This document shows, one piece after another, positions 1 to 64,000 of a DNA stretch of 64,000 bases (within the stretch, counting starts at the first letter, position 1; each line of letters begins with the position of its first letter). The notes under the pieces are model-generated. The model made no database searches. It was not told the origin of the DNA and saw only the letters and a list, made by a program, of their open reading frames with translations. A program made the translations under genes and the position numbers. The stretch is from an uncultured delta proteobacterium (GTDB taxonomy: Bacteria; Desulfobacterota; Desulfobacteria; Desulfobacterales; SG8-13), in the NCBI GenBank assembly GCA_963848135.1, contig CAWKCK010000005.1, positions 124,001-188,000 of the forward strand. The letters run 5' to 3'.

Positions 1-327
1 GTGTGGGCTTATCGCAGAAATAATTCAATCAATTAAGTTATAAGGTCGCCTTAAAATAACAGCAAACATTTCGAAACCGATTATTGCACTTTTCTATTTA
101 TTTGAGTCCATTGCCGTGGACCTCTATATTGCATCACACGCGAAAACTTGACTTGATTCATTATCGTTTTAAGCCAACAGCAATGCGACGATTCAGGCTT
201 CCGACAGACGAATCCACAGGAATATGAAAAAAACTGGCAAGTTTTCCTTCGGTAATCAAAACATTAGCTTTTAAATGAGGTTCTTCTCCGGTTTAGTTGA
301 ATTTCCCCCGAATCAGTAGACACCGAG

Positions 328-1191
328 TTAAGCCGCAAGGGAGAAAGTTTCGTATTCCTGTGGCGTTGCATATCCGAGTGCAGAGTGACGCCTTTTTCGG
401 TTGTAGAAGATTTCTATGTAATAGAACAGGCTGTGGGTTGCTTGTGACCTGCTGAGGTACCGGTGATGGTTCACCCATTCGGTTTTGAGCAGACGAAAGA
501 AGCTTTCCGCAACAGCGTTGTCATAACAGTTTCCCTTGCGGCTCATACTGCAAGTAATGCCATGCTTGGAAAGGATTTTCTGATAATCGCCGGAAGCGTA
601 CTGACTGCCCCGATCCGAGTGGTGAATCAAGCCCTTTGCAGGAGTTCGACGGCCAAGCGCCATCTGCAGTGCATCAATCGCCAGTTGGCGGGTCATCCGG
701 GATGAGGTTGCCCAACCGACGATCTCGCGGTTGAACAGATCGAGTAGCACGGCCAGATACATCCATCCTTTCTCGGTATGGATGTAGGTGATATCGCCAA
801 CCCAAGTACGATCAGGAGCATCAACAGTGAAATCCTGGTTCAGCAGGTTTGGCGCTACCGGCAGGTTGTGCCGGGAGTTGGTCGTCGCTTTGAATTTCTT
901 TTTGGCCCGAGACCGGATACCGGCTTCACGCATGATTCGGGCGACACGGTTTTTACCGCATCGCACGCCATCATCGATAAGATCCCGGTGAATCTTGGGT
1001 GATCCATAGATGCCGTGACTGGCGGCATGAAAGACGCGGATTTTGTCCTCCAGAGTCCGGTTTTCAAGACTTCGACGGCTCTCTGGACGCTCCAGCCAGG
1101 CATAATAACCGGAGCGGGAGACTTTGAGTAGCGTGCACATGCGGCCTACCTTGAACGTCTCCCGGTGAGCAGATATGAATCGAAATTTCAT
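328..1191 (-). CDS. IS3 transposase OrfB (rve/DDE integrase core)
   Basis: WVGDITYI, HSDRGSQY, DNAVAESFF motifs. Confidence 0.95.
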   Translation of the reverse strand: MKFRFISAHRETFKVGRMCTLLKVSRSGYYAWLERPESRRSLENRTLEDKIRVFHAASHGIYGSPKIHRDLIDDGVRCGKNRVARIMREAGIRSRAKKKFKATTNSRHNLPVAPNLLNQDFTVDAPDRTWVGDITYIHTEKGWMYLAVLLDLFNREIVGWATSSRMTRQLAIDALQMALGRRTPAKGLIHHSDRGSQYASGDYQKILSKHGITCSMSRKGNCYDNAVAESFFRLLKTEWVNHHRYLSRSQATHSLFYYIEIFYNRKRRHSALGYATPQEYETFSLAA

Positions 1192-1487
1192 TTCTGATCC
1201 TCCGCAAAGTAGGCCAGTGCTTTTTTTAAGATATCACGCTCTTCGGTAACACGCTCCAATTTACGCTGGAGTTGCCGTAGTTCCTGATCGGCAGTTTTAA
1301 GTTGTCCCTTACCGGGAAATGCGTTTTGGGGGTCATCCGCCAACTGATTTTTCCAGCGGCGCAGGATGCTGTAATCGATGCCCAGATTCCGGGAGGCTTC
1401 GGCGATGCTGTATCCTTTTTCGGTGATCAGCGCCACGGCTTCCCGCTTGAATTCTCGGCTGTAAGTCTTTCTTTGTTTCTTTGACAT
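1188..1487 (-). CDS. IS3 transposase OrfA (HTH)
   Basis: YSREFKREAV HTH start; ATGA overlap with orfB; A7G slippery sequence on minus strand at 1220-1227. Confidence 0.93.
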   Translation of the reverse strand: MSKKQRKTYSREFKREAVALITEKGYSIAEASRNLGIDYSILRRWKNQLADDPQNAFPGKGQLKTADQELRQLQRKLERVTEERDILKKALAYFAEDQK

Positions 1488-1554
1488 TGGAACACCTCCT
1501 GTTGCCCATATACATTGGGCTTTTTGAGGTGTCCACTAAATTGGGGTAAATCCA

Positions 1555-2102
1555 ACCTGCGGCTCATTCGCAACCGCATAGCCGAGGTATGTGAAACCCA
1601 ATCGCCGTTTAAAGGCGAAATCGAAGTCGATGAATCATACTTCGGTGGTAAACGCATCAAGGGCAAACGCGGCCGCGGTGCTTTTAAGAAAACCCCTGTG
1701 TTTGGTATTTTCAAACGTGGCGGCAAAGTCTACACTGAAATCGTTCCAGATTGCGCTAAAGCCACTTTGCAAGGCATTATCAGGGGACGCGTCGACCCCG
1801 ATAGCGTTATCCATTCAGATCGCTGGCGCGGTTACAACGGACTGGTTGACCTGGGTTACAAAAAGCATTACCGCGTCAGCCATGGTACCAACCAATTTGC
1901 CAAGGGGCACAGTCACATCAATGGTATTGAATCCTTCTGGGCATATGCCAAACACCGTTTGATGAAGTTCCATGGCATTGCTGAATCGACTTTCTACCTA
2001 CATCTGAAAGAATGCGAATTTAGATTCAATAACCGTAACAAAAATATTTACTTATTATTGCTTAAAATGTTTAGAAATAGGCCTCTGTTCTAGTCGAGTC
2101 CC
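1555..2102 (+). pseudogene. 5'-truncated IS1595-family (IS1016-like) transposase and right end
   Basis: EIEVDESYFGG, KRGRG, IHSDRW, HINGIESFW motifs; N-terminus replaced by IS3 end; TCTAGTCGAGTCCC terminus at ~2102. Confidence 0.85.
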
Positions 2103-2256
2103 TTATTTTAATAAGATAGGAATCATTTGCCAGCAAAAACCATCAACTTTATTGGAGATGATCCTTAAATGACAGTTCCACGAAAATACCAATGGTGTTA
2201 ACACAATTGTTGAACCACACTATATTTCGGTAGTCACAACAAGGGGGCTGAGTCCT

Positions 2257-2649
2257 TTAAAGACTCGACCAATGACCTGCGTCTTCCTTCTTCGATGCGC
2301 ATCTTTTTATTATTACCGATCGGGATCCAAAATTCAAAGTGCCGCCATTTATATCCGGCGGTGTATTCCATGAATACCTCTCACCTAAATTCAAATCCAT
2401 CGCGTTCCATACTTCTTCATCATTCTGGTATCCATGAGGTTCAAGCTTAATTTTTGTCCATGTCAATTTCTCTCTGGCATTGAGTTCGGCCAAGCCCTGA
2501 ATTAAAGCATTTTGCTCGGCTGTGTAAGAGATGGCGACAACCTTTTTAACGGTAAGGGCTGTAACTAAACCGAGGATGGCTATAACCGCAATCAGTTCGA
2601 TAAGCGTGAAACCCTTTGAATTCGAAGTGTTTAAGTTTGCAAAAAACAT
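2257..2649 (-). CDS. Type IV pilin/pseudopilin-like protein
   Basis: Prepilin cleavage/methylation motif G|FTLIELIAVIAIL. Confidence 0.85.
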   Translation of the reverse strand: MFFANLNTSNSKGFTLIELIAVIAILGLVTALTVKKVVAISYTAEQNALIQGLAELNAREKLTWTKIKLEPHGYQNDEEVWNAMDLNLGERYSWNTPPDINGGTLNFGSRSVIIKRCASKKEDAGHWSSL

Positions 2650-2720
2650 TGATTGTCAGCTACCTAAGATTAAATATTTCGTTACACATAGTTTGAATTC
2701 CGAGTGTATTACCATTGCAA

Positions 2721-2737
2721 TGCAATAAGCATACCTG
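2721..2737 (-). promoter_or_regulatory. Putative sigma54 promoter of pilin-like gene
   Basis: CAGGTATGCTTATTGCA, GG-N10-GC. Confidence 0.55.
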
Positions 2738-3360
2738 ATAAAATTATCGTTAAGAATGAAGATAATTATTTTCTGACTTCCTATACCTGATTGGATTTCT
2801 TGAAGCCGTTTTGAACAAATGTTGGGTATGTTACTCAAGAACAGTCACATATAATATGCGATTAAACCACTATATTTTATAATAGTTATGAAATTGTTGC
2901 CCTTTTAGTCACAATCGCTTCTCTTCGCGTAATTTATTCTTCCAAAAAGTTTTTTTTTTACCGTTTCGATCCATACAGGCAATTCAATGCTGTTCAGGCG
3001 CGATTAAAGTGGGAAGAAATATTCTTAATATATAAAACTATATTCACAAGGATATTAACTTCATTTTACATGATTTAATGCGATTGCATTTATACCGAGG
3101 TCATCGCATTGTTTTCTCCATGTTTTTCAGCGGCTTACAGAATTCGTGCATTTCTTGCACAGATCTTGCTTTAAAGACATTTAGAATATCTTTATATCGT
3201 TCGATTTGGCTACAAGCATGAACAAAATAAAGATCATCCGTCAAGACGGGGCACGGACCAATGTAAAAACGCTGTATGAATTTAATCCATGGCCTGAAAC
3301 ATCGCCATGTGGCGGTAGAAGTGAAATAGGCTGGATGCATATCAATCGAACAAACCTGGT

Positions 3361-5157
3361 TTGGTGAGGAAAGCAGTAAAATTGAAGACAATAAGAATCA
3401 CTTTAGTTTCTATTATTTTGGTCTCCGGATTTTTCGCAATTTCATGCAGTATGAAAAATACGCCAGTTAGGCATGTTACAAAGGTCATTCCCCCAAGTGA
3501 AAGCAGTATTAACGAACAAGCATTACATCAAGGTCAGAATACCGAGTTGACAGACAGCGCGATCGTCGAAGAGTTGAACAGGCTATTGAATGAACGAAAA
3601 TATCTTGAGCTATTGTCTTCGTCGGCCAGATATATTCAGGCGACAGATTCATCTAAAACACATTCATACATTTATGAAGGGCTCAGCAGGGCGTGTTTTG
3701 CGAACCGAGAAGTCGAGAATGCACTGTTTTTTTTAATACTCGCTTTCGAAAACTGTGAACGCACCGAAAGAGATCAATTTTTCGATCGGAATGAAGGCTA
3801 TTTAAGTAACGTCGAACTTGAAACGATCTTATTTTCTCTTTCCCAGGCCGCTGACAAGGAGGCCAAGGGTGACTTGCTCTATCAGTTTGCCCGAAAGAAA
3901 TATGATAACGAAAAATATGCCGAAGCGAAACAATTGCTGGCCGAATTTATCAAGATTACACCACAGCATGAGAAAACAACTTTAGCTGAGAATATGCTCA
4001 CGGATATCGATGCGATAACCGGAGTTGACCTGAGGCATATTGGATGCTTGCTGCCTTTAAGCGGTCCCTATAAGGCCTATGGTAATAAAGCCCTTAACGG
4101 GCTCATGTACGCCGTCAATGAGTTCAACAAACAGAATCCAGACACCCGTTTTGAATTAACAGTCATGGACACAGGTTCTGAACACCGGCCGGTTTCACAA
4201 CTTGTGGCCGAACTCGATGATAAGCGTGTGGCTTTGATTATCGGACCGCTTCTTAAGAGCCAAGAGGCTGCGGTGGAGGCACAGAAAAGAAACATACCGA
4301 TCATTACGCTCACCCAAAAAGAGGGTATTTGTAATACCGGAGATTATGTTTTCCGACACTTTATCACGGCACGTATGCAGGTAGAGGCAATTTTGGCCTC
4401 CGCTTCGTATGATTTCGATATCAAAAGTTTCGCCGTACTTTACCCAGATGAGCCCTACGGCAGAATGTTTGCAGAGCTTTTCACAACTGCAGCTCCCCGT
4501 CATGGTGTGAAAATAAACCAGATCAGAGCATACGAAACCGGACAAACTGACTTCGGGGATCAAATTCGAGGCATGGTTCGTTACAAAGAGAAAATTAACG
4601 ATCCTGGTGTAAAAACACGTAACGCCAATCGGCATGTAGAACAGGAAGTGATCAAGGACTTTGACGCATTGTTTATTCCCGATTCACCCCAAATTGTCAG
4701 TATGATCGCGCCGCAGTTGGATTTTCACGATGTCAACGGGGTCCTTCTCTTCGGCACAAACCTTTGGCACTCTGATGAGTTGATTTTGCAAGCCGGAAAA
4801 TATGTTCAGGAAGCGGTTGTACCGGACATATTTTTTAGAAACAGCTCTGGCGCGGCTGTGAAACGATTTGTTTCTGATTTTCAATCACAATTTAATGAAC
4901 CGCCAGGGTTCATGGAGGCCGTCGCTTACGATACGACCAACATGGCCTTCCAAGCGCTATTAGTGCCGAGACTGGCTTCTCGAGAACATGTGAAGACTTC
5001 ATTGCACAATATGACATCTTTTATTGGAATAACTGGCCGAACAATATTCGACATTGCCGGAGAATCTCAGAAAGACCTCTATTTATTGCAAATTATTGGA
5101 GATCGCTTTGTCGAGATGGAAAAGACCGGCCGCATTTATTCGTATATGCAGCTTTGA
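3361..5157 (+). CDS. LpoA/LppC-like lipoprotein (penicillin-binding protein activator; TPR plus periplasmic-binding fold)
   Basis: Lipobox-like AISC, TPR-like N-half, IGCLLPLSG and IIGPL motifs. Confidence 0.75.
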   Translation: MVRKAVKLKTIRITLVSIILVSGFFAISCSMKNTPVRHVTKVIPPSESSINEQALHQGQNTELTDSAIVEELNRLLNERKYLELLSSSARYIQATDSSKTHSYIYEGLSRACFANREVENALFFLILAFENCERTERDQFFDRNEGYLSNVELETILFSLSQAADKEAKGDLLYQFARKKYDNEKYAEAKQLLAEFIKITPQHEKTTLAENMLTDIDAITGVDLRHIGCLLPLSGPYKAYGNKALNGLMYAVNEFNKQNPDTRFELTVMDTGSEHRPVSQLVAELDDKRVALIIGPLLKSQEAAVEAQKRNIPIITLTQKEGICNTGDYVFRHFITARMQVEAILASASYDFDIKSFAVLYPDEPYGRMFAELFTTAAPRHGVKINQIRAYETGQTDFGDQIRGMVRYKEKINDPGVKTRNANRHVEQEVIKDFDALFIPDSPQIVSMIAPQLDFHDVNGVLLFGTNLWHSDELILQAGKYVQEAVVPDIFFRNSSGAAVKRFVSDFQSQFNEPPGFMEAVAYDTTNMAFQALLVPRLASREHVKTSLHNMTSFIGITGRTIFDIAGESQKDLYLLQIIGDRFVEMEKTGRIYSYMQL

Positions 5158-5225
5158 ACAACAATTATTAACACCAATGTAAAATAACTTTATTGAAAAC
5201 TGACAGGACAATATTTGGAGGAGAA

Positions 5226-6574
5226 ATGAAAGTATCTTTGGCCGTAAAATTAAATTCATCCGAACTGGTTGATATGCCTTTCATACCGCAAGCGCCAGAC
5301 CGTCTTGACGACCTCGATATCCCGCGTTCACTATTAGAGGATTTAATTTTACGGCATGCTTTTACAAAGGCCGTAACAAATCTCAGAAGTTTGAATAAAG
5401 CGCTTAAAATACCCATTTTCTATTCTGATGGATTTATTTCAACAAATGCGCCAGCGCCAATTGTTTGAGATCGTCGGAATGGAGGGAAACGATTATAATT
5501 TCACCCTTTCTGACAAGGGACGGGGGTTCGCTGAAAAAAGGTTTTATACCTGCCAGTATGCCGGACCGGCGCCTGTGCCCGTAAAAAGTTACTTTACGGC
5601 AGTTCGTCAACAAAAAGGAGAGCTTTCAATATATAAGGACTATCTGCGAAGATCATTCAAAGATCTGGTCTTAACTGATCGTTTTTTAGATCAGCTCGGA
5701 CCGGCTCTCGTTTCCCAAAAGTCAATTTTCCTTTACGGCCCAACAGGCAGCGGAAAAACAAGCATCGCCGCGAACTTGGACAGGATCTTTGATGACACCG
5801 TATTTATTCCCTATGCACTCGAGTATGACGGTCAGATTATCGTGTTGTACGACCCCCTTGTGCATCAAAAAGTTGAATTTTCCGATTTTGTTTATGACAA
5901 ACGTTGGGTGCCGTGCCGACGGCCGTGCCTCATTACCGGCGGTGAATTGGAGCCTAAAATGCTGGAGTTGCAGATCGAGGAAAGAACACAGGTATATACA
6001 GCGCCGATTCAACTGCGCGCAAACAACGGCATTCTGGTCATCGATGACTTCGGTAGGCAGTCGATGCCTCCGCATTATCTCCTGAATCGCTGGATTGTTC
6101 CGCTTGACCGAAGGGTCGATTACCTGTCTTTGCGGTATGGTGCGAAATTCGAAATACCTTTTGAAATGGTGGTTGTCTTTTCAACCAATCTCGATCCGAA
6201 TAGTCTGGCTGATGAAGCTTTCCTAAGGAGGATACAGAACAAAATATTCGTCGAGGCCGTGGATCCGGATACATTCACCGAAATCTTCGACAGAATCGTT
6301 GCTAAAAAACATCTCCAGGCAGAAACAGCTTCTTCTCAGCTATTGATAGAATATTGTAAAAAATACGGCCCTGGCGAACTTCGGGCATGTTACCCGGGTG
6401 ATATCATCGATATCGTTACATCAATTGCAGGATATGAAGGAGAATCTGGTAAAAATCGATAGTCAAAACCTGAAAAGAGCGGTCGACCTGTACTTTACAA
6501 AACCGCAAAGTTCTGACTCAGAAACATTAATTGGCACAATCATTGATCTAAACGTTTCTATCAACTATTTATAG
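5226..6574 (+). CDS. AAA+ ATPase, frameshifted (~5420 and ~6445)
   Basis: ORFs 5193-5468 and 5428-6462 join; Walker A GPTGSGKT, Walker B LVIDDFGRQ, DEAFLRRI; C-terminal RAVDLYF in a shifted frame. Confidence 0.75.
6531..6547 (+). promoter_or_regulatory. Possible sigma54 promoter (TTGA variant at -12)
   Basis: TTGGCACAATCATTGAT upstream of ORF 6576. Confidence 0.4.
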
Positions 6575-6575
6575 G

Positions 6576-6788
6576 GTGAAATCGGTGTTATTCGAGTATA
6601 CAAAATTATTAGGTGCAGAATTCTCGCCTCTCTCATTCGAGTTTATCGCGCATGTGAGCCTTCTTCTTTTCGGTGGCGTTTTTTTAGCATTAGTAGGTTA
6701 TCGTGTTAAAGGTATTCTCGGATCAGTATTCTTCAGCTTGGTAGGCGCAGCAGCCTTTCTGTACCAAAACGGGCTCCTGCGTTTTTGA
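6576..6788 (+). CDS. Small membrane protein
   Basis: 70 aa, two hydrophobic segments. Confidence 0.55.
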   Translation: MKSVLFEYTKLLGAEFSPLSFEFIAHVSLLLFGGVFLALVGYRVKGILGSVFFSLVGAAAFLYQNGLLRF

Positions 6789-6902
6789 TCGAGGATGGTA
6801 TATTCATCAGACGCTTTTAGTATTGGCTTCGTTATTTTCTTTTTAGCCCTTATTTTAAATATAATTTTTACGCAGAGTTTTATTGCGTTCAAAAATTTTA
6901 AA

Positions 6903-7636
6903 TCAACGGTACCACCGAATAACACTCTTCTCAAAATCGATCTCATACCGTAAATTTCTCAAAAAGTTCATACCCAATAGCCCGTCATAATCTGCGTTTC
7001 TGTCGATTTGATCGATGATACTGGCAAAAATATCCTTTTTCCTATTTGGTCCCACTGAAACATCATCGAGTCTCGCGATATCGGCAGCAATTAATTGTCC
7101 GCCAGCCAGCTGCAACGTTGGTTTTTTGCGTGTTTTTAATTTTTAGTTTTTCAGCGATATTTCGGTGTAATGTCACAATAGAAGCGCCGGTATCGAGCAA
7201 CAGGGTGCGTCGTAGGTTTTCCCGCATAACAATCGTAACAGGCACCAATACCCGGTTTCCATCGATTGCAACTGCTGTTTCAAATTTTTTAGAATTTTTC
7301 CGCTTGTTTTTTATTAAACGCATCGAATTTCGTTTTCAAGTGACTCCTTTTCTTCCCGTATCGATATAATATTTTTTCTTCTCAGTTAAAATAAATTGAG
7401 CCGTTATGATCGATTCCGCTCTTGTATTCACCGTTCTCCCCGATGTTAAAATATTTAAGATCTTGAGAGTCGATATACCAGCCGCCGTCATTGTCTGTCT
7501 GAAAATAGATTCCGCCTTCATCCTTTCCAATATAATAGGTTCCTCCTGAAAAACATACCGTGGACAAACAAATATAGAATAGAATTCCTAAACAGAACCT
7601 GGCTGAATTTAGTTTCATATATCGTCCTTTTTTCAT
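6903..7636 (-). CDS. Secreted retropepsin-like (clan AA) aspartic protease, split by frameshifts
   Basis: Signal peptide in 7382-7636; LLDTGAS in 7063-7323; DGLLGMNFL in 6903-7115. Confidence 0.75.
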
Positions 7637-7725
7637 GTTTTCATTACACTGTTAATTGATTTTTACAGCAGAAACCTAATTTCTGCATTGTCATCTTTGT
7701 ACCAAGAGCCTGAACTTTTAAATCT

Positions 7726-7742
7726 TTCAATAATTATGCCAA
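7726..7742 (-). promoter_or_regulatory. Possible sigma54 promoter of aspartic protease gene
   Basis: TTGGCATAATTATTGAA (TTGA variant). Confidence 0.45.
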
Positions 7743-8180
7743 CTTATGATAAGATCGTAAATTCGAAAAGTTAATCGTGCAACTTGTGATTTTACCGCAT
7801 GAATTACCTATTTAGCCGATATTTTCAAGCTCAGCCAAATTACCTTTATCAAGATAGAATGAACCATATCTCGATGGTAACAAAATATTGTGAAAAGTTT
7901 TTTACTTTTTGAGAAAAATGTTTTTCTTTTTCATTTATATTTTCTTCTTAAACGATAAGCGCCAGTATTTCAACAATATTACCTTCGTAAAATTCCTCTT
8001 TATCCTTACATCTTTTTTTCTCATCCGAAATAGCATACAAATCCGATCAAATAATATTTCCATGTTTTTATAGTTACTTAGAGCTTTTCATTTTTCTATA
8101 CTGTCTGTACAGAAAAACAAAAATACTTTTGTAAGAATAAAGTACTTCTTTTTAAACTAAAATATCTTTTTGTTATTAAT

Positions 8181-8197
8181 TTGGCACAGGTGATGCA
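8181..8197 (+). promoter_or_regulatory. sigma54 promoter of flp/tad operon
   Basis: TTGGCACAGGTGATGCA, GG-N10-GC, ~130 bp upstream of flp. Confidence 0.75.
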
Positions 8198-8329
8198 AAT
8201 AACAGAAGCAACGAAGCCGTTTTTGGCAGAAAGGAGGTGAGTAAGCGTTAACCACAGTTTAATGTAATTTGTTATTTTCTTTTACCCGTATCACGAATCT
8301 AAAATCAAAAAAGAAGGAGAACACGAAAC

Positions 8330-8521
8330 ATGAAAAAGCTGATCAATTTTTTTAAGGATGATGAAGGCGCCACGATGCCGGAATACGCGTTGATGATTTC
8401 GCTTATTGCTGTTGTATGTATCGTTGCTGTTACGGCTGTTGGGACTAAGGTCCAAGGCAATTTTCACAGCGGTAAGCGATGCGCTCACTCGACTCGTAAT
8501 ATATTAGCACAATTAGAGTGA
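8330..8521 (+). CDS. flp: Flp/Fap type IVb pilin (C-terminus probably frameshifted near 8460)
   Basis: FFKDDEG|ATMPEYAL Flp motif; RBS GGAG; alternative frame gives IFTAVSDAL, a typical Flp tail. Confidence 0.9.
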   Translation: MKKLINFFKDDEGATMPEYALMISLIAVVCIVAVTAVGTKVQGNFHSGKRCAHSTRNILAQLE

Positions 8522-8563
8522 GAAGATGGTGTTTACTGCGAAAGAGTTCTTCTCACTCTAATT
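8511..8563 (+). terminator. 16-bp perfect inverted repeat after flp (terminator or mRNA stabiliser)
   Basis: AATTAGAGTGAGAAGA ... TCTTCTCACTCTAATT. Confidence 0.65.
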
Positions 8564-8619
8564 AATAAAAACTATCAATATTTTATTATATAGATAAGAA
8601 TCTGTTGGTGATATTTAGA

Positions 8620-9164
8620 ATGAATTTATTTATACTCTTTAGCATAATCATCTTAATTTCTTTATCGTCGGTATACGATATTAAATATCGACGTATTCCA
8701 AATTTTATAACTTTTCCTGCAATATTGATTGGAATCTTCTATCATAGTTACAATTCTCGGTTTCGATGGGTTTCGGTTTAGCTTATTAGGAACTTTACTG
8801 GAATCGGCCTCTTAATAATTCCTTACTTTTTAGGAAAAATGGGCGCCGGTGATGCCAAATTACTCGGAGCTGTTGGATCTTTTATTGGTGCTAAGAGTGT
8901 CTTCATATCATTTCTATTCACTGCCGTAGCCGGTGGTATATATGCTTTTTTTAATCATTATTATATAAAAATAAATTCAACAGGTTTTTTAACAAATTAT
9001 ACTATAGCGGTGTCAACCTGATTGTACCCAAGAAATTGTATCTTTTGAGAATGAAGAAGATATCCGTCAAAGGCCCAAGACTTTGTTACGGATTAGCTAT
9101 TGCTGCCGGGACCGGAATTTATATGATTTGTGCGGTAGCCGGAATCGAAATTTTACCTTTATAA
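8620..9164 (+). CDS. cpaA: Prepilin peptidase TadV/CpaA (A24), frameshifted
   Basis: YDIKYRRIPN, MGAGDAKL and LCYGLAIAAG motifs in successive frames. Confidence 0.8.
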
Positions 9165-9176
9165 CGGGAGGTCAAA

Positions 9177-10040
9177 ATGAAATCATTGAAAACTTTTTTA
9201 CCTATCGCACTTTCCCTGGTCATTGCGGCCGGCGGTAGTTTTGCACTGTACAAGTGGATTCAGAGTAAACAAGGGACCGGAAAAGAAATCGTCCAGGTAC
9301 AAGCGGAGGCATCACCGGTCATTGTTGCTGCCGGCGATCTTTCCTGGGGGAGCAAATTGAAACCCGAAATGCTGAAAACTACCCCCTATTTAAAGGAAAG
9401 CCTTCCTGCAGGTCATTTTACCAAACTCGCTGATATTACCGGCCGCGTCCTCATCAGTCCGGTAAGAGCCAATGAACCGATCACCGAACACAAATTGGCC
9501 CCAAACAGCATTGAAACCGGCGGCGTCTCGGCGGTATTGAAACCTGGTAAACGGGCCATTGCTGTCAAGGGTGACAAAGTCATCGGCATCTCAGGATTTA
9601 TCAATCCAGGAAACCGCGTCGATATTCTTGTCACCATTGAAGACCCAAAAAAGAAGGAAGAGAAAACAAAAACCATACTGGAAAATATCCTTGTTTTAGC
9701 CACCGGCACCCAGATCCAGGAAAACGAAAAAGGAGAACCGTCTCCGGTTGACGTTTACACGCTCGAGGTGGATCCGGAAGATGGTGAAAGGCTCGCCTTG
9801 GCTGCGGCTGAAGGGCGGGTGCAACTGGCTCTCAGGTCAATCTTAGATACAGAGACCGTTTTAACCACCGGTGTGACGATTCCGAAAATGCTGGCCGCTT
9901 TCAGCTATGCTGAAGAAAAACCAAAACCGGCTGTTACTCAGAAAAAGCGTCCGACAAACCGGCGATGGATTCCCCGCAATACGGTCACCGTTGATATCAT
10001 TAAAGGAACCGATACAAGCCAAAAGAAATTTTCACAGTAA
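9177..10040 (+). CDS. cpaB: Flp pilus assembly protein CpaB/RcpC
   Basis: SAF-like region; GKRAIAV...GFINPGNRVDIL. Confidence 0.92.
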   Translation: MKSLKTFLPIALSLVIAAGGSFALYKWIQSKQGTGKEIVQVQAEASPVIVAAGDLSWGSKLKPEMLKTTPYLKESLPAGHFTKLADITGRVLISPVRANEPITEHKLAPNSIETGGVSAVLKPGKRAIAVKGDKVIGISGFINPGNRVDILVTIEDPKKKEEKTKTILENILVLATGTQIQENEKGEPSPVDVYTLEVDPEDGERLALAAAEGRVQLALRSILDTETVLTTGVTIPKMLAAFSYAEEKPKPAVTQKKRPTNRRWIPRNTVTVDIIKGTDTSQKKFSQ

Positions 10041-10065
10041 GCGTCAGACAGGAGGGATAGCTGCT

Positions 10066-11478
10066 ATGGCAACGATTAAACGAAACATTCTCATAAAATC
10101 GATCCCCATTGCTTGGGCTCTGTGGATGCTCGTCGGCGCCGGAATGTCCTCCGCTGGCACGCACACCGTTCCACTCGAAGCCAAGCGGGTCGAAATCTTT
10201 TCAGGCAAGTCGATTATCCTTCAAAGCGACCTGCCGATTAAAAGAATATCGATTGCGAATCCGGAAATTGCCGACTTTCTACTGTTGTCTTCCAAGCAGG
10301 TCTACCTTACGGGGAAGACCGCCGGCGCTACCAATCTGACCCTTTGGCAGAACGATTCCATTTTGGCCATTTATGACCTCGAGGTGGTTTACGACATCAC
10401 CGGATTAAAGCAACGAATGAATCAGGTTCTGCCGGAAGAAAAAGAGCTTCAGGTTCTGGCGACAAACGATTCAGTCACCCTCGCCGGTAAAGTCACCAGC
10501 TCTGCCAGCCTCTCCCAGGCGGTCAACCTCGCCGAGGCATACGCGCCGGAGGGCAAAGTTCAGAATCTTGTCGAGGTCGGTGGAGTGCACCAGGTCATGC
10601 TCGAAGTCAGGGTCTCCGAAATCTCGCGCAGCTTGACCCGGCGGCTCGGCATCAACCTTTTCTACAATCGGGGCGGTGAATTCGGTGTGAGCACCCTGGG
10701 AGGGCTCGCCGATTTAGTGGTGCCAAGAAAGGCCGAACTGCTTACCGGTCCTCTTGGGTGGCAGGTCTCGCAGGCCGTCAACGCCTTCTTCCGCTTCAAC
10801 AGTGGGTCTTCCACTTGGACCGGTCTTATCGATGCCTTGCGAGAAGATGGCCTGGTTAAGGTCCTGGCCGAACCCACACTGATTACGTTGAGTGGTAAAC
10901 AGGCCACTTTCCTCGCCGGCGGTGAATTTCCAATTCCTGTTCCCCAGGGACTCGGTACTGTCGCCATCGATTATAAGGAGTTTGGCGTTGGGTTGGTCTT
11001 TACGCCCACAGTACTCAGTAAAGACAAAATCAGCATCGATGTCAGCCCCGAGGTATCGGAACTCGATTTCACGACGGCAGTTTTGCTCGAAGGGTTTGTC
11101 GTACCCGGACTTCGCACGCGGCGAACATCCACCACGATCGAGTTGGCAGATGGGCAGAGTTTTGCTATTGCTGGCCTTCTCAGAGACAGCGTCAGATCCG
11201 TGGTTCAGAAATACCCTCTTCTCGGTGAAATTCCGATTCTCGGAGCGCTTTTTCAGAGCAAACAATTCCAAAAAGAAGAGTCTGAACTGGTCATCATCGT
11301 GACACCCCACCTGGTGAAACCACTCGATGTGGCCAAACAATCGCTGCCCACGGATTCGTACACCGATCCCAACGATGCGGAATTTTACTTTGGCGGCATG
11401 CTCGAGGGCAAAAACAACAATGCGGCCCAGGAGACCGGATCGCTTGATGGAGAATTCGGACATGAACTTCCTGAATAA
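10066..11478 (+). CDS. cpaC: Secretin RcpA/CpaC
   Basis: QVMLEVRVSE, LAEPTL, FLAGGEFP, LGEIPILGALF; ATG 10066 after GGAGG. Confidence 0.92.
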   Translation: MATIKRNILIKSIPIAWALWMLVGAGMSSAGTHTVPLEAKRVEIFSGKSIILQSDLPIKRISIANPEIADFLLLSSKQVYLTGKTAGATNLTLWQNDSILAIYDLEVVYDITGLKQRMNQVLPEEKELQVLATNDSVTLAGKVTSSASLSQAVNLAEAYAPEGKVQNLVEVGGVHQVMLEVRVSEISRSLTRRLGINLFYNRGGEFGVSTLGGLADLVVPRKAELLTGPLGWQVSQAVNAFFRFNSGSSTWTGLIDALREDGLVKVLAEPTLITLSGKQATFLAGGEFPIPVPQGLGTVAIDYKEFGVGLVFTPTVLSKDKISIDVSPEVSELDFTTAVLLEGFVVPGLRTRRTSTTIELADGQSFAIAGLLRDSVRSVVQKYPLLGEIPILGALFQSKQFQKEESELVIIVTPHLVKPLDVAKQSLPTDSYTDPNDAEFYFGGMLEGKNNNAAQETGSLDGEFGHELPE

Positions 11479-11536
11479 AATGAAGAATAACAAAACAATA
11501 CAATCGACTCACAAACGGCAAAAACAGGAGAGAACA

Positions 11537-11805
11537 ATGTCTGGAAAATCATACCTCATAATGGTTGCACTGGTGGCCCTGCTTGTCTTCCGGCTGCACG
11601 CGTCAACTCTATCACGATGGCGGTTCACCGTCTGGACAAAAACTGGGGCCGTCCCTATGAAGAGCAGAAATACAGCCAGATTATCGACCACGAGGCCGGA
11701 AAGAATCTTGATCCTGTGATTGGCATGGACGGTAAAGCGGCGGTCAACACGGTTGAACGCTACCAGAAATCGTTCAAAGAAACACAGAAGAACGAAGGTC
11801 ATTAA
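11537..11805 (+). CDS. Small Tad-associated lipoprotein, frameshifted near lipobox
   Basis: RBS plus MSGKSYLIMVALVALLVF; continues as LDKNWG...GMDGKAA in ORF 11617-11805. Confidence 0.55.
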
Positions 11806-11846
11806 ATTGGAAACTTCAATACCATTATCAATACAGGAGGGCAGCC

Positions 11847-12275
11847 GTGAAAAGGCTGGTTGAAAATGTAAAAAATCAAAATGGTGCTGCGCTGGTCGAG
11901 TTTGCCATCGTCTTGCCGCTGCTGCTGGTGCTTGTGTTCGGCATGATCGAGTTCAGCGTCATGTTTTATGACAAAGCGGTGATTACCAATGCCAGTCGTG
12001 AAGGCGCACGGGCCGGCATTGTCTATGATTTCCCCAATCGAATCTCGGCGGGTGAAATCACCAGCACGGTGAGCACCTATTGCAGCGGACGGCTGATTAC
12101 TTTCGGCAGTACGAGCCAGGAAACGACAGCTGTTAGTGGTACGTGCGTCAATGCCGGTGATACCATAACTGTAACCGTGACCTACCCGTATGACTATCTT
12201 GTGCTGCCAAATCTCATCCAAACGCTAACCGGTCCCGTAAATTTATCGGCAGCGACTGTCATGCGTTGCGAATAA
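11847..12275 (+). CDS. tadE: TadE-like pseudopilin
   Basis: G|AALVEFAIVLP...ASREGARAG. Confidence 0.9.
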   Translation: MKRLVENVKNQNGAALVEFAIVLPLLLVLVFGMIEFSVMFYDKAVITNASREGARAGIVYDFPNRISAGEITSTVSTYCSGRLITFGSTSQETTAVSGTCVNAGDTITVTVTYPYDYLVLPNLIQTLTGPVNLSAATVMRCE

Positions 12276-12287
12276 ATAATAATATAA

Positions 12288-13613
12288 GTGAATACCATGA
12301 ATAGATTATTTACCAGACAGTTTCTAAAAAACCAAAGTGGTGCCACCATGGTATTCGTGGCCATCTGTATTTTTATGTTGGTCGCTTTCACAGCGTTGGC
12401 TGTCGACCTTGGGCACCTTTTCGTTGCTCACAATGAGCTTCAAAACGCTGCAGACGCTGGAGCTCTTTCAGGTGCCCGATTTCTTTACATCAATAGCGGG
12501 CAAACAATAAATGTCAATGCCAATCAGGAAGCCTATGATGCCGCAGTCGCTAACATGAGTGAGAGTGTACCAGCGGAGGTAATAGACCCTCTCACCAATC
12601 AAAATGACGTTCAACGCGGACATTGGAGTTTTGGGATTGGAAACCTTGCGCGCGGGTTCTATCAGAGTGACAACACCACCCCGGTAAATCTATATAATGT
12701 ATCGACCGAACAACTCGATGAAGATCCAGACCATATCAATGCCGTCAAAGTTATCGCAAGAAGGGAGCAAAGCGAAATTGCCTCATATTTTGCCCAAGAT
12801 ATTTCGGATACCAGGGATTTAAACAAAGCGCCGAAGCCGTCGCTTATATCGGCTTTGCCGGTACGCTGATGCCGACCGAGGCGGATCAGCCGATCGCTAT
12901 ATGCAAGCAATCAATTACAGATGCAAATGGTGTTTACAGCGGCTGCAATATCGGGCGGATGCTCAACAGTGGGTCAAATGACGCAACCCACAACACCGCA
13001 GGGTGGACCAATTTTTCTCAACCCTGTGACACGGCCAATGCCTCCGAGATGCGAGGGCTCATTTGTGCCGGTGGTAATCCTTCACCGGTTACGTATGGTG
13101 AAGGTATCGGGTGCCACCGGGGGCGTACAGGATAATGTTTTTCGGAGCCTGCGAGACTGTTGGATAGCAAGCGCCCCAAGCCACAATGCCGTTGATGGTT
13201 TGCCCAATCAACCCTGGCCACTCACTTTACCCGTCGTCGACTGTCCCGGAAATAATGTGTCGAATTGCGCCACACTCCTTGGGGCTGTGACGGTGCAGGT
13301 GGTTTTTATGTCACCGGAGGGAGGAACCCCTGATTGGGATGACGCCCCCAGAGAAATGACCAACGTCTCGGGTAAAGTCAATTGGCCAACCGCGGCACAA
13401 CTCGCCGCAATACCGGATTTTGCTACCAATGGGCAGGCACGCTGGACAAGCTTCGTCAACCACTTTGAATTGAAGAACGTGGACGATCTCTATGCTGATT
13501 ATGCGAAGAAATCTATGTACTTTTTACCCACTTGTGAACCTCAGGAACCTGCTGGGCTTAGCGGTGGAGAGAATTTCGGCATTCTGGCCAAAATTCCGGT
13601 ACTCGTGGATTAA
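12288..13613 (+). CDS. tadG: TadG-like pilus tip protein, split by two frameshifts
   Basis: AVDLG...ELQNAADAGALSGA N-terminus; ORFs 12288-12869, 12869-13135 and 12921-13613 form one Cys-rich protein. Confidence 0.75.
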
Positions 13614-13643
13614 CCACTAATGCGATTTTAATAAGGTATAATC

Positions 13644-14801
13644 ATGTCATCAGAAACACGCTGCCTGATAAAATTGAGTTCAAAAAATGTGGGCATGGCA
13701 AAGAAATTGGCCGAAATCATTCTATCGGTTGGGGGGTTCGAAATTCAAAAGGCTGCAGACTCACGCAGGCCTGAACTGCTCATCCACGACCTCAACGGGC
13801 AACCTGGTGAAGAGTTGGACACGATTCAAATGCTGCTCGAGACACAACGGGTGGACCACGTCTTCTTGACCGGCGAATCCCCTGATGCGGATGTTCTCAT
13901 GAAATCCATGCGGATCGGGGTCAAAGAATTCTTTTCCCAGCCGATCAATGAGCTCGAAGTCAAAAACGCCCTCCAGCGCTTTCGGGAAACTCACCGGGAA
14001 AATGACAAGTCCAAAACGAATAAAAAAGGGCAGGTCATTGGCGTATTCGGCTGTAAAGGCGGTGTCGGTACAACCACGGTGGCCGTGAATCTGGCAACAT
14101 CGTTCACCCGTAACGATACTGAAGTTACGTCAGCACTTCTCGACATGAACATGGTTTTTGGTGAAATTCCGCTGTTCCTCGAAATGTCTCCAAAATTTCA
14201 CTGGGGAGAGATTACAAAAAATACCGGCCGACTGGATGACATTTTTCTATCGAACATTCTCGAAAAACACCCGAGCGGTGTCAGTGTGCTCTCCTCACCC
14301 GCACATTTGAATGGTCACATCGAACCTAACCCGGCTGTAATGACAAAGCTTCTTGGCCTGATGCGGCAGATGTTCGATCACATCATCATCGACGTGGGCC
14401 AATCCACCAATGATACAGCTCTGAAAGTTTTTGAAGCGGCGGACGCCATTCTCCTGGTGACAACACCCAGCCTGCCCTGCCTGACGAATACGAGTAAGCT
14501 GATAACATCTCTAAAAAGTATGGGATATTTCCATGAGCAACGGTTAAAGGTCGTCCTGAACCGATACATAAAAAAAGGCGACATTTCGCTCAAGGATGCG
14601 GAGACCGGCATTGGGCGGGAAGTGTTCTGGACGATACCCAATGATTTTCGGACAACCATGGCGGCCATTAACAATGGTAAACCCTTGTCCGGCATCGCCC
14701 CTAAAGCAGCGATCACCAAAAACTTTCTTGAACTGGCTGAGGCATTCACCAAGTCAAGCGAGGAGAAACCGCATAAAAAATGGCGTCTGTTTGGGCGCTG
14801 A
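13644..14801 (+). CDS. cpaE: CpaE/TadZ (degenerate REC plus MinD-like ATPase)
   Basis: KGGVGTTTVAVNLA; REC-like N-terminus. Confidence 0.88.
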   Translation: MSSETRCLIKLSSKNVGMAKKLAEIILSVGGFEIQKAADSRRPELLIHDLNGQPGEELDTIQMLLETQRVDHVFLTGESPDADVLMKSMRIGVKEFFSQPINELEVKNALQRFRETHRENDKSKTNKKGQVIGVFGCKGGVGTTTVAVNLATSFTRNDTEVTSALLDMNMVFGEIPLFLEMSPKFHWGEITKNTGRLDDIFLSNILEKHPSGVSVLSSPAHLNGHIEPNPAVMTKLLGLMRQMFDHIIIDVGQSTNDTALKVFEAADAILLVTTPSLPCLTNTSKLITSLKSMGYFHEQRLKVVLNRYIKKGDISLKDAETGIGREVFWTIPNDFRTTMAAINNGKPLSGIAPKAAITKNFLELAEAFTKSSEEKPHKKWRLFGR

Positions 14802-14898
14802 ACGAGCCTCGATCCGGAGGATGGCTTTAGACAATAACAACCGGGACCGAGGAAAAGAATGGACTAATCAAAACATTTAAACAGAGAGGAGAGCCGCT

Positions 14899-16243
14899 TT
14901 GTTGAACGATAATTTACTCACAAACACCGATCCCCAAGCGCCACCCGTCAACACTATGCCTGACGAATATTTTAATTTAAAGGCCCGCATTCACGACCGC
15001 CTGCTGGACATCATCGATCTTTCGGTCATAGACAAGCTCGATCCGGAGGACCTGGGCTTTCAGATTCGTAAGGTGGTGGAACGGATTCTCAAGGAAGAAT
15101 CCTTCTCCTTGCCGCTCAATCTAAACGAGAGGGAGAAGATATTTACCGAAATCCTTGACGAGGTCTTAGGCTACGGACCGCTCGAACCCCTTTTACATGA
15201 CCACGCTGTATCGGATATCCTGGTCAATACCTACAAGGATATCTATGTCGAAAGGGCCGGAAAGATCGAAGCGACCGATGCTCGCTTCAAGGATGACGAA
15301 CACCTCATGCGAATCATCGACAAGATTGTCTCTTCGGTGGGGCGGCGGATCGATGAATCCTCCCCCATGGTGGATGCCAGGCTGCCGGACGGATCCCGTG
15401 TGAATGCCATCATCCCTCCGCTGGCTTTGGACGGGCCGATTCTCTCCATCCGGCGGTTTGCGGTCAACCCCTTGGAGCTTGACGATCTGATCGGCTTCCA
15501 AACCCTGACACCCGAAATCGCCGGCCTTCTCAAGGGAATTGTCAAGTCCCGCTTGAATGTGGTCATTTCCGGTGGGACCGGCAGCGGTAAAACCACCCTC
15601 TTGAATGTGTTGTCGCGGTTTATACCGGGCGACGAGCGCATCATTACCATTGAAGATGCCGCCGAACTGCAGATGAAGCAGGACCACGTTGTCCGGCTCG
15701 AAACCCGTCCACCTAATATTGAAGGCAAGGGAGAAGTCGTGCAACGCGACCTTGTGAGAAACAGCCTTCGGATGCGGCCCGATCGCATCATCGTCGGGTG
15801 AAGTTCGCGGCAAGGAAGCTTTCGACATGCTCCAGGCGATGAACACCGGTCACGATGGGTCATTGACAACCATCCACGCCAACTCTGCCCGCGATGCGCT
15901 GATGCGGCTTGAAACCATGGTGGCCATGGCCAGCATGGACATCCCCAGTGAATTTTTGCGAAAGTTCATTGCTTCGGCCATAAATGTCATCATTCAGGTA
16001 TCGCGCATGGTCGACGGCAGGAGGAAGCTCATCAGCCTGCAAGAAATTACCGGGATGGAAGGCAACGTCATCACCATGCAGGAAATATTTTCATTCCAGC
16101 AAACGCGCCTCGATTCTAACCGTCAGGTCAAAGGCATTTTTAAATTTCAAGGGGTCCGGCCGAAATTTATCGAGAAGTTCAAAGTCTCCGGTATCGATGT
16201 CCCGCCGGACCTGTTCGACCCCAACCGAACTGTCGAAATATAG
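14899..16243 (+). CDS. tadA: TadA/CpaF assembly ATPase, +1 frameshift at ~15797
   Basis: [45 protein letters not shown]. Confidence 0.92.
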
Positions 16244-16259
16244 AACAAGGGGAAACATC

Positions 16260-17228
16260 ATGGAATACATACTCGCCGGAATAACCATTTTTATCATAAC
16301 GATCAGCATTGTTGAGCTTTTGTTATATGCCTACCAAAACTCCCAGGCAGCCAAACGCACCCGCATAAGGAAACGGTTTGGAAAATATGTTTTTATCGAA
16401 AGCGAGGGCCCAGAGACGGATATTGTCAAGAAAAGAGTCCTCAGCGATGTGCCGTTCTTCAATTCGTTATTGAATCACATGCCGTTTTTCCTCCGAATGG
16501 ACCAACTGATCGCACAGGCAAATGCCAAATCCAGAGCTGGATTTTACATCCTGCTGATGCTGGTTCTCTGGGCTGCTGGATTCGCAACCGTGCATGCTTT
16601 CACCAGAAATGTAATGATTTCAATGGTGGTTGGATTCCTACTGGCCCCCATCCCGATACTGTTTCTTCTTAAAATGAAGAAAAAACGTATCGAACGGTTC
16701 AAAAAACAGCTCCCCGATGGGCTGGACTTGATCGCCCGGGCCCTGCGAGCCGGCCACTCCTTTACTGGTGCTATGAAACTTGCCGTTGAGGAATTTGACG
16801 ATCCGCTGGGTCCCGAATTCGAGGAGACGCTCAATGAGATCAATTTCGGTGTCAGCGTACCGATCGCTCTCAAGAATCTCGCGGACAGATTCGACTTCGA
16901 AGAAATCCAATATTTTGTAACCGGAGTGACGTTACAGCGTGAAACCGGCGGTAACCTGGCAGAACTCGTTGAAGCACTTGCCAAACTTATCCGGGAACGC
17001 TTTGTTTTCGAAGGCAAGGTTCGAGTACTCACAGCCGAGAGCCGCATTTCGGCAGTAGTCTTGGTGGTCCTGCCATTTCTAATTGCCGGTTTTATCTGGT
17101 TAAATAGCCCAAATTTTTTAAAACCCCTTCTCACTGAATCCGTGGGTCACCTGATGATTGTACTGGCCATCGTCATGATGACCGCCGGTATCATCGTCAT
17201 GAAACGCATGGTCAATGTGAAGGTCTGA
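16260..17228 (+). CDS. tadB: TadB (T2SS F-family platform protein)
   Basis: QLPDGLDLIARALRAGHS, ETGGNLAE. Confidence 0.92.
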   Translation: MEYILAGITIFIITISIVELLLYAYQNSQAAKRTRIRKRFGKYVFIESEGPETDIVKKRVLSDVPFFNSLLNHMPFFLRMDQLIAQANAKSRAGFYILLMLVLWAAGFATVHAFTRNVMISMVVGFLLAPIPILFLLKMKKKRIERFKKQLPDGLDLIARALRAGHSFTGAMKLAVEEFDDPLGPEFEETLNEINFGVSVPIALKNLADRFDFEEIQYFVTGVTLQRETGGNLAELVEALAKLIRERFVFEGKVRVLTAESRISAVVLVVLPFLIAGFIWLNSPNFLKPLLTESVGHLMIVLAIVMMTAGIIVMKRMVNVKV

Positions 17229-17246
17229 TAATTCAGGAGATAACAG

Positions 17247-18209
17247 ATGATTACAGCAAACATGCCCTGGTTGATCATTTCGGCTCTTTTTCTTTCCCTG
17301 GCCCTCTTCTGTATCGGTGTCTCCCAATATATCATCGGCCGCATGAAACGTAACACCATGGTCGAAAAGATCCGCAGCGGGGCCAGCACCGGAGAGCTTT
17401 CATGGGGACGCCCACAGTTGTCGGTCTTAAAATCCAGGAAGAACGGATTTTTCCTGAACCTGTTCCGGAGGTTGGGAAAATCTGCAGAGTCAAGAGACAA
17501 GCACGATACAACCAACTCACGCCTCCGCTTTTTGCGTGCAGGTATTCGTCATGAATCTGCTCTCTCAATTTTTTGGGGTTCGAAAATTTTCCTTTTACTG
17601 TTCACGACGGCCACATTCATCGTGTTGAGGCTTCTGGTCTTCAAACTGACCAGCTACCCGATGACCGTGATGATCGCTGTGTTTGCCGCCCTTCTGGGTT
17701 TTTATCTGCCCAACATATGGTTGCGGCAAAAGACTGACAAACGTAGGGAGAATATCCTGAATGCTCTGCCGGACGCCCTGGACCTTCTGGTCATTTGTGT
17801 CGAAGCCGGTATGGGTCTCGACAGCGCCATCAACCGCGTGGCGAAAGACTCCCAAGACGGCAGCCCGGAACTGAGTGACGAGTTGCACTTCATGACTTTA
17901 GAACTCAGAGCAGGAAAGTCTCGGCGGGATGCCCTCAGAAATCTCGCATTGCGGATCAATCTGGATGAGGTCAAGAGTCTGGTCACCCTGCTGATCGAAA
18001 CCGAAAAATTCGGCACCAGTATGGCCGAAGCCTTACGAGTCTATTCGGATTCGTACCGAACCCAACGCCAACAGAGGGCCGAGGAAGTGGCGGCGAAATT
18101 GCCGGTTAAACTACTAATCCCTCTGGGATTGTTTATATTCCCAGCGCTTTTCGTTGTCATATTGGGACCGGCATTCATCAGTATCTACAGGGCCTTGGGG
18201 ATAAATTAG
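17247..18209 (+). CDS. tadC: TadC (T2SS F-family platform protein)
   Basis: LPDALDLLVICVEAGMGLD, AAKLPVKL..PL..FIFP. Confidence 0.92.
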   Translation: MITANMPWLIISALFLSLALFCIGVSQYIIGRMKRNTMVEKIRSGASTGELSWGRPQLSVLKSRKNGFFLNLFRRLGKSAESRDKHDTTNSRLRFLRAGIRHESALSIFWGSKIFLLLFTTATFIVLRLLVFKLTSYPMTVMIAVFAALLGFYLPNIWLRQKTDKRRENILNALPDALDLLVICVEAGMGLDSAINRVAKDSQDGSPELSDELHFMTLELRAGKSRRDALRNLALRINLDEVKSLVTLLIETEKFGTSMAEALRVYSDSYRTQRQQRAEEVAAKLPVKLLIPLGLFIFPALFVVILGPAFISIYRALGIN

Positions 18210-18234
18210 AGCTACCAAGACAGGCGACGGAGAT

Positions 18235-19221
18235 ATGCAAATGGTAAACAATAACATCGTAACTATAAAAGGACGAACAACCCATGCGCTTATCATTTTA
18301 ATGATATTGGTGCTGCTGACAGGCTGCGCCGGGCCAAAGGGTTTCCGCATGGAATTTGAGAGCGGGAAGAGCAACGACCTTCAAAAAATGAGAGAACTGG
18401 GTGCGGCTCAAGCCAGCACGCCGCTCCCCGGCGAGGACCTGCCTGAAATTACAGGCAATGAGTACGAGCAGCTCGGCGATGCCTTGCTGAGCAAGAGAAA
18501 CTATTACCTTGCCTACGTTCACTACGAGAAAGCGTTGAAACTCGAACCGGGGAACAACCGAATCGAGTACAAAAAGGGGCTTGCGCTTCTGCTCGGAGAC
18601 AAACACGACGACTCTATCGAGCAGTTCCAAACAGTGATTAAGAAAGACCCCAATTTCGCAAAAGCCTACGAAGGTATCGGAAAAGCCTATTTCGCAAAAA
18701 GAGAGTATCCGAAAGCTGAAAGATACCTACACCACGCCGTTAAACTGGACCCCACGCTGTGGAAATCTCACACTTACATCGCCTCCATTCACGAGCAACG
18801 CAAGGACTACAAATCTGCCATTGCCGCTTATCAGCTTGCCCTCGATTCTTCGCCGAATAAAGGCATGATCTATAACAACATCGGCTATGCCTATTTACTA
18901 AAGGGCGATTACCACCGTGCCGTATTTGGATTTAAAAAGGCACTTGCTCACAGATACACAAATGAAAAAGTATACAACAATCTCGGGATGGCATTGGCGA
19001 ACCTCGAAAAATATGATGAGGCTTTGCAAGCATTCATAAAAAGCGGTAGCGAAGCCCAGGCATTCAACAACCTCGGTTGTATTCTCTTGAGTAAAGGCAA
19101 GCTCGACAAGGCCATTATTTGTTTTGAAAAAGCGATTGAGCTCGATCCAAAATTCTATGCAGTAGCGGGTGAGAATTTAACCAAGGCCAGAACGCTGAGC
19201 CACGGATCGGTTTTAAAGTAG
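18235..19221 (+). CDS. TPR lipoprotein (TadD-like pilotin)
   Basis: Lipobox LTGC, multiple TPRs (YNNLG). Confidence 0.8.
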   Translation: MQMVNNNIVTIKGRTTHALIILMILVLLTGCAGPKGFRMEFESGKSNDLQKMRELGAAQASTPLPGEDLPEITGNEYEQLGDALLSKRNYYLAYVHYEKALKLEPGNNRIEYKKGLALLLGDKHDDSIEQFQTVIKKDPNFAKAYEGIGKAYFAKREYPKAERYLHHAVKLDPTLWKSHTYIASIHEQRKDYKSAIAAYQLALDSSPNKGMIYNNIGYAYLLKGDYHRAVFGFKKALAHRYTNEKVYNNLGMALANLEKYDEALQAFIKSGSEAQAFNNLGCILLSKGKLDKAIICFEKAIELDPKFYAVAGENLTKARTLSHGSVLK

Positions 19222-19230
19222 AGGTCAGTT

Positions 19231-20895
19231 ATGAGAAGAAAACAGGAAAAATCCATACCCACAGTATTTATCTGTTCAATCATCGCTGGAGTTGTTCTTT
19301 TGACAGGCTGCTACTTAAAACAAAAACCGCCCGGATCCTTAACGGCAAATCAGAATGTCAATGGACCACAGAAAGTTCTGAGAAACCACTGGGACCAGTT
19401 TTTTTCAGAGGTAAAAAAAGTCGATAGCCGAGCGAAAGCACACTACGATATGGGGGTGTATTTCCAGAAGAAGAAGAAACAACATTTTGCATTACAAGAA
19501 TTTCAAAAGGCCATTCAGTTTAACCCGACCGATGCAAAAACATACAATGCGATGGGTATTTCGTACGACAAATCGGGTGACTACGAACAGGCCATCCAAT
19601 GTTACGAAATGGCCATAAAACTAAATCCGGAAATGGCATCTGCCTACAATAATTTGGGATACTCAAAAATGCTTAAGGGTGATCCGGAAGGCGCGATCGT
19701 TGCGTATCAGAAAGCAATTGAATTAGACGACACGAATCCAAGATATCGCAACAATCTCGGGTCACTGTATGCGAAAAGCGGTAGAGTCGAGCAAGCCAGG
19801 GAGCAGTTTGAAGTTAAGGATGACCCGTCGGCAGCGGATCGAAAACTGGACCGGCTTCTCGGGAAATCGGCTGATAATGAGACACCGCAGAAACGTACAG
19901 TACTTTCAGATATATTTGAGACAAAACCCGAAAATGTTACAAATATCGAACCTCAGAACGACAACACACGGCATGTCGGACAATTGAAAACTCTTGAGGT
20001 CAACGCCGATGCCAACAGTAACATTGAAGCTGATGACCCCGATCGCCGGGATATTAGCGAGCCTGATGATAGTGTTGTTGTTATCGTTTACGACAACGAA
20101 CTAGTTCAACCTGAGGTCAGCGACAGTGACAGGAATCCCTCTGTTGTTGCTGAAATTCATGAAGAAAGAGGTACTTTCGAAAATGACATTGAAAGCAAGT
20201 ACCCAGAGCCGATACCTGAAAGGCAGGACACAGATGATAGTGCCGAGGTCGCGTTGTATGCGGTGAATATTACCACTAAGACTCAGATTCTTCCCCTCTA
20301 CGAATATGAACAAAATAAAAAAATAGAAGAAAATGAAGTCTTAGAGGAATTACCGAGAGAAACAGCGACTCAGCCGGATGTTGTTGAAGTGGTTTTTCGC
20401 AATGAACAAAAACCCACTGCTGATATCGAAAAAAAGACGACTACAAAAAGAACCGCTCAAACCACAAAAGGAAACAAGGCCCATAGGCCCCGGGAGAACC
20501 AACTTTCTTATGAGAGCATAAGAATAATTGAAGTTGAATCACCCAGAGAATCGAACAGCCAATTATTGTTGGCTGGCCTAAAACTTGTGGACAAGTCGGA
20601 ACAGAACGCGAAAGCCGATATCGAAGTTTCCAACGGAAATGGAACTCGAGGGGCTGCACGCCGCCTGGCGACCGATTTAAACGCTAAGGGATTTAAGGTA
20701 TCTAAAGTTTCTAACGCCAGGTCCTTTGACCATCTGTCAACAAAGGTGCTCTATCGAACTGAAAATATGGACTTTGTATTTCCCTTGTTGAACGAGTTGC
20801 CGCTGTTGGTAGAAGATTCTGACCTCATCGAAAATGGAAATATGAAAACGAGCATCCGCATAATTATCGGTAAAGACTTTGCCGGTATTCGCTAA
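19231..20895 (+). CDS. TPR lipoprotein with acidic linker and C-terminal LytR_C domain
   Basis: LTGC lipobox, TPRs, IEVSNGNGTRGAA...IRIIIGKD. Confidence 0.8.
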   Translation: MRRKQEKSIPTVFICSIIAGVVLLTGCYLKQKPPGSLTANQNVNGPQKVLRNHWDQFFSEVKKVDSRAKAHYDMGVYFQKKKKQHFALQEFQKAIQFNPTDAKTYNAMGISYDKSGDYEQAIQCYEMAIKLNPEMASAYNNLGYSKMLKGDPEGAIVAYQKAIELDDTNPRYRNNLGSLYAKSGRVEQAREQFEVKDDPSAADRKLDRLLGKSADNETPQKRTVLSDIFETKPENVTNIEPQNDNTRHVGQLKTLEVNADANSNIEADDPDRRDISEPDDSVVVIVYDNELVQPEVSDSDRNPSVVAEIHEERGTFENDIESKYPEPIPERQDTDDSAEVALYAVNITTKTQILPLYEYEQNKKIEENEVLEELPRETATQPDVVEVVFRNEQKPTADIEKKTTTKRTAQTTKGNKAHRPRENQLSYESIRIIEVESPRESNSQLLLAGLKLVDKSEQNAKADIEVSNGNGTRGAARRLATDLNAKGFKVSKVSNARSFDHLSTKVLYRTENMDFVFPLLNELPLLVEDSDLIENGNMKTSIRIIIGKDFAGIR

Positions 20896-20959
20896 GCGCA
20901 CACCATAATCTTATTTCAAACTGTGGATATCATTTATTTTACTTTGAAGGTGGTGAATA

Positions 20960-21568
20960 GTGAAAGACCGTATGCAACCAGGTTTGTTTGTCGATTATTA
21001 TGAAGATCTTCAAATAAGCCCAAATGCCGACCAGGAAACCATCGAACGCATTTATCGACTTCTGGCCAAACGATACCATCCGGACAACCATCTCACCGGA
21101 AATCTTGACAAGTTTGATATTATTACAAAGGCATTCAAAGTTTTGTCCGATCCGGAAAAACGCGCTGCCTACGACACCGGCTACGGCGACAATAAAAATG
21201 AACTCTGGAAGAAGTTGGCCGGGAAACCGCCAACAGACGAATATGAAAATGACAAACACATCCGAAAATCCGTCCTTTCAATACTGTACGTTGAACGACG
21301 CAAAAACGTATTTAACTCCGGCATCGGCCTGTGGCACCTCGAGAAACTGCTGGAGTGGCCCGAAAAAGTCCTTGAATTTCACATCTGGTATTTGAAAGAG
21401 AAAGGCTGGCTCGAAAGGACAGACACCGGCGGATTTGCCATAACAGCAAATGGCGTGGATGAAATAGAGAATGACGGCCTCATAATAAGAAAAGACCGTT
21501 TGCTATCCCAATCGACTGAAACGTCGGAAAAAATCGAATCTCTCACCCTTATAGAAAAATCTGCATGA
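20960..21568 (+). CDS. J-domain (DnaJ-like) protein with C-terminal winged-helix-like region
   Basis: DYYEDLQI...YHPD...LSDPEKRAAYD. Confidence 0.85.
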   Translation: MKDRMQPGLFVDYYEDLQISPNADQETIERIYRLLAKRYHPDNHLTGNLDKFDIITKAFKVLSDPEKRAAYDTGYGDNKNELWKKLAGKPPTDEYENDKHIRKSVLSILYVERRKNVFNSGIGLWHLEKLLEWPEKVLEFHIWYLKEKGWLERTDTGGFAITANGVDEIENDGLIIRKDRLLSQSTETSEKIESLTLIEKSA

Positions 21569-21634
21569 CAACGAATTCATAAAAATTTAGATCAGTATCA
21601 GAGACTTCACGTTCTGAAGCATTGAGGAGGTGAT

Positions 21635-21943
21635 GTGCTTAGCAATGGCTATGGTGATGGATTATTACACAGTATATCAATAGATGGAATTTCGTTTTTT
21701 GTCTGTAAATATTTTGAATACGATTTTATCGAAATTTGTTTTTGTGATCAGTTTGAAAAAGCTATTAAAATAAATGGTAAGATAGTTTACTGTAATCGTA
21801 TGTCGTCAGGTCACTATCTCACTGGGGTAAAATTGCTTGGTTCAAGTGCAGAAAATACTGCGTTTCAAAACTATATTTTAGACCGATACGATGATTTTCA
21901 GACGACTATGGAAGTTGATATTGTTGGTTATTTGTCTCAATAG
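21635..21943 (+). CDS. PilZ-like domain protein (N-terminus possibly missing or frameshifted)
   Basis: SISIDG (D/NxSxxG-like) and GKIVYC...GVKL; RxxxR not in frame. Confidence 0.45.
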   Translation: MLSNGYGDGLLHSISIDGISFFVCKYFEYDFIEICFCDQFEKAIKINGKIVYCNRMSSGHYLTGVKLLGSSAENTAFQNYILDRYDDFQTTMEVDIVGYLSQ

Positions 21944-21967
21944 TGTATCTTCGGATTGATAGGCAAT

Positions 21968-23026
21968 TCAGTTGGGATAAATATCCAAATCTTTCATCTT
22001 ATATAACAATGCCGGATAACTTACATTTAAAATCTTGGTTGCTTTTTTGCGATTCCAACCGGTTTTATTTAAAACATGTAAGATAACCTGCCTCTCTGCT
22101 TTATCAACCGCAACTTTTCCTATTTCTTTTAAAGCTAATTTATTCTCGGATGCAAATTCTTCTATTTGTTGATTTCCCCAAATATTATCGTATTCAACCT
22201 CATTGTAACCCGTTATTCTCTTATATGTGGGTTCATCCATCAGATTTTCCTTTTGACGTCTCAAGCACCCAATCGTTTCTTCGGTGCAACCAAAAACAAC
22301 GATTCTTTTGATAATATTTTGCAACTCTCTGACATTTCCAGGCCAGCTATATTCTACCATCATCTCCATTACATTATCGGTAATTTCATTCGAAACGCTT
22401 TTATTCCGATTGAGTTGATTTCTATACATATTAAAATAATGCTTTATGAGCAATGGTATGTCCTCTGGCCGCTCCCGTAACGGTTGAACATGAATATTTA
22501 TGGTATTCAGTCTGTAGAATAAATCCGTCCGGAAATTTTTTTTCTGGATTTCACCTTCGAGATCCTTATTGGTCGCTGCTATTATCCAGGCATCCGATTT
22601 AATTTCTCGTTCTGATCCGAGAGGACTGAAAGTTCCATCTTGCAGTACGCGCAGAAGTTTTGACTGCAGGTAAAATGACATGTCTCCAATTTCATCCAAG
22701 AAAAGGGTGCCATTGTTAGCGAGATGAAATTTTCCTCGACGTTTTTGATTTGCGCCGGTGAAAGCCCCTCGTTCGTAGCCAAAAAGTTCACTCTCCATCA
22801 ATGTGTCAGGAAGAGCCGCACAGTTTACCTTTACGAAGGGATTGTCTTTTCGGTCTGACTGTTCATAAAGGCTCCGTGCCACAAGCTCCTTTCCCGTACC
22901 GGTTTCGCCCGTAATAAGGACGGTAAGACCCGTATCCGCAACTCTTTCTACAAGCTCCCGGATGTTTTGAATCTTTTCATTTATCCCAATAATGTTTGTG
23001 TAACTCTCATCTGGCATGGCCTTCAC
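21968..23026 (-). CDS. sigma54 enhancer-binding protein without N-terminal sensor domain
   Basis: GETGTGKE, GAFTGA, LFLDEIG, WPGNVREL, Fis-type HTH; only ~10 aa precede the AAA+ domain. Confidence 0.92.
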   Translation of the reverse strand: MKAMPDESYTNIIGINEKIQNIRELVERVADTGLTVLITGETGTGKELVARSLYEQSDRKDNPFVKVNCAALPDTLMESELFGYERGAFTGANQKRRGKFHLANNGTLFLDEIGDMSFYLQSKLLRVLQDGTFSPLGSEREIKSDAWIIAATNKDLEGEIQKKNFRTDLFYRLNTINIHVQPLRERPEDIPLLIKHYFNMYRNQLNRNKSVSNEITDNVMEMMVEYSWPGNVRELQNIIKRIVVFGCTEETIGCLRRQKENLMDEPTYKRITGYNEVEYDNIWGNQQIEEFASENKLALKEIGKVAVDKAERQVILHVLNKTGWNRKKATKILNVSYPALLYKMKDLDIYPN

Positions 23027-23081
23027 CTAAATACTCTTTTTAATAAAATATAGCCAAGGAACGTCTTTTATTAGTAAAGAT

Positions 23082-23098
23082 TTGCAAAAGACAGGCCA
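23082..23098 (-). promoter_or_regulatory. sigma54 promoter of the enhancer-binding protein gene
   Basis: TGGCCTGTCTTTTGCAA. Confidence 0.7.
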
Positions 23099-23402
23099 AG
23101 AATGTTTACCTCTTATTTATATGTAATTACAAAACGTTAGGGGTTCAATCGTATTCCCAAATGTCCAAGTTCACAACAATTGGGTTAAATGACACAAATT
23201 TTTGTGTTAAAGGGCACACCAATGACCGAGCTCACTGGAAGCGAAACACCATAAAGAAGTGCTCAGCTAAACCTCCACGATTGAAAATTGAAATTGATGT
23301 TGATGAAAGCACAAGAAAAACATGAGGAAATCGGCATTAGTATAGTAACGCATTGCCCATTTATACAGGCATGTGACAGTCAAATCTTAAAAAATCATCA
23401 AA

Positions 23403-23448
23403 TCAAAAATAGAAAAGGCAAGCCATCTTTCAGGTTTGCCTTTCTATT
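23403..23448 (-). terminator. Rho-independent terminator
   Basis: AATAGAAAGGCAAACC-loop-GGCTTGCCTTTTCTATT followed by T-run. Confidence 0.7.
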
Positions 23449-23624
23449 TGGTGGTTTCCCGCTGAGCAGTTTTGCTGATGAGATTCACTTGCACCCGAGA
23501 AACCTTATCCGACTGACCCCGAAAACCCTCTTTTTCAAATTGTAACCCTCGTGTCAGCTTTTTTCAAAATTACGAAGGTTCTTATCATGTATGTTGTTGT
23601 GGTTAGGAGACGTTCGGACGTTGC
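23403..23624 (-). ncRNA. Candidate sigma54-dependent small RNA (~220 nt)
   Basis: Consensus sigma54 promoter upstream, terminator downstream, no credible ORF between. Confidence 0.5.
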
Positions 23625-23634
23625 TCTCTATAAA

Positions 23635-23651
23635 AGCAATCTATGTGCCAA
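23635..23651 (-). promoter_or_regulatory. sigma54 promoter (consensus)
   Basis: TTGGCACATAGATTGCT. Confidence 0.8.
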
Positions 23652-23884
23652 AACTTAAAAAATCACATAAAAAATATAAATACAATGAGTTACAGCTTAA
23701 TATCAGATTATTACTACCAATGAAGTGTAAAATTATTTCAACAAAAATAAAAATCATTTACACAAATTATTGAAAATCAGCTAAAAATTCATAAAAAGTC
23801 ATTCTCATTAGCGGAACACAAGTCAGCGAAACAGTAATATCCTCGATATTCATAGTTTTATGGTCCATTTAATGAGCACTTATT

Positions 23885-24181
23885 TTAAAATGTCCCATCT
23901 TCCCTGCGCCGGTCTGTCGTGCGCCGTTCTGGTATGTGAACTTCATAATCGTATTCTCGCCGGTCAGCACCTACCCGGCGTTCTGAGGTGATCGACCTGC
24001 TACACACGGCGCAGATACTATAATTTTTCTCACCAATCAGTGGGTATGCCTTGCCTAAATCCATGTTCTTCCAACCGCCAATCTGATCAAGCAATGGTCC
24101 AACGCAATCCGAGCATAAGACGAGATCCGGTAAGCCTTCAAAGCCCACAAATTTTACACCACACAGAAATCTTTCGGTCAT
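23885..24181 (-). CDS. Small Cys-containing protein with tandem ERR/DRR motifs
   Basis: GGGGAG RBS; CSDC, CAVC; ERRVGADRR...PERRTTDRR. Confidence 0.65.
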   Translation of the reverse strand: MTERFLCGVKFVGFEGLPDLVLCSDCVGPLLDQIGGWKNMDLGKAYPLIGEKNYSICAVCSRSITSERRVGADRREYDYEVHIPERRTTDRRREDGTF

Positions 24182-24497
24182 TATTCACTCCCCCATATTC
24201 TTTGCACCAAATTTTAATTGACAGCTGTTATAAGCTAGACAGAAACGCGTCTTCGCGTGCGGTTCAATAAATACTCGGGTTGCCGTTCGGATATTCCATC
24301 TACAATCTGGCAGATCACAGTAGCTACAAAAATACGAAAGTATAGCTAACAACAAGAGTCAGTCAGCGATATCTAACTTCATCGAGAATACCCCCTTTTA
24401 TCAGAGAGCATAAAAGTATTGATTGGAAAGAAATAACAGGACTCCGGGACTGCTGGTCCCTTTTTCTGCTACTTGTCCGATTCCATAGGCTTCTATA

Positions 24498-24701
24498 TTA
24501 TTCAGACCGAATAGCGCTATCCTGTGCTTGTGCTTGGAGGTTATCACAGAATTGGTCAAAATGTAGAAACATGCAGTGGTCATCGTAAGATGACTTGTCA
24601 TAATACTGACAGTTTTTTTGCATCTTTTTTTCTACGGCATTGCAAACAGAAATTACATTTGTTTCACAAAAGTTTACTCTGGGGCTCTGCATGATATTCA
24701 T
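24498..24701 (-). CDS. Small Cys-rich protein
   Basis: AAGGGG RBS; five Cys in 67 aa; upstream sigma54-like promoter. Confidence 0.6.
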   Translation of the reverse strand: MNIMQSPRVNFCETNVISVCNAVEKKMQKNCQYYDKSSYDDHCMFLHFDQFCDNLQAQAQDSAIRSE

Positions 24702-24836
24702 CCCCTTTCACACAATCATTTGAGTAAATGATCTTCCCATCTTTACCAACAATGGATAATGCGTACTTTTCACAGTTTAATCGCTTCCACGTTTTTTTAA
24801 GTTATGCCTGTCTTCTTCTCTTCACCTAAGAATGTA

Positions 24837-24853
24837 ATCAAAAAGCATACCAA
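24837..24853 (-). promoter_or_regulatory. Possible sigma54 promoter (TTGA variant)
   Basis: TTGGTATGCTTTTTGAT. Confidence 0.5.
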
Positions 24854-25569
24854 CAGTTACCATTTAACAATATTGTGCGTAATTACTGTTGGTTATTTAA
24901 ATATATTGTTTAATAACAAACCGATATTGAGTCAGAATTGTGAAATCTATCAATAAATTTATTAAATCTTTTTCATAGAGTATTTGTTGAATATTTTTCT
25001 TGGTTAGGGGGTAATTCGAGGAGCATTCACAGATGTGGCCTTCAATTGTTAGTATTTTAAGAATATTTTCAGTATCGACTCGGAGTGTGTATTACGTAAA
25101 TAGAATACACAAAGGGGTAGGATTTTAAACCTCGGCTATGTTTACGAAATAGCTGATTTATCTGAATAGCATTTAATAAGCTGAAACAAATCAACTGCCC
25201 TGAATGTGCGGATATATTTTGGAGAACGGTAAAACAGTAAGTAACGACAGCCATCTAAATCAACTCTCACCTTTATCAAAACGGTTTCGATAACCATACC
25301 TTATAGCAACCCATCAACGGCCTTTTCAATTGAATTCAACCTTCTTAAAATCGCTCAAAACCGTATCCCAAACCTTCTGAGACCTTCCCTGCCGGTCGTA
25401 CGCTTTTGCCTGCACCATCATTATCCATAATCCGTTTTTTTAGGCATGAAAATTGGGAACCCCGTCATCTGGGGTTAAAATGCTAAATGGGAAACGGAAT
25501 TTGGGTGAAAACGGATCTGCAGTTCTATTTCCCAAACCTATTCAAAGCTTAAGCAAACATCTCGCCTAA

Positions 25570-25598
25570 TGGACATGTGATACCTGTTCTGATATAAT
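25570..25598 (+). promoter_or_regulatory. sigma70 promoter upstream of c-di-GMP riboswitch
   Basis: TGGACA-17 nt-TATAAT. Confidence 0.65.
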
Positions 25599-25604
25599 CA
25601 ACCA

Positions 25605-25690
25605 TCGAATAATGAAAAGGCCAAATCTGTCGTGAGACAGAGACGGAAAGCCACGGACCTGTATACAGGTAGCCGGGTTGCCAGGAGATA
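25605..25690 (+). ncRNA. c-di-GMP-I (GEMM) riboswitch
   Basis: AAGGCCAAA-TCTGTC-GTGA-GACAGA-GACGGAAAGCCACGGACCT...AGGTAGCCGGGTTGCC; GNRA-like P2 loop and P3 as in consensus. Confidence 0.92.
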
Positions 25691-25697
25691 AGAATGG

Positions 25698-25732
25698 AAA
25701 CCGAGTCGCCGTACTGGTGGCTCGGTTTTGTT
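25698..25732 (+). terminator. Riboswitch expression-platform terminator
   Basis: AAACCGAGTCGCC-GTACT-GGTGGCTCGGTTTTGTT. Confidence 0.8.
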
Positions 25733-25748
25733 GATTAAGGAGGTACAG

Positions 25749-26201
25749 ATGGAAAGAAATCGTATCATTAGCTTAATATTCTTGATGATGGTGCTTTATG
25801 CCCTGACAGCTATTATAGGGTGTGGCACCAGTGGAGGAGCTGGTGTGAAATGGGGAGGAGGCAAAGATGTCGTTTATGACGAGCCTACAGCTGCCAAAAA
25901 AGGACCTCCACCTTGGGCACCGGCTCACGGGCATCGGAAAAAATACCAGTATCGGTATTACCCGGACAGTTCCGTATATTATGATACCGGTCGGAACCTG
26001 TATTTTTATATCGAGACCGATAACTGGACTGTAGCTGCTTCACTGCCGAACCATCTATATGCAGACCTTGGTGGTTACGTTGTCGTTGATATGACCACTG
26101 ATAAACCGTATAAATATCACACTGAGCATAAGAAAAAATATCCACCGGGGCAGGCCAAAAAGAATAAATCAAACAAATGGGCCCATAAGGAAATGAAATA
26201 A
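25749..26201 (+). CDS. Lipoprotein with PPPWAPAHG and YRYYP motifs
   Basis: AAGGAGG RBS, IIGC lipobox, PPGQAKK tail. Confidence 0.8.
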   Translation: MERNRIISLIFLMMVLYALTAIIGCGTSGGAGVKWGGGKDVVYDEPTAAKKGPPPWAPAHGHRKKYQYRYYPDSSVYYDTGRNLYFYIETDNWTVAASLPNHLYADLGGYVVVDMTTDKPYKYHTEHKKKYPPGQAKKNKSNKWAHKEMK

Positions 26202-26278
26202 ATACGTAAGTCTGAATATGTCGTTAACAATTAATGGAATTATCGTAATCTATTGATATTGGGGGTTAAAATAGAAAA

Positions 26279-27520
26279 ATGGAAATCACATCAAACAAAT
26301 ATCTCAGCTTGATATTATCGATAGTGTGCATCCTTGGTCTGATTTCGTGTGGCGGAGGAGGTGGTGGCTCGAGCAGTGGTGGAATTGTTGAAACCGGTAC
26401 AGCCTCCGTGGCACTTGTGGACTCTGCATCAGAGGACTATGCAGCCGTTTACGTTACCATCCGTGACATACAGTTTCATCTTGGTGGTAATGAGAATAGT
26501 TCTAAAAGCTGGAGATCCATACAACAGGGTATCGATTATCCAGTGACGGTCAATCTCCTTGAGCTTGTAAATGGGGTACGTTTGGATCTTGGTATCGTTG
26601 AGCTGCCAGCCGGACACCATACACAAATGAGATTGATACTCGATGAATTACCTGAACAGGGAACAATAAATATATTGAGTCAAGCGCATCCTTTCGCCAA
26701 CTACGTTATCATCGACAAAGATCCCAATGACGCTATTGACCCTGAAAGCCACGAACTGAAGGTTCCAAGTGGAGATAAGACCGGTGTCAAAATTGTCGGG
26801 GGCTACTTTATATCTGCAAATCAAACCACAGAGTTGATCTTGGATTTTGATGCATGTCGATCTGTCGTTCAGGCTGGTAGCAGCGGACAATGGCATTTAA
26901 AGCCGACCATAAAGTTAGGTGAGCAGGAAGAATACTCGATTATCAAGGGTAAAGTCTCTGATCTGTCAGGTGAAATTGAGGGTGTTCTTGTAACAGCGCA
27001 GCAATATGAGTCCGGTGCTACTGATGATAAGGATAAGGTTATTGTTACAGCATCAACTTTGACTGATATCAACGGTGATTACAGCCTGTTTGTTGAACCG
27101 GGAGTTCATAACATCGTTGCTTTTATGGATGGATATTCCCCCGGTGTAGATAGAGTCGAAGTCGTGGCAGGAGGGGCACTTAATTTAGTTGATTTTAACC
27201 TTATGGGCCCTGCAACCAGCAAAACAGTCTCAGGTAAAGTGATAATCCCTACAAATGGATCTGAATTACAGTATGCAACCTTGAGTTTTCGTCAGAAAGT
27301 TGATGTTGTGACATGCACAGAATGTGTTGCTGGGGAGATGATTGAGATAAAAACGATTAACGTTGCAAATGGTAATGGAAACGATACTGACTATAACGTT
27401 TCACTACCTGTTGGCATCTATCAGTTGGTTTCATCTACATTTGGTTTTACTACATTATCCAGCGAGATAGATCTTGTAGTCGGACCAAATCCTTATAGTG
27501 AGGATGTCGATTTCAGGTAG
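26279..27520 (+). CDS. DUF4382-like lipoprotein with carboxypeptidase-regulatory-like beta domains
   Basis: LISCGGGGG lipobox; LKVPSG..TGVK, LILDFDACRS, LKPTIK. Confidence 0.8.
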   Translation: MEITSNKYLSLILSIVCILGLISCGGGGGGSSSGGIVETGTASVALVDSASEDYAAVYVTIRDIQFHLGGNENSSKSWRSIQQGIDYPVTVNLLELVNGVRLDLGIVELPAGHHTQMRLILDELPEQGTINILSQAHPFANYVIIDKDPNDAIDPESHELKVPSGDKTGVKIVGGYFISANQTTELILDFDACRSVVQAGSSGQWHLKPTIKLGEQEEYSIIKGKVSDLSGEIEGVLVTAQQYESGATDDKDKVIVTASTLTDINGDYSLFVEPGVHNIVAFMDGYSPGVDRVEVVAGGALNLVDFNLMGPATSKTVSGKVIIPTNGSELQYATLSFRQKVDVVTCTECVAGEMIEIKTINVANGNGNDTDYNVSLPVGIYQLVSSTFGFTTLSSEIDLVVGPNPYSEDVDFR

Positions 27521-27538
27521 AATCATTTGCTATTGATG

Positions 27539-27572
27539 AAAGGGCAGATTCATTTTGGGTTCTACCCTTTTG
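27539..27572 (+). terminator. Probable terminator
   Basis: AAAGGGCAGA...TCTACCCTTTT. Confidence 0.55.
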
Positions 27573-27913
27573 TTAACGCATCTGTATTCCCATTTTAAAA
27601 ATTACATTTTACAATTCCAAGGGATAGCAAATGGATCTGGACGACATCAGGATGAGGGTAAACAAGCTGAAAGAAGCTCAAGAGAATGAACAGAAAGATG
27701 TAAAAACTATGGAGTTGTTCTTGCTCTGGGACTTCGTATAAAGCATTGCTGAAAATGGCATTGAAGGGCACAAAAAAATTGCAGATTATTTGGTGTCCAG
27801 TAGTATAAAGTCAGTTGCCCTAAGAGACTTGATAAATAGTCATCTTAGTTGTAGTAATTCTCATTAGGGTCTAAATCCCCGAGCTTGCTGCGATATAATT
27901 GTCAAAACTATGT

Positions 27914-27987
27914 GAATCGCCCGGTACGGTCCCGTAAGCCGGGTGGTGTGAGAGGGCGGAGGTCGTGAGATCTCCCCCTATCTCGAT
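27914..27987 (+). mobile_element. Group II intron 3' remnant (domains V and VI)
   Basis: GAATCGCCCGGTACGGTCCCGTAAGCCGGGTGGTGTGAGAGG (DV with CGC triad) and DVI ending CCTATCTCGAT; no RT ORF upstream. Confidence 0.8.
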
Positions 27988-28246
27988 TTTTTATCCACTC
28001 CGATTATATTCATCTTTCTACACGTAAACTTGCCACTACCCGGAGCGACGACGATTCCAAGGCACCCCCCACATATAGTGGTCAATTGAAGTGGCTCTCG
28101 GGTAATGATTACATATCAATAAACTGAAAATCCGTAAGAGTTAAAAATGGAACTGATATATCTTCAGACTGTCGGATAGGGTTAGAGCTTGGATTTTATT
28201 CTGTCAGATTTAATCTGAATATTTTACAACTTGATACTCGGCCGAC

Positions 28247-28696
28247 TTATTCAGACAATTTAGATAAACACTGAATGGTCATACGAATCTGGTCGCTCTG
28301 CTTAATTTCATTTATTGTTTCATCAATCCAAGAATGCTGCGACCAATTAAGGATACATATATTTTGATCATCCTCAATGCCAACTGTCGATGATCCTGGC
28401 CCATCGGCTATATATTTTTCATTAATGGACCAACCCTGCAAACTTTTAAACGAATTAAATTTCTGGCGCACTACCTCCCCTGTTACCATTGATTCGTCAG
28501 CTTCAAATATAACCTCACACCCATCCCTTTGTTTTCCGTCCCACGATGAAACAAATCCATTGGTGTTTACCGTCAATTCGTTATGAGGCAGTTTTGATAA
28601 TTTAGAGTAAAAAAGCCGACAAGCTGAATCGTCACCTTGCACACTATTCCAATTCAGAATAATCAAACCGATAAGCAGAATGGATTTATTAATCAT
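28247..28696 (-). CDS. Hypothetical secreted protein
   Basis: AGGAG RBS, signal peptide, 4 Cys. Confidence 0.7.
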   Translation of the reverse strand: MINKSILLIGLIILNWNSVQGDDSACRLFYSKLSKLPHNELTVNTNGFVSSWDGKQRDGCEVIFEADESMVTGEVVRQKFNSFKSLQGWSINEKYIADGPGSSTVGIEDDQNICILNWSQHSWIDETINEIKQSDQIRMTIQCLSKLSE

Positions 28697-28922
28697 GGCT
28701 CCTGAATGAGAATGTTATAGATGGGGCTTTGAAATATCTTGCAAAATCACATTGTGGATATGGGTACACATATAGCCATAATTGTATAGTTAGGATCTTG
28801 GAAACTGGATCTTATCTAAAAATGTGTTTCAGAATAAACCATAATCTTTAAAATCGAATAGGAAGGTGAGTGGAAAAAAAAAGATTGGAATTGTTGGGTA
28901 TCATTAAACACTTCAAAAATTT

Positions 28923-28950
28923 AGGGACTCACAAACTTATGTAAGTCCCT
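28923..28950 (-). terminator. Hairpin downstream of tRNA-Glu
   Basis: AGGGACTCACA...TGTAAGTCCCT. Confidence 0.6.
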
Positions 28951-28961
28951 GATTTTATTGA

Positions 28962-29036
28962 TGGTGATCCCAGGGGGATTCGAACCCCCGCTACCGGCGT
29001 GAGAGGCCGGCGTCCTAACCACTAGACGATGGGACC
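28962..29036 (-). tRNA. tRNA-Glu(CTC)
   Basis: GGTCCCATCGTCTAGTGGTTAGGACGCCGGCCTCTCACGCCGGTAGCGGGGGTTCGAATCCCCCTGGGATCACCA: cloverleaf, anticodon CTC, encoded CCA. Confidence 0.97.
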
Positions 29037-29129
29037 ACAATCTATACAGATAATCTGGTTTTAATAGATAAGTTGCACCCTAAAGTCAATCGGATTCTAT
29101 TCCCATCCCGATTGAGGGTCGCTCTGTTT

Positions 29130-29342
29130 CTATTTTTCTGACTTTTTCCCCTGACGGATGCCGACCAAGAAATAGGGGATGAAACCGACAAACGGAATCG
29201 AGGCAACGATCCACCAGAGCACTTTTTTGGGGTTGGATTCGAAGTCGCGCTGGGCGACATCGACAACGGCCCAGATCGTCAGAAGGAAAAAAGGCACGCA
29301 CAGGCCGAGGAATATGGCAATTAATTTCAGGTTCATTATCAC
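29130..29342 (-). CDS. PLDc_N-like small membrane protein
   Basis: IWAVVD...KVLW...IPFVG..YFLVG; overlaps upstream stop. Confidence 0.75.
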   Translation of the reverse strand: MIMNLKLIAIFLGLCVPFFLLTIWAVVDVAQRDFESNPKKVLWWIVASIPFVGFIPYFLVGIRQGKKSEK

Positions 29343-30259
29343 GTTTTCAATATTTCGGTGACATTTAATATCGCGTCGACATAGGGGTCACTGTGATTGT
29401 AATGATAGATGACTTTGGCCGCTTTTTTCCGCGCGATGCCCGGATACCAGCCGTGCTGTTTCAGATAAAAAGCGATGCTGGCAATGGCATCTTCATCGTC
29501 GAACAGATTGATCTTGCCGTCGTTATTGCCGTCTTTGGCCAGTTGATCGATATTGCTGGGCATAAACTGGGAGATGCCCATGGCACCGGCGAACGACCCG
29601 TTCAACACAACGGGATCGAAACCCTCGTTGGTGGTGTGGCGAAGATAGGCCTTCAATTCCCTGTAAGACCAGCCGGATTTCTTGGCCGCCTTCTGATCAA
29701 AAACCTTGCGGGTCAGCCCCGGTGTATTTTTTACCTCGGGCCACAACAGATTCCTTACTTTGGGATCGGAGAGGGCCGCCATGGTTGAAAGGGTGTTCAG
29801 AACCGACCGGTTCCCTGTCAACGTCCCCAGCTGGGTTTCAACCAGTATAATGGCCGTAATCACTTCGCGATCAACGCCGTAAACCATTTCCGTCTGGTCG
29901 AAGGCCGTCTTGTGGCGCTGCATGTATTCTCTGGCCTTGTCGATATGAATCCGATCCGTGTAACGGCCGTAGTTGACCTTGGATTCACGGTGGACAAAAT
30001 ACGCCGATATCCCCTTGGTTTCGAACTTGACCTCCGGCCGGGCATACAACTGGCGGATAAAGGTTTCATCGAAACCGTCGTCAATGAGCCTCTGCTCTAA
30101 CGAGCCGTAATATTCCCCCTTGTCGTCAGTGCCGGTCGCAAGTGCGGCTGAGACCGCAACGGTTAAAAAACCCAACATCGTTATTGCCATCAAGCGTCGT
30201 CCCGCATTAATCCTTTTCATTTCCCTCCATCCATAACAGATCCGCTGTTTTTCATCCAA
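29339..30259 (-). CDS. mltB: Lytic murein transglycosylase B-like (start uncertain)
   Basis: AIILVET, GSFAGAMGISQFMPS, IYHYNHS. Confidence 0.85.
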   Translation of the reverse strand: MDEKQRICYGWREMKRINAGRRLMAITMLGFLTVAVSAALATGTDDKGEYYGSLEQRLIDDGFDETFIRQLYARPEVKFETKGISAYFVHRESKVNYGRYTDRIHIDKAREYMQRHKTAFDQTEMVYGVDREVITAIILVETQLGTLTGNRSVLNTLSTMAALSDPKVRNLLWPEVKNTPGLTRKVFDQKAAKKSGWSYRELKAYLRHTTNEGFDPVVLNGSFAGAMGISQFMPSNIDQLAKDGNNDGKINLFDDEDAIASIAFYLKQHGWYPGIARKKAAKVIYHYNHSDPYVDAILNVTEILKT

Positions 30260-30352
30260 AGCGCATTATATGCGTATGATATACCGGTTGCACCCGCTGT
30301 ATCGAAGTGCTAAAAGTTTATAATTTAACATAATCAGAAGGATTTTTAAACC

Positions 30353-31720
30353 GTGAAAAAGACGGCCAAGACAATATTTGTCTGCCAGTCATGCGGATAT
30401 CAGGCGCCCAAATGGATGGGAAAATGTCCTGACTGCGGCAGCTGGGACGCTTTCACCGAGGAACGCCAACAGCCGCTGTCGCCACTCGGCAAGAGCCGGT
30501 CGCTGGCAGCGACCGCGGCCGAACCGGTGCCCATAGACGCCATCGAAATCGAATCCGAATACAGATGGCTCACCGGGATCGACGAGTTCGACCGCGTTCT
30601 CGGCGGGGGAGTTGTCCCCGGCACCCTGGTGTTGATCGGCGGGGATCCCGGTATCGGAAAATCCACGCTCATGCTCCAGGCCCTCCATGGCCTGGCCGTC
30701 AACGGTCACCGGGTGCTCTATGTGTCCGGCGAGGAGTCGATCCGCCAGATCCGCATCCGCAGCAAACGGCTGGGGACCGTTTCGCCCCAGTTGCTGGTTG
30801 CCGCCGAAGTGGAACTGGAGAGCATCCTGCAGATGGTGGTCAAGGTGAAACCGACGGTCGTGGTTGTTGATTCGATCCAGACCATGTTCAACAGCGAGCT
30901 GACATCGGCACCCGGAAGCATCTCCCAGGTCAGAGAGTCGACGGTCCGCCTGATGCTCACCGCCAAACGCAGCGGTATTCCCTTTTTCCTGGTCGGCCAC
31001 GTAACCAAGGAAGGGGCCATTGCCGGACCGAAGCTTCTCGAACACATGGTGGACACGGTGCTCTATTTCGAGGGCGACCGGAACCATGTCTTCCGGATAC
31101 TACGCGCCGTCAAAAACCGCTTCGGATCCACCAACGAAATCGGCGTTTTCGAAATGAAGGGCCGGGGTTTGGAAGAAGTCGGCAACCCGTCGGCCGTTTT
31201 TCTCGCCGAGCGCCCGACTGATGCCCCCGGTTCGGTCGTAACGGCCAGCCTGGAGGGCACCCGGCCGATTCTGGTCGAAATCCAGGCCCTGGCCAGCAGC
31301 AGCAGTTTCGGAACATCCCGGCGGACCATCCTCGGGCTGGACCAGAGTCGCGTATCGTTGCTGGTGGCGGTCATGGAGAAGAAGCTCGGCATGCATCTGC
31401 TGGGACACGATATATTCATGAACGTCGCCGGCGGTGTTAAAATAGACGAACCGGCCGTCGACCTGGGCATTGTCGCTGCCGTGGCATCGAGCTTTTTGGA
31501 CAAATCGATTCCCGACAGTACGATAGTTCTCGGCGAAGTGGGGCTGACAGGCGAAGTGCGCGGTATCGGACAGATCGAAACCCGGATTACCGAAGCGAAG
31601 AAAATGGGATTTACGCACTGTCTTCTACCCCGGAGCAACCACAAGCGTCTGACTAATATCGGCGGGATGACCTTGTCCGGTATTCGCAACATCGCCGAGG
31701 GAATCGAGACGCTATTCTAG
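30353..31720 (+). CDS. radA: DNA repair protein RadA/Sms
   Basis: C4 Zn finger, GDPGIGKST, KNRFG. Confidence 0.97.
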   Translation: MKKTAKTIFVCQSCGYQAPKWMGKCPDCGSWDAFTEERQQPLSPLGKSRSLAATAAEPVPIDAIEIESEYRWLTGIDEFDRVLGGGVVPGTLVLIGGDPGIGKSTLMLQALHGLAVNGHRVLYVSGEESIRQIRIRSKRLGTVSPQLLVAAEVELESILQMVVKVKPTVVVVDSIQTMFNSELTSAPGSISQVRESTVRLMLTAKRSGIPFFLVGHVTKEGAIAGPKLLEHMVDTVLYFEGDRNHVFRILRAVKNRFGSTNEIGVFEMKGRGLEEVGNPSAVFLAERPTDAPGSVVTASLEGTRPILVEIQALASSSSFGTSRRTILGLDQSRVSLLVAVMEKKLGMHLLGHDIFMNVAGGVKIDEPAVDLGIVAAVASSFLDKSIPDSTIVLGEVGLTGEVRGIGQIETRITEAKKMGFTHCLLPRSNHKRLTNIGGMTLSGIRNIAEGIETLF

Positions 31721-31862
31721 AACTCATCTCAAAAATATTCTAAGCGCCCATGGCGGTGTTACGAAACGGCTCAAAGTGCTCACATACTTCATGTATGCTC
31801 CGCTTTTTCGCCGATTCGTGCCTTGCCATGAACTCTAATCCTTATTTTTGAAATAAGTTCTA
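31718..31862. repeat. MITE-like element, family B
   Basis: TIRs TAGAACTCATCTCAAAAATA / TATTTTTGAAATAAGTTCTA, internal hairpin; same end at 62184-62203. Confidence 0.75.
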
Positions 31863-31866
31863 ACTC

Positions 31867-31962
31867 GTGTCCATCCATAAATGGCCTTTTTTTCGCTGTA
31901 TCCCGCCACGACGGGATACGGCCTTGCTCAGCGGAAAAAATTCTCATTTCTGAATTGGACAC
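31867..31962. repeat. MITE-like element, family A (short copy)
   Basis: GTGTCCATCCATAAAT...ATTTCTGAATTGGACAC. Confidence 0.75.
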
Positions 31963-32136
31963 TTAACGATGCCATTACATATTCGTGGAGGGTGTTAACC
32001 GATGGAACGTCACTCCCCGGAGATTGGGAAGACCCCACCTTTTTTCTAAAGGGGGTCTACTCGGCAGGAGGTGGCGTGGGCGTTGCATTGATCTTGACGG
32101 GAATCGGCCAATAATATTATAGGGAAATATTTTTCT

Positions 32137-32739
32137 ATGAAACGGCCCGCGACCAAACGCAACCGATGGGATGATCATTACACGGAACGCGCCCGCAAGG
32201 AAAAGTATCCGGCCCGCTCCGTATTCAAGCTGCAGGAAATGCAGCGCAAGTTTCGCCTGCTCAAAAAGGGCAACCGGGTTCTCGATCTGGGTTGTGCGCC
32301 CGGTTCATGGCTGCTGTATGCTGCGCAGATGATCGGACCCCGCGGAACGGTCGTCGGCGTCGATTTGCAGCCGGTCACCATTCGGCTGCCGGAAAATGTC
32401 AGCGTTCATACCGGTGATATACTTTCTCCGGGTGAGGCCCTGCTGGCGAATATCGGCCAAGGCTATCATGCCGTATTGAGCGACATGGCCCCGGCAACCA
32501 CCGGTCAGAAGGCGGCCAATGCGGCACGCTCCTACAATCTCTGCCGGGCGGCACTGGATGTGGCTGTCCGCTCGTTGCTACCCGGCGGCCTTTTTGTTAG
32601 CAAGATATTTCAGGGTGCGGAATTTGAGACCTATCGCAATGAGGTCAGCAATGTCTTCGATAAGTTAAAAATCTTTAAACCCCAAAGCAGCCGCAAGGCC
32701 AGCAGGGAAATATTTATCATCGCAATCGGAAGACGATAG
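32137..32739 (+). CDS. rlmE: 23S rRNA Um2552 methyltransferase RlmE
   Basis: ARSVFKL, LDLGCAPGSW, SDMAP, KPQSSR..SRE. Confidence 0.93.
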   Translation: MKRPATKRNRWDDHYTERARKEKYPARSVFKLQEMQRKFRLLKKGNRVLDLGCAPGSWLLYAAQMIGPRGTVVGVDLQPVTIRLPENVSVHTGDILSPGEALLANIGQGYHAVLSDMAPATTGQKAANAARSYNLCRAALDVAVRSLLPGGLFVSKIFQGAEFETYRNEVSNVFDKLKIFKPQSSRKASREIFIIAIGRR

Positions 32740-32748
32740 GAGGAAACC

Positions 32749-33483
32749 ATGTCAGGCCATAGTAAATGGTCCACCATCAAACATAAAAAAGCGGCCAGCG
32801 ACGCCAAAAGGGGAAAGATTTTCACCAAGCTCATCAAGGAAATCACTGTGGCTGCGCGTATAGGCGGCGGTGACCTGAACGCGAATCCCCGTCTACGCAG
32901 TGCCATACAAGCCGCTAAAAGCGAGAACATGCCCAAAGACAATATCGATCGGGCAGTCAAGAAAGGCACCGGGGAACTCGAGGGCGTCAGTTACGATGAG
33001 AGCATCTACGAAGGCTACGGTCCCGGCGGCGCCGCGGTCCTGATCGACTCGCTGACAGACAACAAAAACCGGGCCGTATCTGAAATTCGATTCATTTTCA
33101 ACAAAAACGGCGGCAGTATGGGAGAAAACGGCTGTGTGGCCTGGATGTTCGATAAAAAAGGATACATCGTGGTGGAGCGTTCGGCGACAGACGAAGACAC
33201 ATTGATGGAGGTCGCCCTGGAGGCCGGTGCCGAAGATGTTCGCGAGGATAACAGCAACTTCGAAGTCATTACCGCACCCGAAGATTTCGAGGACGTGATG
33301 GCCGCCATCGAGAAGGCCGACATTGCCACGATCGAAGGCGAGGTCACCATGTTGCCGCAGTCAACGACAAACCTCACCGGAAAGGAAGCAGAGCAGATGA
33401 TCCGGCTAATGGACATGCTGGAGGACTGTGAAGACGTTCAGAAGGTCTATACCAATGCCGATATTCCGGAAGACCTGGTATAG
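32749..33483 (+). CDS. yebC: YebC/PmpR family protein
   Basis: [22 protein letters not shown]. Confidence 0.96.
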
Positions 33484-33522
33484 ACCAGGCAATGCCGGCC
33501 AGCGCATCTATTTTCATTCCTA

Positions 33523-34449
33523 TCACTTCGACAGATCCAACATTTTTTGCACCGCCTTCAATGCCGGTTGGCGTATATCTTCCGGAACCTTTACTTCCCC
33601 TGTCATGTCTTCCAGGCTTCGGGCCACATCATCCAGCGAAATCTTCTTCATGTTCGGGCACACCATTTTTTCCGAGGCCGGGTAAAACGCTTTGCCTGGA
33701 TTGTCCTTTTTCATGGGATACAACAAACCGGATTCGGTTCCAACGATAAATTCCCCATGGCTCGATTCCCGCACGTAACGCAGCATTCCGGACGTGCTCG
33801 CAACGGCATCTGCCAGCGCCAACACCTCCGGCCGGCACTCGGGATGGGCGATAAAAACGGCCCCTGGATGCTTCTCTCTGGCCGTCTTTACATCTCCAGG
33901 GGTCAAACGATCGTGGGTGGGGCAATAGCCTTCCCATATCTGAATTTTCTTGTTCGTCTGGGAGGCCGCATACAGGGCAAGGTTCCGGTCTGGCGTCATG
34001 AGAATTTCATCTTCGGGCAGGCTGTTGACAACCCGCACGACGTTGGCCGACGTGCAGCAAATCGTCGAAAGGGCTTTAACTGCTGCGGTCGAATTCACAT
34101 AGGTAACCACCGGCATCGGCGTTAGCTTGGTCAGTTTTGCTGCGAGTGAATCCGGGTCGACCATATCGGCCATGGGGCATCCCGCATCATGCCGGGGAAG
34201 AAGAACGGTTTTTCCGGGTGAGATGATCGAGGCGGTTTCGGCCATGAAGTGGACACCGCAAAATACGATGACCTCCGCATCGGTCTGGGACGCCTTGATG
34301 CTCAGTTCGAGTGAATCGCCGCAGAGGTCGGCCAGTTCCTGAATCTCCGGCGGCTGATAGTTGTGGGCCAGAATAACGGCCCGGCGATCTGCGACCAACC
34401 CTCTGATTTTTTGCCTGATATCTGTCATCTTGAGATAGTTTCTATTCAT
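33523..34449 (-). CDS. nadA: Quinolinate synthase NadA (start may be 34428)
   Basis: LAHNYQ, FCGVHFMAE, GCPMA, YVNS, AHPEC, CPNMK. Confidence 0.96.
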   Translation of the reverse strand: MNRNYLKMTDIRQKIRGLVADRRAVILAHNYQPPEIQELADLCGDSLELSIKASQTDAEVIVFCGVHFMAETASIISPGKTVLLPRHDAGCPMADMVDPDSLAAKLTKLTPMPVVTYVNSTAAVKALSTICCTSANVVRVVNSLPEDEILMTPDRNLALYAASQTNKKIQIWEGYCPTHDRLTPGDVKTAREKHPGAVFIAHPECRPEVLALADAVASTSGMLRYVRESSHGEFIVGTESGLLYPMKKDNPGKAFYPASEKMVCPNMKKISLDDVARSLEDMTGEVKVPEDIRQPALKAVQKMLDLSK

Positions 34450-35116
34450 CCATGGTCACCACATCGGTGCCCTCCGGGATGGTAAAGGTGAAAAGCGATA
34501 AGTCCGGTATCTCATCGAGACGCGCATTCAACAGAGTGATGCGGGTTTCATCGCCATAGGCGTTGTAGGTTACCACCTGGTGGACAGCATATGAATCCTT
34601 GGCCACCAGCAGCAGGATCTCGGCAACATCGGCCGATTTGTCGAGCGGAACGAGTTTGAGGACATGATACTGGTCATCGTCTGAAGACACCTTGGATATC
34701 TCGAACTTTCGGCGCAGCACCCTGATATCGGCCAGAAACCCGGCGCCCTTGCCGCCGGCCAGAAAAGCCGGTGCCTTGCCGAGAATCACCTGGTTGTCCT
34801 GCGGGCGGTAAATCCAAAGTCGATCGGCGTTGGTAATGATGAGTTGGGGATCGGGGGTTTCGTACTCCCAACGCATCATCTCGGGTTTCCGAACGTATAT
34901 CTTCCCCTTGGCCTCATCGGCGATATCCATGGCCTTGATGGTGGAGATCTGGCGGAAATCGGCCGTAAAACCAGCCACATCATAGCGGCGTTCGATCTGT
35001 TCGATGAGCATTTCCAGGCTGTCTGCCGCACCGGCGGCATCTACCGTCGTGACGGCCACCCGGTATGCCCCGGCCAGGACGAGCACCAACACGACACTAC
35101 GAATCACCCATTTCAT
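34442..35116 (-). CDS. lolA: Outer-membrane lipoprotein carrier LolA
   Basis: Signal peptide, ADFRQ, KPEMMRWEY, FTFTIPEGTDV. Confidence 0.88.
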   Translation of the reverse strand: MKWVIRSVVLVLVLAGAYRVAVTTVDAAGAADSLEMLIEQIERRYDVAGFTADFRQISTIKAMDIADEAKGKIYVRKPEMMRWEYETPDPQLIITNADRLWIYRPQDNQVILGKAPAFLAGGKGAGFLADIRVLRRKFEISKVSSDDDQYHVLKLVPLDKSADVAEILLLVAKDSYAVHQVVTYNAYGDETRITLLNARLDEIPDLSLFTFTIPEGTDVVTMDE

Positions 35117-35462
35117 CTGATTCTCCTTCTCACAAAATTTGAATCTCCCCTGCCTTGCGGCGTGCTGTGGAATCGAACATCCGGGGCAGAGACGGTCAAG
35201 TCAATCCATTTCGAACGCTCTTTTTACGCGATAATGCTTTGTTTGTAAACAGCGACGACGTATGGCTTCGGCAATAAGATTGTTGGTGCTTAAAAGGGAA
35301 TATTCACCGCAGAGGCGCAAAGAGCGCAGAGTTTACTTTCCTTCATGTTTTCCGCTGACCCCGGTACCATCTTCCGGAGCTACGAGGCCTGAACGTCCCG
35401 CATTAGCGGGATGACCGGTCGGTCATGAGGATCTATTGCCGGCCTCAGGAAAACATAAAAAG

Positions 35463-36365
35463 CTATAAAACGCGCCTTAACAGATCTCTGAGATCCTCGG
35501 CTGATTGGAGAGCGAACCCGGGGCCATCCTGGACCTCGGGAGCTACCACGGCAACCTTTCCAAATACCGAAAGGCTGATGTGTTCAATGAGGGCAAGTTT
35601 CATCTGCAATTCGTGTTTCGGCAAGTGGGCGGCACGCTCACCGCGCATCATCAGCGTTTCGATATTGTCTTGCTTCAGCCGCTCTTCGAACAGCAGGGTT
35701 TTCTGGAGCTGTATCAGGCAGGCCTGACGTCTTTTGGTCAATTCATCGAATACTTCCGTGTCGTCTTCAATGTCTTCCAACATGTCCAGCATGAAATCGA
35801 GGCAGGCAAAGAACTGTCCGTCCGAACCCATCCCTTCGAAAAAATCAGTCAGAAACCGCACTTTGTTTTCACCAAAGTTTTTGCGGATGTTGCGCAGTTT
35901 CACTTTGACGGCCGTGCGTTTCAAAGGGGCAATATGTAACGCAAGAGAATCCAATAGTTTGGCGTTTATCCGCCGGGTCAGATTGAGGCGATGCAGGAAG
36001 GTGCCGATCACGTCCCCGGGAAAGTCGAGTGTGAGTGTGCCGCGTCCGTCTGGAAACAGGAGCTTCGTCCGCAGTTGGCGCCCTGACAATTCGTCAATCA
36101 CGGCAGCGATATCCTGGCGGCTGAAAACGCCATCTCCCAGGGTGTCTTCAATCTCTTGCTGAATCGTTTCGTCAGGGAAGAAAATAAGTTCCAGCAGACC
36201 GTCCCGATCCGGGTTGGCGTTATCGCCGATGATTTGCTTCAGATCGATGATGGATGGGCAGGAAAATACCGCATCGATATAGTCGACGAGTCTACCGTCG
36301 GCTTCGAGTCCGTTCCGAAGAAGATGGCAGACCGATTCTACCAGCAGGCGACAGTTATCTTTCAT
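35463..36365 (-). CDS. Hypothetical protein
   Basis: 300-aa ORF co-oriented with thioredoxin. Confidence 0.75.
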   Translation of the reverse strand: MKDNCRLLVESVCHLLRNGLEADGRLVDYIDAVFSCPSIIDLKQIIGDNANPDRDGLLELIFFPDETIQQEIEDTLGDGVFSRQDIAAVIDELSGRQLRTKLLFPDGRGTLTLDFPGDVIGTFLHRLNLTRRINAKLLDSLALHIAPLKRTAVKVKLRNIRKNFGENKVRFLTDFFEGMGSDGQFFACLDFMLDMLEDIEDDTEVFDELTKRRQACLIQLQKTLLFEERLKQDNIETLMMRGERAAHLPKHELQMKLALIEHISLSVFGKVAVVAPEVQDGPGFALQSAEDLRDLLRRVL

Positions 36366-36375
36366 ATCGATTTCA

Positions 36376-36963
36376 TCAGAGATAGTGGGCCAACTTCATC
36401 ATCAATTGATGCTTCTGCATCCCGCCCGGCAGGCTCTCCTTTAGTTCGCCATTGTCAAAAATGAACAGGTAAGGCACGCTGAGGATGTTAAAGCGAGCGG
36501 CAATCTGCTGATTGGTGTCGATATTGACCTTCCCGACCCGGATCTTGCCTTTGGACTCTCTGGCAAAATCATCGATAATGGGAGCGACGGCACCGCAGGT
36601 CGGGCACCAGGGGGCCCAGCAAAATAGAAGAACCGGCAGTGGCGATGCCATGACCGTGCTTTCAAAATTGGAATCGGTCACCATGACCGGCTGAGGAATG
36701 AAGAGTTCGGCGGTGGCCAGAGCCGATCCGCATTTACCGCATTTGGCACCCGCATCGATCTTGTGACCCGGCACCCGGTTGCGCGTTTTGCATTCGCTAC
36801 AGCGGACGGTGTAGCTGACGGATGCGTCCCCGGCTGCGGAAGAGGGCTGCATAAGGGCATGGCATTTACCACACCGGGCAGTGGTTTCGGCTTTATCGGC
36901 CGGGATCTTGTTTCGCATGCCGCATGTGGGACACCGTCGAATGAGGGACGTGGAATCGTTCAT
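36376..36963 (-). CDS. Thioredoxin with two N-terminal Zn fingers (TrxC-like)
   Basis: CPTC...CGKC and CSEC...CGKC, then WAPWCPTC. Confidence 0.88.
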   Translation of the reverse strand: MNDSTSLIRRCPTCGMRNKIPADKAETTARCGKCHALMQPSSAAGDASVSYTVRCSECKTRNRVPGHKIDAGAKCGKCGSALATAELFIPQPVMVTDSNFESTVMASPLPVLLFCWAPWCPTCGAVAPIIDDFARESKGKIRVGKVNIDTNQQIAARFNILSVPYLFIFDNGELKESLPGGMQKHQLMMKLAHYL

Positions 36964-36991
36964 TTTCTGTCCTTGCGCTCAGTGAAATTTC

Positions 36992-37149
36992 GTAAGCATT
37001 CACAGGGTAACGCATCTGCCTAGTTGTCGAACACTTGAAGTACAAAAGTACGTCTGCGCGCCCGACGCCTTGCATCTGCGTCACCCCGCAAATGCTTACA
37101 AATAGGTGGCTTGATGCACATCGGACGGTGCAACCCTGTGAACAACTAC
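36992..37149. repeat. 158-bp MITE, family C (IS66-like GTAAG end), copy 1
   Basis: Closely similar to 44246-44403. Confidence 0.8.
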
Positions 37150-37298
37150 AAAAGTTCTAACAATATAAGGCCTGTTGGCCGCGAGTAAAGCGCGAACCGT
37201 TCATCTGTCGATGACACCATGGCGACAAAACAGGATTCCGGTATCACCCGTCATCGCCCGGCATTGTTTTTCTTTCGCAACCGCCTGGCAAAATTTCC

Positions 37299-37328
37299 TT
37301 GAAATATTCGGGTTAACCCGAATATTTC
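37299..37328. repeat. Perfect palindrome TGAAATATTCGGGTTAACCCGAATATTTCA
   Basis: Each arm resembles the element end at 37820-37839 (TCATGAAATATCCGGGTTAG). Confidence 0.6.
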
Positions 37329-37835
37329 ACGTCCCTGAGGGATTCAATGGCAAGGCACTCAAGGGTACCGCCGTAGTCAACCTACTGCAAGCCCTTGACG
37401 ACTCACCGAATTACATATAAATAGGCGAGAAATCCAGCAATGCAGGATAACGCAGCCAATGGATGCCTCAGGGAGCGCCCAAAAGGTGAAAACTTTTCGG
37501 CTTTTCTCTAAAATTCATAAGTTGCAAATTGTACTTTGACCCAAATACGTCCATTACATGTCAAGTAGCTAAAACCTAAAGTGAGCGTTTCAAATATTAA
37601 ATGGAGGGGGAACTGCTTTATTTATAAGGAATCCTATCAAAGTTTGATTTTAAAATTTGAAACCCGTCGGGATTGCCTATCTTGCCACATCTACAGCGTC
37701 ATATGCCGTCCCGCATAGCCGACTATAGCGGAACGACATCTTCCTTGTAGCTGCGGCACCTCGACAATCGCTCAAATTAGGTAAAATTAAATTAATTTAT
37801 TCATAGTTGCGAAAAGATTTCATGAAATATCCGGG

Positions 37836-39209
37836 TTAGTCGGTTGCATCGGTTGCTCCATACTTTTTCAACTTCTTGTGCAAGGTTTTCCGGGTGATGC
37901 CGAGGCGCCGAGCGGCTTCGCTTTTGTTACCCCCAGCCATATCAAGGGTCTTGAGGATGGCGGCCTGTTCGACCGCCGCCAACGATTCCGGAATCCCAGC
38001 TTCCGCAGCATAGCCGTCTGCCGATGGCGGTGGCTGTTCACCGGACAACCGCAAGTCAGGCGCGTCCAGAAGTTGACCCCGGGCCAATACAACCCCTCTT
38101 TCGACGGCGTTCATCAATTCCCTCACGTTTCCCGGCCATTCATGCCTCAACATCGCATCCAGCGCCTGGGGTGTGAAGCCTTCGAGCATCTTGTTGTTTT
38201 TAGCGGCGAACATTTCCAGGAAATGCTGGGCCAGCAAGGGAATATCGTCCTTTCTGCTGCGCAGCGGCGGCAAGGTCAGCCCGACCACATTCAGCCGGTA
38301 ATACAGATCCTCCCTAAATTCCCCCTCTTGGAGCAGATCTTCCAGGTTCTTGTTGGTGGCGCAGATCACCCGGACATCCACCGGCAGCGGCACTTCGCCC
38401 CCGACCCGAATCACCTCCCGCTCTTGCAGAACCCGCAGCAATTTGACCTGCATGGTGACCGACATCTCGCTGACCTCGTCAAGAAAGAGGCTGCCGGCAT
38501 CGGCCTGTAAAAAACAGCCCTCTTTTCTGCGCTCGGCACCGGTAAAGGCGCCCTTCTCATGTCCAAACAGTTCCGATTCGAGTAGGGTCTCGGTCAATGC
38601 GGCACAGTTGATCTTGACGAAGGGGCCGTCCTTTCGGTGACTGTTAAAGTGGAGCGCGCCGGCAATCAGTTCCTTGCCCGTTCCGGATTCGCCTGTAATC
38701 AGCACGGTGGCCTCGGACGGCGCCACCTGGGCCACGGACTCCAGCAGCCGGACCATGGAGGGGCTCCTCCCAATGATGTTGCGCCGGTCGAAGTGTTTTC
38801 CAAGGGTTTCCTTCAACATGCGGTTCTCGGCCTTCAGCTGAATGTGTTCGACGGCCCGGCCGATGATGAGTTTCAGCTTGTCGAAATCGAGCGGCTTGGT
38901 CAGGTAATCGTAAGCGCCTTTCTTCAGAGCCTCCACGGCGGTCTCAACCGAAGAAAAGGCGGTCATGATGATAATTGGAATGGCCGGATTGTAATCTTTT
39001 ATTCTCTCGAGTGCTTCGAGACCGGACACTTTCAGCATCCGCACATCCATGAGAATCAGGTCGTAATATCTTTCCTGTACACTTTCGACAGCCGTTTGAC
39101 CGTCGTCGGCGTCAAACACCGTGTAACCCCATTGAGTCAAAAGGGTTCGCAGCATGGTGCGGTGGGCGGCATCATCATCGACCACAAGAATAGGGTGTCC
39201 TGCACTCAT
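37836..39209 (-). CDS. sigma54-dependent response regulator (ZraR/AtoC-like)
   Basis: REC (LVVDDD, LMDVRM, KP), GESGTGKE, GAFTGA, HTH; ATG 39209 overlaps kinase stop. Confidence 0.92.
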   Translation of the reverse strand: MSAGHPILVVDDDAAHRTMLRTLLTQWGYTVFDADDGQTAVESVQERYYDLILMDVRMLKVSGLEALERIKDYNPAIPIIIMTAFSSVETAVEALKKGAYDYLTKPLDFDKLKLIIGRAVEHIQLKAENRMLKETLGKHFDRRNIIGRSPSMVRLLESVAQVAPSEATVLITGESGTGKELIAGALHFNSHRKDGPFVKINCAALTETLLESELFGHEKGAFTGAERRKEGCFLQADAGSLFLDEVSEMSVTMQVKLLRVLQEREVIRVGGEVPLPVDVRVICATNKNLEDLLQEGEFREDLYYRLNVVGLTLPPLRSRKDDIPLLAQHFLEMFAAKNNKMLEGFTPQALDAMLRHEWPGNVRELMNAVERGVVLARGQLLDAPDLRLSGEQPPPSADGYAAEAGIPESLAAVEQAAILKTLDMAGGNKSEAARRLGITRKTLHKKLKKYGATDATD

Positions 39210-40975
39210 CGAACGTCTTTCTGCCCGGTAAGTGGAACCCGGACGGTGAAGGTTGTCCCCTGCCCGGCACGGCTCGCCACATCGATTCTGCCACCGTGGG
39301 CATCGGCGATATTGTGGGCGATCGCCAGTCCCAGGCCGGTTCCGGTTGATTTGGTCGTGTAGTAAGGGTCGAAAACTTTGGATAAATCCTGTGCGGAAAT
39401 GCCATGACCGGTGTCGGACACGCGGATGAGGATCCAACGCCCCTCATCGTCCCTATCCGCTTCAACGGTCAGACAGCCGCCGGATTCCATGGCCTCCAAT
39501 GCATTCAGAAACAGATTCAACAGGACCTGGTTGATCCGGTCCGTGTCAAGAAAGGCGTCGCGCAGTCTCTCGGCGGCATGCCATTCTATGTGAATATTCT
39601 TCTCATCCGCCTGGGCTTCCACCAGTTTAAGAGCATCTGCGATCAACCGTTGAACCGAAACCTTTTTCGGAATGATTTTAATTGGCCGGGCAAAATCGAG
39701 CAGCTGGCCGATCACCCGGTTGAGGCGATCGACCTCTTGAATCATGATCCCGGCGATCTGCTGATCCTCTGGTTTATCTCGGTGGCGCTCCTTGAAATAG
39801 GTAGCGAACCCTTTGATGGAGCTGAGGGGGTTGCGGACCTCGTGCGCCACCCCGGCGGCCAGGCGTCCCACGGACGCCAGGCGCTGGTTACGAAGAATTT
39901 CTTTACGAAGCGCGTGGACCTCCCGCAGATCCTTGAGAAGCAGTACAAATCCGAGAAAACGTTTTTCGCCGTCAAACAATGGGCTGGCGCTGAATGACAG
40001 GGGCAGCCGATCTGCGCCTTTAATGCGACATTCTATTTCTCTCTCGATCACATTGCCGGTTGGTGACAAACTTTCAATCTCACTGAAGATTTCGCCCGGC
40101 AACACATCCGCGGCGGCATGTCCAATGACCCGATCCGGTGCAAAACCGAGGATTGACTGCGCCACCGGGTTGAACGAAGCGATTTTGTGCCGGTCATCGA
40201 GGGCAATCAGCCCGATGGGCATATGTTCCACCAGGTTGTCCGAAAAAGCCTTTATTCGGTCCAACGACGCCCGGGTGGATCGGTAACCCTGGGTCATGAA
40301 AAGCAGCAATATGCCGGACACGCACACAAACAACAAAACAACCGCCATCACGATCGTGTGGCGGGAATCGCTCAGTTGAGCAGCAAGAATAGCGGCATTG
40401 TCGAGCCCCACAAATATGAACTGCGGTTCCTGGGCGTTGCGTTGATCCATCGGAAACGCCGGCATCATGTGCGCTGGCGCCCCCTTCCTGCCCGGCACCC
40501 GCCCCCAGGGGGATCCGGGATCGAATCGTCGATACACCTCAAAGGACTCGCGCCCGTCATCTGAATTTACCCGCCGCCATTGTACCGATGTTGTTTGGGA
40601 TATCTGTTCGAAATCGAGGTCGCGACCGTGTGTCTTACCGACTTGGGTGAGGTCGCTGTGGGCAAAGATGACTCCGTTGGCATCGGTAACCATTAGGTAG
40701 ATGATGTCAGGTTGTTGTGCCGTTTCAGACAGCAGGTGCTGCAGTTTGAAACCACCCATCATGTGGCCCATCATTCCGGTTCGGGCCCCGGCCTCGAAAG
40801 AACGGATCAACGCTGCGCCTTCTTCCACGAGTAACCGGACGGTGTTCTCCTTTTGCCGATTTATGTTCTCAACGGTCAGAACGATAAAAACCGGAATCAG
40901 TATGAGAACCGTTCCAATGAAGATCCAAACCGGCACGCCGGTCCAGAGCCGGTTAATTTTTTTTGACTTTTGCAT
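39206..40975 (-). CDS. PAS-domain sensor histidine kinase (ZraS-like)
   Basis: Two TMs, GARTGMMG, AHEVRNPL, QVLLNL, DTGHG, GTGLGL. Confidence 0.9.
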   Translation of the reverse strand: MQKSKKINRLWTGVPVWIFIGTVLILIPVFIVLTVENINRQKENTVRLLVEEGAALIRSFEAGARTGMMGHMMGGFKLQHLLSETAQQPDIIYLMVTDANGVIFAHSDLTQVGKTHGRDLDFEQISQTTSVQWRRVNSDDGRESFEVYRRFDPGSPWGRVPGRKGAPAHMMPAFPMDQRNAQEPQFIFVGLDNAAILAAQLSDSRHTIVMAVVLLFVCVSGILLLFMTQGYRSTRASLDRIKAFSDNLVEHMPIGLIALDDRHKIASFNPVAQSILGFAPDRVIGHAAADVLPGEIFSEIESLSPTGNVIEREIECRIKGADRLPLSFSASPLFDGEKRFLGFVLLLKDLREVHALRKEILRNQRLASVGRLAAGVAHEVRNPLSSIKGFATYFKERHRDKPEDQQIAGIMIQEVDRLNRVIGQLLDFARPIKIIPKKVSVQRLIADALKLVEAQADEKNIHIEWHAAERLRDAFLDTDRINQVLLNLFLNALEAMESGGCLTVEADRDDEGRWILIRVSDTGHGISAQDLSKVFDPYYTTKSTGTGLGLAIAHNIADAHGGRIDVASRAGQGTTFTVRVPLTGQKDVR

Positions 40976-40988
40976 GGATCGTATGCGA

Positions 40989-41005
40989 AGCAAAACTGGT
41001 GCCAA
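40989..41005 (-). promoter_or_regulatory. sigma54 promoter of the two-component operon
   Basis: TTGGCACCAGTTTTGCT. Confidence 0.8.
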
Positions 41006-41071
41006 CCACAGAAATCGATTCGCCCACACGTAGCATGAAAATTATCAAGCCGGGTTCATCAACATTCCAGG

Positions 41072-41122
41072 ACCTAATTTGAGGGTTTCATATTTTCGAA
41101 ATATGAAACCCTCAAATTGGGT
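41072..41122. repeat. Near-perfect palindrome (fused ends of MITE family E)
   Basis: AATTTGAGGGTTTCATAT-TTTCGAA-ATATGAAACCCTCAAATT; related to 52815-52917. Confidence 0.7.
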
Positions 41123-41278
41123 GTTAATGAATAAGTATAGGGACGCTGGGACGTTTTGGCAACCGAGTTGTGTAACCTTTTTACCCGCAACGAGAAAGGA
41201 TAAGGCCCATAACTGTATATTTTTTACTCACACTGGTGAAAATTGCCACGGAGGTTAATGGTAATGGAGGGCGCGGCC

Positions 41279-41896
41279 CTAATCGAGGAGATTCTTAATG
41301 GCCAGGAAGGTCAAAAATAGCGAAGTAACCAGGCCGATGATACCGAAGAACGTCGGTCGCCGGAATACGAGGGCATCCACGCTCTCAAAGGGGCGATCCA
41401 GTTTATCCCATAGCGGTTTGGTCGCAAACCAGGTGTCCACCCTCTTTTCGATCTGCCGCATTTGCTCGGGGCTGAACAACAAGATCGATCCGATCAGCAT
41501 GCCAATCACACCGGCAATCTTGCCGATCAGGGCCATGGTGCTGAAAAGGATCTCATCGGTGGTATTGAATTTTCCGTCAGCGAAAAAAACTTTCAGGAAG
41601 CCTTCAACATCGAGGCGATAGAATAAAAACACCAGAATAAACGCCGAGGAGACAATCAGGCAGACCCCGGAAATGATGTTGTGGCGGTAAAACAGGTTTT
41701 CGGTCGGAATATCTCTATCGATGAAATGGGTGATTTTTGACTCAATGTCCACCGAACGGTTCAAAATCATGCCGGTTTTTTTTAGCCTCTGCGGCACAAG
41801 TAGCAACAGCAGAGACAGGAACACACCGAGAACACCGACGACCAGTGTAAAAATCTCGATCGCCTGAAGGAAAATTTCTCCGAAAAACTTTTCCAT
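41279..41896 (-). CDS. Hypothetical membrane protein (internal duplication)
   Basis: Four TM segments; two similar halves. Confidence 0.75.
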   Translation of the reverse strand: MEKFFGEIFLQAIEIFTLVVGVLGVFLSLLLLLVPQRLKKTGMILNRSVDIESKITHFIDRDIPTENLFYRHNIISGVCLIVSSAFILVFLFYRLDVEGFLKVFFADGKFNTTDEILFSTMALIGKIAGVIGMLIGSILLFSPEQMRQIEKRVDTWFATKPLWDKLDRPFESVDALVFRRPTFFGIIGLVTSLFLTFLAIKNLLD

Positions 41897-42012
41897 CCAC
41901 CTGTCTCCTGATTGTCTTCGATGCCGCTGAGCCTTTAATTAATCCCTTATACCTTCCCGCTGAGTCAGGCGGGATGATCCAAGCTATGCGATGCGGATAG
42001 CTGAGTGAGCAT

Positions 42013-42255
42013 AAACCGCCCGCTGCGCTCGAGAAGCAAAAATCGCAGAGAATGTATTACTCTTCCTTTGCCGTTGAGAGGACGGCAAAGGAAAAGCTTT
42101 CAGCTTTGATAGACAAACAAGCCACTTATGTGGCTATCTTATTGACAGTAGCAAGTTGAAGCCTCTAAAGGCTGATGATTTTTGCTTTCCGCCCTCTCAG
42201 CGGAAAGCAAAAAATTAAACAGGTTCTCAGCGTACTCAGCGTCTCTGCGGTGAAA
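42013..42255. repeat. REP-like palindromic repeat cluster (CACCGCAGAG...GCAGAG type)
   Basis: Similar ends at 35303-35332; internal hairpins; related structure at 43628-43825. Confidence 0.55.
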
Positions 42256-42749
42256 ATGAATATCAAAACGGCCCCCTTTTAGGGGTGGTATCTGACTAAA
42301 GGCATGGCCGGGGCGGTTTCCCCGACAGCGAAAAATGGGTAATTCGTGTCGCGTATTATACAGGGGAACCCGCGCGCTCGCAAGGTGTTTCCCCAATCAC
42401 CAGGCAGCGCTTCTGCCTGGCGGCGGAGAAAGAGTTTGGTTCGCAGATCTTAAACTCAATTCCTGGTAAACAAATCAAACGATCTTGTTTGAATCCCCTA
42501 CTTGACACTTTTCGACTGGGTTCACTATACAGGGTCCAGAAACGTTGCTCTATGTATCGTGGTTATTAAAAAATCCGTTATGTGAACGTTTTTTTAAGCC
42601 TCCAAATAGACACGAAAACCCGCTGCTTTTTTTGCGAGGGCCACGCAAAGGTTTCCGGTGCCACGGACTTGTCGTTCACCGCAGTCGGAAACCTTCGGAT
42701 AATCCGGCGGGACCCAGCGTAAAGAAGACCATTAATGGATGGCTAACGC

Positions 42750-42891
42750 GTGTCCGTCCAGAAATGGTAGATTTGGGCCCCGGCCAAGGCCGCAGCGATT
42801 TTGTAACCGCAGGCGTAGCGGCGCTACGTCGAGAATTACAAGGAGCGAGAACATCGGCCCGGGCCGAAAGATGCCTTTCATGGACGGACAC
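42750..42891. repeat. MITE family A copy
   Basis: GTGTCCGTCCAGAAA...TTTCATGGACGGACAC. Confidence 0.75.
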
Positions 42892-42919
42892 TAACCAATA
42901 CTACCGGCGAAAGGACAAA

Positions 42920-43576
42920 ATGATGAGAAGCCCCATAGTCACTTACTGGAAGATCCGTCTGGAAGCGCTAAAGAAGGCGTTGGAAGCGAACAATTTCGAC
43001 GCGTATGTGTGCGGAAATACCGCCGAGGCCAAGAAGCTGGTCTTAGAAACAATTCTTTCGGCGCTAAAGCCCGCCAGCATATCCTGGGGTGGCTCGATGA
43101 CCTTCTCTGCCGTCGGTCTCTATGATGCCCTCAAGGCCCGCCCGGACATTGAGGTTCTCGATACGTTCGACAAAACGATTCCGGTGGAAGAGATGCTGGA
43201 ACGCCGGCGTCGGTCTCTGCTGGTGGATCTTTTTTTCAGCGGAACCAATGCCGTTACCGAAACCGGTCAACTCGTCAATCTCGATATGATCGGCAACCGG
43301 ATCGGTGGAATAACGTTCGGACCCAAGCATGTGGTGGTCCTGGTCGGTCGCAACAAGATCGTCTCCGATCTTGAGGAAGCCTTCTATCGCATTAAAAACT
43401 ATGCGGCACCGGTCAATGCCATGCGATTGGAAAAAAATACACCCTGCCGCAAAACCTCTATCTGTGATGAATGCAAAAGCCCAGATCGGATCTGCAACAC
43501 ATGGACCATCACCGAAAAATCTTTCCCAAAAGGTCGGATCAAGGTGGTTCTGATCAATGAGGACCTGGGGTTCTAA
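42920..43576 (+). CDS. LUD-domain (YkgG/LutC-like) protein
   Basis: WGGSMT, GTNAVTETGQLVNLD..GNR, GRNKIV, C-terminal Cys cluster; AAGGA RBS. Confidence 0.85.
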   Translation: MMRSPIVTYWKIRLEALKKALEANNFDAYVCGNTAEAKKLVLETILSALKPASISWGGSMTFSAVGLYDALKARPDIEVLDTFDKTIPVEEMLERRRRSLLVDLFFSGTNAVTETGQLVNLDMIGNRIGGITFGPKHVVVLVGRNKIVSDLEEAFYRIKNYAAPVNAMRLEKNTPCRKTSICDECKSPDRICNTWTITEKSFPKGRIKVVLINEDLGF

Positions 43577-44104
43577 AGGTGTAGATTGATGCGAAGCTCA
43601 TGCATGGATCATAGCGTTTCTGAATTGGCCGCCCGCTCACTTCGCTCGCTCGACAGACACTGACGGACACAGACTTTTGCCTCCGCGACCTGCGGAGGCA
43701 AAACAAGCAGTCGCTGCGCGAGGCCATCTGCTTTTCTGCCTGAAAGGCATACATATTATACCCGGGCAAGTCGCCCGGGTATAAAGGGTTTGTCTGCGTT
43801 ATGTCAGCGTGTGTCTGCGGCTAATTTATGTGTTTATTCTAATAATATTATGAATCATTTACCCGCAAAAACCACAAACTTTTTTGGAGATGATCCAAAA
43901 ATGATAGTGCTTGGCGATACGGTATTCACTCCGATTTTCAACACCCGGCTAAATCTTTGATGCGTCGCATTCGCGCTGTTTGCATGGCAGTTGCCTGCGC
44001 GCCGCTGTCATCGGTTATTCCAAGCATTGTGACCGGCATCACCGGTCGCCTTTTTGCTTGACATGTGCTTCGCCAGTCCTTAATCATTTCTATCGTACGC
44101 TTTG

Positions 44105-44180
44105 AAGCGTGGGGTGGCCGCCGGGCCTGAGATCATACCCTCCGAACCTGACCTGGGTAATACCAGCGTAGGGAAACGTC
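44105..44180 (+). ncRNA. TPP riboswitch
   Basis: GGGGTG..CTGAGA..ATACCC..GAACCTGA.CTGGGTAATACCAGCGTAGGGA upstream of thiM. Confidence 0.95.
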
Positions 44181-44213
44181 GCTGAATGCCTGTCCTCGGA
44201 CCCGATCTTTTCT

Positions 44214-44245
44214 GCCGTTTCCCCATGGGAAACGGCTCTTTTTTT
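44214..44245 (+). terminator. TPP riboswitch terminator
   Basis: GCCGTTTCCC-CAT-GGGAAACGGC-TCTTTTTTT. Confidence 0.85.
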
Positions 44246-44403
44246 GTAAGCATTCACAGGGCACCGCATCTGCTATGTTGTCGGGCACTTGAAGTACAAA
44301 AGTACGTCTGCGCGCCCGCCGCCTTGCATCTGCGACACCCTGTAAACGCTTACAATTTTAGGGTCTGAAGCACATTGGACGTTGCAATCCTGTGAACCGA
44401 TAC
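44246..44403. repeat. 158-bp MITE, family C, copy 2
   Basis: Closely similar to 36992-37149; flanks CTTTTTTT / CTTTTTAT. Confidence 0.8.
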
Positions 44404-44508
44404 CTTTTTATATAGGTATCGACTTCACGGCTCGTTAAATGGTTGCTGGCGCACACCCACAGCACATAGAATTACCCGAATCAAAAAGGACATGACAGGA
44501 GTCGTAAC

Positions 44509-45315
44509 ATGCAAAAATTACCGCAACAGGCTGCACGTAACCTGGCAGAGATCCGAAATCAGAAACCACTGGTCCACAACATCACCAACCTGGTGGTCAT
44601 GAATTATACGGCCAATGCACTGCTGGCCATGGGGGCCTCACCAGTTATGGCTCATGCCATCAGCGAGGTTGAGGAAATGGTCTCTTTCGCCGGGGCGCTG
44701 GTATTAAACATCGGCACTCTGACCGAAGACTGGGTTGAATCGATGCTCGTCGCCGGGAAAAAAGCGACCGCATTGGGCACTCCGGTTGTTCTCGACCCGG
44801 TCGGTTCCGGCGCAACCAGCTTGCGAACGGCATCGGCTAAAAAAATCCTGTCGCAGGTCGGCGTGGGTGTTCTCAGGGGTAACGCCTCTGAAATTCTTTC
44901 TCTGCGGCATGCCGACTCTCGTACGAAAGGCGTCGATTCGATCCATGGTGTGGACGATGCCGCCCTGGCAGCCGGCATCCTGGCGGTCGAGCTGGCCACA
45001 ACCCTGGCCATAACCGGACCTGTCGACCTCGTCACCAATGGTGTTGAGACAATTCGAATCGCCAACGGCCACCCGTTAATGGCCTTTGTTACCGGCACGG
45101 GTTGCACGGCTACCGCAACGATCGGCGCTTTTTCGGCGGTCGATCCAAACCCGCTTAGCGCCGCAGCCACGGCCCTGGCCTACTTTGGAGTAGCCGGAGA
45201 AGTGGCGGCAGAGAGTGCCAACGCACCGGGCAGCTTCATGATCAAGCTACTGGATGCCCTCTACACGATAACACCGGAAGAGTTGCAGCACCGCTGCCGA
45301 TTCGACAGCAGGTAA
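44509..45315 (+). CDS. thiM: Hydroxyethylthiazole kinase
   Basis: PLVHNITN, GASPVMA, NIGTL, LDPVG, TGTGC. Confidence 0.96.
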   Translation: MQKLPQQAARNLAEIRNQKPLVHNITNLVVMNYTANALLAMGASPVMAHAISEVEEMVSFAGALVLNIGTLTEDWVESMLVAGKKATALGTPVVLDPVGSGATSLRTASAKKILSQVGVGVLRGNASEILSLRHADSRTKGVDSIHGVDDAALAAGILAVELATTLAITGPVDLVTNGVETIRIANGHPLMAFVTGTGCTATATIGAFSAVDPNPLSAAATALAYFGVAGEVAAESANAPGSFMIKLLDALYTITPEELQHRCRFDSR

Positions 45316-45390
45316 TCGCGTCATTGCGTCCGCTTCCCAACGGACAGACGAATCAGCAGGGGACGCATTCACCACCGGGAACGTTCCGCC

Positions 45391-46041
45391 ATGAAACCGG
45401 GAGCCATCGATTACAGTCTTTATTTAGTGACAGACAGAAGCCTTTCCCGCGGCCGATCCACCCGTGACATTGTTGAATCGGCCATCCGTGGCGGTATCAC
45501 CTGTGTGCAGCTCAGGGAAAAAACAGCCACCACACGAGAGTTCATCCATGAGGCCCAGAAGATAAAGGATCTATTGGCAACTTACCATATTCCCCTCATC
45601 ATAAATGATCGACTGGATGTGGCCCTGGCCGTTGAGGCCGACGGTATTCACCTGGGACAAAAAGACATGCCTCTTCGGATGGCCAGGACCATTTCAGGCG
45701 GTCGGATGCTCATCGGCATATCGGTCGAATCCGTCGAAGATGCCGTGGCGGCGGATAAGGACGGGGCGGACTATCTCGGTGTCAGCCCTATCTATGCCAC
45801 ACCCACCAAGACCGACACGGCACTGGCCCTCGGTTTGGAGGGCCTGGCGGAAATCCGTCGGTTCGTGAAGCGCCCGTTGGTCGCCATCGGCGGCTTGAAT
45901 CGGGACAATGCCGCTTCCGCCATCCGTAGCGGTGCCGACGGTGTGGCAGTGGTATCGGCCCTTGTCGCCGCCGAGGATCCCGAACGGGCAGCCCGAGAGC
46001 TGATGCACGTCATTCAAAAGGCCAGAAATAGATGCGTCTGA
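45391..46041 (+). CDS. thiE: Thiamine-phosphate synthase
   Basis: VQLREK, INDRLD, HLGQKD, TPTK, AIGG. Confidence 0.96.
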   Translation: MKPGAIDYSLYLVTDRSLSRGRSTRDIVESAIRGGITCVQLREKTATTREFIHEAQKIKDLLATYHIPLIINDRLDVALAVEADGIHLGQKDMPLRMARTISGGRMLIGISVESVEDAVAADKDGADYLGVSPIYATPTKTDTALALGLEGLAEIRRFVKRPLVAIGGLNRDNAASAIRSGADGVAVVSALVAAEDPERAARELMHVIQKARNRCV

Positions 46042-47045
46042 AAGATATCGGAGAGTTCGGTTTTATCGACCGTATCAGTCAGGGATGTTTGATCCGGCCC
46101 AAGGGGATCGTCAAGGCCATCGGTGACGACGCCGCCGCCTTCCGGACCGCGGCCGACCACCTGACGCTGGTGACCACCGACCTTCTGGTGGAAGGCGTCC
46201 ACTTCCTGCGGGACGCCACCAGTGGCTTCAATCTCGGGTATAAGGCCCTGGCCGTCAACCTGAGCGACATCGCCGCCATGGGGGGGACAGCCTGTAACGC
46301 GTTTGTCAGCATCGCCATTCCGGATGACGTCGCTCTCACCGAACTTGAAGACATCTACCGGGGCATGAAATCTCTGGCCGCCCCATATGACGTCAATATA
46401 CTCGGCGGTGATACAACCCGCTCCACCCGTGATCTGATCATCAATATCACTGTCACCGGCATGGTCTTGGAAAGTGAAGTCCTTTACCGTGATAGTGCCA
46501 AGGCCGGAGACGTAATTTTATCAGACGGATTTCTCGGAGACAGCCGGGCGGGGCTCCACCTGCTCCTGAACCGGATCGAGGCCGACAAGCCCTACCTCGA
46601 AGCCCTTCTGAATGCCCACCTTCTTCCGCGCCCCCGTCTGCACGAGGGCCGCTTCATGGCCCGCCGGTCAGGAATCCATGCTGCCATAGATGTCAGCGAC
46701 GGGCTTAGTTCCGACCTCGGACACATCCTGCGCCAAAGCAAGGTGGGCGCACGTCTTTTCGGTGACCGGATTCCGCTCTCACCCGCCCTGAAGCAATTCT
46801 GTCGTCACCTCGGATTCGATCCGATCGACCATGCTCTGGCCGGAGGAGAAGATTACGCGCTTCTGGTGACGGTCGATCCGGATGAAGCCGAAGGACTCAT
46901 CAAAGATTTCAACGAAACTTTTCACCGCCCGCTTTTCCGCATCGGTGAAATAACCGCGGCGAAAACCTTCGAGTTGCTTGAATCCGGCGGCAAGACACTG
47001 AACATCGCTCCCACGGGTTGGGATCACTTCAAAAAGGAGTCATGA
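46032..47045 (+). CDS. thiL: Thiamine-monophosphate kinase
   Basis: GEFGFI, IGDDAA, NLSDIAAMG, GGDTT, DVSDGL, GGEDY. Confidence 0.96.
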   Translation: MRLKDIGEFGFIDRISQGCLIRPKGIVKAIGDDAAAFRTAADHLTLVTTDLLVEGVHFLRDATSGFNLGYKALAVNLSDIAAMGGTACNAFVSIAIPDDVALTELEDIYRGMKSLAAPYDVNILGGDTTRSTRDLIINITVTGMVLESEVLYRDSAKAGDVILSDGFLGDSRAGLHLLLNRIEADKPYLEALLNAHLLPRPRLHEGRFMARRSGIHAAIDVSDGLSSDLGHILRQSKVGARLFGDRIPLSPALKQFCRHLGFDPIDHALAGGEDYALLVTVDPDEAEGLIKDFNETFHRPLFRIGEITAAKTFELLESGGKTLNIAPTGWDHFKKES

Positions 47046-47048
47046 ATC

Positions 47049-47888
47049 ATGCCAGCGGATAAGAATGGTGAGGTGGCCCTGCGCAATTACACGAGAGTGT
47101 TGACCATTGCCGGTTCGGACAGTGGCGGCGGGGCGGGGATCCAGGCCGATCTCAAAACATTTTCGGCCCTGGGCTGCTATGGAATGTCAGTCATTACCGC
47201 GTTGACCGCTCAAAATACGATGGGAGTGACGGGTATCCATGCCGTGCCGCCCGCATTTGCCGCCCAACAGATGGCGGCGGTCATCGGCGACATTGGTGTC
47301 GATGCCGTTAAAATCGGCATGCTCTACTCTGCTGAACTGATCGAATCGGTCGCCGCAAGCCTGAAACAGCACGGTGTGACCACCATCGTTCTCGATCCGG
47401 TCATGGTTGCCCAGAGCGGTGATAATTTGTTGCAGGAAGAGGCTGTTGTGGCTCTCAAAAAGGCCCTGGTTCCCATGGCAACCGTTGTAACACCGAACCT
47501 ACCGGAGGCAGAAGTCTTACTGGGACGTAAAATCGACGGATTAGATGGCATGCGAACGGCCGCCAGGGATTTGTCGAAACTGGGCTGCCGCAGCGTTCTC
47601 ATCAAGGGGGGCCACATGCACACTTCGGAAAGCAGCGATGTGTTGTTTATCAACGGTGAAAACCGCATCGTGGTCATGCCGGATCGGCGCGTGCAAACCC
47701 CCAATACCCACGGCACCGGGTGCACGTTGTCTTCCGCTATCGCCGCTCACCTGGCCAAAGGCCTTGGTATCGAAGCGGCCGCTCAAAGGGCCAAACAGTA
47801 CATTGCCGATGCGATCCGGGCCGGGGCAGTCTATCGAATCGGACAGGGCAGCGGACCGGTGCACCACTTTCATGAGTTCTGGGAATAA
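47049..47888 (+). CDS. thiD: HMP/HMP-P kinase
   Basis: IAGSDSGGGAGIQAD, TPNLPE, KGGH, THGTGC. Confidence 0.96.
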   Translation: MPADKNGEVALRNYTRVLTIAGSDSGGGAGIQADLKTFSALGCYGMSVITALTAQNTMGVTGIHAVPPAFAAQQMAAVIGDIGVDAVKIGMLYSAELIESVAASLKQHGVTTIVLDPVMVAQSGDNLLQEEAVVALKKALVPMATVVTPNLPEAEVLLGRKIDGLDGMRTAARDLSKLGCRSVLIKGGHMHTSESSDVLFINGENRIVVMPDRRVQTPNTHGTGCTLSSAIAAHLAKGLGIEAAAQRAKQYIADAIRAGAVYRIGQGSGPVHHFHEFWE

Positions 47889-47978
47889 GACGGGGATGAC
47901 TTTCACATAAAGGATCGGAGAGTTTCTGGCGGATTTCCTTTGCGATTGCCCATCCGCAAAAATAGACGGCACGATTGA

Positions 47979-48025
47979 GTGTCCAATTCATAAATGAGAA
48001 TTTATTTCGCTGGGCAAATGGACAC
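47979..48025. repeat. Internally deleted MITE family A copy
   Basis: GTGTCCAATTCATAAATGAG...GGACAC. Confidence 0.6.
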
Positions 48026-48046
48026 TAGTGAGGGCGGAAGTAGCGC

Positions 48047-48322
48047 TCAGCAGCAGGCCGCCGAATGTTTACCTTTGATCCAGGTCTGAATGATGTAGGC
48101 AGCGCATCCAACTCCCGGGGAGACACGAATCGCCGCAACCGGACAATTGTTGGCGCAAGCGCCACACTCCATACAACCATCGACGTCGGCCACAAGAGCC
48201 TTGCGCCCTTCCAGCACCAGAACGCCATGTGGACAAACCGCCGTGCACATACCGCATCCCACGCAGGCATCTGCGTCGTAGGACAGGGTGACAACGTCAG
48301 GAAGATACCTGAATGTTTTCAT
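48047..48322 (-). CDS. hgcB: Mercury methylation ferredoxin HgcB
   Basis: CVGCGMC..VCP and CMECGAC..NCP, GVGCA, terminal CC; directly downstream of hgcA. Confidence 0.96.
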   Translation of the reverse strand: MKTFRYLPDVVTLSYDADACVGCGMCTAVCPHGVLVLEGRKALVADVDGCMECGACANNCPVAAIRVSPGVGCAAYIIQTWIKGKHSAACC

Positions 48323-48383
48323 CTCATTTCCTTTCATGGACGGTCGTGACCCGAATGTATCCCACCGTAAACGGGTCCGATAG

Positions 48384-49628
48384 TCACGCGAAAGCCGACA
48401 CCACCCAGATGGTTGCGGCACAAAGTAAGGCGGCCCCCTGCCAGGGAATCGCCTGGCGCATCTCCTTTTCGACACCCGAAGGTGAGGTAAAGGGTGTCGC
48501 TCCCGTGAAGTTCATGGCCAGAATCGAACTGAAAGCCCCCGTACAGATCAACAGGGCCAAAAGCTCCCATCCGTTGGCGTAGCGCCAACCGGCCGCTGCC
48601 AGCATCACCCCTGATATTCCCCCGGTAAGGAGGCCTTTCAAGGCAAACGTCCGCGCAGGCAGCCAAGGCAGAAGTAGCGGTACGGAAATCGCGCCACCGA
48701 TGATCCCGGCCGCGCAGGCCGCTGCGAGCATCAACCCTCTGTACCAGGCGCCGTTAAAAGAAAATCCGCCCGGTCCGATTCCGGAGAGGATGAATCCGGC
48801 GACCAACACCCAAACCAGGTATTTGGGGATCACGGCAAGTTCCACCGGGATCAGGACAAATCGCTCCCACAGGGAAAACGTCACCTGACGCATACCGGCA
48901 TCGGCATCGAAACCGGACGCCAGAAATCGCTTGAGATCTTTCGCTCTGACGGGGCCCCACATGATCTCGAATCCACACGCTTTTTTTACATGGTGGGCAG
49001 CGACACCGGTGGCCGCCAGCTGGGGCAATACCAGCCGCCGGTGGCTGACAAGCCGCTCCAAACCAGCATTCTTGACGCAACGCACCACCTCGGCGGTGGA
49101 GAATGTCCCCTTGCCGGCAGCACACCAGACGTTGATGCCACGTGTGTCGAGCACCAGGATCCAGGCGTCGATGGCACTCAATTCTCGCCGCAATATGTCG
49201 AAGGAGAGCTTGTAGTTGGCCGTGACCAAAACCGGTGAGTTTTCTCCGGGGGTACCGGTACAATACAACCCGGGAGCAACCAGATAGCGGTTGCGTCCGA
49301 TGCCGCAGCGGACTTTGACACTGGCAAGAACATCGGCAGTGTCAAGAACAGTTCTGACCCGTGGAACTTCGCCCACAGATGTCCTTTGGAATTCAGAAAC
49401 AAAATGGCATAATCGGTATCCCGGTCGCTCATAGGGGCTACAGGGCGGACCAGCGGGTGGACCGCAACATACGGCTTCTCCTTGAGCATCTTGGGCGGCC
49501 GCAACCAAATCCGAATCTGCACCTGCAGATGCGGATTTGTCTCAGCAGCTTTTGGATAGCGTCTCGGTCTGGCCGTCGATGTAAGATTCAGCTGAAAGGG
49601 CTTTGGCGCGATGGCCTGCTTCCTTCAT
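48384..49628 (-). CDS. hgcA: Mercury methylation corrinoid protein HgcA, predicted selenoprotein (Sec at codon 29)
   Basis: Cap-helix NVWCAAGKG, VTANYKLSFD, C-terminal TM helices; in-frame ATG 49628...TGC TGA followed by SECIS-like hairpin (identity near certain; 5' extension ~0.75). Confidence 0.95.
49506..49539 (-). promoter_or_regulatory. Putative bacterial SECIS element
   Basis: CAAATCCGCATCTGC-AGGT-GCAGATTCGGATTTG starting 2 nt after the UGA (49542-49544). Confidence 0.75.
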
Positions 49629-49731
49629 GACTTCGATCTTTCTGCCTCCGATACTATCGCATAACCATAAAGAATGGTCCGGCGGTGGTTCTGCCCGACA
49701 TCAAAAGTGGTCAATAATACTGTCTGGTGAC

Positions 49732-49760
49732 ACCATATGTGTGTGGTGGTGATTATGCAA
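49732..49760 (-). promoter_or_regulatory. Putative sigma70 promoter of hgcAB
   Basis: TTGCAT-17 nt-TATGGT. Confidence 0.5.
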
Positions 49761-49887
49761 GGGGGTTTTATTCTGTTTTTCAAAAACAGATTCGGATATA
49801 CAGACGGGTGCTATAAGTGTTTGGTGAATAAACGGTCAAATAAAAAAACTTTTTTCTACAACCACGCTATGCTCTGGAGTCCATAAA

Positions 49888-50937
49888 TCACTTTTTTCTG
49901 GACTTGATTTCCAGGTCATCGCCGGAATAGCCAAAAGCGGTCAGAATGGAGTGGGCGACCTTGACGGTGTCTTCTGGGCTCAGGTGGGTTTCAACGAGGA
50001 TATTGGTGCCTTCGATATTGACCGGAAGACGCAATTCATCGGGGTCTTCTCTAAAGTAATACTTGTTGTCGACTGAATGCCAAAGCAGTCTCTCGACGTC
50101 CTGGTTGTGCTTGTTAATCAATACTTCACACAGTTTAAGAAGAAATTCGTCCCAGGCTTCCACCTTGAAAACATCATCGGCGAAGGTAAACGCAGTGATA
50201 TCCTGCCCCTTGTAGGTTCGCGGATGCGGAAATGACGCCTTTTCCTGTTCGGTGGCTTCTTCGATGGCGCCGGCTTTGTCGAGTTCTGTCAAAAACTCGG
50301 TGATCATGTCTTTATCGGGCTTGTAGCCGCACAACTTTTCGACCGTATCACGAAACAAATTAACCAGTGTTTCGTGGGGCCCTGAAATAATCTGGTTCCA
50401 GGCCTTTCCCATAGATTTTTGAATGAGCTTGCGTTGGCGTTTGGTCTGAATCGATTCGGCGATCTTTAGGGCCTTGCCCTTGGCCACATTGTCCTTTTCA
50501 AGCAGTTCGATGAGTCGGGTTGCCACTTCCTTGGGCGGTTGTTTCAGAAGATCGAAGGCACAAAACCTTTTCTGCTCGAACGCCCCTTCACTAAAGGACA
50601 GGTAGAACCACCACTTAACCCCGTCGGTCAATACGGCCAACTTCGCACCTTCATTGAGAGCCGAGCCGAGCAGATCTTTCTGGCAACGTTTGAGATCGTC
50701 ACCGACTTTTTCCACGCCAATGAAGACGGCATCGATATTGTTCGTTCGCAATGCAAAATCGATAAGAGATGATTTTACGGAGTGGTCCGGTTTGACTTCA
50801 TCGACGTCGAAAATATCCCATCCCAGAAGAGACAACAACCGGATGACGATGGCCTGCTTTGTGGAGGCCTTGTCGAACGTGCTAAGTCGTTTGTTCGCTC
50901 TCAGCGTCTCGAAAAAGGCGATAATTTGTTTTTCCAT
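49888..50937 (-). CDS. HsdR-N (type I restriction R-subunit N-terminal)-like domain protein
   Basis: TKQ..V..LL..LGWD, IDFAL, LTDG.KW.FY; catalytic ExK appears degenerate. Confidence 0.7.
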   Translation of the reverse strand: MEKQIIAFFETLRANKRLSTFDKASTKQAIVIRLLSLLGWDIFDVDEVKPDHSVKSSLIDFALRTNNIDAVFIGVEKVGDDLKRCQKDLLGSALNEGAKLAVLTDGVKWWFYLSFSEGAFEQKRFCAFDLLKQPPKEVATRLIELLEKDNVAKGKALKIAESIQTKRQRKLIQKSMGKAWNQIISGPHETLVNLFRDTVEKLCGYKPDKDMITEFLTELDKAGAIEEATEQEKASFPHPRTYKGQDITAFTFADDVFKVEAWDEFLLKLCEVLINKHNQDVERLLWHSVDNKYYFREDPDELRLPVNIEGTNILVETHLSPEDTVKVAHSILTAFGYSGDDLEIKSRKK

Positions 50938-51052
50938 GTACGTATTTTATTCAAATTTCCTTAAAAATTCAAGCAGTTTTTAAATACAAGCACCATTCTG
51001 GCGATCAACCTCGTTTAAGGCAGATGCGGACATCCGGTGGGAGCAAAACTGA

Positions 51053-51898
51053 TTACCCCTGCATCCGATAGAAAATGGCGGTGACAACAGCATACCCCAG
51101 GACGGCGATGGTCAGGCTGACGCACAAACCGGCCAGAAGCCTGTGGACCTGGGTTTCGCGCTTTTTTTCCTGATAGCCCAATAGCGCACCGAGTAACACA
51201 CCGGCAATGCCGCCGCCGATATGTCCCCAGTTGTTGATACCCGGTATCAGGAGGCCGAATATGAACAGCCCGATCGCCCACGAACCGACCTGGCGGTAAA
51301 TCGCCTGACCGTAAACCCCGCCGCGACTCTTGCCGTAATACAGAATGGCCCCAATCAGGCTGCAAATCGCTGCCGAGGCGCCGATCGTATAAGCGATACC
51401 GGCAAGGTAAGACACCAGGAAACCGGCCGTCCCCCCGGCGGTGTAGATGATGAACATCCGGTAGGTACCGAATTCTCTCACAGTCAGTGAAGCGAGTTGC
51501 GTAAAAGCGGCCATGTTGAAAAAAATGTGCAGAATGCCGCCGTGTAAATAATTGGCTGACAGCAGGCTCCACCACCGCCCGAAGCGGTCAATGGGAATGG
51601 TTCCGGTCATTCCAAGCAATATCAGACTGCCGTTGTCTGGTGACAGAAATGCCAACGGATTCATGGACAATCCGATGCGACTGGAACTGAACAATAGGGA
51701 AAGGAGGAAGAAGCCGACGTTGACCACCACCACACTGCGAATAAGGCGATCCGAATGTTTCAGACCGATGGCACTCGAAAAACGGTTCCAGAAAGAAGCC
51801 GGTCGCTTGATACCACAATAGGGGCATTGGGATTCGCTCCGGCTGATAAGTCTCCCGCAGTTGGGGCACAGTATCGACTGTCGTTGGTTGGTGTCCAC
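51053..51898 (-). CDS. Rhomboid protease with N-terminal Zn ribbon
   Basis: CPNC...CPYC; H...HI.FNM, GASA, GHIGG. Confidence 0.92.
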   Translation of the reverse strand: MDTNQRQSILCPNCGRLISRSESQCPYCGIKRPASFWNRFSSAIGLKHSDRLIRSVVVVNVGFFLLSLLFSSSRIGLSMNPLAFLSPDNGSLILLGMTGTIPIDRFGRWWSLLSANYLHGGILHIFFNMAAFTQLASLTVREFGTYRMFIIYTAGGTAGFLVSYLAGIAYTIGASAAICSLIGAILYYGKSRGGVYGQAIYRQVGSWAIGLFIFGLLIPGINNWGHIGGGIAGVLLGALLGYQEKKRETQVHRLLAGLCVSLTIAVLGYAVVTAIFYRMQG

Positions 51899-52267
51899 GC
51901 GTTATCCTGATGAAAGGTATTCAATGAGACCTCCGGCAAAGCTGTGGGAATGGTTTGTGAACCACTCAAGGCGGTCATACAAACCATTATTTCGGGTGGC
52001 CAGCCGGTCATTGATTAATGAATATTCTACGGTACTCCCTCATCCGGCATGCCGTCACACCGGAGGTTGCCCTGTCGGGTCATGGGGCCGCAAAACAAAG
52101 GGGTGGCCGCTGGACCACCCCTATTTGAGGCTGAATAAATTGAAAAAAGAGTGTACTGAAACAGAAACTACAAATGTCGCGGTCAAGCAAACCGTAAACC
52201 CATTCGATTGCCACTCCGATGCGGTTGGATCGCCTTGCCGCCTTTTAATAAATCGCCCCTCCCGAAT

Positions 52268-52744
52268 CTATTTGGGATGGCACTCGATACAGCCCAAGGG
52301 GCCGGTCGCAGGCAGTGGGTCGTTCAGTACCTGGTAAGATTTTGCAATGGCAAGGTTCTTGGCGCGGATTTCCTTGTGGCACCCGATACAGGACTTGTGG
52401 AAGGCATATTTAAAGTACTTGATCGACACGTCGGAGTACGAGAGGTAACCTTCGGATGTTTTCGGTGCGCTGGTTTGATCGTGGCAACCACTGGTCATGC
52501 AACCTTGAATCTTCTCTTCCCCCTCCCATGTGTGGTGGCACTGGCGGCAATCGCTTGCAAAATGCCGTGCATGGGGAAATTCGACCGCGCTCTTTGTCGG
52601 GCTGACCCCTTCCGGCGGACTGAGCGTTATCACGCCCATGGGTACGCACATATCTTCTGCAGCGTCCTGCCCGAAAACATTGAGAGTCAATCCGAACATG
52701 ATAACCAACACCGCGCACAACAACCCCATTGCTTTGGCCTGCAT
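52268..52744 (-). CDS. Tetraheme cytochrome c3
   Basis: Signal peptide; FPH..H; CRQCHH, CMTSGCH, CIGCH, CIECH. Confidence 0.92.
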   Translation of the reverse strand: MQAKAMGLLCAVLVIMFGLTLNVFGQDAAEDMCVPMGVITLSPPEGVSPTKSAVEFPHARHFASDCRQCHHTWEGEEKIQGCMTSGCHDQTSAPKTSEGYLSYSDVSIKYFKYAFHKSCIGCHKEIRAKNLAIAKSYQVLNDPLPATGPLGCIECHPK

Positions 52745-52814
52745 TGTCAATCCCCCTTTGGTTCGTGATACTCCACCAATCAATCGAATTATGCGTTACT
52801 GAAAGGTAATTGAA

Positions 52815-52917
52815 ACCCAAGTTGAGCGTTTCATATTTTCGAAATTCCGATGAGCAGAATGCCTTATATTTAGTGTTTATTTTCATATTTCGAAAATATG
52901 AAACGCTCAACGTGGGT
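52815..52917. repeat. MITE family E
   Basis: 30-bp TIRs ACCCAAGTTGAGCGTTTCATATTTTCGAAA / TTTCGAAAATATGAAACGCTCAACGTGGGT. Confidence 0.8.
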
Positions 52918-53253
52918 GATACTCACCCGATTTGTGTGCTGTATGAATGCAATAGAATAGGAAAAATTTCAACCATAAAATTGGATTTCAGTTCACAAAA
53001 ACCGTTCTATCCTTGCTGATCAGCGCCGGCATTACTATAGGTTTGACAGGCAGAACCGTTTTTACTAATAATGGTTTCTTCGGCTGAATTATCGTAGCAT
53101 GTGGGTTCAGCCCCTTATCCAACAACCGGACCCGGTAGCTCCCGGGTCGACCCTCCCAAATCTGAGGCCGGTTTCGACCCGGTGCCGCTGCGCGTCTGAT
53201 GACCACAGGCCTCCCCGACCGCCATTCGCCATTTTGAATGGAACGAGAGCACC

Positions 53254-54282
53254 ATGACGATAAATGTTAAAACGCCAGTGAAACTACCGATGACCGAAAA
53301 GCTGATGAGTTTGGGAATTCTTTCGGTACTGGCCCTAATTGCTGTCGGTATTTTTATCGTTCAATCCGAATTCAACCCCGCTGTTGTCCAGCTGTATTCA
53401 GAACCCCTATTGAACGGCCAGTCCCTCCCGGCTTCCCCGGTACCGACACCGGCGGCAATAATGCCACTGCCCAAAGGGTTTTCGGTAATGACGCCAGCTG
53501 AAACCTTTGAACCCCGAACGCTGTCGGACAAGATCAACGGCAAGGCGGAACTATATTTATCTGCGGGCTTCAAGCGGTTGCAAAGCCAGCGGTTCGCGGA
53601 TGATTCGGCATCCGATCGTTGGTTCGAAATCTTCGTCTTTGACATGGCCACTCAAGACAACGCCTTTGCCGTCTACAGTTCACAGCAACGCGAAGATGCC
53701 GTGCCGGTAGATCTCGGGCCCTATGCGTACACAACGGCCAATGCTCTTTTCTGGGTCCATGGCCCATATTACCTGGAGTTGATTGCATCGCAAGATTCGG
53801 ACGACGCCCGCGAAAGCATGTTGCAAATCGCGAAAAACTTTAATCAAATCACAGCAGTGGACACCCGAAAGGTTAAGGAAACGGATCTTTTCCCTCCCCA
53901 TGACCTCGACCGAAAAAGTATTACCCTCATACCCACCGATGCTTTTGGGATGGCGAACTTCGATCGGGTGCTGGTGGCCGATTACACGACCGGGGGAATC
54001 CTGCTGAGCGCCTTTGTTTCGAACCGCGAATCCCCGGCGGCGGCCACACGGCTGGCCGAAAGCTACCGGCAGTTCTTGGTCGCATTTGGTGGCAAAGAAA
54101 CCGAAGCCGAGGGACTCTTCATCGTGGAAATCTTGGATGCATACGAGATCATCTTTACCCACGGTCCTTATATCGCCGGAATTCACGAGGCCACCGACCG
54201 GGACCGGGCCATGGAACTTGCCCGGTCTTTAATGGGCAGCATAGAGGACGCCATTGGCAGACAGAAAACCACCCCCCAATAG
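53254..54282 (+). CDS. Membrane-anchored periplasmic protein (DUF6599-like)
   Basis: N-terminal TM; L.DKINGKAELY...GF, AFAVYS motifs. Confidence 0.7.
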   Translation: MTINVKTPVKLPMTEKLMSLGILSVLALIAVGIFIVQSEFNPAVVQLYSEPLLNGQSLPASPVPTPAAIMPLPKGFSVMTPAETFEPRTLSDKINGKAELYLSAGFKRLQSQRFADDSASDRWFEIFVFDMATQDNAFAVYSSQQREDAVPVDLGPYAYTTANALFWVHGPYYLELIASQDSDDARESMLQIAKNFNQITAVDTRKVKETDLFPPHDLDRKSITLIPTDAFGMANFDRVLVADYTTGGILLSAFVSNRESPAAATRLAESYRQFLVAFGGKETEAEGLFIVEILDAYEIIFTHGPYIAGIHEATDRDRAMELARSLMGSIEDAIGRQKTTPQ

Positions 54283-54295
54283 GGTTGACGGCGGC

Positions 54296-55267
54296 ATGAA
54301 ACGGCGCGACTTCCTGATCCGCAGCGCCAAAGCCGGTCTCACGATACTCGCCGCCGGCGGGCTGGCCAGCCGGTTCCATGACCGCCGTGGGCCACAACCG
54401 GCGGGAACCGCAACGTCCGCCGGTGTGCGTCTGGCTGATTTCTCCATCCCGGGCCTGAGTCCCCGATTGGGGATCGCCAGAGGCGAGGATCGCGCCGAAA
54501 CAGTGAGCAAGGCCTTGAAGGCTGTCGGCGGTATCGAGACGTTTGTCAAACCCGGTGACCGTGTATTGCTGAAAGTAAATGCCGCCTTTGCCTCACCACC
54601 GGTTCTGTCCGCCACCACCCATCCACATTTGGCGGCGGAAATGGTCCGGCTATGCTTTAAAGCCGGCGCAGCGGCAGTCACTGTAACCGACAATCCGATC
54701 AACGATCCGGCGAGTTGTTTCTCGCTGACCGGTATCGCTCGCGCCGTTGAATCGGCTGGCGGTAAAATCGTGTTGCCCCAGGAGAAGTACTTCAAGCCGA
54801 TCACCGTTCCCGGTGCGCGCCTGATCCGTAACTGGCCGCTGTTGTTCGAACCGTTCAAGTCTGTCAACAAACTGATCGGCATGGCTCCGGTCAAAGACCA
54901 TCATCGCAGCGGGGCTTCCCTAACAATGAAGAATTGGTACGGCCTGCTCGGTGGACGGCGCAATATTTTCCACCAGGATATCAACACCATTATCACGGAA
55001 CTGGCCCTGATGGTGAAACCGACCCTGGTTATTCTCGACGGTACCGTCTCGATGGTGACCAACGGTCCCACCGGTGGTTCTTTGTCGGATCTGAAAGAAA
55101 CCCGCACCATGATCGTCAGCACGGATCAGGTTGCCGCGGACGCCTATGGCGCAACACTCATCGGAAAGTCACCGGCAGACCTGCCGTTCATTGCAATGGC
55201 AGCCGAAGCGGGTGCCGGCAACACCGATGTCAAGGCCCTCGATCCGGTCATCGTGCCTGAAGCCTAA
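54296..55267 (+). CDS. Tat-exported DUF362 protein
   Basis: KRRDFL Tat motif; ALKAVGG...VKPGDRVLLKVN, TTHP, K.H...SLTMKN. Confidence 0.85.
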   Translation: MKRRDFLIRSAKAGLTILAAGGLASRFHDRRGPQPAGTATSAGVRLADFSIPGLSPRLGIARGEDRAETVSKALKAVGGIETFVKPGDRVLLKVNAAFASPPVLSATTHPHLAAEMVRLCFKAGAAAVTVTDNPINDPASCFSLTGIARAVESAGGKIVLPQEKYFKPITVPGARLIRNWPLLFEPFKSVNKLIGMAPVKDHHRSGASLTMKNWYGLLGGRRNIFHQDINTIITELALMVKPTLVILDGTVSMVTNGPTGGSLSDLKETRTMIVSTDQVAADAYGATLIGKSPADLPFIAMAAEAGAGNTDVKALDPVIVPEA

Positions 55268-55321
55268 CAAAAGAAAAACTAAAAACCAGCGGTAAATCGG
55301 GTAACCCGCAGGATATTTGAT

Positions 55322-57265
55322 ATGAGAATTCGCACGACCCGACGCATCTCCCAAGTTTTCTTCGGTTTGCTTTTTCTCTGGTTCTGCGCGGCCACGACCC
55401 TGGGAGACGCCTGGTGGCAGTTGCGCGGCTGGCCGGTGAACTGGTTCCTGGAGCTGGATCCCCTGGTGGGGCTGGCAACCCTGCTGACCACCGGCACCTT
55501 GTATGCCGGCCTGGTATGGGGCCTGGTGACGATCATATTGACCGTTCTACTGGGTCGTTTTTTCTGTGGATGGATCTGCCCCTTCGGCACGTTGCATCAG
55601 GCCGTGGGATGGCTGGGACGGCATCGCAAACCGGCGCCGGAACAGGCCCGGATGAACCGGCCCACCCGCTGGCAGTCCGTCAAATACTGGATTCTGACCT
55701 TCCTGCTGGCGGCGGCCGCAGCCGATCTGCTCCAATCACTTGCCGCGCCGTCGCAGAGTGTCCCCTATCTTATGGGAACGCTTGCCGCTCTGGTCATCGC
55801 AGCCGCGCTGGCACACACGATTGTCCCCCGACCGGCCAAACCCTGGTTTACGGCCTTTGTGACGATTGCCGGACTTTGGACTGCGACCGCTTTTTTGGCC
55901 GAGGATTCGCAATGGCCGACGGCCTCGCTGCAGATCGGGCTGCTCGACCCTCTGTCGCTCCTCCATCGCTCGGTCAACCTGGCCTTGTTGCCCCTGGTGG
56001 ACGATTCTCCCATCGGATTAACCGGAACCGAACGTTGGTACGATGGCGCCTGGCTGATCGGAGTTATTTTCCTTACCGCTGTAGGACTAAACCTGAGAGT
56101 TCCCCGGTTCTACTGTCGCTTCATCTGCCCGTTGGGCGCCCTGTTCGCTCTTGCAGCGCGGAACGCATTGTGGCGTATCGGAAAAAAAGAGGCCGAATGC
56201 ATCGACTGCCGTGTATGTGAAAAAAACTGCGAGGGCGCCTGTGCGCCTGCCTCCACTATCCGCGTTCATGAATGTGTCCTGTGCATGAATTGTCGCCAGG
56301 AATGCCAGCACGGCTTGATCGAATATGGTCCGCACCGTTCGGTTGCGGGTGAAATCGACGCCCCGGAATTCAGCCGGCGACAGTTTGTCGTATCCACTCT
56401 GTCGGGACTCGCTGCCGTGCCACTGCTGCGCCTGACCGGTCATTTGGCGAGCAATTGGAACCCACACCTGGTGCGGCCGCCAGGCGCACTGGTCGAATCG
56501 GAATTTCTGGACCGTTGTATAAAATGCGGTCAGTGCATGCGCATCTGCCCCACGAACGTCATTCATCCGGCCGCATGGGAAGCCGGAGTGGAAGGCCTAT
56601 GGACGCCAATGCTGAACTTTAGGATCGGTACCAGCGGTTGCCAATTCAAGTGTGTCGCCTGCGGTAACATCTGCCCCACGGCGGCCATTCGCCCCATAAC
56701 CCTCGATGAACGCTTGGGACGAAACCGCTTTAGCGAAGCCGGTCCGATCCGTACCGGTATGGCCTTCGTTGACAGGGGGCGCTGCCTGCCATGGGCCATG
56801 GACGTTCCCTGCATCGTGTGCCAGGAGAACTGCCCCGTGAGTCCCAAGGCGATCGTAACCCGGACCGTGTTTTCGATCGTGGCCACTGGCGAACCCTTGA
56901 TTGTCGCAGAGGCCGACTTTCAAAATATCTTATTCCGATCGGAACTCCTGGTACCCGGCCGGTTGGCAACCGGTGACTATTATTGCCGCGAAGTAAAGGG
57001 AAACGGCTCGGAACCGCTTCGCATCTTAAGCAATCAGGCCGACGGACTGACCGTGGCCGCCGAAGGCTCCTGGAAACAACCACCGCCTGCGGGCAGCCGT
57101 CTGGAAATACTGATACGACTTCAGCAACCATATATAAGACCTGAGCAGTGTATCGGCTGCGGCGTTTGCGAGCACGAATGCCCCGTCCGCGGCCGGCGGG
57201 CCATCCGGGTAACCGCGGAAAACGAAAGCCGAAATCCCGATCATGCCATGATTTTGGAGACCTAA
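55322..57265 (+). CDS. Membrane polyferredoxin (NapH/MauN-like fused to NapG/MauM-like)
   Basis: GRFFCGWICPFG, RFYCRFICPLG, RPPGA, multiple CxxCxxCxxxCP. Confidence 0.88.
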   Translation: MRIRTTRRISQVFFGLLFLWFCAATTLGDAWWQLRGWPVNWFLELDPLVGLATLLTTGTLYAGLVWGLVTIILTVLLGRFFCGWICPFGTLHQAVGWLGRHRKPAPEQARMNRPTRWQSVKYWILTFLLAAAAADLLQSLAAPSQSVPYLMGTLAALVIAAALAHTIVPRPAKPWFTAFVTIAGLWTATAFLAEDSQWPTASLQIGLLDPLSLLHRSVNLALLPLVDDSPIGLTGTERWYDGAWLIGVIFLTAVGLNLRVPRFYCRFICPLGALFALAARNALWRIGKKEAECIDCRVCEKNCEGACAPASTIRVHECVLCMNCRQECQHGLIEYGPHRSVAGEIDAPEFSRRQFVVSTLSGLAAVPLLRLTGHLASNWNPHLVRPPGALVESEFLDRCIKCGQCMRICPTNVIHPAAWEAGVEGLWTPMLNFRIGTSGCQFKCVACGNICPTAAIRPITLDERLGRNRFSEAGPIRTGMAFVDRGRCLPWAMDVPCIVCQENCPVSPKAIVTRTVFSIVATGEPLIVAEADFQNILFRSELLVPGRLATGDYYCREVKGNGSEPLRILSNQADGLTVAAEGSWKQPPPAGSRLEILIRLQQPYIRPEQCIGCGVCEHECPVRGRRAIRVTAENESRNPDHAMILET

Positions 57266-57268
57266 TTA

Positions 57269-57411
57269 GTGTCCGTCCATAAATGGCCCTTTTTCCCCTG
57301 GGCGGCGTTCTCCGCGGGTTTTGATCCTCAACGTAGACACGCTACGCCTGCGGTCAAAACCCTTGTGCGGCCTTGCCCAGAGAAAAAATTACTCATTTAT
57401 GAATCGGACAC
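57269..57411. repeat. MITE family A copy
   Basis: GTGTCCGTCCATAAAT...ATTTATGAATCGGACAC, long internal hairpin. Confidence 0.8.
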
Positions 57412-57486
57412 TTACACATGTGCCCATTGATTTTATCAACAATCGTGGATGGGTACTAATTAAACTCTCAAAGAAGGACGGATATC

Positions 57487-58716
57487 ATGTCTCAAAAAAA
57501 ACATCACCCTTGCACCCGCAGATCGTTTCTCAAGACCGCCGGTTCCGTCGGTCTGGGATCACTCGTGGCCGCTTATGGACAAAACGCGGCGGCATCCACA
57601 AAACCGGCTGTTCCGGTTGATTCGGCGACGACTGTGCCCATGCGCCCCTTTGGGAAAACCGGTGAAATGGTGCCGATTTTATCCCTGGGCGGCATGTTTG
57701 ACATCCCGAATAACCAGTTATTGCTCAAGCAGGCTGTCAAGTGGGGGGTCACCCACTGGGACACGGCCAACTCTTACGGAGGGGGACGTAGTGAAAAGGG
57801 GATCGGGAAATATTTTGGCCGTTATCCGGAAGATCGGAAAAAGATCTTTCTGGTGACCAAATCCGGCGCCTGGACCGTAAAAGGGATGACGGACCACCTG
57901 GAAAAGTCCCTTGAAAGAATGCAGACCGAATATGTCGATCTGTTTTTCGTCCACGGTATCAGCAGCATACGGGAAATGGATAACGAAAAAAAAAATTGGG
58001 GACAAAAGGTTAAATCCGAGGGGAAAATCCGCTACTTCGGCTTCAGCACCCACAGCAATATGGAGGAATGCCTTCTGGAAGCAGCCAAGCTCGGATGGAT
58101 CGATGCCATCATGATGACCTATAACTACCGCTTGATGCATTCGGACAGAATGCAAGCTGCCGTGGATGCATGCACGCAGGCGGGCATCGGTCTCACGGCC
58201 ATGAAAACCCAGGGTGGTGGACCCATAAAGACTGAAACCGAAACGGAGATGAAGCTGGCCGGCCGGTTCCTGGAGAAAGGGTATACAGACGGCCAGGCCA
58301 AGCTAAAGGCCGTCTGGGAAAACCCGCTCATCGCCACCATCTGTTCCCAGATGCCGAATTTGACGCTGCTGATGAGTAACGTGGCGGCAGCAGTGAACAA
58401 GACCCGCATCAGCGCCCGTGACAAGCAATTACTGCGCCAATATGCCCGTGAGACCCAGTCGGATTATTGTGCCGGTTGCACCGGTATCTGCGAACCGGCA
58501 ATTGCCCACCAGGTGCCGATCGGTGACGTCATGCGCTGCCTGATGTACTGCCGCAGCTATGCCGAACTCAAACAGGCGCAAGGCGTATTCCGGGACATAC
58601 CGGCCGCGACCCGCAAGCGGTTGACCCAGCTCGATTACTCGGTGGCAGAACGCCTTTGTCCCCGCAAGCTTTCCATCGGCGAGCTTATGCATCAGGCAGT
58701 TCTGGAACTGAGTTAG
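57487..58716 (+). CDS. Tat-exported aldo/keto reductase with C-terminal Fe-S motif
   Basis: TRRSFLK; DTANSY...SE, LVTK, GFSTH, AMK; CAGC..IC...CP. Confidence 0.88.
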   Translation: MSQKKHHPCTRRSFLKTAGSVGLGSLVAAYGQNAAASTKPAVPVDSATTVPMRPFGKTGEMVPILSLGGMFDIPNNQLLLKQAVKWGVTHWDTANSYGGGRSEKGIGKYFGRYPEDRKKIFLVTKSGAWTVKGMTDHLEKSLERMQTEYVDLFFVHGISSIREMDNEKKNWGQKVKSEGKIRYFGFSTHSNMEECLLEAAKLGWIDAIMMTYNYRLMHSDRMQAAVDACTQAGIGLTAMKTQGGGPIKTETETEMKLAGRFLEKGYTDGQAKLKAVWENPLIATICSQMPNLTLLMSNVAAAVNKTRISARDKQLLRQYARETQSDYCAGCTGICEPAIAHQVPIGDVMRCLMYCRSYAELKQAQGVFRDIPAATRKRLTQLDYSVAERLCPRKLSIGELMHQAVLELS

Positions 58717-58856
58717 TTTCCGTCCATAAATGGCCCTTTTCCGCAATTTCGGCGTCAATCGGCGGATTCGCTTGTGCGGCCTACGCAAGTGCGCCTCCGC
58801 GCAATTCTCTGATTTCCTTGAACTTGCAGAAAGTTGCACATTTCTGGATTGGAAAC
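58716..58856. repeat. MITE family A-related copy
   Basis: GTTTCCGTCCATAAATGGCCCTTTT...ATTTCTGGATTGGAAAC. Confidence 0.75.
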
Positions 58857-58941
58857 TGATCAGTGCTCTATATTAAACCGTGGATGGGCGCGAGTTAGCC
58901 CGCAGACTTCAACCTAATCTGCGCGATGTCTGGAGAGTGAT

Positions 58942-59265
58942 ATGTCAGTGAAAATTGTCTATATGACGACCGGCAACCTTGATGAGGCCCGCCGTATCGG
59001 CCGGTCGCTGCTCGAAGCCCGACTGGCGGCCTGTGTCAACATTATCGACAATATGAAATCGATCTTCAGGTGGGAGGGCGCCATCGAGGAAGCCGAAGAA
59101 GTCGTTATGATTGCAAAAACGACGGACACCCGAATACCGGCATTGATTGAGCACGTGCGGGCGAACCACAGTTACGACTGCCCTTGCATAGTGAGCCTGC
59201 CGGTGGAAAACGGCCATCAACCGTTTTTGGACTGGGTCACCGCTGAGGTGGAAGGATTGAAGTGA
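58942..59265 (+). CDS. cutA: Divalent-cation tolerance protein CutA
   Basis: RLAACVN, W.G, HSYDCPCI, FLDWV. Confidence 0.93.
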   Translation: MSVKIVYMTTGNLDEARRIGRSLLEARLAACVNIIDNMKSIFRWEGAIEEAEEVVMIAKTTDTRIPALIEHVRANHSYDCPCIVSLPVENGHQPFLDWVTAEVEGLK

Positions 59266-59524
59266 CCCTGGACGGAATGCCGCATTTATCGACCGCCGAA
59301 TCCAGACCGCACGGCAGATCGAAGGTCTGACCAATCCGCAGGATATCGTCATCATCGCTGAATGATGAGTGATTTAAGGCTTTCATTTTGTCCGCTGCTG
59401 TGCTTTGATCCCGCCGCAGCCATAAAAGACCGGTTCCAACCTTTGAATCTGACTGTCTTTACTCCATGAAATAAATGATTATTATGGGCCTGTTTCAAGC
59501 GCAACCAATAAAGGAGGCACGTTC

Positions 59525-60037
59525 ATGTACAACAAAGTCGTGATGGATCATTTTAGAAACCCAAGGAACGTCGGCGTGATTGAAAATCCAGACGGTGTCG
59601 GCGAAGTCGGCAATCCCCTGTGCGGTGACATGATGACAATCTACCTGAAGATCGATAACGAGAACATCGATGACATCAAGTTTCAAACCTTCGGGTGTGG
59701 ATCGGCCATTGCCGTTTCGAGTATGCTCACCGAGATCGCCAAGGGCAAGAGTTTGGAAGACGCCAAAAAAATCACCAACAAAGATGTGGCCAAAGCACTC
59801 GAAGGCCTGCCGAAGAATAAGCTTCACTGTTCGAATCTGGGCGCGGATGCACTGCAAATGGCAATCAAGGACTACGAAGACCGCAAGGCCGGTATAAAAC
59901 GACCGGAATTGATCCGGATCGATACGCACGAGCACTCTCACGGCGAACAGTGCTACTGCCCCTATTGCGATATCGAATTGGAAGGTGGCACAACTTTTTG
60001 CGATGCCTGCCAGAGCAGCTTAGAAGAAGAACACTAA
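59525..60037 (+). CDS. iscU: IscU/NifU_N scaffold with C-terminal His-rich linker and Zn ribbon
   Basis: DHFRNPRNVG, NPLCGD, FGCGSAIA, KLHCSNL; CPYC...CDAC. Confidence 0.9.
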   Translation: MYNKVVMDHFRNPRNVGVIENPDGVGEVGNPLCGDMMTIYLKIDNENIDDIKFQTFGCGSAIAVSSMLTEIAKGKSLEDAKKITNKDVAKALEGLPKNKLHCSNLGADALQMAIKDYEDRKAGIKRPELIRIDTHEHSHGEQCYCPYCDIELEGGTTFCDACQSSLEEEH

Positions 60038-60059
60038 ATAGACTGGAGAATTTGGACCG

Positions 60060-61235
60060 ATGAAAATCATCAACCTGGATCACATATCTTCCAAGCCGCT
60101 GCTGGCCGAAGTGAAAGCAGCCATGATCGAAGCCATAAACAAAGACTATCACAATCCCTCCAGTCAGCATAAAAGCGGAGAGGTGGCAGCCGAGGCCCTC
60201 GATCATGCCCGGCAGTCGGTTGCCAGCCTGATCAATGCGGCTCTGCCCAAGGAGGTGGTATTCAACTCCGGTGGCACCGAGTCGGTCAATCATGCCATCA
60301 AAGGCGTGGCCATGGCCAATGCCGAAAAAGGCAAGCATATCGTCACCTCGAACATCGAGCACAATGCCGTTATCAGGAGTCTTCGCCGGCTCAAATCGAT
60401 GGGGTATAAGATGACCTCGGTATCCGTGGACGAGAAGGGTCGCGTCAATCCACAGGAAGTGGCTGAGGCCATCACTGACGAAACGATCCTGGTCTCGATC
60501 ATGCACAGCAACAACGAAACCGGGACCATTCAGCCCATCGAGGAAATCGGTGCCATCACCCGCCAAAAGAAGGTGATCTTTCACACCGATGCCGTCGATT
60601 CCGTCGGCGTGGTTCCGATCGATGTCCAGAAAATGGGTGTCGATCTGCTCAGCTTTGCCGCCAACAACTTTTACGGTCCCACCGGTGTTGGTGGGCTGTA
60701 CGTCCGTCGCGGCACGCGTATTTTCCCCCTGATCGACGGCGGTGTCCAGGAAGGCAACAAGCGGGCCGGGACCGAGAACCTGCTCGGCATCATCGGCGCG
60801 GGTGTCGCCGCCGATGTCACCCTCCGTAACCTCGATCAATGGTACAACCACTACAAAACGCTCACGACCAAACTGCTGAATGACCTGCCCGAGTACATAA
60901 GCGATTACATCATCAACACCCATCCCGAACACAGCCTTCCCAACATGGTTTCGATGTCAGTGCAATACATCGAGGGTGAAAGTGTCATGCTGATGCTTGA
61001 TGACGACGACATTGCCGTATCCACGCGCTCGGCCTGTGCCACCGGTTCCCTGCGGGCATCCCACGTCCTGATTTCCCTGGGCCTCAGTCATGCAGACGCC
61101 CAGGGGACTCTGGTGCTGTCCTTCGGTAAAGACAACACCGAGGAAGATGTGACGGCATTTCTGCTCGCACTGAAAAACGTGGTCACAACGCTGCGTGACA
61201 TCTCACCGCTCTACCAGAAAGTTGCACGAGGATAA
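60060..61235 (+). CDS. IscS/NifS-family protein lacking the PLP lysine
   Basis: NPSS, SGGTES.N, IEH, NNETG, RAGTEN, SACATG; SFAANNFYGP replaces S.HKFYGP. Confidence 0.88.
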   Translation: MKIINLDHISSKPLLAEVKAAMIEAINKDYHNPSSQHKSGEVAAEALDHARQSVASLINAALPKEVVFNSGGTESVNHAIKGVAMANAEKGKHIVTSNIEHNAVIRSLRRLKSMGYKMTSVSVDEKGRVNPQEVAEAITDETILVSIMHSNNETGTIQPIEEIGAITRQKKVIFHTDAVDSVGVVPIDVQKMGVDLLSFAANNFYGPTGVGGLYVRRGTRIFPLIDGGVQEGNKRAGTENLLGIIGAGVAADVTLRNLDQWYNHYKTLTTKLLNDLPEYISDYIINTHPEHSLPNMVSMSVQYIEGESVMLMLDDDDIAVSTRSACATGSLRASHVLISLGLSHADAQGTLVLSFGKDNTEEDVTAFLLALKNVVTTLRDISPLYQKVARG

Positions 61236-61569
61236 CTGACCGTGCCGTTGAACAGCATAAATCCGCCGCAACACTGCTTGTCTCTCCACCAGGCAGACTG
61301 GGCGCTTGTCCGAACTCTGGAGCCCCAACTCGTGGCCATGGGCCTGCGAGATTTATACCGCTTTTCAAAAATAGATTCTGATAAACAGAAGGATGGTATA
61401 AGTGGTTGGTGAAAAGAACGGTCGAATAACGGAACGTTCTTTTGACAACCACTATATCAACCGTCCGGTAGTAGAAGTTCCTACCGTTTCATCGTTATCC
61501 CATTGTCATTGTTACGATCAACTGAGAAGGAATGCCGAGGACGTCAAAGCAAACGCACGGTGGGAATAA

Positions 61570-62004
61570 TCAGGGGTTTCCCATGCAGACGGTTTTGATG
61601 ATCGGTTCGAAATCGGGCCGAATGTCGACAAGATCCTTTAGGCGACGCTTGTCGAAAATGGTTTCCAATGTCGGCGGTTGAAGCTTGATATCAACTTCCT
61701 TGGCGACCGATTCTACCGTCACCGAAAGCGCATAAAGGGTCATTTTTTCGAACATGTCATTTTCCTGGATATCGATACTGTCCCCTTCCAGGTGACGCAA
61801 AATTTCCGAGACGCATGTAGACAGAACCGGGTCGGCAGTAAATTTGGCCTTGCGACAATGTCCCGCTTCGAAATTCGCATCCAGAAAATCATCGACCATC
61901 TTCTGAATTCGGATCAGCCATTCAGAACTGAGATTCTGGGGCAGAACCGCTTGGGGGCCTTTCGACAAGACTTCGTTGCTAAATTTTGATAGTAGCATGG
62001 GCAT
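61570..62004 (-). CDS. Hypothetical protein
   Basis: 144-aa ORF with AGGA upstream. Confidence 0.7.
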   Translation of the reverse strand: MPMLLSKFSNEVLSKGPQAVLPQNLSSEWLIRIQKMVDDFLDANFEAGHCRKAKFTADPVLSTCVSEILRHLEGDSIDIQENDMFEKMTLYALSVTVESVAKEVDIKLQPPTLETIFDKRRLKDLVDIRPDFEPIIKTVCMGNP

Positions 62005-62055
62005 ATTCCTGTAATCTGGCGGAGCCGGTCATCTGACCGTTTCGTGACCCTCACT

Positions 62056-62203
62056 TAGTAGCTGTTGAAAAACAATTGCGCTTGACAATACGGCGTTAAT
62101 GGCTGAATCGCGGGGCCCTACCCCCGCTTCAGCGAAGTCGAGGACTTGAAGCGAGGAGCCAACGTAGAGATTGGGCTAAAAAACTTTTTTGAGATGACTT
62201 CTA
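62056..62203. repeat. MITE-like element related to family B
   Basis: Right end (reverse complement TAGAAGTCATCTCAAAAAA) matches the 31718 end. Confidence 0.6.
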
Positions 62204-62216
62204 ATGAATTGGCCAC

Positions 62217-62651
62217 TTATTTAGTGGGAAAGACCAATCGGTCCAGAATCAGACCGTAAAATCGGTCACTACCCTCAGAAACAAAGAGCCAGCCGATATG
62301 GACCAGGCATGCACGGCAGACGGCAACTTTCCAACGATATCCTCTAAACCAGGTGAATTCTCCCGTGCCCGGGCCGGCAGTGCCGCATCCATCGGCTCTT
62401 CGAAAACACCCGATATCATATACGATCCCGTGAGGGTTGGCAAAGGTGTGGTGATAAGTGCCGTCCTTCTCGGTCCGCTCATCCGGATGCGTTACGGCAT
62501 GACCGCATTGGCGGCAGAGGATCAACTTCTCTTCCCGCTCTGCTGTTTCATGCCCAACCGCCTCTTCCGGACGCCCGACCGGCATACCCGGCGCCGGCTT
62601 ATCGCCCGGCAGGCGAAACCAATAGAGGATACCGCTGTCGGTCGCGTTCAT
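62217..62651 (-). CDS. Cereblon-like (CULT/Yippee-fold) protein; start uncertain
   Basis: CRQC...CRAC Zn site; NPHG, FTWF.GY.W, HIGW.F. Confidence 0.88.
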   Translation of the reverse strand: MNATDSGILYWFRLPGDKPAPGMPVGRPEEAVGHETAEREEKLILCRQCGHAVTHPDERTEKDGTYHHTFANPHGIVYDIGCFRRADGCGTAGPGTGEFTWFRGYRWKVAVCRACLVHIGWLFVSEGSDRFYGLILDRLVFPTK

Positions 62652-62774
62652 AACCGGTGCCTTCCATGGGTACCCGACCGCACCGTCCAGCACCCGTTTT
62701 GAGAGCGCTTTACATGCGATTCAACATCATTATATTCAAACCCAACCAAACAGAAAATCGAATCAAATAAAACG

Positions 62775-63329
62775 GTGACACGGATGAATAAACGTATCGT
62801 CCAGTTAGTTTTGGCATTGATTTTTCTCTTCAGCCAAACGGCCTTGGCCCCGGCCGAGGATCTCGACAACCGTTTCAATGAAATTGTCAGCCGACTTTAT
62901 CTAAACCATAGAAGCCTGTCCGTCGTCTACAACAAATTGCATGACGCCGCGCTCGAAGCCGTCAACGGATCCGACCAGCAGCTCGCCGCCATACAAAAAA
63001 CCTATCTATTTGTTAGCGAAGCCAACCTCGTGTGCCTCTCCCAGTGGGAGCTGCTTTCAATTATCGGATACATCAAAGACAGCCATCTGGCCGACTATTA
63101 CACGCTGCGAGTCAAGGGCCTGGATCGGGCTACTTTCGAATCACGGGATCGGCTTGTTTCCCTGAAACTATATTCCGCTGACATCGAAAACCCGGAACCG
63201 CGCGAGCTGATCGAAGAGGCCGTCGGCCTCATCGAGGCCAACATCTACATGTTTGAACAATTGGCAGACATTCTCAAACCCCTGGCCAACCCACCCAATC
63301 CTTTCACTCGCAGCCTGAAAAACTCCTGA
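62775..63329 (+). CDS. Hypothetical secreted helical protein
   Basis: Signal peptide, 184 aa. Confidence 0.7.
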   Translation: MTRMNKRIVQLVLALIFLFSQTALAPAEDLDNRFNEIVSRLYLNHRSLSVVYNKLHDAALEAVNGSDQQLAAIQKTYLFVSEANLVCLSQWELLSIIGYIKDSHLADYYTLRVKGLDRATFESRDRLVSLKLYSADIENPEPRELIEEAVGLIEANIYMFEQLADILKPLANPPNPFTRSLKNS

Positions 63330-63398
63330 CCCACACGTCAGCCGAGTATTACCATTCGTTTGAACGAAAAAGATCAACGCGAATGGGGAAATGTCAGG

Positions 63399-64000
63399 CT
63401 AAACATCGAGAGCCGACAACCCCAAGGCCTTACGTTTGTTTTCGATGCGCCGCCGAATCAACACAGCCGATTTTTCCGGATCCGGCTCCACCGCAAAGGT
63501 GGCGCCAACCGCGTCCTCGAGCCCCTCGGTCAGCAGCTTCACAACATTCATGCTTCCGGCAATGGGGGGCATGGGCCCCAGAACCGTGTATACCCCCGAG
63601 GCGACAAAATAGGCGCCGATGGATACGGCCTTTTCCGAGTACCACTCGGGAGCAGCACCGGCCAGGGGTAGATCACTGATGTCTGCCTCCAATGCGTTTG
63701 CCAGGGCCGCCGCCACCATCAATATCCTGACATTGTCAACGCAACTGCCCATATGCAGAACGGGCGGTACGCCCAATGCCTTGCAGATTTCCTTTAAACC
63801 CGGTCCGGCAGATTCCGCCGCTTCGGCAATTTTGAAACCCGCCTTGGCGGTCGCAATCGCCGCGCAGCCGGTATCGACCACAAGAATGTCGTTTTCGATC
63901 AGGCGCCGGGTAAGAGTGACGTGACCGTAGTCTTGCTTTATTTTCGGGTTGTTACACCCGACAATTCCCACAACTCCCCGAATTTTTCCCGCTTTAATCG
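63399..64000 (-). CDS. cooS: Ni-dependent CO dehydrogenase catalytic subunit, 3' part
   Basis: GIVGCNN, TGCA, PPVLHMGSCVDN.R, APEWYSEKAVSIG. Confidence 0.93.
   Translation of the reverse strand, partial: IKAGKIRGVVGIVGCNNPKIKQDYGHVTLTRRLIENDILVVDTGCAAIATAKAGFKIAEAAESAGPGLKEICKALGVPPVLHMGSCVDNVRILMVAAALANALEADISDLPLAGAAPEWYSEKAVSIGAYFVASGVYTVLGPMPPIAGSMNVVKLLTEGLEDAVGATFAVEPDPEKSAVLIRRRIENKRKALGLSALDV

Follow-up and report, generated by a model that had tools for sequence, protein, structure and literature searches.

The window analyzed here, a 64,000-nucleotide stretch of a contig from an uncultured delta proteobacterium, contains hgcA and hgcB on its minus strand. The hgcA product was matched by the NCBIfam profile NF040863 (HgcA_corrinoid) with 420.6 bits, relative to a cut-off of 275, over profile positions 1-324 of 325. 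The matched part, residues 88-413 (48390..49367), is the HgcA core with its corrinoid-binding and transmembrane domains. hgcB (48047..48322) lies directly downstream on the same strand and encodes a ferredoxin with a C-terminal CC; profile NF040864 (HgcB_ferredoxin) matched it from 48322 to 48047 with 119.7 bits (cut-off 99). The accessible text of a 2026 review gives GVGU as the motif of an occasional selenocysteine (Sec, U) site of HgcB. The HgcB encoded here has GVGC, i.e., Cys at that site.

ORF and gene callers place the start of hgcA at a TTG (49506..49508, minus strand). The hgcA frame extends further upstream. From ATG 49628 it runs through 27 sense codons to TGC (49547-49545) and TGA (49544-49542), and no further stop occurs until the hgcA ORF. 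This ATG (49626..49628, minus strand) is the first ATG, GTG or TTG in the frame past the upstream TGA and is the proposed true start. When the TGA is read as Sec at residue 29, the full frame (48384..49628, minus strand) encodes 414 residues followed by a terminal TGA (48386-48384). The translation begins with MKEAGHRAKALSAESYIDGQTETLSKSCUDKSASAGADSDLVAAAQDAQGEAVCCGPP, and 87 residues form an N-terminal arm ahead of the HgcA core. Two vicinal pairs lie in this arm: Cys28-Sec29, a CU dipeptide encoded by TGC-TGA (49542..49547, minus strand), and Cys54-Cys55 in V-C-C-G-P, encoded by TGT-TGC (49464..49469, minus strand). The spacing from C28 to C54 is 26 residues. A preliminary description of this DNA had traced the frame from TTG 49508 through the UGA to ATG 49628 and had noted a CU pair and a CC(GPP) pair 26 residues apart; every coordinate and the spacing were reproduced.

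An AlphaFold2 model based on a 54-sequence alignment had a mean pLDDT of 82.8. The pLDDT was below 50 for residues 1-38 and ~43-63 for residues 39-60, and the model was confident from about residue 61. The low values in the arm indicate that it is probably flexible. Inspection by eye revealed only a weak Shine-Dalgarno match before ATG 49628 in this genome. Scanning of 49400-50000 gave no sigma-70-like site on the minus strand and one on the plus strand, no more than in shuffled sequences. No terminator-like site was found in the same interval, and no T run follows the hairpin described below. From metatranscriptome run X18, which had a small share of the words, nothing was placed on 49300-49900; this run is uninformative on transcription either way.

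The preliminary description had proposed a search of the genome for Sec genes. The assembly is 98.65% complete, and the search found selA (622 bits), selB (374 bits) and selD (372 bits), all above their cut-offs, together with a tRNA-Sec of 76.5 bits (gathering score 47). At least seven UGA-containing selenoprotein genes besides hgcA are present. One in-frame TGA was found in selD itself, in one fdhA (formate dehydrogenase alpha subunit) and in each of five of the ten FlpD/MvhD matches. When the 48 nt past the UGA were folded, the apical loop began with G and lay between +17 and +23 in six of seven such genes of this genome: GGUC at +17 in selD, GGUCU at +18 in fdhA, and GGA or GGC at +20 to +23 in four FlpD genes. 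In hgcA, the loop is AGGU at +17. This match in loop type and distance indicates that the candidate hairpin of hgcA resembles the accepted SECIS elements of the same genome.

The candidate hairpin (49506..49539, minus strand) begins 2 nt past the UGA. Its stem has 15 pairs and a single C.U mismatch, and its AGGU loop (49524-49521) is separated from the UGA by 17 nt; the called start TTG lies inside its 3' arm. The 71-nt hairpin context had a minimum free energy (MFE) of -28.8 kcal/mol (z = -3.48), and 0 of 200 shuffled sequences were as stable. The bacterial SECIS (bSECIS) consensus specifies a loop of 3-9 nt, an upper stem of 4-16 bp, G in the first two loop positions, a distance of 16-37 nt from the UGA and an MFE ≤ -7.5 (PMC13188914). 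With its AGGU loop, 6-bp upper stem, 17-nt distance and -20.6 kcal/mol in the 48 nt after the UGA, the hgcA hairpin agrees with all four bSECIS criteria, a rule that is weak when used alone. The hairpin geometry and its fit to the bacterial SECIS model, as originally described, are thus confirmed. A scan of 49300-49800 against Rfam (E ≤ 10) gave no SECIS family; the two matches, to unrelated families, were at chance level (E-values of 5.6 and 7.3).

We compared the hairpin with those after 3999 random TGA trinucleotides of the same genome. The permissive bacterial SECIS consensus fitted 470 of these, and a strict version (loop at +16..+20, dG ≤ -16.5) fitted 8. The energy of the hgcA segment was equalled at 28 of the 3999 (0.7%). 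Such a hairpin is expected by chance hundreds of times among the 218,217 TGAs of the genome. The hairpin alone is therefore uncommon and not decisive, and the case for Sec rests on conservation and context. The 0.7% figure also suits a reading in which the UGA is a genuine stop. In that case, the stretch from the ATG to the UGA would be an upstream ORF of 28 codons or an untranslated leader, and translation from TTG 49508 would yield a Cys-only HgcA with one CC motif. The start codon would be covered by a hairpin of regulatory function or of chance origin. By eye, the AGGU(G) loop, which precedes the TTG by 11 nt, could then serve as a ribosome-binding site.

HgcA was found in 33 of 61 genomes searched at the levels of genus, family and order. 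The congeners G007 (83% identity) and G006 (77%) align to HgcA from residue 4-5 with one TGA inside. Both keep the ATG, the purine-rich tract before it, the frame (with one 6-nt indel), TGC-TGA and the hairpin apex, which encodes the peptide SASAGA. A row for G057 also bears a TGA; it covers residues 176-414 at a contig end, outside the arm. Scans of the genomes of 185,579 species and of metagenome contigs added 160 HgcA loci. Among them, the metagenome contig L152 (core identity 66%) has a TGA 24 residues before its CC motif, as in the present genome. It starts with GTG and has GAT-TGA, so that the dipeptide would be D-U rather than C-U.

In contigs of runs X5 and X8, which come from two other sediment metagenome studies and are ~95% identical, the ATG, TGC-TGA and the reading frame are all preserved. 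In X5, three nucleotides are inserted in frame directly ahead of the CC codons, and a synonymous change disrupts one pair of the lower stem. X8 has a stem G-C pair changed to G.U and Tyr16 changed to Cys, the residue found at this position in G006 and G007; the placed metagenome runs are contigs at ~4x depth, and single differences of this kind may be errors. A TGA in this frame could also stem from faulty sequencing or assembly, or from a recent mutation that inactivates an arm already in decay, and the arm is fast-evolving and predicted to be disordered. The same TGA nevertheless occurs in four lineages with 66-100% core identity and in the contigs of two further studies, and the hairpin apex is invariant. 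Judged from this sequence conservation, an error or decay is highly improbable and effectively refuted.

The apical 14 nt of the hairpin, UCUGCAGGUGCAGA, are identical across the four lineages (the present genome, G007, G006 and L152). They include four 4-fold degenerate third positions, all invariant, which suggests that constraint acts on the RNA of the apex. Covariation among the four sequences was not significant: paired cells amounted to 73.3% (reached by 36 of 500 shuffles) and the score was 0.156 (52 of 500). No variation occurs at the five apical pairs, which are therefore uninformative in this respect. Folded alone, the hairpin segments of G007 and L152 did not exceed shuffled sequences in stability (z = -0.54 and -0.12), and the minimum-energy fold of L152 differs from the common hairpin, with its first loop at +23. 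Conservation of the UGA and hairpin in relatives, whose absence the preliminary description had counted as a refutation, thus holds for the UGA and the apex; it does not extend to significant covariation or to the fold of L152. As a positive control, 28 HgcA loci with the canonical PCUGP site were folded by the same procedure; their mean dG was -17.6, and the first loop was at +17..+20 in 21 of 28. The clade with the upstream UGA gave a mean dG of -17.9; for three of its four members, the MFE fold puts AGGU at +17. The loop type and distance of the hgcA hairpin thus match the canonical HgcA sites as well as the SECIS elements of this genome, which argues against a genuine stop, although the lack of significant covariation would be compatible with one.

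We looked for a third-position bias in the segment from ATG to UGA. None was found; the differences by codon position were 8/8/11, 9/12/11 and 12/8/13. A leader without a coding-like substitution pattern would be expected if the UGA were a genuine stop. However, the linker from the UGA to the CC codons, which is at least partly coding, also lacks a third-position excess, and the codon-position test is therefore blind here. By this sequence comparison, the arm evolves almost neutrally on either side of the UGA.

An in-frame TTG lies 12-14 codons past the UGA in three of the four lineages; it is retained in G007 and L152 and unchanged in X5 and X8. Translation from this TTG is what a genuine stop would require. 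G006, however, has TTA where the present genome has TTG, and no ATG, GTG or TTG occurs between its UGA and its CC codons. Unless the UGA is read through, the conserved CCGPP would be excluded from the G006 protein, as it is from the database proteins of that genome (P0004-P0006), which begin past the motif. In addition, the UGA is in frame with hgcA in all four lineages and in the two further populations.

The retained TTG is also the basis of a third possibility, in which both isoforms are made. The Sec form would be produced when selenium is available; without it, translation would stop at the UGA and re-initiate 33 nt further on, at the TTG within the hairpin, and the resulting HgcA would be shorter and Cys-only. 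The position of the TTG in the hairpin 3' arm, close to the UGA, fits such a switch, as does its presence in three of four lineages and in X5 and X8. If true, selenium supply would tune both the form and the amount of a mercury methylase in a sediment bacterium. We regard this as very unlikely. G006 lacks the TTG, and base pairing with CAAA in the lower stem is enough to account for the TTG of the present genome and of G007.

The N-terminus of L152 provides a further argument that the stretch upstream of the UGA is coding. The 31 residues that precede the UGA in L152 can be aligned gap-free, from residue 1, with the N-terminus of P0007/L027, a 417-residue HgcA whose arm has no stop. Of these residues, 13 of 31 are identical (E = 3e-6 for this single comparison). 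Such collinearity with a Sec-free HgcA argues against an upstream ORF or leader. Of all single observations, it argues most strongly that the residues ahead of the UGA form the true N-terminus.

Taken together, the complete Sec machinery, the conserved UGA, frame, ATG and hairpin apex, and the lack of an alternative start in G006 support the proposed Sec decoding of the Cys-UGA. We conclude, with a probability of about 0.8, that hgcA starts 40 codons before the called start, at ATG 49628, and that the UGA is read as Sec. A genuine stop is unlikely in view of the same evidence and of the position of C28/U29 on a CC motif of related proteins, as described below.

Sec in HgcA as such is already known. 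Haft & Gwadz (bioRxiv 10.1101/2022.07.06.499078), in the accessible text of the preprint, report that 20 of 20 HgcA genes continue upstream past a single UGA and that the extensions share a perfectly conserved pentapeptide, PCUGP; they predicted that most HgcA proteins are selenoproteins. This prediction is cited in the accessible text of a 2024 paper, and HgcA is listed with the motif CU in that of the 2026 review. In the ND132 extension given by Haft & Gwadz, CU and GP are followed by 11 more residues before PGY. VCCGP of the present HgcA has the spacing of PCUGP, with 13 residues to the PGY motif, as in L098 and L180. PCUGP thus aligns with CCGP here, and the UGA is a different, upstream site. 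By this alignment, Sec is predicted within S-C-U-D-K, 26 residues upstream of the published site, which is in the Cys form in this protein. The preliminary description had cited Sec-containing CU extensions of HgcA from Haft & Gwadz; a CU in HgcA is indeed published, but at PCUGP and not at the UGA position found here. The present case differs in which vicinal-Cys motif carries the selenium. In the main texts of two papers that mention both HgcA and selenocysteine, we did not find Sec at the upstream motif described. The alignment in Fig. S7 of Haft & Gwadz, or RefSeq annotation, may already show the clade of this genome.

To place the two motifs among known arms, we classified 187 distinct HgcA loci (of 190). 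CUG occupies the canonical site in 28 of them and CC in 106. Five have CU in another nearby context (four of CUPA/CUPQ type; L217 differs), six have U without an adjacent C, and 42 lack both CC and CU near the core. In 14 loci, a UGA precedes a CC motif by no more than 45 residues. By eye, nine of these 14 UGAs were rejected as Sec codons; they stand just before an obvious Met start and were treated as ordinary stops. L141 is a PPCUPPK variant. A canonical CC combined with an upstream UGA that has a start before it and a hairpin after it was found in four of the 187 loci: the present genome, G007, G006 and L152.

Related full-length arms mostly contain two CC motifs ~27-29 residues apart, with the consensus M..CC....VCCGPP; the arms of L152 and L027 contain, farther upstream, one more motif, D-C-(C)-E-T-G-S. 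In a MAFFT alignment, C28/U29 fell on the first CC column, where 39 and 42 of 45 non-gap residues are Cys; U was entered as C, which biases this result. When only the arms were aligned with L-INS-i and U was masked as X, C28 and X29 fell on both Cys columns (Cys in 33 and 36 of 39 relatives). G-INS-i and E-INS-i alignments of the arms shifted by one column and placed C28 on the column that is Cys in 36 of 39. By these alignments, the Cys-Sec pair falls on the first CC motif with an uncertainty of one residue, in an arm of low complexity. In the gap-free alignment with L152, the nearest Sec-free relative, L027/P0007, has Phe and not Cys opposite the Sec. The alignment of N-terminal Cys and Sec positions, suggested earlier as a check, thus places the pair within one column of Cys in 33-36 of 39 relatives and the Sec opposite Phe in that nearest one. 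In an arm of such low complexity, true homology of the dipeptide is tentative.

The closest database HgcA proteins are truncated; they have 324-373 aa, relative to ~414 for the present protein, and none covers residues 1-60. P0002 (373 aa) begins at the TTG, P0003 (97% identical, 330 aa) and P0004-P0006 (338 aa) begin past the CC motif, and the L152-like P0009 and P0011 begin just past the UGA. The expectation that gene callers truncate this HgcA is thus borne out. A protein database search with residues 1-60 returned 57 candidates (228-727 residues), none with E ≤ 0.01; records that bear U are perhaps unfindable by such a search. In the clade of this genome, the arm is missing from hgcA catalogues that rely on called genes, and Sec surveys that search for PCUGP would score the HgcA proteins of this clade as Cys forms.

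These findings suggest the following mechanism. Translation would start at ATG 49628, and SelB bound to the hairpin would direct insertion of Sec at UGA 49544-49542. The predicted product is a 414-residue HgcA whose corrinoid and membrane domains follow a flexible N-terminal arm of ~60 residues with two vicinal pairs, Cys28-Sec29 and Cys54-Cys55. Judging from the HgcB CC tail and from the CU motif already published, the most likely role of this arm would be to bind Hg(II) or methylmercury and to pass it to or from the corrinoid active site. If Sec insertion failed, translation would end after 28 residues, and the amount of full-length HgcA would thus depend on selenium. N-terminally His-tagged HgcA of ND132, produced in E. 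coli, gave mercury methylation in lysates, according to the accessible text of the report (PMC11588087). Activity of this tagged construct indicates that the arm is probably dispensable for catalysis as such and plays an accessory part outside the catalytic core. It also tempers the proposal of the preliminary description that a tandem thiol/selenol arm could capture Hg(II) and tie methylmercury output to selenium supply.

The methylmercury that HgcAB produces is a concern for environmental health, and antagonism between selenium and mercury is a long-standing theme. The practical value of the present result is modest; it provides a corrected gene model and, for mutagenesis, a natural variant pair with Sec at motif 1 or at motif 2.

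E. coli fdhF is the prototype of bacterial SECIS/SelB recoding. The hgcA hairpin resembles the elements of this system (PMC13188914) in its 4-nt loop with G at position 2 followed by another G, its 6-bp stem and its 17-nt distance; it differs in that no Rfam family matches at hgcA, and SelB binding is predicted here. Vicinal Cys pairs also occur elsewhere in mercury handling, at the disordered C-terminal CC tail of HgcB and at the C-terminal pair of MerA (accessible text of PMC7305189). As in those proteins, adjacent thiol or selenol residues of HgcA lie close to the active site, on a segment that is flexible and disordered. Unlike those tails, the HgcA segment is N-terminal, one of its residues is Sec, and its metal binding is putative. 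Haft & Gwadz, in the accessible text, proposed CU motifs as heavy-metal ligands. The CU selenoproteins of the SAO group (SaoL, SaoB and SaoC) share with HgcA the rare CU dipeptide and the proposed heavy-metal binding; they belong to unrelated protein families and have a different genomic context.

The closest comparison is with HgcA itself. Like the HgcA proteins of Haft & Gwadz, the present one belongs to family NF040863. A single in-frame UGA ahead of the called start likewise conceals its N-terminal extension, the frame continues to a start codon, and a Cys-Sec dipeptide and the Sec machinery in the genome are shared as well; its in-ORF hairpin likewise has a G-rich loop 17-20 nt past the UGA. 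It differs from them in having VCCGP instead of PCUGP, with Sec in SCUDK 26 residues upstream, and a longer arm (87 residues). Cys-form HgcA proteins with two CC motifs (P0015-P0121) have the same arm layout and spacing, with C28/U29 of the present protein on their first CC and C54/C55 on their second; unlike the present protein, they have Cys-Cys at both motifs and no UGA, and homology of the first motif holds only within one column. The occurrence of Sec on either vicinal-Cys motif argues that both motifs are functional sites of one kind, e.g., ligands of metal or methylmercury, rather than one site plus filler.

The genome containing the window is rich in selenocysteine (Sec), as indicated by five FlpD/MvhD-type genes that carry an in-frame TGA. 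These genes were located on contigs C5 (C5:13077-13445 and C5:290036-290407) and C18 (C18:790555-790917, and the gene or genes at C18:820179-824340), and the TGA occupied one of two domain positions, codon 9 or codon 60. Searching with the selB profile also revealed a second SelB-like gene outside the window, at C15:43659-45516. It consisted of two adjoining pieces matching selB positions 13-105 and 106-580, which are one base apart and do not share a reading frame. The split gene may be a frameshifted paralogue, or it may reflect a sequencing error or programmed frameshifting.

Codon 16 of the HgcA arm, the N-terminal extension preceding the core, is TAC (Tyr16; window 49581-49583, minus strand). 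Comparison of the arms showed that Cys replaces Tyr16 in the congeneric genomes G006 and G007 (V-E-S-C), and in the population of sediment metagenome X8 the codon is changed from TAC to TGC, i.e., Cys. Judging from these sequences, one further arm Cys seems to have been lost from HgcA of the window's genome.

A 349-residue protein is encoded directly upstream of hgcA (window 49888-50937, minus strand). It matched no Pfam family at E <= 0.001; a conserved counterpart is encoded at the same place upstream of hgcA in G006 (L026). Nearby genes on the plus strand (window 45391-47888) encode thiamine-phosphate synthase, an AIR-synthase-related (ThiL-like) protein, and phosphomethylpyrimidine kinase, and a gene upstream of hgcA (window 51053-51898, minus strand) encodes a rhomboid protease bearing a zinc ribbon at its N-terminus. 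No link to hgcAB is evident for any of these four. At HgcA loci L044 and L046, hgcA is preceded by a frame coding for a helix-turn-helix protein, by appearance presumably an ArsR-type regulator, whose TGA end lies just before the hgcA start.

At least three HgcA arm types occur inside the window's genus, with core identity to the window HgcA of only 49-55% (L042, L044, L046, and L051). G001, G009, and G011 have an arm with two Cys-Cys motifs, and G013 has a Sec-type arm (A-C-U-P-A-K). Such a spread of arm types at this core identity within one genus suggests horizontal transfer of hgcAB.

Sec contexts other than the published pentapeptide PCUGP were found in HgcA at six loci. Four of these (L051, L053, L215, and L231) share the context [AGS]-C-U-P-[AQ], with AGGU or AGUU loops of the SECIS-like hairpin at +19 relative to the UGA. 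The other two (L107 and L141) have the context C-U-P-P-K-A-P-P-G, with loops at +16, and HgcA of L141 carries a CC motif downstream of its own CU.
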